A program made the translations under genes and the position numbers. The notes beneath the pieces are model-generated. The model was given only the letters and a program-made list of their open reading frames with translations. It did not search any database and was not told where the DNA came from. Positions 1 through 64,000 of a stretch of 64,000 bases of DNA are shown one piece after another (the stretch's first letter is position 1; each line of letters begins with the position of its first letter). The DNA comes from Pristiophorus japonicus (lineage: Eukaryota), in NCBI RefSeq assembly GCF_044704955.1, contig NC_091983.1, positions 120,838,001-120,902,000 of the forward strand, given 5' to 3'.

Positions 1-109
1 AGACTGAGCCTGCACCGCCCTCTTGGGTAGAGAATTCCACTCTCTGAGTGAAGAGGTTTCTCCTCATGAGGGGATAAAAGCAACAATTCAGATGTAGACA
101 GCCATATTG

Positions 110-900
110 GCCCCAATTTTGCAGTAGAAATAACGGGAAGGCTATCACCATTATTAAGTGTAAATCAAACAGCAATGTCCGGCAACCGCACATGCGCAGG
201 TGAATACAGAAATCAGGAAGTTGCCGTCAGAGTTGTCCTACTCCCAGACACTCAACATTGAAACAGATGGAATGCATGAAGTTGCTGTACTTATCCACTA
301 GATACCCATTAAACTCACCAGATAAAGTTAGGGCTTATCCATTCTCATGTAAGTGGAATTTTAATGCCGTGAAAAGTCTTAATTACTGCCAAACAACTTC
401 TCTGCCACAGAAAATTAACTTTTACAAGTGTGGAGTCTCATTCCTTCAGATTTTATTCCAAGTGTGGAGTCACATTCCTTCAGATTTTAGTTATTGTTGA
501 AGATTTAAAAACAATAAAAAAAATTTAATTAATTTTTTAAAAACCTTTTCTTTCTGTCTCTTTTATCTCTCTCTCTTAATTCCATCTTTCTTTCCCTCTT
601 TATTTCGCTTTCTGTATATGATTTGGCACGGAATTAAATATTCAAACTTATACTTCCTGGTTTAGACACTGCGCTGCTCATTAAGAATTCTTTAGTTTGC
701 TTGGTTAGGGAGACACACTGGCGGCGAAATTGCCCCGTGCTCCTTTTGGGGCACACAATTTGAATTAAATGAATATTTAGCACCCAGCAAGATGGGCAGA
801 AAAATGTTGCTGAATTGGGGTCTTTTCTGAAAATAATGTGTGGGATGGTATCAGAGGCATGATGTGCCTCCACGGGCAGTAACGTGACATTAGCGGGGTG
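110..900. mobile_element. Harbinger-type non-autonomous element fragment (boundaries approximate)
   Basis: Starts GGCCCCAATTTTGCAG, similar to the element at 1570 (GGGCCGAATTTTGCAGTGG), with related internal blocks. Right end unclear. Confidence 0.35.
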
Positions 901-1569
901 CTAATGATGTCATAACATCCCTCCCCTTCTTTTAAAGACCGCGATGATCAGACCGTGATGATCTGATGTATTTAAATTTCATTGCTAACAATGCAAAAAT
1001 ATTTGATTGTGTCAATTACTCGAAGTGTGAAAAGGTTACTATATATTTTCTGTTTTAGTTAGTTCCTGCTATTTCTAATTGAAGGAGCTGCTGCACATAA
1101 GTTAAAAAATGCAGGTGAAATTTCAATGATATAAAACACTCACTTTATTTTTATTTCATGTATCTCATTTTAACAGCTAAAATATTAATCACTGCATTTT
1201 CTATGTGTGCTCAATAAAAATTATGTTTATTCAGCAGGCTAAAGGTTAAAAGCTGTGTAAGATCTATTTTATTATGCACCGCACCGATTCCTTTAAAAGC
1301 AACAGCTAATAATGGCAGTGGATCGCATCCAAAATGGGATATATAGGGGAAGTTTTGATTAGCAATTTACACTGGTGCAATGAGGTAATTGCAAGTGTAA
1401 TTTTATCAGCTGTCAGCATAGCGAAATCCTAACATTCCATGTTTTATTTAAAGGCACTGTGACTCATCCAATAATTTAGCAAATCTCAAGCTTCAATGTA
1501 GCACAATGAATAAGGTCTTAAAAAAGCTGCATTATTTTCAGTATGAGTGTATTAATTATAAACTCCAGA

Positions 1570-3097
1570 GGGCCGAATTTTGCAGTGGGTAATGACGGCG
1601 AACTGTCTGCGTTCCCCGTCATTATCCCTCTGAAACTGACCACAACATCAGCATGCGCATTTAAACACAGAAGTCCTAAGGTTGCGGTCAGTCATTCACT
1701 GTTCCGACACTGGCTGCGCTGTGGACCACTCACACCCCACCCCCCCCATATTCGGCAATCAGTGAAATCAGTGGAACTGATGGAAACCTGGGCTTTTCCG
1801 CCTTAATACCACTGTTAAATACCCTTTTAAATATTAGGCTTTGTTGGAACAGGTATATCATGAGCAGTCGCTCAAAATCGAGGAAGATTTGGTTCCACTC
1901 TAAAATTGAGTTCTCAGGTGGCTGTACAGTCCAATGCGGGAATTACAGTCTCTGTCACAGGTGGGACAGACAGTCGTTGAAGGAAAGGGTGGGTGGGGAG
2001 CCTGGTTTGCTGCATGCTCTTTCTGCTGTCTGCGCTTGATTTCTGCATGCTCTCGGCAACGAGACTTGAGGTGCTCAGCACCCTCTCGGATGCTCTTCCT
2101 CCATTTTGGGTGGTCTTGGGCCAGGGATTACCAGGTGCCGGTGGTGCATGTTGCACTTTTATCAACGAGGCTTTGAGGGTGTCCTTGAAATGTTTCCTCT
2201 GACCACCTGGGACTTGCTTGCTGTGTCGGAGTTCCATGTAGAGCGCTTACTTAGGGAGTCTCGTGTCAGGCATGCGGATGATCTGGCCCGCCCAATGGAG
2301 CTGGTCGAGCATGGTCAGTGCTTTGATGCTGGGAATGTTGGCCTGAGTGAGAACATTAACGTTAGTGCGTTTATCCTCCCAGTGGATTTGCAGGATCTTG
2401 CAGAGGCAGTGTTGGTGGTACTTCTCCAGCACTTTGAGATGTTTGTTGTATATGTTCCACATCTCTGAGCCAAAAAGGAGGGCGGGAATCACTACTGCCC
2501 TGTAGACCATAATCTTGGTGCCAGATTTGAGGTCCTGGTCTTCAATCACTCTTATCCTCAGGCGACCGAAGGCTGCGCTGGCACACTGGAGGCGGTGTTG
2601 GACCTCGTCATCCTCGTCATCGATAGAACAGGTATAACTGGGGTTTTAACAGCATAGTGACTGGTAGACAATCGTTCTGGCCCTGTAAAACTTATTTCTA
2701 TATTTGTGGTGTCGAATTTCTCCATTATGATAAAAATTACATTTAAAAAAAACTTAAAGAAAAACATTTTTTTTAAATTTGTTCATAATATTTCAACTTC
2801 GACCTTATCCCTATGTGAAAGTCCCAATCTTTATTTCGCTCTCTGTAACATTTTTAAAAAGTCTGGATAAAAGCTGCTTCTCAATTCCTGGTTTTCTGTC
2901 TGTGAAAGTTCTTTAACGTGATTGGCATCTTAGATAGTTTGATGACATCATAGCAGCTCTTCCTTGGGGATCCCCATTATAGAGCACTGAAATCAATTGC
3001 ATGTTGAGAAAGGCAAACTTTTTGCAATCTCTGTGCAGCTTTCTTCGAGGTCAGCAGCAAGCACCTTAGCTTCGCCACTGACTGCAAATTACGGTCC
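1570..3097. mobile_element. Harbinger-type MITE interrupted by an RTE LINE
   Basis: Imperfect inverted termini GGGCCGAATTTTGCAGT ... ACTGCAAATTACGGTCC. The host sequence resumes across the RTE target-site duplication (TSD). Confidence 0.55.
1858..2625 (-). mobile_element. 5'-truncated RTE-clade LINE (ORF C-terminus and 3' tail)
   Basis: ORFs 2247-2549 (TKIMVYRAVVIPALLFGSEMW...LHWAGQIIRMPDTRLPK) and 1914-2237 (GGQRKHFKDTLKASL) are typical RTE C-terminal sequence. TSD GAACAGGTATA at 1847-1857 and 2626-2636. Confidence 0.9.
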
Positions 3098-3146
3098 ATC
3101 ATGTTGTAGTACTGCAATACAAATACACGAGCTCATAAATAATATT

Positions 3147-3800
3147 GGGCCTGAAATTACGGTGCTTCCAACAGCGTACGCACAGAAAGGCCCCACAAAT
3201 TCTGCTTTTCCACATGCGCTGCGTATGCGCGAAAACCCAGAACTTGCGATCTGTCAAGTTTCGTTTGGACAGATCCACCACATCTGCTACAAAATCACTT
3301 TCGCTGGCGCAGAATTGAGCTATTTTATTTTAACATTTATTTTAACCCTTATGCTGGTAAACGAAGGCTTTGTACAATTTTAAAGTTTAACATTTTTACA
3401 GTGATTTAAACATACACATAGATTTAAAATTAGTTGAGGTAAATTTTGGCCCGTTTTAAAATGTTTAAATTTATTGTTCAAAACATAAATGTTTTTTTTA
3501 AATGCTTAATGAAAGGGTCTTTTAATTAAATTTGAACATGGGAACATTTATTTTTATTTAAGTGGTGTGAATTCTTATTTATTTGGGGATTTCTAATATG
3601 CTTTTGGGGATTCTGTACGTAAATGGAATCCCCATAAGCATCATAGGAAACCCCATTTGTGATTGGTTGATCGGGCCCACGTGATCCCAGGAATGCTTGT
3701 GAACCATCTGTGCCCCTGGGATCCGTGGGCCTTTACGTAAGAGTCCGAAGCTCCGGAGGCACAAGGTAAGTTTGGATTTATTTTTCCGTTTAGAGGCGTA
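3147..3800. mobile_element. Harbinger-type MITE fragment, same family as 24522-25686 and 30318-31844
   Basis: Starts GGGCCTGAAATT and shares GAACTTGCGATCTGTCAAG and GGATTCTGTACGTAAATGGAATCCCCATAAGCA...CACGTGATCCCAGG blocks with those copies. Confidence 0.55.
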
Positions 3801-3839
3801 TTAATATAGAAACATAGAAAATAGGTGCAGGAGTAGGCC

Positions 3840-4905
3840 TGCAACACCAACACCACCAACCTTCTCTGCAATCAACTGATGCTGCACGGAACACAGGGCA
3901 TCAGCACCCGACTACATCGCTGCCCGGCAGACCAGAGATAGCCTCACCATGGCCAGATTTACTTCACTTGATACTGTACACCCTGGCTGTCACATGATGC
4001 ACCAGGTTGGCACCACCCCACACCAGCACCATAAAGCATCCCTACAATGCCCAAGTCATTCCTTTCACACTCATCAGCATTGTGGGGGGAACCGTTTTGT
4101 CTCACCATTCACTTCAACTCACTAAGCCACATCCAAAAGGTGCACACAAATCTGTTCAAGAACGCAGTGTTGAAAATAAAGATTTAAATGTTTGACACCA
4201 CATTAACAGAGACTTCACATGAACATTGGCTAAAACATACGTGCCTACCCTTGTGTGTTGTTATTTGGTATGCTTGGACTAGGATGATGGTGAGTGCGAG
4301 GGATGGCTAGTGAGTTTGGGAAATGACAATGTAGATAGAGAGGGATGGGTGGAGGTGCAAGGTAAGTTGGTGTGAGTAAGGATGTGCAGGAGTAGGGTAG
4401 GGAAGGCAGAGTGATGGGGATATGATGAGTGGCACAGCAAGATGAGGTTGAGTATGGGTTTGCAGAAACATTTGATGAGCTACTGAGATCTTTGAAAGGT
4501 TTGCGCCACTGCCATCTGGTCCTCCTGACGACATCCTCCTGTGCAATATGCAACCAGGCTGCATTAGCATATGGAGGGAATCATGGGAGAGCCTGGGTGC
4601 AGCTGTGCACCTTTGTGCAGTGCTTGTCAGTGTTTGCAGCACCTCAATGCCGTAGAACACTGACAGCAGAAATGTCCAAATAAATTTTTGTATGGTTCCT
4701 TTAAGGAAACTGGCTGATGATGCGTCATCAAATTACGTTATTAGACTCACTTCCTTCAATTGGCTGGGAAACGCGCTGGGCGGGCTTAACAAGCCTCATC
4801 AAGGATGAATCATTCTACACAGCGGGCTGGAGGCAGCAGTGAGGCCAGGACCCACCACCGACGCCGCCCGCCACGGACTTGCTGAGGTAGGGAAAATCTT
4901 TGCCT
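3840..4905. mobile_element. Degenerate PIF/Harbinger remnant with a Myb/SANT exon on the minus strand (~4470-4680)
   Basis: Minus-strand AWLHIAQEDVVRRTRWQWRKPFKDL matches the W-x-x-IA...RT..QCRKRFNDL motif of the other Myb copies. A plus-strand ARQTRDSLTMARF near 3920-3960 resembles a transposase C-terminus. Confidence 0.55.
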
Positions 4906-5589
4906 TTTTTTGTGAATGACATAACATATAGCTTAGAAGTTCATTATTTATCTCAAAGGGTTAATGAATACTGACAAAAAAATTAGGATAATGGTTAACT
5001 GTCAGTGAGTTACAAGACTGTCATTGAATTGAGCAATTCAGATGATATTGTAAAGCATAAGAATAAAACACAAGTGGTTTATAAATGTCACTAGAATGCA
5101 AGAGATCAAATTACAGTTTTAAACTCTCTGCCAGTTATATTTTATAAACTGAACATTTGTTTAACATTAGTTTTTAATCTTGTTTTTTTTGCTGTTTATT
5201 TCAGTCATGATATGAAGTATGTGGGGTGTTAAAAACTAGGTATATCAAGATGTGTTTAATGTATTCTTCACAAATCTTCAGAAGTAATAACTATGGCCAA
5301 ATTTCAGATCCAATCAAACTAACCCAGAAAGCAAAAAATTGCCAATAACTAATATGTATTGTATAGACATTTAAAAGCATTAATTATTTACTGTACAAAG
5401 AACCAGAGAATATACCCTCAAGAATTTTGAAATCAATTTAAATATTTAAGGAACTTTATAAATATGTTGTACCTTGTTGTATATTACAACTGATGAATAT
5501 GTAAAATAATTCTAGGCTATAATGGCACAGCATATTGTAGCCCCAGCACCACCATACAGAATAGGGAGAAGTTCAATCTCCAACAACCA

Positions 5590-6218
5590 AATAACATACA
5601 TCATTGATATAATCTGCTACCTCACCTCACTGCTGCTGAAGCCCTCATCCATGCCTTTGTTACCTCTGGACTTTAATAATCCAACGCACTCCTGCTGGCC
5701 TACCATGTTCTACCTTTCGTAAACTTGAAGCTATCCAAAACTCGGCTGCCTGTGTCTTAACTCACACCAAATCCTGTTCACTCATCACCCCTGTGCTCAC
5801 TGACTTACATTGGCTCCCGGTCAAGCAAAGCCTCAATTTTAAAATTCTCATCCTTGCATTCAATTCCCTCCATAGCCTCGCCCCTCCCTATCTCTGTAAT
5901 CTTCTCTAGCCCCACAATGCCCGAGATGTCTGCACTCCTCTAATTCTGGCCTCTTGAGCATCCCTGATTTTAATCGCTCCATCATTATTGGCTGTGCCTT
6001 CAGCTCCCAAGGCCCTAAGCTCTGGAATTCCCTCCCTAAACCTCTCTACCTCTCTTTCCTCCTTTAAGACGCTCCTTAAAAACTAATTCTGACTAATCCC
6101 TAATATCTTCTTATGTGACTCAGTGTCAAATTTTGTTTTATAACTCTACTGTGAAGTGCCTTGGGAGGTTTTACTACTTTAAAGGCACTATATAAATACA
6201 AGTTGTTGCAGTTGTTGT
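5590..6218 (+). mobile_element. L2-clade LINE 3' fragment
   Basis: Decayed AAEALIHAFVTS...ITPVLTDLHWLPV coding sequence and a 3' tail AAAGGCACTATATAAATACAAGTTGTTG shared with 31975-32565 and 44750-45365. Confidence 0.85.
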
Positions 6219-6619
6219 GGAGCAAGAGACCCACACAACATGTAAAACCCTCTGTTACTCAGACAATCCTGATGCATGTACTGCAAGAACTTTTTTGTAA
6301 ACTTCATAACCACAGCATGTTTCTTTTTAAGATCAGTGATAACCATTTTTCAGATTCAGTCTTAACTCTACAATGATGGAAACAAATATCAACTTGCAGT
6401 CCTTATTCAGATATGTAGTTGAAATGCCATAGTGTATTAATTTACAAAACTTAGAATAACTTTGCTTCTTCTCCTTTTACAAATGATTGTGACGTAATAG
6501 CAGATGGATTTTGATAACGCAACATAGTTTTTTATTGCAAAAGTATATTTTTACCTTTTCAGGAATAAGTGAAGAGAATCATGGTGTTCGAAAATTCAGT
6601 TTGTGTTTTGCAATATCAA

Positions 6620-8972
6620 GGCTGGAATTTTAACCTGGATGCAGGTTTGGAGCAGGGGTGGTGGGGGGATGGGGTGGCGGGGGGGAGCTAGAAAACGGTT
6701 GGGAAATCTGTGAGAATGGTTTTCCCACAGATCCTGCTGAATTTAAAGGCAGGGCTTGATTAATATTTCAAAGTTCTGTTTCCCACCCGCAGCCAGTCAC
6801 ATCAGTGGGGGTGGGGGAAGCGTCAGGGCAGGCTGGAGGTATATCAGTAGGGGAGAGAGAGGATCGGGGCCAGAGCATCTGGTGGCTCAGTGGATGGGAG
6901 AGGGAGGATTGAAGCTGGAGGATCAGGGCCAGAGGAGCATCGGGGTTGGGGCGGGGGTGTTCGGGACTCGAGAGCTGGAGGAGCATTGGGGCTGCAAGGG
7001 GGGGGGGGGGGGAAAGGGAGTCCGGAAGGCGATCGGAGGACTCGTGGCAGGGGCAGTCAGAAGCTCAAGGAGCGGATTGGAAGCTTTTTGGAGGGGATCA
7101 GAGGCCTCGTGGGCTGGATCGGAGCCTGGGGTGGATCGAAAGCCTCGGGTGAGAGCGAGAGGGGATAAGAGCCCTGGGGAGGGGGGAGCCAGGAGAGCTC
7201 GTGGGGGGTGCGGAAATCGGAGCCCTTGGAGGGATCAAGAGCCTCAGATGCCGGGGGAGGAGGGAGAGGGATTGGAGGTCTCATGGGAAGGGTCTCCAAT
7301 TGCAGGGGTGGGTGAAGCAGGGACGCTGGATCTAGGAGATAAGTGTAAAGGCACTAACCTCCTGGATCCAGAATTCCTCCCCTACCTTTAGCTGGCGGGT
7401 TCCCCAATGTAAATTGACAAAGTCAACTCTCGACTGTTGTGTTTACATCCCTTTTGGCTGTTCACCCAGAAAAGGATTTTTGCAATACTATGACACAAGA
7501 TGGCTGGTCTGGATTAGGAAGAAACCTGTTGCTGGGAGAAACACGTGGGGGCGGATCTCTCCCACAGAAACTGGTGAGAATAGCTGGGTCTGTTCAAATG
7601 TTAATTTGAACACTGGCCTACCAACGGTCAGTGACATCAGAGCTGGGTGCTCTTAGGAAGGCCAACAGACTCTTGTGTGTGGAGCCAGGTTGTCCAGGGA
7701 AGAGAGCAAGGTGCTAGGACAAGACCAACACCTGCATTGTCTCCACAATGGTCCAGCGATCAGGACTGATGGGCCATTTAACACTCACTCGGGAAGCCTT
7801 CGAACATCAATTAGCTGGCTTTGTTCAGACCCCAGCACATCTCAGATAGCGCGAAATAAGACCTGAAGGAACCAGAAAGGTTCCCCGGAGGGAACAGAAC
7901 CATCCAAACCCAGCCAGAATTGTGGATTACAGGAGTATAACAGTCAAGCGTTTTGGAAGCCCGCTCTTCATTCTATGGCATCCTACGTGAAGGCACGTTT
8001 GCCCACCCCGAGGATAAGGACCGAGAGCGAAGCCTCGCTTCTCCAACCTGATGGACTTCAACTTCAACCTGGATCTCGCATGCTTCAGCCAAGCACGGGG
8101 CCGTGGAGTTGAACTGCTGAGGAAGGACCAGCGAGCAAGGAAGGGCGGACTGGGTGAGAACTCAATAGTTGCACACTCACCAATCGATCCACGAAAGTGC
8201 GTGAGAGGGTATTAGTGTGCCCTAACCAAACCAGAGAGGGGTTTAGAGTTAGGTGGGTCCTGGGAGGGTTTAGCCCACGGGAAGGGTTGGTCTGTTATAA
8301 GGCTAACAAGGGAAGTGCACTGTTTTACTGAGTATTGCTGTACTGTGTGGTTCTACTTCACAAGCATCTGGCGAGTGGAGTCGAGGTGTTCATCTGTTGT
8401 AATAAATCTTGTGTGATTTTGAACTCAAAATGTTGGTCCGTGTCTCACAGATAAAACAATCTGTTGTAACTCTTTTCGCCCGAACGTAAGGACAGGGTTA
8501 GTGTGCTTGCTATAAGTGGGTGTTAAATCATAAACAGCAGATTGGATAACTGAGAGAGACCTATTGGCACTGGTTTCTGCGGAAACCCAACCTGTAGCAC
8601 AGCAAGCAAGGCAGGACCAATTTGGCACCGCTCACTGCCAAGTAAAAACCCTTACATATTTGGACCCTACGGCGAGGCCTCGAAAATCTCGGGAAATAAA
8701 TCGACTGACTACTTATATCGAAGCCTGAGAAATCCGACAAGCCAGATTTAAATCTGTAATGGTGGTTAAATCTGTGGCATGCCAGCCTTATTATAATATT
8801 TAAATGGGCGACCTGCCTCCTGGGAGCGGGTTGGCTGACTGCCCCCTGTCCCGCCTCCAGTAAAGCCAGACGTGGGCGGATTGGAGGTGGGTTGGGGTCG
8901 GGATTCAGCTTTTTAACACTTTAACCTCCCACCTGGTCAGCACCAACCTGTTTTTCCGGGTTAAAATTCCCC
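6620..8972. mobile_element. Harbinger-type non-autonomous element with G-rich interior, hosting a probable solo LTR
   Basis: Termini GGCTGGAATTTTAACC ... GGTTAAAATTCCCC. Related to the copies at 33786-38111 and ~29570-29980. Confidence 0.55.
7408..8717 (+). mobile_element. Probable solo LTR (~1.3 kb)
   Basis: Interrupts the host element. Begins TGTAAATTGAC and ends GACTACTTATA (weak inverted ends), with AATAAA at 8401. Flanks CCAA/TCGA may be a decayed 4-bp TSD. Confidence 0.45.
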
Positions 8973-9888
8973 ACTAAATTTCCGTACACTGCAAAGGAAA
9001 AATTAAGATTCCTACTTGCAGTCTAACTTTGTAGAAACAATGGAGCGAATGAAAGAAACCACAATAGTTTTATTTAATTAACTATTTAAAATGTAATTGA
9101 AATAGTTTATTTTTTTAAAGTTTTGTATCTGTATGCATTTCCTGTTATGTAATACTTACTTCCTGTACATTACATTTTCTCTGTCGTCCACACACTTGTG
9201 TCACGGTATTTCTATTACCCGAATAGCATCAGGATTTTTTGACATGTTTTCTATTGATTTCACTTACTTGTATTGAGGCAGGTGGTGCAATTGGCTGCTT
9301 ACTTTTGAGGCTTTCCATTTCTGCCTCCAGCCTAGTTGGAAGTGTGATGACCAGCTGAACTTTGCCTTTAGGTCAATCAAAAGTTTTCAAATATAGTTTA
9401 CTTATTTAAAAAAGTAGTGTCCCAATTCTTGACTCATTGCGGCTGGGGGAGGGGTGGCAAGGAGCAACCCCTCCAGGCTTTCCTGCAAAATGCCAGAATC
9501 ACCCCCTTAAGCGCTACAATACCATAATATCAATCCTTACTAATATATCAGACACCTACCTCCAATCTGGTATATCCTGTCTACCACCTTACTGGTTATT
9601 GTGTACTTTAAAAGCTGAGAGATAAAATTGATCCTCTGACTCATGGGGAGCAATGCTATGGGAGATCAGCTTTGTTAATCTAGTGTAGCCTGCAGCAATG
9701 GGCTACTTTGTAAATATTTTATTCAGCTACAAAGAGAAGCTGTTGTTCCCATAGTCCAAAAAAAGTACAAAAAGTATTAACTGACTTTTGAACTCTACAG
9801 AAATTATAGTATTTCAAGTAGGTGTTGAGCTACTGAATTCTCCAGTCGGTAATTTAAAGGCTATCCTAACCAGCTCCATGCAACATCA

Positions 9889-10580
9889 TGGCTTGGAGCT
9901 TCCGCTAGGTTGTGCTGATTTTCTAGTGCAGTTCGCCCGAAATCGGCCAATCCAGCGCAAAAGATCAAGATTGGGTTTGCGCTGGTTTAAAAAATGTCGC
10001 ACTGGAAGTCGGTCCCGCCCACAAAACTGGCCATGCTCAGTTCGAATTAATCACCATGGCAAGTTTCCACTAATTATGCCTGTTTGTGGGCCTTCGGTGA
10101 GGCTCTTTAAATTAAGTTCTTGTTTAGGCGCAATGGCACTAATAGGCATGTTTTAAAAGCATTTAAATATTTAAAAATATTTAATTTAATAAGAAACTGA
10201 CTGTATACCAATGAAACTAGTAAATGGTTCTGTATAGTTTTTTTAAGTAATTTTCAGTTATTTAAAATCAGGTTACTTGCAGGTGATGGACTAGACCCTT
10301 ATTAAAAATGCTTATTTTTCTGTGATAAACCCATTTTTAGCTGTATTAATAAAACTGCAGCAGGTTACCACTCTTAAAATATAACTAGGAATACTTTTTA
10401 AGTGCAAGAAAAAAAAATAACAATTACATTCTAAAACAGTGCTCAATTGTGCTAGATCATGGAAAATTTTGCATTTGTGATTATGTATTTAGGTTTAAGC
10501 GGAAATTCGAACCATAAAATCAATTCAGAAAACTAGTGCAATTGTGAACGCAATTTGTGCCCGGATTGCCAATTGCCCCC
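9889..10580. mobile_element. Harbinger-type MITE (approximate)
   Basis: GC-rich ends (GGCTTGGAGCTTCCG ... CCAATTGCCCC) around an AT-rich core, like the other MITEs in the window. Confidence 0.35.
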
Positions 10581-11551
10581 AAAGGAGAAACACTACCCCC
10601 ATTTGTTTATCCCATGTGAACATGAATTTATAAGTGGAAACAGCAGTTTGAAATAGACAATTATTTATTGATGGATTTCAGAATGATTATGTAAAAAAAA
10701 CAGTATGAAGATAGATTCCAGCAGCACAAAGAGACTCAGGCAGTAGCATGATGAGATTAAAATAAATAATCCAGTAATGTAAAAAGGATTTTGTTTATCC
10801 TCTTCGTGGCTCATGAGGCAATAAGAAAGTGGAACTATTTGCTGCAATACGTGGTTTGCTTGTTGTTACTAACCTCAGCCTTCTGCAATTTGTTATATCT
10901 GAAAATCTCTGCACTTCAATGATTTTCGTGCTAGCTGTCTGCAAATTTCTGTCTGCTTTTCTGCTTTCTATTATCACAGAAAGTGCTGGGTGCTGCAGAA
11001 ATGCAGCAATCGTGTTGACGATTGCTTTCTATTTTATCTATATTATGGGCCACATTAATATCCAGCAGCAGTGTTGTACAGCTTATGCTATCCTCCATTG
11101 ACCATTTAACTATTTCCTGCAGTAATTCCTATCATCTGCGTCACAAAGCTGACAAAACCACGAGGAAGATTTTCCCACTGTGCAGTTTTTGACTGGGTGG
11201 GTGGCCAGCCTGACAGTACCGACAGGAGGCCTGGTCCAATTTAAGGGCCAGCAAGCTGCAGGCCTTCTTACCCCGCTCCCTCGACCTGGAACAGCTCCTC
11301 CCACTGACTGGCAAGGACTGTTCTCCCGCATCCCTGGCTGCAGCTTCCTGAAGCCAACTTGCCGCATCCACCCACTGGCTAGTTAGTGAATCTGGCCACG
11401 TGATGGGCAGAAGTCCCAGAAGTCTGATTTAAATGAGGCCCTCTGGTTGAGATTGGCGGGACCTCCACGTCCCCAACTTGTTGGTGTCGGTACCCGGCTT
11501 GGGCGCAGCCATCCCGCCTTCCCCCTCCCTCGTAGAAATCGAGGCTAATGT

Positions 11552-11880
11552 TCACAGAGTAGTTTTGAATTTGTAAGTCTTCAAGTGCAGACCGTGTCCT
11601 CTGGTTCTCGTGTTCTGGACTAGGTGAAACAGCTCGTCATGGTCTTCACTATCTAATCTCTTTAGAATCCTAAAAACAGCAATGATATCACCTTTCAATG
11701 AGAACATTCCCAATTTACGTAATTGCTCATCATAACCCAATCCTTCCATCCCCTCAATCATTCTAGTTATCCTCTTCTGTATCCTTTCAATAGCTGCACT
11801 AGCCTTTTTGTATCGCAGAGACCAGAACAGTACAATAGGACTTCTCAAGCTGTGGAACCGTTTACATGATTGATACATTT
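11552..11880 (-). mobile_element. Old CR1-clade LINE fragment
   Basis: ORF reads IERIQKRITRMIEGMEGLGYDEQLRKLGMFSL...GDIIAVFRIL...RTRGHGLHL, the CR1 ORF2 C-terminus. Confidence 0.85.
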
Positions 11881-12852
11881 GGTAATAGAAAAAGAACTGA
11901 AGGTAGCCACCAGAGGCAATGCTGTTATAATCTGTGAGAAGGGAAGATCAGAAACATTCTGGTCAAAGTATTTTAAATAGATAGGTGCTCTATTCCGCAA
12001 ACCAGAGGAACAAGGAATCAACCAGATCTCCTCTTAGATTAGTCTCAGTAAACCATCGAGCTGTGCTGTAATGGAATCGTTATCCTCATTCTGAACTGAA
12101 AATACACTTGTCGATACTTTTCACATTTGACACATCTTTCAAGGGCATCGGGTGAATACCGTCTCTGGTTTGGCTATGATATTTGAATAGCCTATCAATG
12201 CTGTCTAGATTCATACATTAATTCAGCAAGGTACAGAATATGGGTGACTGCTACGCTTGAACTGTACCCCAGCGTGAAACTATGCCTGCAGGAGAGAAAG
12301 GAAGGGAAGAAAATTTAAAGGAGAGAATTGGTGAGAAGAAAATATAAAATAATGTTACATACTTTGGCAGCAAGATAGTGACTAACTTTTTTAAAACTTT
12401 TTTGCCATAAAGGCTTTTTTAATATGAATTTACACCTGCTGATTACAAATCAATAGTACAAGGTTGATGCAGTGAAATATCTGCGGAATTGACAATATAG
12501 CGAGGAACTGGAGCACTGAAACATCATTAAACATTTCTAGTAAGTAAACACGCATAACATTCATCGAGTCAGACCGTCTTAACATTTCAAAATGATTTAC
12601 TGCCACCCAATCTGCTAATGAGTCGGTGTTCATTTTTGCTTGCCTAAGTGCTGGCTGTACGCCAGAAAATAATAAAGAGCTGCATAATGGTGCTTTTAGC
12701 AAATTTTATGGTTCATATTATTTTTAACTGTTCCCACAGTGTCATTCTATAATTTCTTTTCTTTAAGACATAAACATAACAGCGATGAAAAGACATTCCT
12801 CAGATGGTAATGCTGATACAATACCAATACTTTCAATTTCTCCAGACACTCT

Positions 12853-13028
12853 GGGGGTAACTTTGGTCAGGGTGCAAAATGGGAAGTAGTGGATCGGCCA
12901 CACACTGTACAGCCTGCCCAATCTTCTTTTGCATTGAAGTCACTGGAAAGAAAATCAGACAAGGTGTACACCAAGCGAACGATCCACTACCATTCGTTTT
13001 GTGACCCTGCCAAGTTGAATTTTACCTC
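12853..13028. mobile_element. Short palindromic MITE (~175 bp)
   Basis: GGGGGTAA...CAGGGTGCAAAA...GTAGTGGATCG pairs with CGATCCACTAC...TTTTGTGACCCTG...TTTACCTC around a central CATTGAAGTCACTG. Confidence 0.6.
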
Positions 13029-13340
13029 TGTGCACCGGATATAAATCACAACACATGATGACACAAACTTGGGTCAAAGAAAATCAATTTGCCTGCGAGG
13101 AGAAAAGTGAGAGCATTTTTCACTTGTTTCACATGCTTGATAGCTTATTTGTGAATTAAACTTGTAAGACTTTCTGACCATGAACACCCACGCCACTGTT
13201 CCAGAGGAGGATTCATCGAGGTCATCAGAAATTGTTTCCTTATGCAACTTGTGAGGCACACTACTAGAGCAGAGCATGTGTGGTTTTGGTGTTCAGCAAT
13301 CTACCAGAGCTGGTTAATCACCTGGAGATTGATGAGTATC

Positions 13341-16300
13341 GGGGATCTAACTAGAAATGTTTAATTCGATATCGCCGATTTTGAGGCGGTGACACTGGCT
13401 GAGTGCAGATTTTAACAACAGGCGGCATTTGCTGCCTGGAACTGTGAAATTCAGTTTTGCCGCCTGAAAAATGGATTGCAGCATTAAATCCAGGTTTTGC
13501 ACGCTACTCTGGAGGCCATAAACGGCGTTAAGTGGGCCATTAAGTCGGGCAGCAACAGCTGTATTTTTACAAAATTGCCCCGTTTTTGGGTTAATGATTT
13601 GCCACTTACGGCCATGAGCAGCATTTGGAGCTGCTCCACCTGCATTTAATTGAGGCGGTGATTGGGCACCTCACCACTTCGTGGTTATATTCACTTCCTA
13701 CGCACTCAGTCAGACGGTAAAGATGGCAGATGTAGCAGCAGCACGCCAACGTGCTCACCACTTTTCGGACGCCACCATCGATGCACTCCTTCAAGCCCTG
13801 GAGAGGCGTCAGGAACTACTGAGGACAGAGGCTGGGAGGAGGCCACAGCCATAGGTCATTCGACGCCTATGGAGGGAAATGGCTGAAAGAGTGTCAGCGA
13901 GTGACACGGTGCACAGGACAGCCACTCAATGCCGCAAGAAGTGGAACGGCGTGACGTAGCTGCTGAGGCAGAGTATCTAACATTAACCTGACCATGCCAT
14001 GCTGTCAGCTCAATGTGCAGTCTGTCCTCAATGTGAATGTGTCGGGCTCCATGCTCTACATGGGTTAGGTGGGATGCAACGTTCGCATTTGCAGCCTCAC
14101 CCACTCCCAAGGGTCTGCAAGCACTGGAACCTTCCTTGTCCATTCTTTACAACCACCCCTCATTGTGTTACCTCCTCACTCTTCATTTGTGTGTGGAAGA
14201 CGGTAGCCTCACTGTTACTGTTAGGTCCTGGCCCCCTCATTCAAGCATTGGCAAACCAAAGACACGCAGCGAATCTAAGTTTCCTCGACCTGTGAAGACT
14301 CTCATACAGTAACATATACTCAACAATGTAAAGTACTTGGGGCAGATCGACAGAAAGACCGATAGAAAGATGAAAGATGTTCTCTTTAATCTTGTAGGCC
14401 AAGCTCGCCCACAATCAAAGGGAACAGATGAGGACCGGAGGAGGGGACCCTGACCTCCAGCCCATTACTGAGTTGGGAATATCTCAGCTCTGATGGGCCC
14501 TCAAGCTGGTGCGATGGCGGTGGGTGAGGCCGAACCCCCTTGAGACAGTGACAGTATGTTGAATTCCTTTGTAGTGTTTAGCAGGCCATTTAGCGTTGAT
14601 ACCACAATCCTTCAGCTCTTTCCATGAGACTGGCATTTCAAAATGCCTTTCCCGGTCCTGGCCCCCTCCCCTGCAGGTAACCACTCTTCTCTGGCTTTAT
14701 GCTTTCAGATGATCAACCAGATGGACCGGAGCCTGCATGTCAGCTATCGACTGTGAGAGATGTTGTACAGGAGGAGGAGGACACCTTTATGGATGTCACA
14801 CAGGGGGCAGCGGCCTCAGAGAGCGGCTTTTGGGAGGAAGGCCTGGTCGGGGAGGTGGAGGTGGAGGTGGGTGGTGCTCTGGCACCCAGTGGCCTGCAGC
14901 AATGCCACAGGGAAGGGGAAACTCCCCGGAGGGGGAGTGCACGTCCGAGTGATGCTCAGCAGCACTCTGATGATGAGGCCAAATTACGGCTTGTCGCAAG
15001 ACAATCATTGCAGTTGCATCGCGATCTGCTGGGTGCATTGGCAAGGACGCCCGAGAGTCTCAGTGCATTAGCTATGAGGACGGAGGAGTCTTCTCAAGGT
15101 TTGCAGTGCCTCTCAGTAGCTCACCGAGCCCATCCTTGGTAGAGATCAACGGATGTCGGATACAACAAGTGACCATGGGGTCTCAGACATGGTGGCACGG
15201 GCTAAGGCTGACATTGCAGCAGCCATTGAGCACCAGGCCGACGCTATTGGAGGCCTGTATAATATAATGTCGTCAATGCGTGGTGGTATCAATCAGCTCT
15301 GTGGTGTGCTGCAGTCGCAGTCTGTGTTAATGCAAAGGCAAATTGATGCCACGGATGCACAGACTGCTGCCATCGTGTCTGGGGCCCCATCAGTTCAATG
15401 GGGACCTAATGTTGCTGAAACAGGGCAGCAATCTGTGCTCACCCAGATTGCTCCAGATACTGAGGCTCTGCCCCGGGGGAGCAGCAGCGTGTCGGGCCTG
15501 TTGAAACCTGATATCCACTCTCAGGACGACATCTCTGCACCTTTGCACCTGCTGCTTTCTGCAACTGATCCACATCAGAGTGCTGCCGCCCATGCTGAGG
15601 TGATGCAGTCTGCAGCCGGGCCTTCCAGGGCCCGAGCTGGTCGGGGACGTCCTGCTAGACCATCATGTGTGGCAGCGGCTCAAGGTGAAATATTGACTGC
15701 CTGCCTTGCTGCAGGCCCTGAGATCCCAGTGAGGAAGAGCAGTAGGCGTGGGAGAGGGGAGAAGGGAAGGGATGGGAAAGTACTCAGCAAAACCCATTAA
15801 ACAACTGGGGATTGGTGGCCACAGATGCTAGCTTTGTTAAACCTTGTTTAATTCTGAACTTGTGCAAATAGTTTCACTTGGATGAACCAGCAAACAATTG
15901 TTTGATAGTCGCCAGAGATGGTTACTTTGTTGGAAAATGAACTCATGTAAATCGTTGCACTTGGATGTCGCTGGGAATGTTTGAAGGGGTCTTATGGGTT
16001 TGATTATTTGCTGAGGATAATGTTGTTTTATTTGACAGCACATTATGGTTTTTCTATTAAATAAATAAAATTTTGATTTTTGAAGTCTTTGCGGCAGGAC
16101 AATGTGGTGTACCATCACGGTCCCCATTGAGTTGCAGAGGTAACAACAAGATACGAGTTGCCAATGTCAACAACCTGAAGCCCACCAATGTTTGGGAATC
16201 CTAGTAGTCAAGCTGAGTAATCAGCAGACACAGCACGCCAACATCTACGTATTGTGCGAGGACCAAACGCTGCACTGACCGCGACCTCTGTGCCCCGGCT

Positions 16301-16583
16301 GCAACACCATTTAAATGCTGCCCCGGAATCCTAAGCAGCCTCGTGAACACCAACTTTTTGTGGCAGGTTGGCCGCCAGCCAGAAAGTGAGGCGGCAAAAG
16401 TGAATTTGGCGAGAAGCCATGATTTCCATGGCGGTAGTCTGTGGTGGCTGCAATTCTTTATGCCCTTGAAAAACTAGAACCGAATTTCGCACCAGGCATC
16501 AACACCATCGCGAAGGCGCTGACGTCCAGTCAACGCCTACTGCCGGCATGATCAGCTGGCGTTAGCAACCAAATTTCAGCCCC
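13341..16583 (+). mobile_element. PIF/Harbinger non-autonomous element carrying a Myb/SANT gene
   Basis: Right terminus CAAATTTCAGCCCC followed by TAA. Contains a multi-exon Myb/SANT gene and no transposase core. Left end approximate. Confidence 0.65.
13723..15800 (+). pseudogene. Harbinger Myb/SANT-like DNA-binding protein, three exons (~13723-13967, ~14398-14546, ~14709-15800), disrupted
   Basis: Exon 1 MADVAAARQRAHHFSDATIDALLQALERRQELL...*VIRRLWREMAERVS...RTATQCRKKWN. Exon 2 follows a TTGTAG acceptor: AKLAHNQREQMRTGGGDP. Exon 3 follows a TTTCAG acceptor and is low complexity. AATAAA near 16060. Confidence 0.75.
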
Positions 16584-16844
16584 TAAGTTTCACATTGTTG
16601 TCAAAATTGGAACTAATAATAATTATGTGGTAAGACTAGAATTTGGATTTTAGAGATATGGGAAGATAAATTGGGAATCTATACTTAAAAATACAATAGA
16701 AGAAAATGCAATATATTTAAAGCTATTATAAAGGACAAGGAAAAAAGTACATCTTATTTAAAAAGCAGGTACATATATCAGGACTATTGTGGTTTAATAA
16801 GGAGCTTAGAAATAACCTCAAAATCATGCAGAAATACTTTCAAA

Positions 16845-18003
16845 CAGGGCTGCGTCATCACCCCAACCCTCTTCTCAATCTTCCTCGCTGCCATGCTCCA
16901 CCTCACAGTCAACAAGCTCCCTGTTGGAGTGGAACTAAACTACAGAACCAGTGGGAATCTGTTCAACCTTCGTCATCACCAGGCCTGGTCCAAGACCACC
17001 TCAATCTCGGTCGTCGAGCTACAGTACGCGGATGACGCCTGCGTCTGTGCACAGAGGCTGAACTCCAAGTCATAGTCAATGTATTTACTGAGGCGTACGA
17101 AAGCATGGGCCTTACGCTAAACATCCGTAAGACAAAGGTCCTCAACCAGCCTGTCCTCGTCGCACAGCATTGCCCCCCAGTCATCAAGATCCACGGCGCT
17201 GCCCTGGACAAAGCGGACCATTTCCCATACCTCGGGAACTTCTTATCAACAAGAGCAAACATTGATGATGAGGTTCAATACTGCCTCCAGTGCACCAGCG
17301 CAGCCTTCGGCCACCTGAGGAAAAGAGTGTTTGAAGACCAGGCCCTCAAATCTGCCACCAAGCTCATGGTCTACTGAACTGTAGTAATACCCGCCCTCCT
17401 GTATGGCTCAGAGACTTGGACCATGTACAGTAGACACCTCAAGTCGCTGGAGAAATACACCAACGATGTCTCCGCAAGATCTTACAAATCCCCTGGGAGG
17501 ACAGACGCACCAACGTTAGAGTCCTCAACTAAGCCAACATCCCCAACATTAAAGCACTGACCACACTTGATCAGCTCTGCTGGGCATTCCATATTGTTCC
17601 CAAAGCAAGCGCTCTGCTCAGAACTCCTTCAAGGCTAACGAGCAAAAGGTGGGCAGAGGAAATGTTATAAGGACACTCAAAACCTCCCTGAAAAAGTGCA
17701 ACATCCCACTGAGACCTGCGAGTCCCTGACCAAAGACCGTCCTAAGTGGAGGAAGTACATCGAAAAGGGCGCGAAGCACCTCGAGTCTCATCGCCGAGAG
17801 CATGCAGAAATCAAGCACAGACAGCGGAAAGAGTGTGCGGCAAACCAGTCCCACCCACGCTTTCCCTCAATGACTATCTGCCCCACCTGTGACAGGGACT
17901 GTGGTTCTCATATTGGACTGTACAGCCACCTGAGGATCATTTTGAGAGTGGAAGCAAGTCTTCCTCGATTTCGAGGGACTGCCTATGATGATGATGATGA
18001 TGA
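16845..18003 (+). mobile_element. 5'-truncated RTE-clade LINE with (GAT)n tail
   Basis: ELQYADDA reverse-transcriptase motif, GLTLNIRKTKV, FPYLG and a CPTCDRDCGSHIGLYSH zinc finger, ending GGGACTGCCTATGATGATG. Flanked by 53-bp direct repeats. Confidence 0.92.
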
Positions 18004-19560
18004 GTTTAATAAGGAGCCTAGAAATAACCTCAAAATCAGGCAGAAATACTTTCAAAGATTCAATGAAACAAAAGATACGGAGCGTTGGGATCCCAACAAA
18101 AGGCAACTTAGGATACCCGATAAAGTATTTGAAAAAGTAAAAATTATTTAATTTTAAAGGAAATCAAACAACAGTGAGGGTACAAACTTGGTAAAAGTCA
18201 AGACCTGCCCAAGTGCCACCCAAAGGACCACCGAGAGACTGGCAGAGATTCCTCTAAAGGATATGACAGTACTGCCCAGCGGCAAAATACCGACTTACGG
18301 CATGAATCTGGGAGGCAGCAGGCGGGAGTTCCAAATCTCGGCGGAAAATGCGATCCTCGCCAAAGTGCCGCCGAGGATTGAGTCGGGCCCAGAGAGGAGG
18401 GAACACTTAAAAATAAAAACATCCACGAAGAAAAAAAAACACTGGAACACCTTCTGGGGACCCCATACTCAGAAATCGCTGACATTTTAAAAAAAAGTTT
18501 GATACCTTTTTTTGCAGGTCTTCGTACTTACCGTTGGGGTTAGACCTGCCTCCATGTCTTTCTCCCTGTTGCCGCCGACTCCCGCCCGCACCAATTTGGC
18601 AGCTCGGCAAGCGGGAGGTCACTTACGTGACTTGCTCACCAGCGGCTGTTAGTGGGCGGTTGCCAGCGGTACTCCCCTCCCGCCGGCGGGAGACCCAAGA
18701 GGAATCTGTCAACGAAGGGAGACCACCCAAAAGACAAATTACAATCACAGTAAATGGGGCTAAGTGCTCTACCACACAAAATGAAGTTAGTAAAATTTGT
18801 GATGTTTAGAAATTGAAAGGATTGAATATCCACAAGGTACTTGGATCTGCTGGGATACATCCTAGAATTCTCATGGAATTAAAGGAGGAAATTATTGATG
18901 TGTTGATTGATATTTTTCAGAGTTCTATAATTAAGTACCTGTAGTACTTGAGGACTAGACATTAACAAATCTAGCTGGAATATTCAACAACGGAGGAAGC
19001 CATGAGCTTGGAAGTCACAGGCCAATTACCCTAACATTCATAATGGTAAAAATAAATGAAACTTCAAAAATCCAGCGAACTGCTCCTTCTAACTGTGTCT
19101 ACTCTGATACTCTTCTCACCATCCATTGTTCCAAAACTATTCTGCTCAGAATAGACTGAAGTTGAGACACAGCTTCCTACACCTCATCAACTATCTTGAT
19201 TCCAGAGTGAAACAGTGGAGAATTAAAACCTGAAGAACACATCTACAGTTTAAGTCACATCGCCCGGATATCAAACCCGATGTGCAGCTTCTAGCTGGAG
19301 CCTCTGAACCTTTGGCCAATCTGGCAATGCCTCAATCAATTATGCACTGGTACTGGTTGTTGAAAAGCAATGATGCAGGAATTGAGTTATAATGACAGTA
19401 ACTCAGTGATGTGCGACTATGATGATGAGCTGCAAACGATGCACCATCTGCTCCACTGCCAACTCCTGTCTGAGTCCTGTAAAGTTACTGATTGCCAAAT
19501 GTAATGATAATGCCAAGGCATATGTAGCTTTGTGGCAGGGAAGAAAGAGTATGAAGAAAC

Positions 19561-19766
19561 TGTTGTGTATCTGTAAAGCATGCACTCCCATGTTCTGCCA
19601 CAAGGGAGCTCATCCCCTGAAGTCCCAGCATCCCTTGGGAGCACTGTATATAAGCCGGCCCGTAAGGCCTGTTCCTCACTCTGGAGTGTCTTATTAAAGA
19701 TTGTTTATTAAACACTGTTACTTTAACCTCCCTGTGTGCAGCCTCATCTGTGTTAGGAACACAATA
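19561..19766 (+). repeat. 5' LTR of Gypsy element 1
   Basis: Direct repeat of 23927-24134 with TATATAAG and ATTAAA signals. Confidence 0.95.
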
Positions 19767-19768
19767 AC

Positions 19769-19778
19769 TGGCGACGAG
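19769..19778 (+). promoter_or_regulatory. Primer-binding site complementary to the tRNA-Ser(GCU) 3' end
   Basis: TGGCGACGAG pairs with ...CUCGUCGCCA. The same motif follows the 5' LTRs at 34500 and 50361. Confidence 0.75.
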
Positions 19779-19798
19779 AATACAAATCCAACGCAAAG

Positions 19799-22700
19799 AT
19801 GCAGCAAACTGTGGGCATCCTGGAGAAATTCTTGGAGGGTGAGGACTGGGAAGCCTATGTCGAACGGCTAGACCAGTACTTTGTAGCCAACGAGCTGGAT
19901 GGAGAAGGAAGCACAAAAGGAGAGCGGTCCTCCTCACGGTCTGCGGGGCACCGACCTACAGCCTCATGAAGAATCTTCTGGCTCCGGTGAAACCCACAGA
20001 TAAGTTGTATGAGGAGCTGTGTACACTGGTTCGGGAGCATCTTAACCCGAGGGAGAGTGTGCTGATGGCAAGGTATCGGTTCTATACGTGCCAGCGATCT
20101 GAAGGTCAGGAAGTGGCGAGCTACGTCGCCGAGCTAAGGCGACTTGCAGGACAATGTGAGTTTGATGGCTACCTGGAGCAAATGCTCAGAGACTTTTTTG
20201 TACTGGGCATTGGCCATCAGACCATCCCATGAAAACTTTTGACTGTAGAGACACCGACCCGCAGTAAGGCCATTGCGATAGCACAGGCGTTTATGTCCAC
20301 CAGTGATAACACCAAACAAATCTCTCAGCACACAAGTGCTAGCAATATTCACAAATTAACTGGAACTGTGTTTGCGAGCAGAAATGTACAGGGCAGAACC
20401 CACGAGTCTGCAACTGCCAGCAGGCCTCAGGTGACCCAAATGACTCAGAGTCCCCAACAAAGGATGAATGCAAGGCAATTCACACCTTGTTGGCGTTGTG
20501 GAGGCTTCCATTCAGCCTATTCATGCTGCTTCAAAGGGTATGTTTGCAAGAGCTGTGGAACAATGGGGCACCTCCAACGAGCTTGCAAACGAGCTGCAAG
20601 CTCTGCAAAACCTGCTAACCACCACGTGGCAGAGGAAGATCGGTCCATGGTGGATTGAAGCAATTTCGAGCCTGAGAGAGAGGAGGCAGATGCTGAAGTA
20701 CATGGGGTGCACACATTTTCGACGAAATGTCCACCTATAATGCTAAACGTAAAATGAATAGCTTACCCGGAGCCATGGAACTGGACGCTGGCGCTAGCCA
20801 ATCCATCATGAGTAAAAAGATGTTTCAGAGACTGTGGTGCAACAAGGCATTCAGACCAGCCCTGAGCCCCATCCACACAAAACTGAGAACATACACCAAA
20901 GAGCTTATCACAGTCCTGGGCAGCACCATGGCCAAGGTCACCTACGAGGGCACGGTGCACAAACTGCCACTCTGGATTGTCCCGGACGATGGCTCCACAC
21001 TGCTTGGAGGAAGGTGGCTGGGCAAAATCCGCTGGAACTGGGATGACATCCGAGCGCTATCACATGTCGATGAGGCCTCATGTACCCAGGTTCTAAACAA
21101 ATTTCCTTCCCTTTTTGAGCCAGGCATTGGAAACTTTTCCGGGGTGAAGGTGCAGATCCACTTGGTCCCAAAGGCACGACCCATTCACCACAAGGCGCGA
21201 GCAGTATCTCACATGATGCGGGAGAGAGTGGAAATCGAGCTGGACAGACTGCAATGCGAAGGCATCATCTCCCTCGTGGAATTCAGCGAGTGGCCAGCCC
21301 GATAGCTCCAGTACTCAAAAGTGATGGCACGGTCAGGATTTGTGGCGATTATAAAGTAACTATTAATCGTTTCTCGCTACAGGACCAATACCCGCTACCT
21401 AAGGCAGATGACCTATTTACGACGCTGGCAGGAGGCAGGACGTTCACCAAGCTCGACCTGATTTTGGCCTACATGACGCAGGAGCTGGAGGAGTCTTCAA
21501 AGGGCCTCATCTGCATCAACAAGGGACTGTTCATCTACAACAGATGCCCGTTTGAAATTCGGTCGGCTGCAGCGATCTTCCAGAGAAACATGGAGAGCCT
21601 ACTCAAATCGATACCACACACGGTGGTCTTTCACGACGACATATTGGTCATGGGTCGAGACACCGCCGAGCACCTACAAAACCTGGAGGAGGTCCTCCAG
21701 CGACTGGATCGCATAGGGCTGTGGCTGAAGAGGTCAAAATGCGTCTTCATGGCAATGGAAGTGGAGTTTTTGGGGAGAAAGATCGCGGCGGACGGCATTC
21801 AGCCCACAGACGCCAAGACAGAGGCTATCAGGAATGCGCCCAGGCCACAGAACAGCTGCGGTCCTTCCTGGGACTCCTCAACTATTTTGGTAGCTTCCTA
21901 CCGGGGTTAAGCACCCTTTTAGAGCCTCAACATGTGTTATTGCGCAAAGGTGAGAACTGGGTATGGGAAAAAAACCAAGTAATTGCTTTTGAGAAAGCCA
22001 GAAACATTTTATGCTCCAACAAGCTGCTTGTATTGTATCACCCGTGTAAAAGACTTGTGCTAGCATGTGACGCGTTGTCATATAGAGTCGGGTGTGTATT
22101 AATTACAACAGCTAACGTTGCGGGGAAGTTGCAACCTGTCGCCTATGCTTCCAGGAGCTTGTCTAAGGCCGAGAGGACCAACAGCATGATTGAGAAAGAG
22201 GCATTAGCGTGTGTGTTCGGGGTAAAGAAAATGCATCAGTGCCTGTTTGGCCTCAAATTTGAGCTAGAAACCGATCACAAACTCCTCACAATCCTGTTCG
22301 CTGAAAAAAAGGGGATAAATACTAATGCCTCAGCCCGCATACAACGTATAACCTATCAGCGTATAACTATACCATCCGCCACAGGCCAGGCACCGAGAAC
22401 TGTGCGGATGCTCTCAGTCGGCTACCATTGCCCACCACGGTGGTGGAAATGGCGCAGCCTGCAAACTTGTTGATGGTGGCAAAGCACACAGACTTGTTGA
22501 TGGTCATGGAAGCTTTTGAAAATGATAAATCACCTGTCAAGGCCCGCCAGATTAGGACTTGGACCAGCAAAGATCTTCTGCTGTCCCTAGTAAAAAACTG
22601 TGTACTGCATGGGAGCTGGGCCAGCATCCCCATTGAAATGCAAGAGCCAATCAAGCTGTTCCTGCGGCGAAAGGACGAGCTGTCCATTCAGGCAGACTGC

Positions 22701-23893
22701 CTATTGTGGGGTAACCGCGTAGTGCTACCAAAAAAGGGCAGGGAGACGTTCATCTCGGATCTCCACAGCACACACCCGGATATAGTAATGATGAAAGCAA
22801 TAGCCAGATCCCACGTGTGGTGGCCCGGTATCGACTCTGACTTAGAGTCCTGTGTACGGCAATGCAGTGTGTGTGCTCAGTTGAGCAACGCGCCCAGAGA
22901 GGCACCACTAAGTTTGTGGTCCTGGCCCTCCAGACCATGGTCGAGGATCCATGTCGACTATGCGGGCCTGTTTCTCGGTAAAATGTTCCTGGTGGTGGTG
23001 GATGCTTTTTCAAAATGGATTGAACGTGAAATAATGTTGGGAAGCACAGTCACCACCACCATTGAAAGCCTGAGGGCCATGTTTGTCACCCACGGCCAGC
23101 CTGACATACTGGTCAGTGACAACGGGCCATGTTTCACCAGTGCCGAATTTAAAGAATTCATGACCTGCAATGGGATCAAACATGTCACCTCGGCCCCGTT
23201 TAAACCAGCCTCCAATGGGCAGGCAGAGTGGGCTGCACAAACCAGCAAACAGAGCCTTAAATGGGTCACAGAAGGCTCACTCCAAACCCGCCTGTCCCAA
23301 TTACTGCTCAGCTACCGCACGAGACCCCACTCGCTGACAGGGATGCCCCCGGCTGAGCTATTCATGAAAAGGACACTTAAAACCAGACTCTCGCTGGTTC
23401 ACCCCAACCTGCATGATCAGGTAGAGAGCAGACGGCAGTAACAAAATGTAAACGATGGTCGCACCACTGTGTCACGGGAAATTGATCTGAATGAGCCTGT
23501 GTATGTGCTAAACAATGGACGTGGTCCCAAGTGGATCACGGGCACGGTGATAACTAAAGAAGGGTGTTTGTAGTCAAACTCGACAATGGACAAATTTGCA
23601 GAAAGCACCTGGACCAAACGAGCATGTGGTTCACAGACTGCCTTGAACAACCCACAGCAGATACCACCTTTATCAAGCCCACAACACACACCCAAAGGAT
23701 CAACGTCACCACTCCGGACCAGGAAATCAAACCCATCCCGCCCAACAGCCCAGCAAGGCCAGGCTCACCTAGCAGCCCTGCAGGGCCAACAACACGTCAG
23801 TCCAGCGAGGGCACAGCCAACACACCAGAACAGACATTTGTACCGAGGCGGTCCACCAGGGAAAGAAAGGCTCCCGACCGCCTCACCTTGTAA
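19799..23893 (+). pseudogene. Gypsy gag-pol polyprotein, frameshifted and with stops
   Basis: Gag with two zinc knuckles (CWRCGGFHSAYSC, CKSCGTMGHLQRAC), protease MELDAGAS, RT VRICGDYK...FHDDIL, RNase H LACDALSY...FELETDHK, integrase HHCC plus RIHVDYAG...LVSDNG...SNGQAE. Confidence 0.95.
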
Positions 23894-23926
23894 ATAGTTT
23901 TCACTTTGACTTTGAGGGAGGAGTGA

Positions 23927-24134
23927 TGTTGTGTATCTGTAAAGCATGCACTCCCATGTTCCGCCACCAGGGAGCTCATCCCCTGAAGTCCCAAGGGATC
24001 CCAGCATATGGGAGTACTATATATAAGCCGGCCCCTAAGGCCTGTTCCTCACTCTGGAGTGTCTTATTAAAGACTGAGGTCACTGTTACTTTAACCTCCC
24101 TGTGTGCAGCCTCATCTGTGTTAGGAACACAATA
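23927..24134 (+). repeat. 3' LTR of Gypsy element 1
   Basis: Direct repeat of 19561-19766, preceded by a polypurine tract. Confidence 0.95.
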
Positions 24135-24521
24135 AAAACACTCTTCAGGTGTTCATTTGTAGCATCGACAGGATGTGAGAAATGAACACCTGAAGAGCAC
24201 AAGTCTTATAAAAAGCAGATAGCAGGATTTTCAAAGCCAAAAGTCATGCTGTAAATATCTATTGGAGGTAACTAGCTAATGGGTGAGTGTAAACCACTAA
24301 ATATAGCTTATTTGGATTTTCAAAAGGAAATCGATAAAGTTCTTCAAGTGTTCTAGTGGTAAAGGTTAATGCTTATGGAATAAGCAACGAATTGTTTGGA
24401 TGAATTGAGAAATGACTTAGCAGCAAAAATCAGAGGAATGGAGATAAAACAAAATACTTTGCTTGGGAAAAAGTAACCAGTGGTGTTCTACAGGGATATG
24501 TCTGTGAATTTTCCTCATACA

Positions 24522-25686
24522 GGCCCGGATTTTCCTGGGCCTATGACCACGAACGCACCCCCACAAGTTCTGGGGTTCCACATGCATGAAAACCCGGAAC
24601 TTGCGATCTGTCAGGAATCTTCTTGACAGATCATCCGCATCCCCAAGAAATGGACATTCACGATCGGAGAGTTGGGCTATTTGCCCAACGAATTCCCATG
24701 AAACTGTTATGCGTGGTAAAGCAGGCATAAGGCCTTTTTTTTAAATCAGATTAAGTGTTTAAATAAATATTAAAATCATTTAAAAAAATCATTTTAACAT
24801 TCAAAAAGCTGGAAAATAAGTTTAAGTTATTTTTGGCCCCTTGAAAAATGTTTATATTGGCTCTAAAATTCCGGTCGGAGAGAGTTTTTCCAAAATTACC
24901 TGGTGGTCCCAGAGGCACCCCGGATCCCGGTGGATGCCTCTGTGAAGCGCGCTCCTGTCCTCAAGGATCCCACACAGAATGTGCAGTCATGTGTGACTGC
25001 TCAACCAATCAGGTACAGTATTCTCAATTAATAGCAATGGGAACTCCATATCTACGAGTTCTCATTGTTTTTTTTTCTCAATTAATAGCAAACATAATGA
25101 CACCAAATAAAAAATAAAACTCACACCTCACATAATTAAAATTAATTGAAATTAAAGTTAATAAATATCTTTGAGAAATATTTTTTTTCTGACTTTTTAA
25201 AAATTAAATGTGTATTTTAAATTTTATATTCCTGTTTTAAGTGTGCTTTAAGACTTTTATGCCTGTGAAAGTAGGCTATGCGCCTGCTTTTATCAGGTGC
25301 AAGAGTTTTGAGGACATTTTCTGAGCATGATATGGGTAAATACCACAATCGTGCCCTTGCAAATGTCCTCTCTCCCGATATGCGGATGACCTGTCAAGCT
25401 GTAATTTTATTTTATTTAAGTGTTGCATACATGTATTTTTTGGGTGATTTCTATTATGCTTATGGGATTCTGTACGTAATTGGAATCCCCATAAGCATAA
25501 TGTGAATCCCCTTTCTGATTGGTTGGGCCGGGCCATGTGATCCCAGGGGCGCCTTTAAGCAGGCCGATGCCTGCAGGCCCAGGAGCGAGAGTCTCCGTGG
25601 ATCCAGGACCATTGGGTAGGTTCGTAGTTTTATTGTGGTTCGGAGGCATCTGCCCACGGGAATCCTCCGACTGCAAATTCTAGCCC
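24522..25686. mobile_element. Harbinger-type MITE with a nested relative starting ~24859
   Basis: Its ends are reverse-complement homologues of those of 30318-31844 (GGGCTAGAATTTGCAGTCGGAGG versus GGGGTAGAAATTGCAGCCGGAGG). Confidence 0.65.
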
Positions 25687-25790
25687 ACTATCCATGAATG
25701 ACATGGAACAGGGTGTCCACAGTAGTACTACATTATTAAATTTACTGTGGACAAGTAATAAGTAGAAAAGAGATTGACTATCTTCAGAGA

Positions 25791-26204
25791 GACTTGAAAT
25801 TGCCCTGTGCCCCGATTGGGTGCGGTTAGCTGCTCTGGGGGGGGGACTTCCTGTGCCCGGTGCAGATGTCCTGCCCCAGCTGCTGAATTGGGCTTACCGT
25901 CCCTCAACGGGGCATGATCGGCAGCACTACACAGATGCTTAAAGCGACCTGTGAAGCATACGTCGATACCCGCTCGTGCCCGCCTCGCGGGCTGCGGGGC
26001 AATTTCCTCCATTGGGCGGTAATGGGTCAGCGTGCACGCCAATGACGTCATCGCCGGTTATGTCGTGGCGTGAATCGCTACCCTTGGGGCACGGTTGTGC
26101 CTTGAAAGCGTCTCCGCAAGCTCTCGGCTATTTCCCAGCAGCCGACAGAAACCCCCAATCCCCGGAGGCGCAAACGTACCTCTCACAAAGGGGTAATTTC
26201 ACCC
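25791..26204. mobile_element. GC-rich MITE inserted in the old CR1
   Basis: Inverted termini GACTTGAAATTGCCC ... GGGGTAATTTCACCC. Confidence 0.5.
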
Positions 26205-27469
26205 ATTGGAATATACAAGTAGAGATACGCAACTTGGATTAAAGGTAGGGCAATCAATCAAGCAACAGTAAATATGCATTGGATGAAAAGATTCTATTTT
26301 GAAACTCCATTGGTAGCATCTGAAAGCATCTGGTCAATATGAAGCAGTTATCAATAAAGCAAATTGGATACCATGTGCATCCGGGAGCTCTGGATTACAA
26401 ATCAGAACAATTCATACTGAATTTGCATAGATCAATGATGATGTCCACTCTGGAGTTCGGTGTATGAGAAAGGGTTCAGCGACTTCAGACCTTAGTGGAC
26501 TAAATGATGAAGAAAGGCTCAATCGACTAAACTAATTTTCATTGGAGTAAAGATTGAGGGGAGATGATGTGGATCTTTAAACTAAAAAATTGTATTGATT
26601 AAGTAGTCGTTAGCTATTTAACCAGTCCAGAACAAGAGGGCATAAATATAAGTCAGCCACTAACAGATCAAATAAAGAATTTAGAAGAAATTTCTTTTCA
26701 CAGAGAGTGGTGAGAATGTGGAACTCGCTGCCACATGGAGTGGTTGAAATAACATTGACACTTTTAAGGGGAAGCTTGAAGCACACATGAGGGAGAAGGG
26801 AAAAGATATATATGGGGGGAGGGTGGGAAGAGATCATTAGAGTCGGAGGAGACTCGTGTGGGGTGTATAAACATGGAAAATAGGTGCCGGAGCAGGCCAT
26901 TCGGCCCTTCGAGCATGCACCGCCATTCAATAATATCACGGCTGATCATTCAACCTGTTGGGCCAAATGGCCTTTTCTATGCTGTAGATTTGATGTAATG
27001 CAATTCTATGTAACACTCAGCTTCAAGCAAAGTTAGATATTAGCAGCTGGATAGATATCTATTGAGAAAGAGGTTTGAAATTTCCCCACTACCACCCTGA
27101 CTAAGGAATTTTAGTAACACTGTAAGGTGACCACTGAGTTTATTACATATACTTCTTAAAAAATGTATATATATTAATATAAATAAACATCTGACTGACT
27201 GTAACCCTGATATTTGTGATTGCAATAAGTACAAAATGTATATATTTGTAATATGTAATGTGACTTGTGTTATATATCCTGTAACAGTGTTATACAAATT
27301 AGATGATACAAGTATATCGATTTATATGATGATTACATTTTAGATGCATGACACAGACCTTAACCATATCAGAAAAATATGCAATAGACTTGATCTTATT
27401 TTTATTCGTTAGTAATTCCGCATAAGCCCCACCAGTACACTTCTATGGTTTAAAGAGAAAGTGAAGCTA

Positions 27470-28416
27470 CAGGTGCAGCGCCTAAAATCCAGAACCCGCG
27501 GGACCAAGGCCGTTCCGGATTACGGGCTTTTCTGGATTTTCGATTTGTTTACTGACATCGCAAATCTGGAAACACCAGAGCCCAGGTTCGGGTATTTCTG
27601 GATTTCGGAATGTCAGAAAGGCGGTGTGGGGGGGGGGGATTCCTGCCAAAGAGCTGTTCGAGCCATCCGGCCCCACCGAGGAGGATGTCGGGCAGGCCTG
27701 GCCAAGGAGGTTGTCGGGCCGGCCCTGCCAAGGAGGTGTTTGGGCCGACTCTGCTGAGGAGCTGTTCGGGCGGGGCCCCGCCAAGGTCATCGTCAGGCGG
27801 GCCCTGCCGAGGTCGTCGTCGGGCCAGCCCCTCCAAGGAAGTCATCGTTGGGCGGGCGGGCCTCTGCCGAGGTCATTGTTGTCGGGCAGGCCCCGCGAAG
27901 GAGGTGTTTGGGCGGGGTCCCACCGAGGTGGTGTTCGGGCAGGGCCCCACCGAGGAGGTGTTCGGGCAGGGCCCCACCGAGGAGGTGTTCAGGCAGGTGG
28001 GTCCTGCCGGAGGTGTTTGGGCGGGGCCCCGCCCAAAGGTGTTCAGGCAGGTGGGCCCTGCCGAGGAGGTGTTCGGGCAGGGCCCCACCGAGGAGGTGTT
28101 CAGGCAGGTGGGCCCTGCCGAGGAAGTGTTCGGGCAGGGCCCCACCGAGGAGGTGTTCGGGCAGGGCCCCGCCGAAAGGTGTTCAGACAGGTGGGCCCTG
28201 CCGAGGAGGTGTTCGGGCGGGCGGCGAGGAGGCCCTGAAATAAGGGCAGTGGCAATGGGGCGGGGCGAGGCGAGCGGCGGCGGGGCCCCGAGATGGCAGG
28301 GTCGTTGGGTCCGGATTCCAGAACATTTTACAGATTCTGGAGGACCCTGCCACCAATCGGACCGGAGTCCAGAATATTCCGGATTCCAGAACTCTGGATT
28401 CTCGACGCTGCACCTG
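27470..28416. mobile_element. Tc1/mariner-pogo (Tigger-like) MITE with an internal minisatellite
   Basis: TIRs CAGGTGCAGCG / CGCTGCACCTG, flanked by TA on both sides. Confidence 0.85.
27660..28230. repeat. GC-rich minisatellite, 27/30-bp unit GGCCCCACCGAGGAGGTGTTCGGGCAG
   Basis: About 20 degenerate tandem copies, visible as EEVFGQGPT repeats in the ORF track. Confidence 0.9.
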
Positions 28417-30317
28417 TATCACGTGATGCATGAGGGACACTGACAAATACAAAGGTGAAACAGCCGATGAAAAGGAAAGGGTATGCTGCATATGTTTCAT
28501 CCATGGATCTCTAGATAGATTATTATATGGGTGGGCCGTGTAAGATTCGGCGAAAATGTCGGCATAAACTTTTGAACTTTGCTGGGACACATTCACTGCA
28601 CAGCAGAAGAGCTAACCTGGGCAAGTCCAAACATATTTTAACTTGAATACACAACAGCTGGGCAGGAATGAGAATGGCTGAAAGCAGGAACATCATGATT
28701 GATGGGTGCCTTTTGTCATGGAATGGGAACCCATCAGTGAGACATTAAGGTGGCTGGTGTTTCAGGCCATCGAAAGACAAAGGAAAGCTATTTTGACCAC
28801 AGACTCATTGGAGCCACCCATCAAGGGACAGCCCAGTTTGACAAAGGGGCAGGCAAAGACTTGTTTTTTGCTTTTCAGTTGGACAGCCTCAGGCGGGAAG
28901 GACAGTTAGACTTTTAGCAGTCTTGCAGGTATAAGAGAACGGCAGTTGGAAACCATCTCTCTCTCTCCCCTCTTCTACGCCTGCTTGCAACGCACAAGAA
29001 CCGAGCACTCCATCTGGAACGGAGAGAAGAAACCACCATCTACGAGCCAAGAGAGTCTTGCTACTTTGATTGGGAGGCTGAGCTTGAGACTGGACTTGAA
29101 GACCACAGTTTTGTACGGACCTAGAAGATACGCTTCATCGGGAGAAGCAGCGAGTAAGCCAGATGGGTGATTGGTGAGCATTTATCCCAGCCCACGGATT
29201 TTTAAGACCACCGCATAGTGTAAAAGGATGTCATGTGTCCCAACTAAGTTTGAGAGGTTTTAGTGGAAGGTGTTTTAGACGTGGGTACTTCGCGTTAGGG
29301 GCTTGTTTAGACAGGCCAAACAGTGTATTGTACTGCATTTGTTTGTTTTACACACCAGGGTGTGTGTGTTTTTACTGGGTGCAGGTGTGTATTTTAACTT
29401 TAATAAAAGCATTGCCGGTACTCGGACCAAGGTACCCATTCCTGACTCATTCATCTGTCCAGTTCAGTAATTCCAGCATTAGAACTATTGTAAAGTGGGG
29501 GTGCTTCGAAAACACCTAAGGGAAATCACTTACAGTCGCTCTTTTTATAGCCATGTAAAATTAAACACTTTGGGCTGAGTTTCTGCTCGGTAACGTTGAT
29601 TGGGGCCGGCCTCTGAAGAATCATCGTTGGGGGGAGAGAACATCGGGTCCTCAGCATCATCAGTGGAGTGGGGGGGGGTTCTGAGTAGGTGATCAGAAGG
29701 CTCGTGGGGCGGTCTCCAATTGCGCACTCACCTCCTGCATGTGGCAGTCCTTGCCTTGCTGTAACTGCCTATCAGGTATGTAAAACCCGACTAGCTGGGG
29801 GTTAAAGAAGAGGCATCCAGCCTTATTACAGTATTTAAATAGACGGCCTGCAGCTCGGCTGCCTGCCCTCATTCCAGCTCCCGTCCTGCCTCCGGGCGGG
29901 TTGGAGGCAGTATTCCGATTTTAACAATGTAACTACCTCCAATCTCCTAACCCACTCATTTCTATAGGTAAAAATTCCCCTCATTATTGCAGGGGATACC
30001 AGGCAGATTGATTGCAATTTATAGCACTCAGAACATGTAGCTGCTTCCTTATGTCACATTCCCACACATGTACTAACATATGTCTTCTTCAGTCTATATG
30101 ATGCTTTTTAGGTCTGATGGATTATTTTTAGCTGAATCTCATCAGCTCTGTTATTGGGAGACACCCTTTTAACTCTTTGCTGAAAACAGATGATGCCAAG
30201 TCCCTCATGATTGTTTTCTTAAAAGAAATGTAACAAATATACAAAGAAATAGCAACAGTTTTCTACTGCTAAATAGATGTAGTGGATACTTGAAAGGTTT
30301 GTACCAGTAGATCAAAT

Positions 30318-31844
30318 AGGGGTAGAAATTGCAGCCGGAGGCTTCCCAAGGGCGGATGCCTCCGACCTGCAAAAAGTCTACGAAATTACCTGATAGTCCG
30401 GGAGGTTTGTTGACCTGCGATCCTGGGCCTCCAAGGGTAGGCCTGCGTAGAGGCCCACGTATCCCAGGGGAGCATGCAGTTCGCAAGCGCCCCTGCGATC
30501 ACGTGGGCTTGCCCAACCAATAAAAGAAGGGAAACTCCATTCATACTTACGGGGATTTCCGTTTGTACCGAATCTTAAGTATGAATGGGGATCACTTAAA
30601 AAATACACAAAAACGCATGAAATAAATTTAAAAAAAACATTATAGCCCTGAAATCCCGGCCTCCCCGGGCCCGTACGGTGTGTATGGACCCGGCAAAGCA
30701 TCACAAAAGCCAGTTTTTGGCGCATGATGAGCATGCGCTGAAAACTGACTTTTCTGATATGTCAAGTTCTGGCTTGACAGATCGCATGCACCTCGGCAGC
30801 AAGGACATTTGCATGGGCAAGATTACGGTATTTGCCCATCTATCGCCCAGCAAATGTCCTTAAAACGCTTACGCCTGGTAAAAGCAGGCGCATAGCCTAC
30901 TTTTACCAGCGTAAGAATTTTAAAACATATAAAAATAAGATTTAATACCATATTTTTCTGTTAAAAATCCTGCCCACGAAGGTAAGTTTATTTTAAACCC
31001 TAATTACATTTTTTTTTAAATCGGAAAAATATATATTTTTTGTAACACATTGATTAACTTTAAATTAAGTTAATGTTAAATATGTGATGTTTTTTCTATT
31101 TTTTTATTTGTGTTTTGGTGTTTGGGGGGGATGTTTCTCATTCATAATAATGAGAGCTCCTACTTACGGAGTACCCATTATTATGAATGAGAATACTTTA
31201 CCTTGATTGGCTGACCAGTGCCACGTGACTCTAGATTCTTCCTGCGCATCTGCAAGATGTGAACACGTTCCGATGCACAGGGAGAGAAGGCCTCCGACCG
31301 GGATCGCTGGAGGGCGCAACAGGAAAAGGTAGGTGCAGATCTTTACTATTTTCTGGCGAACGCCCGCGGGAAGCCCAGAACCGGGATTTCGGGCCCTACA
31401 TATTTAAAATTAATTTAAATGCCATTTAATTAAATATTTTAAACAAAAATTTAATTTAAAAAATGTTTTAATATGTTTTAACGGGGCCCCGAAATAAACT
31501 TACCTTATTGGACAGGGTCTTTAAATATATAAATGAGTGATAAAATTTTATTTTTCTATTTTTTAAAACTCTTATGTTGGTAAAAGCAGGCCTTACGCCT
31601 GCTTTTACCAGGCGTAAGAATTTCAAGGACATTCACTGGGCAGAAGTTGGGCAAATAGCTCAACTCCTCGCCCGCGGAGGCCCTTTTCCCAGGGATTCGT
31701 ATGATCTGTCAAGAGGATTCTTGAAAGATCTCAAGGTCCGGGTTTCAGCGTGTGCGCAGTGCATACCTAAACCCGGAACTTCCAGGGCACCTATGGGAGC
31801 GTGCGCACCTTGTATGCACCCATAGGGGCCGCAAGTTCAGCCCC
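30318..31844. mobile_element. Harbinger-type MITE with an oppositely oriented relative nested at ~30646-31396
   Basis: Outer ends GGGGTAGAAATTGC ... GCAAGTTCAGCCCC, inner ends GCCCTGAAATCCCGG ... CCGGGATTTCGGGCCC. Confidence 0.65.
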
Positions 31845-31974
31845 ATTTGTTTAAAAATGTTGTTGTGAAGAACAATTATGTGTGACTTGAGACCCATCGG
31901 CCTGCAGTTTTAATTTGGAGCATTCCTGCTCCACTTGGTTTTATATTCAGATAAGTTTTTAAAACTTATCTTCA

Positions 31975-32565
31975 TGATTACCCCTGTGTTTTCTGACTTA
32001 CATTGGCTCTCAATCCGACAATGCCTCAATTTAAAAATCCTCATCCTTGTTTTCAAATCTCTCCAACGATGTTGGCCTACACTTGCCCCTCCCCTCGATC
32101 GTCGTCTCCCCCCTCGGATTTACTATGGACACTCAACCAGTGTCCCCAGTCAGACGATTTTGCTCCTCTCCTCGACCGATGAACTGCCTCTTGTGGTGCA
32201 GTGCAGAGCCTTCCTATCTTATCTCTGTAACCTCCTCCAGCCTTAAAACCCTTCGAGATCTCTGCACTCCTCCAATTCAGACATCTTACATATCTCCGAT
32301 TTTAATCGCTCCCGATAGGCAGCCGTGCTTTCAGCTGCCTTCGCCCAAAAGCTCTGGAATTCCTTCCCTAAACCTCTCTCCCTTTCTATTTCTCTCCTCT
32401 CTTTAAAATCATCCTTAAGTGCAACCTCTTTGACCAAGCTTTTGGTCATCTGTCCTGGTATCTCCTTCTGTGGCTCAGTGTCAAAAATATTTATTGTTAA
32501 TGCTCTTCTGAAGTGCCTTGGAACATTTTATTACATTAACAGCGCTATATAAATGCAAATTATTG
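31975..32565 (+). mobile_element. L2 LINE 3' fragment with a ~140-bp foreign insert (~32066-32210)
   Basis: ITPVFSDLHWLSIRQCLNLKILILVFKSL and the L2 3' tail. Confidence 0.8.
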
Positions 32566-32805
32566 CTACTTTAGAAAGGAGTTAGATGGATAGCTGTTTG
32601 AGAACTTGATGGCAAGCTATGTTGGTGGGAGCTAAGTGGAAAAACCACTACTTGGAATAATATGGTTTGAATATTCTTGGGATCATGGAATTGCTGAGGT
32701 GATTCTGTGATCATCTGCTCACAGTATATATAATATATTTAAAATATTACCCTACAGTAAAATGATAATCCATAATTATTTAATTAAAATAATAAACAAC
32801 ATACT

Positions 32806-33537
32806 GGGCTAGAAATTGTGTAGCATCCCATTTGGGGCAATAGCTTTTCAGGGAGTGGAAAAGTAGCACCAGGCAGAAAAGAGTTTTTGCTGCCGGGAAC
32901 TTCCGCTTTAGCGGTCCAAGAGGGAAGTGGAGCACTAAAGCAAGTGCTATCACTTCCCATCGAGCACTAAAGTCAGTGAGAGGGGTGGTAGCGGCAGAGT
33001 GCTGAACAATGTTCCGTGCAGCGCTGCTGTCTTTAGAGGCTCCTCCCCTCACTTAAAGGGGAGGGCCAATGTTGGTTTCATTCAATCTTCATCATATATC
33101 TGTGGGGCCACGGGACCTGTGCTGGGTGCACAACAGCTGCAAGCAATCTGACGCATCGTGAAGTCCAAAAAAAAGACACCAGACTGGGGAGATTAATAAA
33201 TTTTTTCCTAACTGACCACCACTGCCTTTAAATATTGCTCTCCAAGCAGCCAGCTGAGATGACAATGCCTCCTGCAGCTGCTGTTGTTGATATCCGGCGA
33301 TGCTGCAGACAGTGAGAGCGAATATTGCATTCGCTCTCACTGCCTGCGCACCAGATGACGTCACGATCTACGGGGCGGTACAGAGCGAGGTGATAAATGT
33401 TAGCGCTAGCGCAAAACCACCAGGAAAGTTCTCAGGCGTTGGTGAATTTGCAGCGCCTGGTCGGTAATCCTTTAGCGCCCCGTTACCGTCCTCCGTAGGC
33501 GCTAATGGGAGGCGCAAATCAGGCCAATTTCTCCCCC
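32806..33537. mobile_element. Harbinger-type MITE
   Basis: Inverted termini GGGCTAGAAATTG ... CAATTTCTCCCC. Confidence 0.55.
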
Positions 33538-33785
33538 GTCATTTCTTGAAGTTGCTGTGATGAGGAAATGGTTGCGTGGTTATTGGAGTCTATCTTTGTT
33601 GCAAAATTTCCCCTCATACTGTTACAAACGTCAAGTATGCATTTGCATCTCTAATTAATCACCGAGGTTCGATATTATTGACCATGCTTTTCCATTATCA
33701 AAAATCCTTTAATAACAAGACTAAGGCACTTTTTGAAATATTTCCTTAGTTATGTCTATGATATTTAAAAATGCTAGACACTCTC

Positions 33786-36700
33786 CGGCCACAATATTTT
33801 CTTGGGACCAGGAAAAGAATGGGTGGGAGGATTTTCAGATGAGAAACCTGGAAGTACGGGTTTCCCCAGGTTCTCCCGAATTTAACACCAGAACCGGTTT
33901 TAAATTTTTTCAACCGGTTTCCCAGCCAGTCAGATTATCAAGCTAGTTGCCTGTTAGGTGGGAAAGCAGGCAGGGAGCGGATGCCAGGTAAGTCTGTCAT
34001 CGTGGGGCGTGGGCGGGGTGGAGGTGGGGGATTATTTTGGGGGGTTTGGTCATCATGGGGAAGGGGTTGAACCTCCACTGCGTGGGCAGGTTGGACATCG
34101 GGGGCTGGGGGTGGGGGGGGAGGCCCATCACGGAGGTCCGATCATGTGCCACTAAGCTTCTTGTGTTTAGAGGAAACACTCCTGCTTCTCCTGACCCACA
34201 AGCAGTACAATAAAGGCAGTTGCCTCATGGTTCCAGCTCTTCTCGCATTCTTTTACCTGCTGAGAGTTAAAAGTAGAATCCTGTTTGTTATGTATGTAAA
34301 CACTATCAATATGTAAGACTTTCCACCAGGGGCGCACCTGTGGGAGACCCAAGGGTCACCTGCATACCTTGGGTAAGCAGGTATAAAAGGCAGACTACCA
34401 TGTTGCCTCCTCACTCTGGAGTCACAATAAAGAGACCAAGGTCACAACAGTTTGAGCTTAAGATATACAGTCTTGTGGAGTTATTCTAAATGTAACAATT
34501 GGCGACGAGTAACAGATCACGAACTTTCATGCAGTTAAAGCTGCCATTGCTATTCTTGAGAGATTTGTTGAGGGTGATGATTGGGAAGTCTTCATTGAGC
34601 ATCTTGACCAGTACTGCGTGGCCAACGAGCTGGAAAAGGAAGAAACTGCGATCAAGCGCAGGGCGATTCTCCTCGCCGTTCGCGGGTCCACGATATATGG
34701 CCTCATCAAAAATCTGCTAGCACCGACGAAACCAATGGAGAAGACATATGAAGAGCTGTGCACATTGGTTCAGGAACACCTCAAGCATCTTTATGGCCAG
34801 GTACTGCTTTCATACGCACCACTGCTCCGAGGGCCAGGACGTGGCGAGCTATGTTGCCGACCTAAGATGCCTTGTGGGACTGTAGGTATTTGCTGGATTT
34901 TTGGGGGAAGTATTGCAGGACTTTTTCATGCTTGGAATCGGCCACGAGGTCATTCTTCGCAAACTGCTGTCTGCCGAATCCCTAGATCTGAGCAAGGCCA
35001 TCACGATAGCCCAGGCTTTTATGTCTACGAACGATAACACGAAACAGATATCATTGCAGCATCGGAACTCACCGGCAAGTACTGTGCATAAAATAATGCC
35101 TTCAGCAGGCAGAACTGTACATGGCAGGGCCTACACGCCCGCGGAGGCCAGACCTAGGATGACTCAGATGCCACTGTGGGGCATGAATGCGAATCCATTA
35201 ACACCATGTCGGCGCTGAGGGGGTAATCATTGAGCCCATCAAAGACGATTCAAGGACTACGTGTGCAAGGGCTGTGCAACAATGGGGCACCTCCAGCGAA
35301 TGTGCAGACATGCTGCGACTCACCACTTGGCAAAGTCGGCAGAAGATGACTGATCCGGCGCAGACCACACTGAACGAGCAGGAGAGGCAACTCAACATGA
35401 GGATGAAGAGGAAGTGTAGGGGATACACACCTTCACCACCAAAAGCCCTCCGATAATGTTAAAAGTTAAACTTAACGGCACTCCAGTCTCCATGGAATGG
35501 GACACGGGGGTGAGTCAACCAATTATGAGCCAGAAAGCATGCGAAAGGCTGTGGGGCGACAGAGCACAATGACCCAAGCTGATCCCGATTCAGGCAAAGC
35601 TGCGCACCTACACCAAGGAACTGATACCAGTTATTGGTAGTGCGGACATAAGAGTATCCCATGAGGGAGCGGTGCACGATTTACCACTGTGGATTGTTTC
35701 AGGTAATGGGCCAACGCTGCTTGGTAGAAGGTGGATGGGGAAGATTCGATGGAACTGGTAAGACCTCTGTGTACCTTCTTCAGCAAACGGTGTCTCCCTT
35801 GCTCAAATGTTGAGCAAACCCCCACCTTCAGCTGAACCAGGCAGCTAAGTGCAGATCTATTTGAGATCCCCAAAGCACAGGCCGCTCATCTCGACCACGA
35901 GGAGGTAAAGATCAACCGAGTAGCGGTACAGGCGCAGTACCCACCACTCAAAGCCGACGACCTCTTCGCGATGATGGAAGAGGCTCCAGGTCGAGCAAGC
36001 AGAGTGGGACTCCGGCCGAAACAATCCGAATGCGTCTTCCAGAGGTAAAATCGCTGAGGAGGAAGATCGTGGCAGTCGGCATCATGGACACGGACGAGAG
36101 TGCGTCCAGACCACGGGAGGAGTGCGCGTCCGGACCACGGGATGTCGCCGCAACAAAACAGAGGCATGTGTTGCACAGCCAGGAAGACGACTGGGCTTGG
36201 GGCAAAGGTAAAGGGGTGGCTGCTGAGAAGGCCAGGAACCCACCACGCTCCAATAAGTTGTTTGCACTGTGTAACCCATGTGAGTGCCTATTCGTGGCAA
36301 ATGATGTATTATCATATGGGGTCGGGGGTACCTTACAACAAGCCAAAGTAGCGAGCAAACACCAACCGGTTGTATATGTATCTAACAAAGTATTTGCAGC
36401 AAGTGATGTGTTATCACACGGGGTCGGGCATGTTGTACAGCAAGCCAACGTAGCGGGTGAACCCCAACCGGTTGTACATGTATCCAATAACTTACCCAAG
36501 GCAGTAGCCTGCATTCACGGGACAAGAGACATACCAAAGTGTGTCCCAATATTTGCTCGAGTCAGACAAGCTGCCAATCTCAGTTTTGGGAGAGCAGAGG
36601 CACAATTATCAATGCTTTGTCTCGAATAGGTCTAACACCGTCTGTGCACTGTAACATGATCCGCCACGGGCCAGACACGGAGAACGGCGCTAATGCCCTC

Positions 36701-38111
36701 AGTCGGCTACCGTTGCCCACCACAGGGGTGGAAACGGCGCAGCCCGCAAACCTGCTTGTTGTTATGGAAGTGCTAGAGAGCGAGGGGTCAACCGTAACGG
36801 CTCCCCAGACTAGGACCTGGACCAACCAGGATCCCGCGTTACCACCTGCTAACGCCGAACCGCTAGACGGGATGTTGCAGCTTATCCGTCACTAAGACAA
36901 AATGCTCATCCCATCAGATTGGCCCCTATGGGGTAACCCTGCAACGTTGCAAAGAAAGGCAGGGAGGCTACACACAGTTGGTGATCCTGGGCCTCCATGT
37001 CATGGCCCAGGATTCACGGGGATCACGTGGCCTCCTGCCATTACTGAAAGTCTCAAGGCCATATCTGCCATCCTTGGCTTGCCGGACCTCAGGATCAGCG
37101 ACAGTGGTCCGGAGCGGGCAGCTGAAATAATAAAGCCAAGCACCACACGTGTCATGGTAGACTCCCCACAGACCCGGCTATCCCGGGTGCTACGCAGTCA
37201 CCGGGCTAAATCACTCAGAACCGGGCTTTCCGTAATCAGCAGAGAATGTACCATGATCGTACGGCTCCTCCACGTGACATCAGAATAAATGAGGTAGACC
37301 GTGATCATGGGCCCAGATTCGTTGCTAGCACTGTATTAGCCAAAGAGGGGAATGGAGTGTTTGTGATGAAAATGGAGTGTTTGTTGTGAAACCATGTAAT
37401 GGGCAAACGCAGAAAGCATTTGGACCAGATCAAACTGCGAACTGCAGATAACCATAACCAGGAACTACTGGAAAGGACCTGGCCCCCATAGACCCACTAA
37501 CACAATCGACCTCGCTGTCAACCACGAGGATGAACCCACCATGCCTGACAGTCCGATCAGACTAGCCGCGCGGCCGTGCAACAATGATCCGACCGACTCA
37601 CCCATGCCAGGATTTCAACTCAGGCGACCAACCCGGGAATGCAGAGCCCCGGATCGCCACAACTTGTAAATAACTTGTACATAAGACTTTGGGGGGGGGG
37701 GGGGGGAGAATGATGTTATGTATGTAAACATTACCAATGTGTAAGACTTGCCACCAGGGTGCGCTCCTGTGGGAGACCCAAGGGACACCTGAACAACCTG
37801 GACAAGCAGGTATAAAAGGCAGACTACCATGCTGTCTCCTCACTCTGGAGTTACAATAAAGAGACCAAGGTCACAACAGTTTGAGCTTAAGATGTGCAGT
37901 CTTGTGGAGTTATTCTAAATGTAACACTGTTAAAATGGAGGCACCATTTCTGCGACTGACCCTCCTCCTGAGAGAGGATTGGTTGCCTGCCCCCCAACCT
38001 ACCTCTGTTAAAACCGGAAGTGGGTGGGTTGGAGGCGGGATTGAGATCTTTAACATTTTTACCTTCCCACCCATCCCCACCTTATCTGTGCTTGGGGTTT
38101 AAAATCTCCCC
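33786..38111. mobile_element. Harbinger-type non-autonomous element hosting Gypsy element 2
   Basis: Homologous to 6620-8972 on both sides of the LTR element. Right end GGGGTTTAAAATCTCCCC. Confidence 0.5.
34286..37926 (+). mobile_element. Gypsy (Mag-like) LTR element 2, internally deleted and non-autonomous
   Basis: LTRs 34286-34497 and 37714-37926 (TGTTA...TAACA), perfect 5-bp TSD CTGTT, primer-binding site at 34500 and a poly-G purine tract. Gag and protease are recognisable; RT, RNase H and integrase survive only as patches. Confidence 0.93.
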
Positions 38112-38582
38112 ATAGGTTTATAAGCTCCTACAGATTTATTGGAAATTCACATGTGTGATGCATTTTCTTTGGCAGCCCCTTTCTTGTGGAATGACCTTGA
38201 CAGGACATTATTTGTTTGAAATGACTTGAGCTGCGAGAATAGTCGAAAGATAATAATACTCAGAAAAACCTATTATCTTTTGGAACATTTCTTTAAAATG
38301 CACAGACACATAAAAACATATTGTACATTTTGCATTCAATTTGCACAAAGAACCTTTGAAGTATTTTGGTACTTAAAAACACTTATGTTACACAATGAAT
38401 TGGATTGGGATGAAATTTGGTTCTGATATGTGGCCGGACTTTTACCACGGTGTCGTGTCGAGTGCGTGTGGGCCGTGTGGCAGATTGGGAACGCGATGCT
38501 CTCATCAGCACGTTCTTCAGGGCGACTTTAACTTAATGGACCCAATTAAAGCAGTCAGATGCCTTTCCCAGCCCACTTAAAT

Positions 38583-39568
38583 CATCATAGGCAGTCCCTC
38601 GGAATCGAGGAGGACTTGCTTCCACTCCCAAAGTGAGTTCTTTGATAGCTAAATACGAGAGCAACAGACCCTGTTACAGGTGGGACAGACATTCGTCGAG
38701 GAAAGGGATTGGTGGGGCTGGTTTGCCGCGCGCTCCTTCCGCTGCCTGCGTTTGGCCTTTTCATGCTCTTTGCGTTGAGACTCGAAGAGCACAAAGCCCT
38801 CCCGGATGTACTTTCTCCACCTCGGGCGGTCTTCGGTCAGGGTCTCCCAGGTGTCAGTGGTGATGTTGCACTTTACCAGGGATGATGTCCTTATAATGTT
38901 TCCGCTGTCCTCCTTTGGCTCATTCACAATGACGGAGCTCCGCATAAAGCATTTGCTTAGGGAATCTCATATCTGGCATGTGAACTATACGGCCTGCCCA
39001 GCGAAGCTGATCGAGTGTGGTCAGTTCTTCAATACTGGGGATGTTAGCTTGGTCGAGGACACTGATGTTGGTGCGCCTGTACTCCCAGGGGATTTGCAGG
39101 ATCTTGCGGAGACATCGTTGGTGATATATCTCCAGCGACTTGAGGTGCCTTCTATACATCGTCCATGCCTCTGATCCATACAGGGGGGCGGGTATTACTA
39201 TAGCCCTGTAGACCATGAGCTTGGTGGTAGATTTGAGGGCCTGGTCTTCAAACACTCTTTTCCTCAGACGGCCAAAGGCTGCACTGACGCACTGGAGGCG
39301 ATGCTGAATCTCCGCATCAATGTCTGCCTTTGTTAATAAGAGGCTCCCAAGATATGGGAAATGGTCCACGTTGTCCAGGGCCGCACAGTGGATCTTGATG
39401 ATTGGATGGCAGTGCTGTGCGGCGGTGACAGGCTGGTGAAGGACCTTTTTTTTACGGATATTAAGCGTAAGGCCTATGCCTCAGTGAATACATTGGCTAT
39501 ATCCTGGAGTTCAATCTCTGAATGTGCACAGACACAGGCATCGTCCGCATACTGCAGCTCAACGACAG
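38583..39568 (-). mobile_element. 5'-truncated RTE LINE
   Basis: ORF 38920-39369 (HFPYLGSLL...TKLMVYRAIVIPAPLYGSEAW...LRWAGRIVHMPD), tail GGGACTGCCTATGATGAT, TSD TTAAAT. Confidence 0.92.
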
Positions 39569-39707
39569 TTAAATGGAGTGGGTCTGATGACATCGATGAC
39601 TCGTTTCCAGCTCTGATATTTAAAGCAGCCTTGCACTCAACTCATTTGAAGGTTGCCAGAGGAGGGGAGCTGAATTACAAAGGGCTGAGTCCTGTTCTAA
39701 AGTATCA

Positions 39708-40775
39708 ATGATGGATACTCAAAGGCAGAGGGCTGCACCATAATTTTCTGATGTATCCCTGCATACTCTGGTGGAGGCAGTCAGAGCATGCAGGGAGGAC
39801 CTGTTCCCTGCAGATTGGCGCAGGAGACCTCCAAAATCGGCCAAAAGAGCCTGGCTGGAGATAGCAGAGTAGATCAGCAGCAGGGATGTCGTCAGGAGGA
39901 CCTGGATCCAGTGCAGGAAATGATTCAATGATTTCATGGGGTCAGGAAAGGTGAGTGCAATGCCACACTCACCTTCATCCTGATGTACCTGTCACCACAT
40001 CCCCAACACACTGCCTTCTCAAGCCTGCTCCTGCACATCATTCCTCACACCAACATACTTTGCACATTCACCCATCCCTCTCTGTCTATGTGCTTACTCA
40101 TGTCCTCATCTGACTAATCACCCCTCACACTCACCCTCATCCTAATACAATCGTAGCAAGTAATACCACAGAAGGAGGCCATTTGCATTTGTCACCGCAC
40201 TCTCTCATAATCACCCTCTACAGATATAACCCATCCATTCCTTTCACTCATTCCATCACTCTCACTCAAGCTTCTCTTCTTTCACCCCTTGGCCAGGAGA
40301 AAAGAGCCCAGAATACGCGAGAGAAGCAGAGGTGGCCCTTCAGTATTCACCCAACTAACACCAGCAAAGGACGGGATCCTGGAGATATCGGGAGTTGCAG
40401 AGCTGGGAGCTGCTCTACAGCTCCTTGCAAGCAGGGAAGTGCGGGTGAATCATGAGAGGGATGATGGTGAGAGGGGACATGGAAGTGGGGCTTTTCTCAA
40501 AACACTACCACTTCTCCCCAATTGCCTCCCCCTCAGTCAGAAGCCCACATGCTTCCTCGGATCACGATGGCCAAGTCTGCTGCTGCACTGTTGCAGGAGC
40601 AGCAGGCTTTGGCGGGGCAATTACAGGCTCCAAAACCCAGAGGACGTCTGCCAAAAGTGTCTTAACGAGTCGAAAAAGGGAAGTGAACAGCCAACCTCTA
40701 TGCCTGCTGAAGCCACAAGGATTGTACCTCGTAGAAGCGCGCAGAAAAGGAAAAAAAGACACAATCCTAGATGCA
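39708..40775 (+). pseudogene. Harbinger Myb/SANT-like gene (exon 1 39708-39950, exon 2 from ~40297), with stops
   Basis: MMDTQRQRAAP*FSDVSLHTLVEAVRACREDLFP...AWLEIAE*ISSRDVVRRTWIQCRK*FNDF, then an AAG|GTGAGT donor. The next exon reads EKRAQNTREK. Confidence 0.8.
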
Positions 40776-41544
40776 CAAGCTTATGCACTTGGGTGTATGA
40801 AACAATGTTAGTGTTAAGTTTGTTATTTTGATGACACACATAAATGTATTTCTTTGCACCACTTTCTAGTCTTGTCCATTTTTGCCTTCTACCTTGGAAG
40901 TGGCTTTGTCATTTGGAGTAAATGGTGAGATATTACTTAACCTCGAGCACTGGGGGCTTTGTGTGAGAGGAATGGCTTAGTTATTGTAAGGATGCTTTAT
41001 TGCTGGACGGGGGCGGGGATATTAGTACAACATGTGGCAGCCATATGGCTGCCTTGGAGCAATTTAAGTATATTTGGCCATGATGAGGCAATGTGCACCG
41101 TTGCTGCTGCTGCCGCCGCCATCTCCACATCCAGTTCCTTCTCCTGCTCCTCCTCATCTTGCAGCTTCTGTTCCTCCTCGTAGAAACATAGAACATAGGT
41201 GCAGGAGTTTGCCATTCAGCCCTTCGAGCCTGCATCACCATTCAATAAAATCATGGCTGATCTTGCAGCTTCTCCTGCTCCTCCTCCTCCAAAGAGGCTG
41301 CGCACTCTGCACTTTGCTCCGCCTGCAGCTCCAATCCTTGCACCAACGACGATGATTATGGAGACCCTGGCTGGTACATATTGAAGGGCTACTCTAGATC
41401 TGTCAAGGCATCTGAAACGCGTCTTCAGCATGCTTATTGCTTGCTCTATGAGACATCTGGTGGACATGTGTCTCTCATTATAACATTCCTTGGCCTCAGT
41501 TCTTGACGTCCTCATGAGCCATATCTTCAGTGGATACCCTTAAC

Positions 41545-42082
41545 CCTTCAACTAGGCTGGAGTTTAATATTTTGATATTTCAAATAACAGTGTGTTGATA
41601 TTTGATGTCTCCAAGATAAGAGGAGAATAATTGATGTCCTGTTTCTGACTGCTCCATTGTTGATTGGGCGGAGGAGCAGTGAGAGATCGGGGCCCAGAAG
41701 CGTCGTGATCGGGGCCCAGGAGAGGCGAGGGTTCAGGGCCCAGAAGAAGCGAGGGCCCAGGGGCAGCATGGGCCAGCCCACACTGCGATCTATGGATAGT
41801 AGGAGCATGCGTGCGCACTAGGTCCGTGCAGCAGAGATTGGTCCCCAGTCATCTTGGTTAACCCTTGCCACTGGATCAAGACCTAGCTCTGTCAAGCCCG
41901 TGTGGTGGCTGGTGTGCAACGGCCACCCCACGTTAAAAGAATCCATGCACAGGCATATTCCACTCTTTAGTATGTAGTTCAGGACCTAGATTGTCAGGTC
42001 CCTTATTGAAACACCTGTGAACTCATCTATTTTTGGTGTGGAAGCAGGTCATCCTCGATACAAGGGACTGCCTAATACTATA
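41545..42082 (+). mobile_element. Non-coding RTE-tailed retroelement (SINE-like), copy 1
   Basis: GC-rich body shared with 42334-43045 and 49285-49720. The 3' end GGAAGCAGGTCATCCTCG..GGGACTGCCTA matches the RTE LINE tail. Confidence 0.7.
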
Positions 42083-42333
42083 CGGTCTCCAAGCAACCAG
42101 CCGGTAAGTCTGTTTGGAGGTGCTAAGAGCTGAGGGAGGGTGGACTGGCAGCACGGAAGAGTTATGATAGCTGCCAGGGAATCTGGCACACATGCATAAT
42201 CATCTTTTTATGGTTGCAGATGAGCTGCACACTGAGGGAGTGGAAGCCCTTGCAGTTCACAAACACTCCTGGGTGATGATAGGGTGCCTTCATGGCCACA
42301 TGTGTGCAGTTAATAACTGCCCTGCACCTGTGG

Positions 42334-43045
42334 CATCATGGCCCCCAGACCTGTAAGAGAACAGCTCCACGTTGGCTGAAGAGCTGGAGTGGCATACCAC
42401 TAGAACTTCCAGCGCGAGCTGCTCCGGGTATATGACGGCTTCGAGGTGGGCGACTGGGTGACATCATCAGGACCCAGGTCGCTGTTTGGAGCATAGGCAG
42501 GAACATCGGCTGTCCCTGGTAAAGCATAAGAGCGGGAAGGCCGTGGCGGAGGTGCGGTGAGTGATCGAGACGGAGGAACGTTGAGGGATCATGGCTGAGA
42601 TTCGGTTGGTGATTGTGGCTGAGGTTCGGCGAATGTTTGGTGCGGTGGGAGATGGTGGCGGAGGTGCAGCGAGTGTTTTTTGGTGGAGGTGCGGTGAGAG
42701 ATCGTGGCGGAAGTGCGGCAAATGAGGGTATGGGGCCCAGAAGAGGCGAGGACCCAGGGGCAGCACGGGCCTGCCCACACTGCAATATGTGTGTGCGCAC
42801 TAGGTCCATGCAGAACATCAAGTCTCCAGTCGCCCTGGTTAACCCTTACCACTGGATAAAGGCCTAGCTCTGTCAAGCCCATGTGGTGGCTGATGTGCAA
42901 TGGTCACCACACATTAAAAAAATCCACACACAGGCATCTTCCACCCTTTCAACTGGAGTTCAGGCCTGGAATATCGGGTCCTTCATTGAAACATCTGTGA
43001 ACTCATGATGTTCCTCGTTTGAGGGACCGCCTATGATGATGATGA
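42334..43045 (+). mobile_element. Non-coding RTE-tailed retroelement, copy 2
   Basis: TSD TGCACCTGTGG at 42323-42333 and 43046-43056, with a (GAT)n tail. Confidence 0.8.
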
Positions 43046-44344
43046 TGCACCTGTGGGAAGTTAGCCAGAGCTGCAAAGCCGAGCGCATGCTCAGTAACAC
43101 TGGCCTCATCAGTGGCAAAATTTGCTGAATTGTGAAACATGGCATTGGTCACCTGGGTGATGTACCTGTGAGGGGCCAACTGCTAGATTCCGCAAATGTC
43201 TGCTTCAGATCCCTGGAAGGAGCCTGAGGCAAAGAATTTGTGGTCTGTGGTGACTGATAGCCACCGGGAGTGTCCACCAGGGCTTCTGGGCAGCAGGGCT
43301 TGTTCCAGCAAGCTACAAATATCTGTGACGACCTGAGGGGAGCCTATACTTCCTGAAGCACTGCTGCTCAATCATGTTGAGGAACCTCATCCTCTGCCTG
43401 AATACCCTGACGGGCCTCATGCTGCAGCCCCGTAGTGCCTCCCTCTCTCCTGTGGAGCATCAGGTCGTTGATGAGAAGGCCGATATTGTTGTTGCTGCTG
43501 CTGTTTCTGCTGCAGCTGGTGGTGGGGCTCATCTTGGTCCAATTCTGAGGCAGCGGCGCCGGCTACGTTCAGGAAATACAGGTCTACATGCAGTCTAACA
43601 AGCGGACCTTAAAGGGAGCCCTGCAGACCATCATCAAAGATATTAAGTGTCTTAAAAATACTTACCTGAATGTGAAGCCGGGAGGAGCACTCAACATTAC
43701 AGCCACAACCTGCCTGCCCCTCTCTTCAATCACGGTCACCCGATTGAGACCTTGCCCTCCTGATAGTCACCACCAGCCTCTCCAATTGCCGTCGGCATTC
43801 TCCCCAATCCCAGCCACTACCGCTCTCTGATGAGATGCAGACAAATATAAGCAAAGGAGATAGGGAGAGATAAGATAATGAACTACTTGACTTAGAGGTT
43901 TGTCATTTCTGATCTGTATCAGAGACAATGGAACAGCTTGAAAAAAAATAATTATAGTCATATGTATTTAAGCAATTACTTGTAAGTATTGTTAATTATT
44001 TAAGAAAATGATTTCAAACTGTGATGATTACATTTGTTGAAATGTGTAAGAAAATTGAGATTTCTTTGTGTGTTTGTTGAAGTGAGCGATGTTAGTGCTG
44101 GGGATGGAATAAGCTCCACTTTGGAAACTGTGCCAGCATAATGCAATCCTCGATGCTGAATAAAGCTTTCTCTTCTCTGCCAAATAATGTACCAGGATAC
44201 CAATTTTAGAAATTGCATCTTATGTTGCACAAATGAGAATGTTTTCATTTGCAGAACAAGTTACTTTGGTGGTTTTTATGAGTGAAGTTGACAATTTAAC
44301 GCCTGTTTGTAACAACAGCTTTATTCTATTTGACCATTCGTATT

Positions 44345-44735
44345 GGGCCAAAAATCACGGTCTCTACGGGCGCGTTTCAGATTTAGGTGAGTGATGAGCA
44401 TGTGCCGAAATTCGGCACTTGCGAACTGTCAACATTTCTTTTGATAATTCCAATGCATCCCCGGGAGAAGGACCTTCGCGGGCGCAGATTCTGCCACAGC
44501 GAATGTCCATCAAACTCTTATGCCTGATAAAAACAGATGATCTCCATTGAAACAGAGCTCACCATTACTGTGAATGGGGATACGCCATTTTCATTGGTTG
44601 AGTCCGATCCACGTGATCCCAGGCTGCACATATGCTCCTGGAATAGTGGGCCCCTATGCTGGACTGCGCAGCTAGGCCTCGGAGCGCAAGTCTATGTTCC
44701 TCCGGGACCACAAGGTATTTTTGTAAATTTGTTTT
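44345..44735. mobile_element. Harbinger-type MITE fragment
   Basis: Starts GGGCCAAAAATCACGG and shares blocks with 3147-3800. Confidence 0.45.
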
Positions 44736-44749
44736 CAGCTGGAGGCATC

Positions 44750-45365
44750 CATTCACAGGACATCGCTCATCTCCACCCCTGCCTCAGCTCATCTGCTGCT
44801 GAAACCCTCATTCATTCCTCTATTATCTCTAGACTTGACTATTCCAACGCACCCCTGGCTGGCTTCCCACGTTCTACCCTACGTAAACTTGAGGTCATCC
44901 AAATATTGGCTACCTGTGTCCTAACTCGCACCAAGTCCCGTTCACTCATCACTCCTTTGCTTGCTGACCTACATTGGCTCCCAGTTAAGTAACACCTCTA
45001 TTTCAAAATTCTCATGCTCGTTTTGAAATCCCTCCATGACCTCACCCCTCCTTACCTCTAATCTCCTCCAGCCCCATAGCCCCCCAAATTCTGCCCTCTT
45101 GAGCTCAACCATTGGTGGCCGTGCCTTCTGTTGCCTTGGTTAAGCTCTGGAATTCCCTCCCTAAACCTCTTCGCATCTCTACCTCTCTTTCCTCCTTTAA
45201 GATGCTCCTTAAAATCTACCTCTTTGACCAAGCATTTGGTCATCTGCCCTAATTTCTCCTTATGTGGCTCAGTGTCAAATTTTTGTCCTACAATCCTCCT
45301 GTGAAGCGCCTTGGGATGTTTAACAATATTAAAGGCACTATATAAATACAAGTTGTTGTTGTTGA
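44750..45365 (+). mobile_element. L2 LINE 3' fragment
   Basis: LSSSAAETLIHSSIISRLDYSNAPLAG...ITPLLADLHWLPV and a (GTT)n tail. Confidence 0.88.
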
Positions 45366-45769
45366 TAAGATGCCACACAAGAGGCCTTTACACAAAGTTA
45401 GGGCTCATGGAATTGGGGGTAATATATTAGCATGGATTAAAGACTGTTTAACGGACAGAAAACAGACCGTAGACATAAACGGGTCAGTTTTTTGGCAGGA
45501 TGTAACCAGCGGGGTACAGCAAGGATAAGTGCTTAGGTCTCAGATATGCATAATCTATATCAATGACTTAGATGAGGGGACCGAGTGTAATGTTTGCTGA
45601 CTATACAAAGCTAGGTGGGAAAGTAAGCTATGAGTTGGACGCAAAGAGGCTGCAAAGGGATATAGACAAGTTAAGTGAATGGGCAAGAACATGACAGATG
45701 GAGTATAATGTAGAGAACTGTGAAGCTCACTTTGGTAGGAAGAATTGAAAAGCAGAATATTTTTTAGAA

Positions 45770-47437
45770 CAAAGTGATTATCTGCATGCACATTTTTGTG
45801 CCCTTGTGTGCATGCGGTGGTCTGCCCCGACCCTTTTTGCGCATGCGCACACCATCCCCTTTTGTGCATGAGGTCTGGCTGCGCATACGCAGTTCCCCCA
45901 CAGTTGCAATTGCAGTGCAGTGTGGGCCATGCTTTGTTCAGCTCCATGGGAGAAGGCTTGGGAAAAGATTGGATTGAAAGAGAGAGGGGTGATTAGAGAG
46001 AGGGGGAGAGTGAGGGGGGATTGGAGGGCAAGAGAAGGGATTGGAGGAAGAGAAGAGGGGTTATGGGAGAGAGAAGAGGAGGAGAGAAGGGGGAGGATCG
46101 GAGATAGAGTGAGAGAGAGAGGGGATTGGAGGGAGAGAGAGAGAGAGAGAGAGAGAGGGGGAATTGGAGAGTCCAGGGGTAGAGAGAGGGGATCGTAGAG
46201 AGAGGAGGATCAGAGGGAGAGAGAGGGGATCGGAGAGAGAGAGGGGAGAGGTGGGATCAGAGGGAGTGAGGGGGGAAATCGGGGGCGGGAGGGGGGGGGG
46301 AAGAGAGAGGAGATCAGGAACTTGGTGAGGGATTAAAGAGTGCGGAGAGCACAGTGGGGATGGCAGAAGCACATAATTCAGGTCTAAAGGGGGGGGGGGG
46401 GGAAGCGTGATCCAGATAGTAAGACTGGATGAAATACAGACACTGTCACTATTCACTTCATACCCAATAAACCTGTTAACAATCCGTGACCCACACACAA
46501 TGCCCCATCTATGATGGGGTGGGGGCGGGGAGATAAGGTCAGGAACTTGTTGAGGGGAGAAGGTCATGAAGCTGTGGGAGAGTAACTTGGGCAGGGGAGA
46601 AGGTCAGGAACCCGAGGGTGGGGGTGCGGAGAGGGGGCAGAAGGACAGGAACTTGAGCAGGAGGAGATGGTTAGGAGGCCGGGGTGGGAGGGAGGTGGTC
46701 AGGAGCTTGGACTCAGGGGGAGGTGGTCAGGAACTTGGGCGAGGGGGAAGAGATCAGGAACTTGGGCAGGGAGGGGAATGTCAGGCACTTGGGCTGAGGG
46801 GGAGGAGGTCAGGAACTTAGGCGAGGAGATGAGGTCAGGAACTTGGGTGGGGGAGTAAATGTCAGAGACTTGGGGGATAAAGGTCAGAAACTTGAACTGG
46901 GGGGAGGAAGTCAGGAACTGGGGCTGTGGGGGCAAGAACTTGTTTGCGGGGGTGCGAGAATGTCTTAACCCATGAGAGTGACCCCTATCTGTTGCAAGTG
47001 AACTCTGTTCTGTCTGGAGTCGGCAGTCAGAATGGATCAAATTACACTTTGCAAAGACACTGATTACGTAGGCAGGGAGGATCTAATTGCACATTCCAGA
47101 GAATCTGCTGGGTGTGTCTTATCCTCCAAGTGGACCAATCAACAATCAGGACTTGTCATCAAGAGGGCCCAGACTCCAGACAGAACAGAGTTCACTTGCA
47201 ACAGATAGGGGTCACTCTCATGGGTTAAGACATTCTCGCACCCCCGCAAACAAGTTCTTGCCCCCACAGCCCCAGTTCCTGACTTCCTCCCCCCAGTTCA
47301 AGTTTCTGACCTTTATCCCCCAAGTCTCTGACATTTACTCCCCCACCCAAGTTCCTGACCTCATCTCCTCGCCTAAGTTCCTGACCTCCTCCCCCTCAGC
47401 CCAAGTGCCTGACATTCCCCTCCCTGCCCAGGTGTCC
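45770..47437. mobile_element. Unclassified insertion with a GA-rich tract, ~22-bp tandem repeats and a terminal inverted duplication
   Basis: Flanked by the 9-bp direct repeat TTTTTAGAA (45761-45769, 47438-47446) inside a CR1. Confidence 0.7.
46763..47430. repeat. 259-bp inverted repeat (46763-47021 / 47172-47430) with a 150-bp spacer
   Basis: The arms read as exact reverse complements. The same peptide appears in ORFs 46699-47040(-) and 47087-47710(+). Confidence 0.95.
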
Positions 47438-48254
47438 TTTTTAGAAGGTAAGAGACCAGGAAATGTTATTCAGAGGAACCTGGGTGTCCTTGTCCACGAA
47501 CCACAGAAAGTTAACATGCAAGTACAGCAAGAAATTAGGAAAGCAAAAGTTATGTTAGCCTTTATTATAAAGGGCTTGGAGTATATGAGCAAAGAAGTCT
47601 CACCGCAATTATATAGGGCTTTGGTGAGATCACACCTGGAGTACAGTTTTGGTCTTCTTAGCTATGGTGGCTATACTTGCGTTCAAGGAAGGGCAACAAA
47701 AGTTCATTAGACTGATTCCTGGGATGAGGGGATTTTATTATGAGGATAGATTGAATAGACTAGGCCTATATTCCCTGGAGTTTATGAGAGGTGATCTCAT
47801 TGAAAAATAATTTTTTTAAGGGGCTTGACAGGGTAGATGCTGGGAGAATGTTTCCCCTGGCTGAGGAGTCTAGAACCAGGGGTCAGAGTCTCAGAATAAG
47901 GGGGTTGACCATTTAGGACCATTGAGATGAGGAGAATTTCTTCACTCAGAGGGTGGTGAATCTTTGGAATTCTCTACCCCAGAGGGCTGCAGATGCTCAG
48001 TCATTGAGAATATTCAAGAGATCAATAGATTGCTGGTTTCTAAAGGGATCAAGGGATATGGGGATAGGATGAGAAAGTGGAGTTGTGGTAGAAGATCAGC
48101 CATGATCTTATTGAATGGCGGAGTAGGCTTGAAGGGCCAAATGGCCTACTCCTGCTTCTTTTTCTTATGTTATGTTCTCAATGTCTTTGATGGTTTATTG
48201 ATGTATTTTAGTGAGTTTTCTGATGCTTTCTGATGGCATTCTCGTATATTTTGA

Positions 48255-48635
48255 TAGCCTTGCTTGTGCACACAAAGCACTTCACAGCCAACAAACGTGG
48301 TGCACATTTCAAGTGCAATCATGTTGCTATGTAGGCAAACACAATAGCCAATCTAGTATATCGCAAATTCTTAGTGATATTGGTCGAGGAAGGAATATTG
48401 GCAGGTACAGCAAGCACTCTTGTGCTCTTCTTTGGATAGTGCAATTGAATCTTTTATCTCCACTTGAATGGGTTTCACATCCCATGCAAAAGACAGCACT
48501 TCTGATAGTGCAGCAATCCCTCAGTACTCCACTAAACTGTCAGTTTATATTATCTGCTCAAGTCCATCATAGGGATTGAATCCACAATCTTTGGACTTGG
48601 AGGCAAGATTTTTACCAACTGAACCAAACTGATGC
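48255..48635 (-). mobile_element. tRNA-headed SINE (Deu-type, decayed)
   Basis: Reverse-complement homologue of 63375-63580, with a tRNA-like head near 48570-48630. Confidence 0.6.
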
Positions 48636-48811
48636 GTAAGGAAATTTGCACCTCATTTAAGTACTCATTTATTCTAAAGAATTGTAATCACTAGATCTAC
48701 TGGAAAGGTTTCATACTGGCTCAGTTGTAAAATGGTATCTATTGTGGCAACCTTACTGCTGTGATAACATTTCAGACACTATAATAAATTGTGTACTTTT
48801 GCTTTCTACAG

Positions 48812-48953
48812 TGAACTTGTTCAGTGCACTCAAGAGCTTGAAATTGCAGGGCCCTCCTTCTTTGTGGTTTTTCTCACTCCTGTTGTGCGCTGCCGTGTTG
48901 TGGAAGTAGAAAAGTAGTGTTGAGATATTGGAGGTTTGCAGAGAACCCAACAG
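48812..48953 (+). other. Candidate host-gene exon (probably non-coding/UTR)
   Basis: Acceptor TACTTTTGCTTTCTACAG and donor CAG|GTAATA in non-repetitive sequence. All three frames contain stops. Confidence 0.3.
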
Positions 48954-49284
48954 GTAATACCAAATGTACATTCTGCATTTCAGAATATGTCCATGAATGA
49001 ATGAGGAAGTATGTGTGCTCCACTGCAGTATGGCATAGCTTTTAAGCTACGAAAGAGCTGAAAGATTGTCGGCGTTCTTTGCATGTGATGCAATAGCTCA
49101 GGGGAAACACATTAATGGTATTCATGCTCTGCCGATCCAATAGGATAGCCTCATCTCGGCAGATTTTTTCAGGCTGACAAATCTCTTTCATCTGATCTAA
49201 TTGACATGGTTGGACTTTTCAGGTACTCAGGTATCTTTTATTGAGGGTTCTGACCATACAAAGTCCTTGGGTTGCATTATATGA

Positions 49285-49720
49285 TCTTCATAGGCAGTCC
49301 CTCGAAACGAGGATGACTTGCTTCCACGCCAAAAAGGGATGAGTTCACAGGTGTTTCAATGATATTCCAGGTCCCGAACTACATGTTGAAGGGTGGAAGA
49401 TGCCTCTGCGTGGATTTTTTTTAAACATATGGTGGCCATTGCACCCCAGCCACCACACGGGCTTGACAGAGCTAGGTCTTGGTCCAGTGGCAAGGATTAA
49501 CTAAGACGACTGGAGACCTGCTCTGCTGCACGGACCTAGTGCGCACACATATCGTAGTGTGGGCTAGCCAGTGCTGCCCCAGCCCCTCGCCTCGTCTGGG
49601 CTCCAAACTCTTGCCTCTCTTGGGCACGGATCACATCCCTCGGTGAACTCTTGCCGCTCCTTCCCGATCACATCCCTCCCCGACCTCGCCGCTCCTGCTG
49701 TACCTGGCCGCACTGCAGTC
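49285..49720 (-). mobile_element. Non-coding RTE-tailed retroelement, copy 3
   Basis: Reverse complement of the body and tail at 41680-42075. Confidence 0.75.
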
Positions 49721-50055
49721 AGTCGTTGCCCTCTGTATCTACAAGTTCTTATTGCTTCTTTTTCACAGGGAACTATTTTTCGAGTAAGGGAAGAAGACTT
49801 CTGGGCCAAAAGGACTGCTCCCCACTGGCTGGACCCACTGCAATCCCGGGCCAAAAGGACTGCATCGCCCCGCCCTCCCCCCCACCCCCGTTTTCACTGC
49901 CAGTTGAAGTTCGGGAACGGGAGGGCCATTCGGCCTGGGATTGCAGCGGATCCAGCAGGTGGAGAGCAGTCCCTTCGGCCCGGGATTGCAGCGGGTCCAG
50001 TCCAAGGCTGCGGGTAGCGGTGGCCGTGGGTCCAGCTGGGGGGCGAGGTCCTTTG

Positions 50056-53000
50056 TATTATATATGCAGACTATAGATATACTCTCTGTGTAGTCACTGT
50101 ATAGTTGCATAAGATGGAGACTTGTTTACCTGATGTACTATCAATAAGGTTTACAATGTGTATATATTATGCTGGTACCACTAGAGGGTGCAACTGGTGG
50201 AGATCGGGGTTTCCTGCCCTGGTAGCAGGGGTTGTATAAAAGGGTAGCCACCATGCGGCTGCCTCACTCTGGAGTTATGAATAAAGGAGCAAGGTCACTA
50301 CAGTTTGAGTACAACACATTGCCTTGTGGAGTCATTCATAGGTATGTTAGACATAATAACTGGCGACGAGAATACGGACTTTCACGCGATTATGACTACC
50401 TTTGGCACACTAAAAGACTTTGCAGAGCGTGATGATTGGGATGCCTTCACGGAAAGGCTCGAGCTATATTTCGTGGCAAATGACCTGACAGGGGTGACGT
50501 ACGTATCGGCGGAGAAGCGCAAGGCTACACTGCTGACCAGTTGTGGGCCCGAGGTCTACCGCCTCATCAGGGACTTGCTGGCACCCACGAAGGCCAAGGA
50601 TAAGACATACGATGATCTGACTGAATTAATTCGCGACCAACTAAAACCAAAAGAGAACATCCTCACAGCCAGGCACAGATTCTACATTCACTGCAGACCT
50701 GAGAGTCAGGAGATTGCAAAATATGCCGCCGACCTCAGGAGACTTGCGGCACCGTGTGATTTTGTCACACACCTCAACAAAGCATTGCAAGATATCTTTG
50801 TTATGGGAATTGGCCATGAGGGCCTCCTTCACAAACTATTATGTGCCGACACCACAGTCAGAAGGCCATCAGCATCAGTCAGGCGTTCATGACCTCGACT
50901 TGCAGCACCAAGCAAATTATTCATCCTGTGGATTCAAACCCGGCAAGTACTGTACACAGAATGGTGCCTTTCACAGGCAAGACTGTAGAATATGGCTCTG
51001 GCCAGGGAAGAGAGCACAGACCTTAGGGTTCCAGAATTGAGTCTGCCGAGGGGTGCTAATTGAGTAGCACCATGCTGACTTTGCGGAGGAAACCATAGGG
51101 CTCACCAGTGTCGGTTTACTGAATACGTATGCAAAGCCTGCAACACGAAGGGCCACCTCTAGTGTATGTGTAAAAGGAATATGACTCACCGTCTAGCAGG
51201 AGTCGGTAGATGACTTTGAATCCAACGGGGAGCATGATGATTTGGCCAGAGAGGCAGCTCAGCCCCAAGAAGAAGCGTATGGAGTGTATATCTACACCAC
51301 TGATTGTCCTCCAGTGAAGATGGAAGTCGAGATAAATGGTGATCCAGTCTTCATGGAAGTGGACACGGGAGCGAGCCAGTCAATGATGAGCCAGGATGCC
51401 TTTGAGAGGCTATAGAACCGAAAACAACCCAAGCTGGTTCCAGTACAGGAAAAGTTGCGCACCTACACCAAGGAGCTGATCCCAGTCCTTGGTAGTGCGG
51501 ATGTAAGTATAATCCATAATGGTGTGGTACACAAGTTACTTCTGTGGATTGTTTCAGGTGATGCTCCAACACTACTCGGAAGGTGGATGGGGAAGATCCA
51601 GTGGAAATGGGAAGACTTTTTCACTCCAGCAATCGATGTCCCCTCTGCTCAGAGGCAGAGCAAAACCTCACCTTCGCTTGGGCCCGGCACCAGAGAACAG
51701 ACCAGCGCAGCACCTGAGGCACAGACTGTCCATCATGACTGCGTGGCAATGATCCGACTGGAACGACGTAAAAGTACCTTCCCGGCTCCAGTGGCAGGAC
51801 TCCTGGGGAGTAAGATCGAATTCACAGGCACTCTTCCAGCTTTTGTGGCAGAATTGCGGGAGAGAAGGATCAAGGCAGTCGACCTTGAGGGACAGCGGCA
51901 AGACGGCGTCCCTGCTGCAGCAAGGTGCAGCGTGGTTGAAAAAAAAGATGGCTGCGGCAATACCACGAGGTGCAATGCTGAGGGACCAACATGTGGTGTC
52001 TTACAAAGGATTTGATTGGGGTAAAGCCAGCAGGGTTCTCTTAAAGGAGACCTGTAACCAACTGAACTTAAAGAGACATTGTATTCATGGCAATCAATGT
52101 AACGAATCGATTAAGATTGTGAACAAAATATTGTTGCGAGATGTTGGTACTATTCCTAATGTAAAGAACAAAATGTTGTTGTGAGATGTCGGAAATAGAA
52201 TGTCACCAAAAGTAGCAAGCGAGCGAATTCGGGAAGGTGAAGGCGCTGATCCTGATGCCCTGCCCCAGGTGTCCCCACAAGTTATAGGCCAGCTACCTCA
52301 GGAGGGTGAAGGCACTGGTCCTGATACCCTGCTCCAGGTCTATCCCATGCTGCAGGCACCCGATGGCACCATTCGCCACGGACCTGGAAACAAAAATGGC
52401 GCCAATACGCGCAGTCGGCCGCCGTTGCCCACCACCCGGGTGGAGACGGTGCAGCCCCCAGACCCAGTCACTACCTCGGCCATGTCCGGGAGCGAAAGCT
52501 CAGAACCAACGAGTTCCCCAAATGGGATCTGGAACAGCCAGGTTCCCAACACCGTTAGAGAACAGGTAGAAGATTCCACAGCCCTCAAAGGAGGACAGGG
52601 AGGCCACACACATCTGTGGCTCTGCCCACCACCAGGCAACGGCAAAGATCGAGAGTCCTGGCAAGGTGAGTGAACCAAGCCCACCCCGCTAGCAGGGGGT
52701 GCAGCGCTGCCATCAGACGACTAGGACCCTGTCCGGTTGCTGTCCTCGCATACCTGTACTGCTACCTCAGTATTTACCATGACTGAACTATGAATGTAAT
52801 CTACCCAATCCTGGCGCACGACCGTAAAACGTAACGAATGTAAGTCACTGAACCAAGGTGTCACGATACAAACTGTTTTTTTTCCTTCCTTTCTTTGTAC
52901 TTGCACTGTGTCTGATCCTGTATGTTAATGTAATGGGCCAGCTGCCATGATCTCGCTGGTGCGGGGTGGGGTAAATGGATGTATGTAGCCATGGACACAC

Positions 53001-53954
53001 ACATGGATCACACCCAGAACCCACTGGAACCTCCACTGCATCATCAAACCATCCAAACTGGTAACCACTACCCAACGTTGTGGCAAAAGGATTTGAGGGT
53101 TAACAGGGAGAGAGCCAAGCCAAAGCACAGCCAAGGTGCAAGGGCTTTTGGCACTTAACTCTGGGGAGAGCTAAGCCAGGGCACTTAGTGCAAAGATAAT
53201 TGGCACAAAGGACTTGGGAGAGAATTATGTTATATATGCAGACTATAGATATACTCTCTGTGTTGTCACTGTATAGTTGCATAAGATGGAGATTTGTTTA
53301 CCTGATGTATAGGCAACTCTCGATTATCTGCACACGGATGCAGCGGGAAACTGTTGTAACGGCATTTAAAATTCCGTGTGTGTGACGTCACTTTGAAACT
53401 CTAATGTTCCTTTCGAAAGTTGCCTGTTGAGCCTTGCTTTTTAAGCGCTCTGCCTTGCCTCAGCTCCCGCTGCTGCTCGCACACAGGTCCACTGCCTTTC
53501 ATAATTCATTAAAATGCCATGAACAGTTACAGGAAGTAATCAACAAGCCTAATGGTCTTTAGATCTAGAGGACTAGAATTCAAGGATTAGAAGATATGCT
53601 ACAGCTATTGATTAGAGCACACCTGCAGTACTGTAAGCATTAACTGTAGTGCCAACTCGCTCTAACGGAGAAATCATTTACCTGGCATAGCCCAATCCCC
53701 GAGGGACCCGGATAATCGAGAGTTGCCTGTACTATCAATAAGGTTTACAATGTGTATATACTATGCTGGCACCACTAGAGGGTGCAACTGGTGGAGACCG
53801 GGGTTTCCTGCCCTGGTGGCAGGGGCTGTATAAAAGGGTAGCCGCCATGCGGCTGCCTCACTCTGGAGTTACGAATAAAGGACCAAGGTCACTACAGTTT
53901 GAGTACAACATATTGCGTCGTGGAGTCATTTATAGGTACATTACAGACATAACA
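50056..53954 (+). mobile_element. Gypsy (Mag-like) LTR element 3, non-autonomous, retaining gag and protease
   Basis: LTRs 50056-50358 and 53228-53954 (the latter interrupted), TSD CTTTG/GTTTG, primer-binding site at 50361. Gag DWDAFTERLELYFVAND and protease MEVDTGASQS are present; no RT catalytic core is seen. Confidence 0.9.
53310..53729. mobile_element. Tigger/pogo-type MITE inserted in the 3' LTR of element 3
   Basis: TIRs (T)AGGCAACTCTCGATTATC / GATAATCGAGAGTTGCCTG with TA duplication. Absent from the 5' LTR, which reads GATGTA|CTATC. Confidence 0.92.
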
Positions 53955-54109
53955 GTTTGCCTGTTAACGAACTGCAGAAGGCGATTTCTTATGCACTAGA
54001 TTCCTCATTGTTCTGTTGATTCTCTTAGAATCTCTCTTCTGTGTGTTAATAAATGTAAGATGCACTGCTATTTTAATATTTTCTTTGTCTGTTATAGCTT
54101 GATTTCAGG

Positions 54110-54201
54110 ATGACTGTTAGCATTCTTTTTTGTCTTCGTATGGCAATTCTTGCATTTGTGCTACCCTGCAGCTCAATGGTTATGGGCCACTGGTCTCTTT
54201 G
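54110..54201 (+). CDS. Candidate first coding exon (signal-peptide-like) of an unidentified host gene
   Basis: Polypyrimidine acceptor TTTTCTTTGTCTGTTATAG (54097), ATG at 54110, peptide MTVSILFCLRMAILAFVLPCSSMVMGHWSL plus TG, and a phase-2 donor |GTATGT. Confidence 0.45.
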
Positions 54202-55331
54202 GTATGTATTATAGTAACTGTGCTTGCTTTTAGATTTCTGCCAATTTCACAGTGCAACCAGCATGCTTGGATAATCATCAGTCAACCCTGAAGCGTGTAT
54301 GATATATTCCTCTACTGAGGCAGAACTGGCTGTTTCAACTGCTGTCTGTCGAATTACAATTGTTTAGTAAAAGAGACAAATGGAAGATTAGTTTAGCACA
54401 CAAATTATTTTGAAAGAAATCTGACAATTCCACAACAAAATAGTTAGATACATAAGTATTCGAAGTTACAGGTTGTGTACTGATATAACCTGGTATCAAT
54501 TTGCTGTAATTACTTGACTGATTTTATAGTGCTATTTAAAATCTTAACTGTCCCCGGATGAGTCTTCAATATCACCATATTATAAATTCTAATGGGCCCG
54601 ACAGTGGTTTACTTGTCTGGCACGGTTTAGCAATTGCTTAAGTAAAGCTTCGCACTGAGAATGAAAGATATCCTGAGAGGCCAGATGACAATCTCTTCTT
54701 TTGAGTTGTTGGTAGCGTTAATACTGAATGAAATTCTAACCTGAAGTTCCTGTAACTCGGTCAGTTCAGGGTGTTTATCAGAATACCAAATTAAGGCGAA
54801 TTTGAATGTGGATGAGCCTACTCCATAACAGCATCAGCAGAGAGTGACAAATATTGCTGAATTGTCATTTGGCTTATCCCACTGCAAACTCTCTTCCCAT
54901 CATGCTAATTGTTGATATAAAGCTAAATGAAAGGCACCAACATGAGAATTGGATAGAAAGCAAAAAACATGAGCATGACTATGCTGTTCTCCCTTTACAG
55001 TCACTAACAGCCTTACCAAGCAGGTTTGCTGTCCAGCTAGAACTATGCCCGATTTTAACTTCAGGTAGATTCTCTGCTCAGGCCTGAGTTAAAATTACAG
55101 ACGTGTCTTAAGGATATCATCAGGCCGCAACATGCATGTATAAAGAAGGACCCTGTTGTCTCTGGGTGCATATCCTTGCTGCCTGGTCAGGAGAGCAGGT
55201 TAAAATTGCAGCGGCTGCGATCATGGCGACTTTCAGACAGGTAAGGGCCAGGGCGATTTTTATTGCCCACCCACCAGGTTTCTGCTGAGCGAGTAGGATT
55301 AAAATCACCCCATGTCCACTATGATCCAGCA

Positions 55332-56746
55332 CAGGGGTGGGCAATCATTTATCTTGGAGGGCCACTTAACAAGCTTTGGTAAGCTGTTGAGGGCCACAGG
55401 TGCACACATCAAATGAATTGCGTTAGCAACAGTACCATTAACATTTTTTATGGCATTTATTGTATAAAAGAACCCTTCATGTTATTTCCACACTAAATAA
55501 AAATAACAATGCTTATTAACATGCTAATAAACATGATACAGATTTATAAGTCGTATTGAAAAGCTCCCAATCTGTTTATTCCAAATGGTCTAAATTCATT
55601 GTTCTAGTGGAAAATGAGAGATCGATTCTACTTCCACTGGCAATTATAAACAAGGTATAAGGCACAATCAAGGATAAAATCATTTATGCAACCTTTAAAA
55701 ATTGCAGATGAAAGTTCTACTTTGATGCTTTTGAAACCTCGCGACAAAATAATTAGGTGACTCAGAAAATGATTTATACTGCAAATTTGCACCCTTCACT
55801 CCTGAGAAACGCCAAGATGCCTAGAGAGCTCGTGGACTTTCACTTGAGAATGAGCACAAGTAATGCAGCATTATAATACACATTTCTTCCTTGAGTACCA
55901 TTTATTACTGGGATTGGTCAAAGACATTAATCTCTACAACCTTCTTCCAGTCATGACAATAAACTTAAATTGTTCATGCTAAGAGGAAAAAGGGCTTACA
56001 TTAAAAACAGTGAATGCAATGATGCAATGTCCAATATACCCGGATCCATTTAGTTATGTCTCCACTATGATAATTAATTGGGATAATATTAAAATGAGTA
56101 AATAATTATACAAGAATTAATAACCCCACTAACAGTCATTGGTTAGAGCAAAGTGTAAAATTAGTAAATTTGAAACAGGCTAATTTGTAGTGTTGATCAT
56201 TATTCCCACTTCTACCCTCCTAATAATTTATAAACATAAATTCAAATAGTAATCAGATACTATTTTAAATACTCAAAATGTAGTGTAAAATAGTAAAATC
56301 TTGCATCACTAAATGAATTAAATGATTGATTATATGTTGTACTGAAAGTCTATGTGGTTGTTTGGCAGAGCGGTTGAAGTCTGCAGGGCCTCCAACACAA
56401 GAGGAGTTCTCGTTTTAGTGTGCTGAGTATGGAAGCCCGAGGCTTTGCATGGCCTGAATTGCAATAACGTGCCAGTAGCTGGAGTTCTTGTGCTCTGGGA
56501 TCCACTCCCATGTCTAAAGTGGCGATGAGAACTCCCCTGCCATCGTACTCTGGGTACTGGGAGAGGAAAAATGCAGCGTGGTTTCTTTTTCCGGTAAAAG
56601 GGTGATCAAGATGAACCATAACTCAACTCAGACTAGTGTGCAGCTGGAGCTCCGGTTCGCACTCTATTTCTGTCCCATCCAACGGGCTGGATAGAATGCA
56701 CTGGCAGGCCGCATACAGCCCATGAGCTGTATTTTTCCCACCACTG
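55332..56746. mobile_element. Non-autonomous hAT (Charlie-like) DNA transposon
   Basis: TIRs CAGGGGTGGGCAA / TTCCCACCACTG and subterminal GAGGGCCAC/GGCCGCA motifs. The 8-bp flanks ATCCAGCA / ATCTGGCA are 6/8 identical, each one change from ATCTAGCA. Confidence 0.8.
56479..56600 (-). pseudogene. TPP2: Fragment of tripeptidyl-peptidase II N-terminus, one frameshift
   Basis: [40 protein letters not shown] compared with vertebrate TPP2 [41 protein letters not shown] (recalled from memory). Confidence 0.88.
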
Positions 56747-56867
56747 ATCTGGCATGTATATCAACACAAGAATGAATACAACACTGGATCTGCATCCAGA
56801 TATTTTTAGTTGGCATGTTGAAAGAAATACAGTGTTTGCTTAAACTAGAAGTGGCTAACTCAAACTT

Positions 56868-57700
56868 CATAGAATCACAGAATAGTGCAGCACAGAAGGC
56901 GGCCGTTCGGCCCATCGAGTCTGCGGTGGCTCTTTCAAAGAGCAATCCAGTTAGTCCCACTTGCCCGCTCTTTCCCAATATCGCTGCAATTTTTTCTCTT
57001 TCAAGTATATATCCAATTCTTTTTTGAAGGCGACTATTGAATCTGTATCCACCACCCTATCAGGCAAATCCTAACCACTTGTTGCATAAAAAAGCTTTTT
57101 CTCGCGTCGCCTCTGGTTCTTTTGCCAGTCACCTTAAATTTGTCCCCTCTGGTTATCGACTCTTCAGCCATCAGAAACAGTTTCTCTATTTACTCTAAAT
57201 CCTTCATGATTTTAAACACCGCTATCAAATCTCCTCTTAGCCTTCTCTGCTCCAAGGAGAACATCCCCCAGCTTCTCCAGTCTATCCATGTATCTGAAGT
57301 TCCTAATCCCTGGAATCATTCTGATAAATCTCTTCTTACCCTCTCCAAAGCCTTCACGTCCTTCCTAAAGTGTGATGCTAGAACTGGCCATAACACTCCA
57401 GCTGGGGTCGAGCTAGTTTTTTTATTTAGGTTTAGTAAAACTTCTTGGGCTTTTGTACTCTATGCCTCTATTTATAAAGCCCAAAATCCCATAACCTTTA
57501 TTAATTGCTTTGCTAACCTGTCCTGCCATCTTCAAAGATTTGTGCACAAACTCTCCCAGGTCTCTCTCTTCTTACTTCCCCTTTAAAATTGTACCAATTA
57601 GCATGTATTGCCTCTCCTCATTCTTCCTACCAAAATGTATCATCTCACAATTTCTTGCAATGAATTTAATCTGCCATGTGTCCACCCATTCCAGTCTGTC
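56868..57700 (-). mobile_element. CR1 LINE 3' fragment
   Basis: Reverse-strand CR1 3' UTR (CATAGAATCACAGAA...GGCCGTTCGGCCCATCGAG) and decayed ORF2 C-terminus. Confidence 0.85.
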
Positions 57701-57704
57701 TATT

Positions 57705-58960
57705 CTAGAATCATAGAATGCTTACAGCACATAAGGAGACCATTTGGCCCGTCGAACCCTCTGTAAGAGCACTTCAGCTAGTCCCACACCACTGCTCTTT
57801 CCAGTAGCTCTGCAAGTTTTTTTTCCTTCAGGTACTTATCCAATTTTCTTTTAAAAGCCACAATTGAATCTGCCTCCACCACCCATTCAGGCAGTGCATT
57901 CCAGATCCTAACCACTCGCTGCGTAAGAAAGCTTTTCTCCTGTCACCTTTAGTTCTTCTGCCAATCACGTTAAATCTGTGTCCTCTGATTCTCGACCCTT
58001 CCGTCAATGGGAATAGTTTATCTCTATCTAGACCCCTCATGATTTTAAACACCTCTATCAAATCTCTACTCAACCTTTGCTGCTCTAAGGAGAACAACTG
58101 GAGCTTCTCCAGTCTATCCACGTAACTGAAGTCCCTCATCCCTGGAACTGGTCTTGTAAATCTTTTCTACACCTTGGCCTTCACATCATTCCTAAAGTCC
58201 GGTGCCCAGAATTGGACACAACAGTCCAGTTGAGATTGAACCAATGTTTTATAAAGGTTCATCATAACTTCCTTGCAAAATAGTGAATGCATTTATGAAG
58301 CCCAGGATTCCATATGCTTTTTTAACCATTTTTTCAACCTGCCCTGCCACCTTCAACAATTTGTGCACTTATTTCCCCAGGTCTCTCTGTTCATGCACTG
58401 CCTTTAGATTAGTACCCTTCAGTTTATAATGCCTCTCCTTGTTCTTCCTACCAAAATGTATCACTTTGCACTTTTCTGCATTAAATTTCATCAGCCACCC
58501 TTCTGCCCATTCCACCAGCTTGTCTATGTCCTCTTGAAGTCTATCACTAGCCTCCTCACTGTTCACTATACTTCCAAGTTTTATGTCATCGGCAAATTTT
58601 GAAATTGTGCCCTGTACACCCAAGTTCAAATCATTAATATACATCAAGAAAAGCAGTGGTCTTAGTACCGACCCCTGAGGAACACCACTATATAGCTTCC
58701 TCCAGTCTGAAACACAACTGTTCACCACTACTCTCTGTTTCCTGTCACTTAGTCAATTTCGTATCCATGCTGCCACTGTCCCTTTTATTCCACTGGCTTC
58801 ATCTTTGCTGGCAAGCCTATTGGGTGGCACTTAATCAAACGCCTTTGGAAGCCCATGTACACCACAACAACTACATACCCTCCGCAGCCCTCTCTGTTAC
58901 CTCATCAAAAAACTCAATAAATTTAGTTAAACACAATTTGCCTTCAACAAATCCATGCTG
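57705..58960 (-). mobile_element. CR1 LINE fragment (RT to 3' end)
   Basis: SGVPQGSVLRPLLFLMYINDL...ISKFADDIKL...FNAEKCKVIHFG and DRLEKLQLFSLEQQRL. Confidence 0.92.
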
Positions 58961-59336
58961 TACATTCTATATACCAGACAAAAGATCGTAGACTGAAATT
59001 TTACCTGTAACTGGGTTCGGGTGTGGGGGGAGGGGCCGCGTATTGGGTCGCCATCACGAATTTTCCAGCAGCGCGCTCTCCACTGTGTGTTTAACTTAAC
59101 TAGATCGATTAACTGAGTCATGCGGGTTTCTCAGCCAATTATATGGAGCAGGTTTGATGATGTCACAGAGACTCGCCTTCAGCTCGCCTATTTAAAGGAA
59201 CCTTGCACACATTAAAGTTGAAGTTTGTTGTAGGAGGATCTGAGGTGGTTGTAAGAGGTACCTGCCTTTACTTTGACTGTGAGGGTGCAATCATTCAATA
59301 CTGTGACTGTGAGGTTGCAATCATTTATAGTCAACA

Positions 59337-62300
59337 ATGCATTCTCAGCATCAGAAGGCTGTGCCCAGGTTCTCAGAATCCTTCCTGGATATCCTGCTCC
59401 AGGGAGTGAAAGCAAGGAAGGAGGTCCTCTTCCCTGCTGGTGACAGGAAGAGGTCATCCAGTGAAACATAGAGGGCATAGCTGGAGATTGTCCACGAAAT
59501 GATCAGCAGGGGTGTTGTCAGCCATTCCTGGATGTAATGCAGGAAGAGATTTAATGACCTCATGAAGTCAGGAAAGGTGAGTACAATGTCACATTCAATA
59601 GAATCATAGAAAGTTTTGCCACGCCACTCCCTCATAGTCACCCTCCAGGCCATCCATCAACTACACTCATTCCATCACTCACACTCAAAGTTATCTTCTT
59701 TCCCTTCTTGCAAGAGAAGAGAGTGCAGAACAATAGGGCGAGATGGAGAACCGGAGGTGGCCCTCCAATTTACAATATATTGACGCCAGCAGAGGAGGAG
59801 GCGCTGGAATTAAGCGGAGTGGCAGAGCTTCTGGCGGTGGGAGATAGCGAGAGGGGGACCTCCCAGAAACGTAGTGACAGAATTAATTATCATACAGCCA
59901 CATGGCATACAACAGTCACTCATGGTGACTGATATCAGCAGCTAGTGAAATATCATGATGTGCATAATGGTAATGTTAAACATTCTTATCTTAACAGTTC
60001 TAATTCATGTCTTTACTCTCCCACAGGTCCATCAAGTGCTCCCCTGCCTCCCGCACTATCCAGTTAGAATAGGAAGACGACTCATCAGAGGAAGCTGCAG
60101 TCTCTGAGGGTGGATCTTCACATAACTTGCGCACCCAGCACCGGCACAAATACACGCACGTCGATGGGTCCAGTGAGACAAAGAAATGGCGGACCACTTA
60201 AACAAATAATTTGGTTCCGTTTTCACGAAGGAAGACACAAATAACCTTCCGGAAATACTAGGGGACCGAGGGTCTAGTGAGAAGGAGGAACTGAAGGATA
60301 TCCTTATAAAGCGGGAAATTGTGTAAGGGAAATTGATGGGATTGAAGCCCGATAAATCCCCGGAGCCTGATAGTCTGCATCCCAGAGTACTTAAGGAAGT
60401 GGCCATAGAAATAGTGGATGCATTGGTGATCATTTTTCAACAGTCTATCGACTCTGGATCAGTTCCTATGGACTGGAGGGTAGCTAATGTAACACCACTG
60501 TTTAAAAAAAGGAGGGAGACAGAAAATGGGTAATTATAGACCAGTTAGCCTGACATCAGTAGTGGGGAAAATGTTGGAATCAATTATTAAAGATGAAATA
60601 GCAGCGCATTTGGAAAGCAGTGATAGGATTGGTCCAAGTCAGCATGGATTTATGAAAGGGAAATCATGCTTGACAAATCTTCTGGAATTTTTTGAGGATG
60701 TAACTAGTAGAATGGACAAAGGAGAACAAGTGGATGTGGTGAATTTGGACTTTCAAAAGGCTTTTGACAAGGCCCCACACAAGAGATTGGTGTTCAAAAT
60801 CAAAGCACATGGTATTGGGGGTAATGTACTGACGTGGATAGAGAACTGGTTGGCAGACAGGAAGCAGAGAATCGGGATAAACGGGTCCTTTTCAGAATGG
60901 CAGGCAGTGACTAGTGGGGTGCCGCAGGGCTCAGTGCTGGGATCCCAGCTCTTTACAATATGGATTTGGATGAAGGAATTGAGTGTAATATCTCCAAGTT
61001 TGCAGATGACACTAAACTGGGTGGTGGTGTGAGCTGTGAGGAGGACGCTAAAAAGCTGTAGGGTGACTTGGACAGGTTAGTTGAGTGGGCAAATGCATGG
61101 CAGATGCAGTATAATGTGGATAAATGTGAGGTTATCCACTTTGGGGGCAAAAACACTAAGGCAGAATATTATCTGAATGGCGGCAGATTAGGAAAAGGGG
61201 AGGTGCAACGAGACCTAGGTGTCATGGTTCATCAGTCATTGAAAGTTGGCATGCAGGTACAGCAGGCGGTGAAGAAGGCAAATGGTATGTTGGCCTTCAT
61301 AGCTAGGGGATTTGAGTATAGGAGCAGGGAGGTCTTACTGCAGTTGTACAGGGCCTTGGTGAGGCCTTACCTGGAATATTGTGTTCAGTTTTGGTCTCCT
61401 AATCTGAGGAAGGACGTTCTTGCTATTCTTGCAGCGAAGGTTCACCAGACTGATTCCCGGGATGGCGGGACTGACATATGAGGAGAGACTGGATCAACTG
61501 GATCTTTATACACTGGAGTTTAGAAGGATGAGAGGGGATCTCATAGAAACTTATAAGATTCTGACAGGACTGGACAGGTTAGATGTGGAAAGAATGTTCC
61601 CGATGATGGGGAAGTCCAGAATCAGGGGACACAATCTTAGGATAAGGGGTAGGCCATTTAGGACTGAGATGAGGAGAAACTTCTTCACTCAGAGAGTTGT
61701 TAACCTGTGGAATTCCCTACCGCAGAGTGTTGTTGATGCCAGTTCATTGGATATATTCAAGAGGGAGTTAGATATAGCCCTTACGGCTAAAGGTATCAAG
61801 GGGTATGGAGAGAAAGCAGGAAAGGGGTACTGAGGGAATGATCAGCCATGATCTTATTGAATGGTGGTGCAGGCTCGAGGGGCCGAATGGCCTACTCCTG
61901 CCCTATTTTCTATGTTTCTATGTTGTCACCTGGTGTCTCACACACCACAAGTGAGCAAGAGCAGATGGTGGAGACAGGGACAGCATTGGCGAGTCCTCGC
62001 TAGAAGGCACAGGACACTCCAAGCTCTACTCAACTGGATGCAGATGCTAAACGTCGTGGGGCCATCGACAAAGAGGCTGATCTTGGAGGAGCAGCAACAA
62101 ATGTGCTAGGCTCTGGCAGCTTTTCCAGCCACGATGTGCGATTGTAGAGAAAATGGAGGTGTCAATCTCCAACATGAGCAGCACCAGTACGCAGGCAATG
62201 GCGATGATATGCTGTTCCATGGAAAGGATGGCCACCTGTATGGAGCAGCTAATGCGCCAGTCAAACAACAATATGCTGACTGTGAACAACAGTTTGCAGA

Positions 62301-62392
62301 CTCTTGCACTCATCTGTAGAAGGGATATCAGCATAGACGTGGGCGTTCATTGTGCCACTGATGTGCAAAAATGTGCTCCAGCTCGTCGGTGA
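59337..62392 (+). pseudogene. Harbinger Myb/SANT-like gene (exons 59337-59576, ~59714-59873, ~60027 onward, split by CR1)
   Basis: MHSQHQKAVPRFSESFLDILLQGVKARKEVLFP...CRKRFNDLMKSGK|GTGAGT, then exon 2 EKRVQNNRARWRTGGGPP. Several stops. Confidence 0.8.
60175..61925 (+). mobile_element. Relatively young 5'-truncated CR1 LINE
   Basis: KSPEPDSLHPRVLKE, NYRPVSLTSVVGK, QHGFMKGKSCLTNL, GVPQGSVLG, FADDTKL, and a 3' tail TTTCTATGTTTCTATG. Confidence 0.96.
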
Positions 62393-63374
62393 AACAACAT
62401 AAGTGACACCCATGCTGATCTGATAGATGACAGATAAAGTGGAGATTAGAGGCACAATCCTCCAATGGAATGAGAGTGACTTGAAATGTTGTTAGTGGCT
62501 TCCGAGGTTGCAGAAATCACCTACAAACTCTTGAAAGCAAAATCTCTGCACAAAATGGTGTCAGCAAGAACCTTTCTCTTAGGCAAGGCAGCAGCTGTAA
62601 GGTCTGAGTATTTGTGTGCTTTTTTCAGCTGTTGTTTAATGAACTCCATCAATGGCCACTGCGCTTCCGCATCGTCTTCACAGGCAAGCTTTAGGAAGTC
62701 TGTGAATCCTGTGCACAAGCAGTAAAAGCTGTAACCTCAGGTTAAAAAGCCCCTTAAGGGACTCTCAACAAGCTATTAACTACTTCAATGATGTCGCCCG
62801 CCTCTCCCGAGCGGGTCCGTGACGTGCTGAGTTAAATACAGAAGAAGATGAAGTCAGGTTCCCGACGCGCTATCAATTTCAGCACTTTTAACTGCCGACC
62901 CGCTCTTGAGCCCGCACTCTCTGCAATGTAAAAATTCCAGCCCTGGACTTGATTTCAATTCTCATCAATTATATCACATCTAATATTACAGAACACCACA
63001 TTAGTGTCAAGGATCTAAACATTAGGATTGGTTCACAATCCTGGTTTAAATGAAAAAGGTGTTGCAGCGTTAGCTTAGCCAAAAAAACAAAAATGTTTTA
63101 ATAGATGAGGAAGGTTGGACAACTAAATAGACAGGAAAGCATATCTCCAAATGAAGTCGCACTAAGAAGAAAACCCACAGATATATTCAAGGATCAGTTG
63201 TAGTTGTGTGATTTGTGGACAGATGCCAAAGTCTAGTGCACGAGATTAAAAGGCAGTCTGCTTCCAGCATTGAGACCAAACTATTGTATTAACTCTTACA
63301 TAAGAAAGAATTACATGCCACATCATGCCAGCTTTGGAGAAGCTACCTTCCTCTCATTTGTTTATCTTTTTAGG

Positions 63375-63580
63375 TGCCAGCCATGGTTCAATAGCAGCAC
63401 TCTCTCCTCTGAGTCAGAAGATGGTAGGTTTGAGCCTCACTCCAGAGACTTGAGCACATAATCTAGGTTAACACTTCAGTATAGTAATGAGGAACCACAG
63501 CACTGTCAGAAGTGATTTCTTTTGGAGGAGGCATTAAACTGAGGTCCAGTCTGCTCTCTAAGAAGATTCCATGACACTGT
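63375..63580 (+). mobile_element. tRNA-headed SINE (Deu-type) 5' part
   Basis: tRNA-like head with A/B-box-like blocks (TGGTTCAATAGCAGCAC...GGTTTGAGCCTC), then CTTGAGCACATAATCTAGG. Confidence 0.6.
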
Positions 63581-64000
63581 TTTTTTAAAAAAGCACAGAA
63601 GAAGGCCACTAAGCCCATCGTATCTGTTCCAGCGATCCAAAACTAATCTCTCTTCCCTGTTCTCACTGATTGGGCTTGTATCTTCCTCTTATTTAAATAC
63701 TTATCCACCTTTCCTTTAAAATATACAATGGTCTGTCTTTATAACATTCCTATCATTATAAAACAAAACATCCTCCGACTTATGTGGGCATCACTACAGG
63801 GGATTTTCTGGCAAATATACAGGCAGGTGGAGAGGATAGTTTACTGAAGAATTCACACAAGTTAATTGGAACAAATCTCATATGATAGCTGTCATATAAT
63901 AAAGGGTTATTTCAATTAAATTTTTTGCAACAAAGGAGTATAACTACTGTGCAAGTGGATTTGCCATCCACTGTGCTTAGTGTTCTTGCAACAATCGCTG

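Follow-up and report, generated by a model that had tools for sequence, protein, structure and literature searches.

A first-pass annotation of one hAT copy in the shark Pristiophorus japonicus had proposed that the element picked up, and may have amplified, the 5′ end of the host gene TPP2; alignment to the native locus and comparison of family copies support both steps. This copy lies on contig C7 of the 5.92-Gb genome, in a 64,000-nt window, i.e., the whole stretch of DNA analyzed here (NC_091983.1, positions 120,838,001 to 120,902,000). In the history that we favor, with a probability of roughly 0.85, the interior of a TPP2-free parent transposon was replaced through template-switch repair and the product was then amplified in trans, with TPP2 as a passenger.

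Ends and layout of the window element

The left TIR (CAGGGGTGGGCAA) starts at 55332 and the right TIR (CAGTGGTGGGAAA, as reverse complement) has its last base at 56746. The two agree at 11 of 13 positions, compared to 12 of 13 in the family consensus, and the flanking octamers are identical at 6 of 8 (Table 1). In an inverted-repeat search, this TIR pair was absent from the 25 longest of 58 inverted pairs. Taken alone, the TIR/TSD pair of the window copy is weak evidence, and we therefore settled the question through a family-wide census, gathering full-length copies with end profiles and comparing their flanks with shuffled pairings. At least 6 of 8 positions agreed in 19 of 35 copies in one set (shuffled mean 2.2, maximum 7) and in 27 of 38 in another (mean 2.7, maximum 9), i.e., in 46 of 73 full-length copies when about 5 would be expected. 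The signal was specific to 8 bp, with a mean identity of 0.65 vs 0.22–0.31 for lengths of 5, 6, 7, 9, and 10 bp. Right flanks carried T at position 4 and A at position 5 in 31/35 copies each (first set) and TA at positions 4–5 in 30/38 (second set), and the two TSD copies of the window element likewise appear to point to an ancestral site with TA at these positions. The hAT-type TIRs and near-matching TSD first noticed here were thus correctly placed and are real at the family level rather than coincidental. Since TSDs are distinct for each copy and sites are unlinked, the family became multicopy by transposition. Helitron ends carry neither TIR nor TSD, and a capture of the Helitron type is ruled out for this family by its TIRs and 8-bp TSDs.

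Between these ends, the element has a Pack-TIR structure, i.e., a 215-nt and a 65-nt arm of one parent element, from its 3′ and 5′ ends, respectively, around ~1.14 kb of other DNA. The left arm shares 164 of 188 aligned bases with parent locus L276 and 173 of 205 with L278, and similarity ends at 55546. The interior had been described as free of recognizable transposase, and tblastn with five related transposases indeed found no similarity in the element’s parts; Rfam yielded no match within 54500–57600. A 121-nt filler next to the left arm had no match in five parent loci and only short, chance-level matches in 60 kb of native TPP2 DNA; it is possibly ancestral TPP2 intron sequence later lost from the native gene. 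Another stretch of ~90 nt would reflect either a deletion in the native intron or an insertion into the element. High-copy repeats lie on both sides of the element (54977–55309 and 56861–58960), and the one on the right presumably resembles a shark SINE/LINE end.

Table 1 Features of the window element (positions in the window; native coordinates relative to C10:91368948 as 0)
Feature	Position	Strand	Basis or remark
TSD, left copy ATCCAGCA	55324..55331	.	Flank comparison and family census
hAT arm: TIR (55332-55344) and subterminal sequence; parent 3′ end, downstream of the transposase gene	55332..55546	-	
121-nt filler between parent arm and TPP2 intron 1	55547..55667	.	Also in long copies
Captured TPP2 intron 1, native +859 to +221	55668..56289	-	74.3% over 669 columns, E 3e-127
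Stretch of ~90 nt common to long copies; present native intron has 18 nt there	56290..56378	.	
Captured start of TPP2 intron 1; donor GT to CT in window copy	56379..56478	-	
Captured TPP2 exon 1, coding part from ATG	56479..56619	-	141 nt vs 162 native
Captured TPP2 5′UTR, 66 nt upstream of native ATG	56620..56685	-	Within 73.6% block, E 2e-52
hAT arm: parent 5′ end; TIR 56734-56746	56682..56746	-	56682-56685: putative 4-nt microhomology with TPP2
TSD, right copy ATCTGGCA	56747..56754	.	Flank comparison

Genomic origin of the TPP2 piece

The minus-strand frame at 56601–56479 is TPP2, with 3lxu as its sole PDB match at E ≤ 1 (E = 1.2e-6; 177,635 sequences). The first-pass annotation had recognized this frame as a match of ~40 codons to the TPP2 N-terminus; the frame stands, yet its extent was under-called, as the capture spans 55668–56685. 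The genome holds two TPP2 genes, on contigs C10 and C6 (Pfam PF12580), and the window peptide matches the first exons of both (among 113 matches, with 150 of 535 candidates scored). At the DNA level, element positions 1048–1354 align with +203 to −117 of the native C10 gene (73.6%) and positions 337–958 with +859 to +221 (74.3%). This alignment to the native locus, suggested earlier as a check, is colinear through 5′UTR, exon 1, and intron 1, for a captured total of ~1 kb that starts with 66 nt of 5′UTR, continues through exon 1 and its donor site, and includes ~750 nt of intron 1. The included intron indicates a capture from genomic DNA instead of a retrocopy.

The C10 gene is a real multi-exon gene, with the next exons found within the following 40 kb and 80–93% identical to zebra shark TPP2, and no further TPP2 exon was detected in the window. 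Among vertebrates, its exon-1 peptide is best matched by sharks and rays (87–94%); the overall top score belongs to a gastropod protein (76%). The C6 paralogue was ruled out as a donor as it has no DNA match to the element. This second, divergent TPP2 gene (C6:66.17–66.28 Mb; L032, L033, L035, L067) has introns and a first exon with an intact ATG, an LDSG motif, and a donor site; its exons are 48–66% identical to zebra shark TPP2, vs 80–93% for the C10 gene.

The subtilisin-type catalytic Asp motif does lie within the captured piece, as had been stated, while the form LDMG is a decay product of the window copy (ACG to ATG) and the family consensus reads LDTG. We take the piece to hold only the Asp motif of the TPP2 catalytic triad; the His motif sits in a later exon, outside the captured piece.

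Copy number and subfamilies

A DNA search with the element returned 1,670 candidates, and the 40 that were scored include copies of 72–89% identity spread over many contigs. For a genome-wide count, we used short exact words. One such word, 18 nt from the left end, was found 214 times in the genome and its reversed control never. Of 49 copies identified by other means, 11 hold it exactly, which gives ~950 left ends (95% interval 580–1,800), an estimate that leans low because the calibration copies were high-scoring ones. A 17-nt exon-end word has 70 exact matches, one of them in the native gene (reversed control, 0). Of the 52 loci that cover this site, some of which were counted in two sets, 13 hold it unchanged, corresponding to ~280 copies with the 3′ end of exon 1. 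Among the first 40 left-end-word matches, taken as an unselected sample, 32 carried TPP2 sequence and 31 exon sequence, so that the TPP2 piece is a property of the family and not of the window copy. Overall, we conclude that TPP2-bearing copies number several hundred to about a thousand, a count that the first-pass annotation had called for. Groups of near-identical copies (L020, L022–L030; C9:203.9–222.9 Mb with L262, L263, L274, L275) apparently arose by segmental duplication after insertion.

Unselected copies differ in later additions. A nested MITE of 110–180 nt in the left arm occurs in 32 of 40; it has inverted ends of its own and, in long copies, an 8-nt duplication, and is absent from the parent and from the window-type long form. 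Inserts B (~200 nt, 28/40) and C (~290 nt, GC-rich, 2/40) sit no more than 2 nt apart in the captured UTR. In the dominant 0.9-kb form, insert D (~175 nt, 22/40) stands in place of the exon 1 end and the first part of the intron, and the combined B+D type makes up 22/40. By structural parsimony, the order was probably capture, MITE, B, deletion, and D.

All loci examined for a source of the inserts lay within family copies, namely 30 loci of 736 candidates for B, 30 of 103 for C, and, for D, 14 among the 40 scored of 912, numbers at which a single-copy source could be missed. The insert D consensus frame has two fixed stops, and nothing was recognized by eye in the B and C frames. At the MITE site, the window copy has 6 extra nucleotides (55395–55410), which most of the 13 listed copies without the MITE do not share. 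This pattern resembles a hAT excision footprint, and the MITE may have jumped out of the window copy again. Separately, L181 (C1:464400279–464405278) and L195 are short derivatives in which two left ends face each other, and L181 is a ~210-nt MITE that arose from this family. A minisatellite with a 25-nt period has expanded beside the TPP2 exon in several C-type copies (L135, L139, L143, L146, L155, L159, L160).

The TPP2-free parent

Eight of the 40 unselected left ends were without TPP2, and three of these were parent-type (L199, L167, L176), the remainder being truncated or deleted derivatives. L199 combines both TIRs and a 7/8 TSD with the remnant of a transposase, and the left arms of L167 and L176 continue as in L199. 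A search with the unique part of L199 yielded 66 candidates, four of which were read: L276 retains, besides the left arm, a decayed transposase that extends from the zinc finger to the C-terminus and a right arm whose tip is missing; L278 combines the left arm with a partial transposase; and the stretches of L277 and L279 that were examined showed only transposase. TPP2 is absent from all five parent loci (L199, L276–L279).

In a full phmmer search, the L199 remnant matched 19 proteins at E ≤ 0.001, relatives being named GTF2IRD2A-like or DUF4371; a Spin-doc zinc finger was found in 3 of 11 relatives scanned and a hAT dimerization domain in 1 of 11. The top phmmer match was discarded as a repetitive, unrelated protein, and Pfam, a word-based search, and PDB gave no match for the remnant. 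Judged by these similarities, the parent is an element in which the family's ends enclose a decayed GTF2IRD2-like transposase, probably the cognate one for the family. TPP2 runs in the same direction as the lost transposase did. Where the parent's 5′ arm meets TPP2, the element consensus and the native gene share CCGC, a putative microhomology read from the element consensus since the two parent copies have diverged there.

The 8-bp TSD, the nnnTAnnn target, the short TIRs, and the parent’s transposase place the element among non-autonomous Buster-type hATs; its 13-bp TIR falls in the 5–27 bp range of hAT TIRs. The part of PMC3517528 drawn on here gives Buster elements an 8-bp TSD with nnnTAnnn, and the family resembles them in this TSD, in its short TIR, and in the GTF2IRD2/Spin-doc-type transposase of its parent. 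Unlike Buster transposons, the window element is without transposase, a distinction made against such descriptions, and a Repbase or Dfam name may exist.

Other routes to a parent failed. None of 30 loci examined among 97 hAT dimerization-domain matches shares the element ends. Searches with the right end, taken from a B-type copy, led to TPP2-family copies at 30 of 30 loci. With element positions 1–339, 29 of 30 loci ran on into the TPP2 intron and one was cut by an LTR-retroelement-like insertion, this search being biased by a query that held the 121-nt filler found only in the TPP2 family. Four hAT-domain loci (L232–L235) with open frames of 660–788 aa and without this family’s ends are intact or domesticated transposase genes.

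Frameshift and decay of the captured exon

We aligned the cargo of 65 copies after setting aside 10 near-identical segmental duplicates. A single I/V change separates the consensus exon peptide from the native one, and native and consensus sequences differ at 2, 0, and 6 sites of codon positions 1, 2, and 3, a pattern indicating that native TPP2 stayed under selection. All 19 copies whose alignment covers the exon start in a single block are without 13–19 nt there (17 nt in 14 of 19), and the 17-nt deletion breaks the frame from the ATG. The captured exon was frameshifted before the family expanded.

Across 40 DNA-retrieved copies, 194/2275 zero-fold (0.085) and 61/651 four-fold (0.094) sites were changed (P = 0.53), so that the exon decays neutrally, with the TPP2 piece as a passenger. 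A simple pN/pS over the 65 copies, including protein-selected ones, was below 1 (0.54, or 0.63 without CpG), which we read as transition and selection bias. With a frameshift before the expansion and neutral evolution, the catalytic Asp has no functional meaning in the element. The donor GT is intact in 50 of 65 family copies and lost in the window copy. Exon 1 of the window copy has a 3-nt deletion, the family-wide 17-nt deletion, and a private 1-nt deletion, and its 89-codon frame is open only because the last one compensates. The 89-aa frame had no Pfam match and no like-sized homologue, the latter being weak evidence.

Another shark, Mustelus asterias, has at least five annotated loci in which an intact TPP2 exon 1 is joined to a non-TPP2 exon (LOC144486592, LOC144499587, LOC144499588, LOC144499441, LOC144487260; proteins P0002, P0007, P0121–P0125), known from proteins only. 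As these are without the 17-nt deletion, TPP2 exon 1 seems to have multiplied independently in that shark.

Age and presence in other organisms

Copies stand ~8–9% from their consensus: 0.088 for the intron (0.059–0.146, n = 40, CpG excluded), where the native gene stands at 0.090, and 0.080–0.081 for the B and D regions. Whale shark and zebra shark differ by a dS of 0.061–0.111 over about 50 million years, according to the portion of PMC13100897 used here. With this rate borrowed from other sharks, the expansion would date to roughly 75–145 million years ago.

In sequence data of four other organisms (three studies; 4 of 19 listed runs), the element was covered by many contigs and its unique left flank by one or two, about 10% diverged; summed contig depths over the element are not copy numbers. 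Contigs in X7 (56651–56883) and X9 (56663–56898), from two of these organisms, bridge the right junction, and hence the window insertion predates those splits. Among the joints shown, no contig from other organisms skipped the element. The family is now a fossil Pack-TIR.

Discussion

Our preferred history starts from a Buster-family hAT that would have lost its transposase gene and received in its place, in the same orientation, ~1 kb of the C10 TPP2 5′ end. This probably happened in the course of repair synthesis, through a template switch at a short microhomology during gap filling or at a stalled fork. Since the new element kept both ends, the parent’s transposase could have moved it in trans. 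A founder with the 17-nt exon 1 frameshift would then have expanded to hundreds of copies, and its descendants would have acquired the nested MITE along with inserts B, C, and D and shed the greater part of the intron. The absence of the 121-nt filler and the 90-nt stretch from present native DNA makes a single clean capture less certain. The same absence means that the native locus may have lost DNA, as required by a local capture in which a pair of parent elements, or a single one that had hopped nearby, flanked the TPP2 5′ end and moved the DNA between them as a composite before their remains were deleted. Such a route is proposed for plant Pack-TYPE elements in the consulted part of PMC8903248. 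We nevertheless consider it unlikely: a search of 10 kb around exon 1 and 40 kb downstream revealed no element arm beside native TPP2 at E ≤ 0.01, a fixed insertion at the 5′ junction, which lies within the 5′UTR of a conserved gene and 66 nt from its ATG, would presumably be costly, and the arms are internally truncated parent ends, as interior replacement predicts. That the TPP2 piece entered an ordinary hAT later as a retrocopy or segmental duplicate, or that the ends are there by chance, might be read from the imperfect TIR and TSD of the window copy and from the TPP2-free elements with the same ends, yet is refuted by the family data with a negligible residual chance: the intron is retained, junctions and exon deletion are identical in copies on many contigs, each copy has a distinct TSD, and the 17-nt exon word matches the genome exactly at 70 places vs none for its reversed control.

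In the preferred history, TPP2 is a neutral passenger. Instead, the CpG-rich 5′ end could have helped the element, as a promoter or a shelter from silencing, or small RNAs from the copies could act on TPP2. Exon sequence persists in 31 of 32 TPP2-bearing unselected copies while most lost the AT-rich intron, TPP2-bearing copies outnumber parent-type ones by 32 to 3 among 40 left ends, and bat Helitrons that carry 5′ gene ends attained higher copy numbers in the account of PMC4224331 available to us. However, retention can be a founder effect of one short subfamily (B+D, 22/40), and copies lose CpG as methylated DNA does (mean 11.6 over 18 rows, some repeated, vs 24 native). The native exon keeps a CpG o/e of 0.92 and has no excess of third-position change (6/37, P = 0.22), and capture gave no rise in copy number in maize, as far as the portion of 10.1101/777037 used here goes. 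A benefit from the cargo thus seems improbable to us, if marginally less so than local capture. We are just as doubtful of a broader scenario in which the element was a serial collector of three more host fragments (B, C, and D), each founding a new wave, outgrew its parent through the CpG-island 5′ end, and left about a thousand potential small-RNA sources against TPP2. Serial capture alone is close to an even bet.

The mechanism is known; what is new is its scale, unreported for vertebrate TIR elements in the literature found. In the sections of Tan et al. 2021 considered here (PMC8277862), a survey of 100 genomes lists four multicopy Pack-TIR cases, with 3–5 copies in the examples, a median captured length of 224 bp, and no Pack-TIRs in elephant shark. 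The TPP2 family resembles the multicopy vertebrate cases of that survey, such as Pack-hAT-N8_XT (CAPSL 5′UTR, Xenopus tropicalis), in having genomic host DNA between hAT ends, a parent gene on another chromosome, distinct TSDs, and a captured GC-rich 5′ end; it differs in its hundreds of copies, ~1 kb cargo, and old age. The survey’s filters, as given in those sections, ask for at least 90% identity and a unique best match to the parent gene; a Pack-TIR as such has 100–5,000 bp of other DNA between its ends, a range that includes the ~1.14 kb of the window element. Here, the window copy is 74% identical to the native gene, other copies score higher, and subfamily consensuses reach about 90%. 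The identity and best-match filters would exclude the TPP2 family, making the contrast in copy number partly one of method. The failure would reflect age and not mechanism, and the family otherwise appears to fit the multicopy Pack-TIR class.

Closest in cargo and scale is HelibatN3 of Myotis lucifugus, which carries NUBPL (Pritham and Feschotte 2007, as described in the relevant part of PMC4224331), i.e., the 5′UTR, first exon, and part of the first intron in about a thousand copies, and whose relatives show sequential additions as in the TPP2 family. However, HelibatN3 is a rolling-circle Helitron with a promoter, while ours is a cut-and-paste TIR element in which only 66 nt of UTR were seen. 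Plant Pack-hAT and Pack-MULE elements are likewise non-autonomous TIR elements with host gene fragments, and in maize the largest Pack clusters (>100 elements) are hAT and PIF (PMC8903248, sections used); those are plant elements, ours a vertebrate Buster-type hAT. We found no description of the TPP2 family in the literature, Repbase, Dfam, and subscription journals lying outside the scope of this search. TPP2 is not mentioned in the main text and 12 supplementary files of PMC8277862 or in the main text of 10.1101/2025.06.08.657570, and PMC5753468 matched through its reference list only.

The TPP2 copies appear to undergo neutral decay only, and a function of the copies has no support in this analysis. 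In the survey sections cited above (PMC8277862), gene capture by vertebrate TIR elements is mostly single-copy. Families such as this one may have been missed because they are old and high-copy: they fail filters for young duplicates and are probably absorbed into de novo repeat libraries, with the possible effect that the genuine first exon of TPP2 is masked as well. For 5′ gene ends, mass amplification has been documented in bat Helitrons and in plants; here, a vertebrate hAT is seen to reach that scale. Slow shark evolution has preserved the donor gene, the parent, and the subfamilies, so that the junctions and probably the order of events can still be read ~100 million years later.
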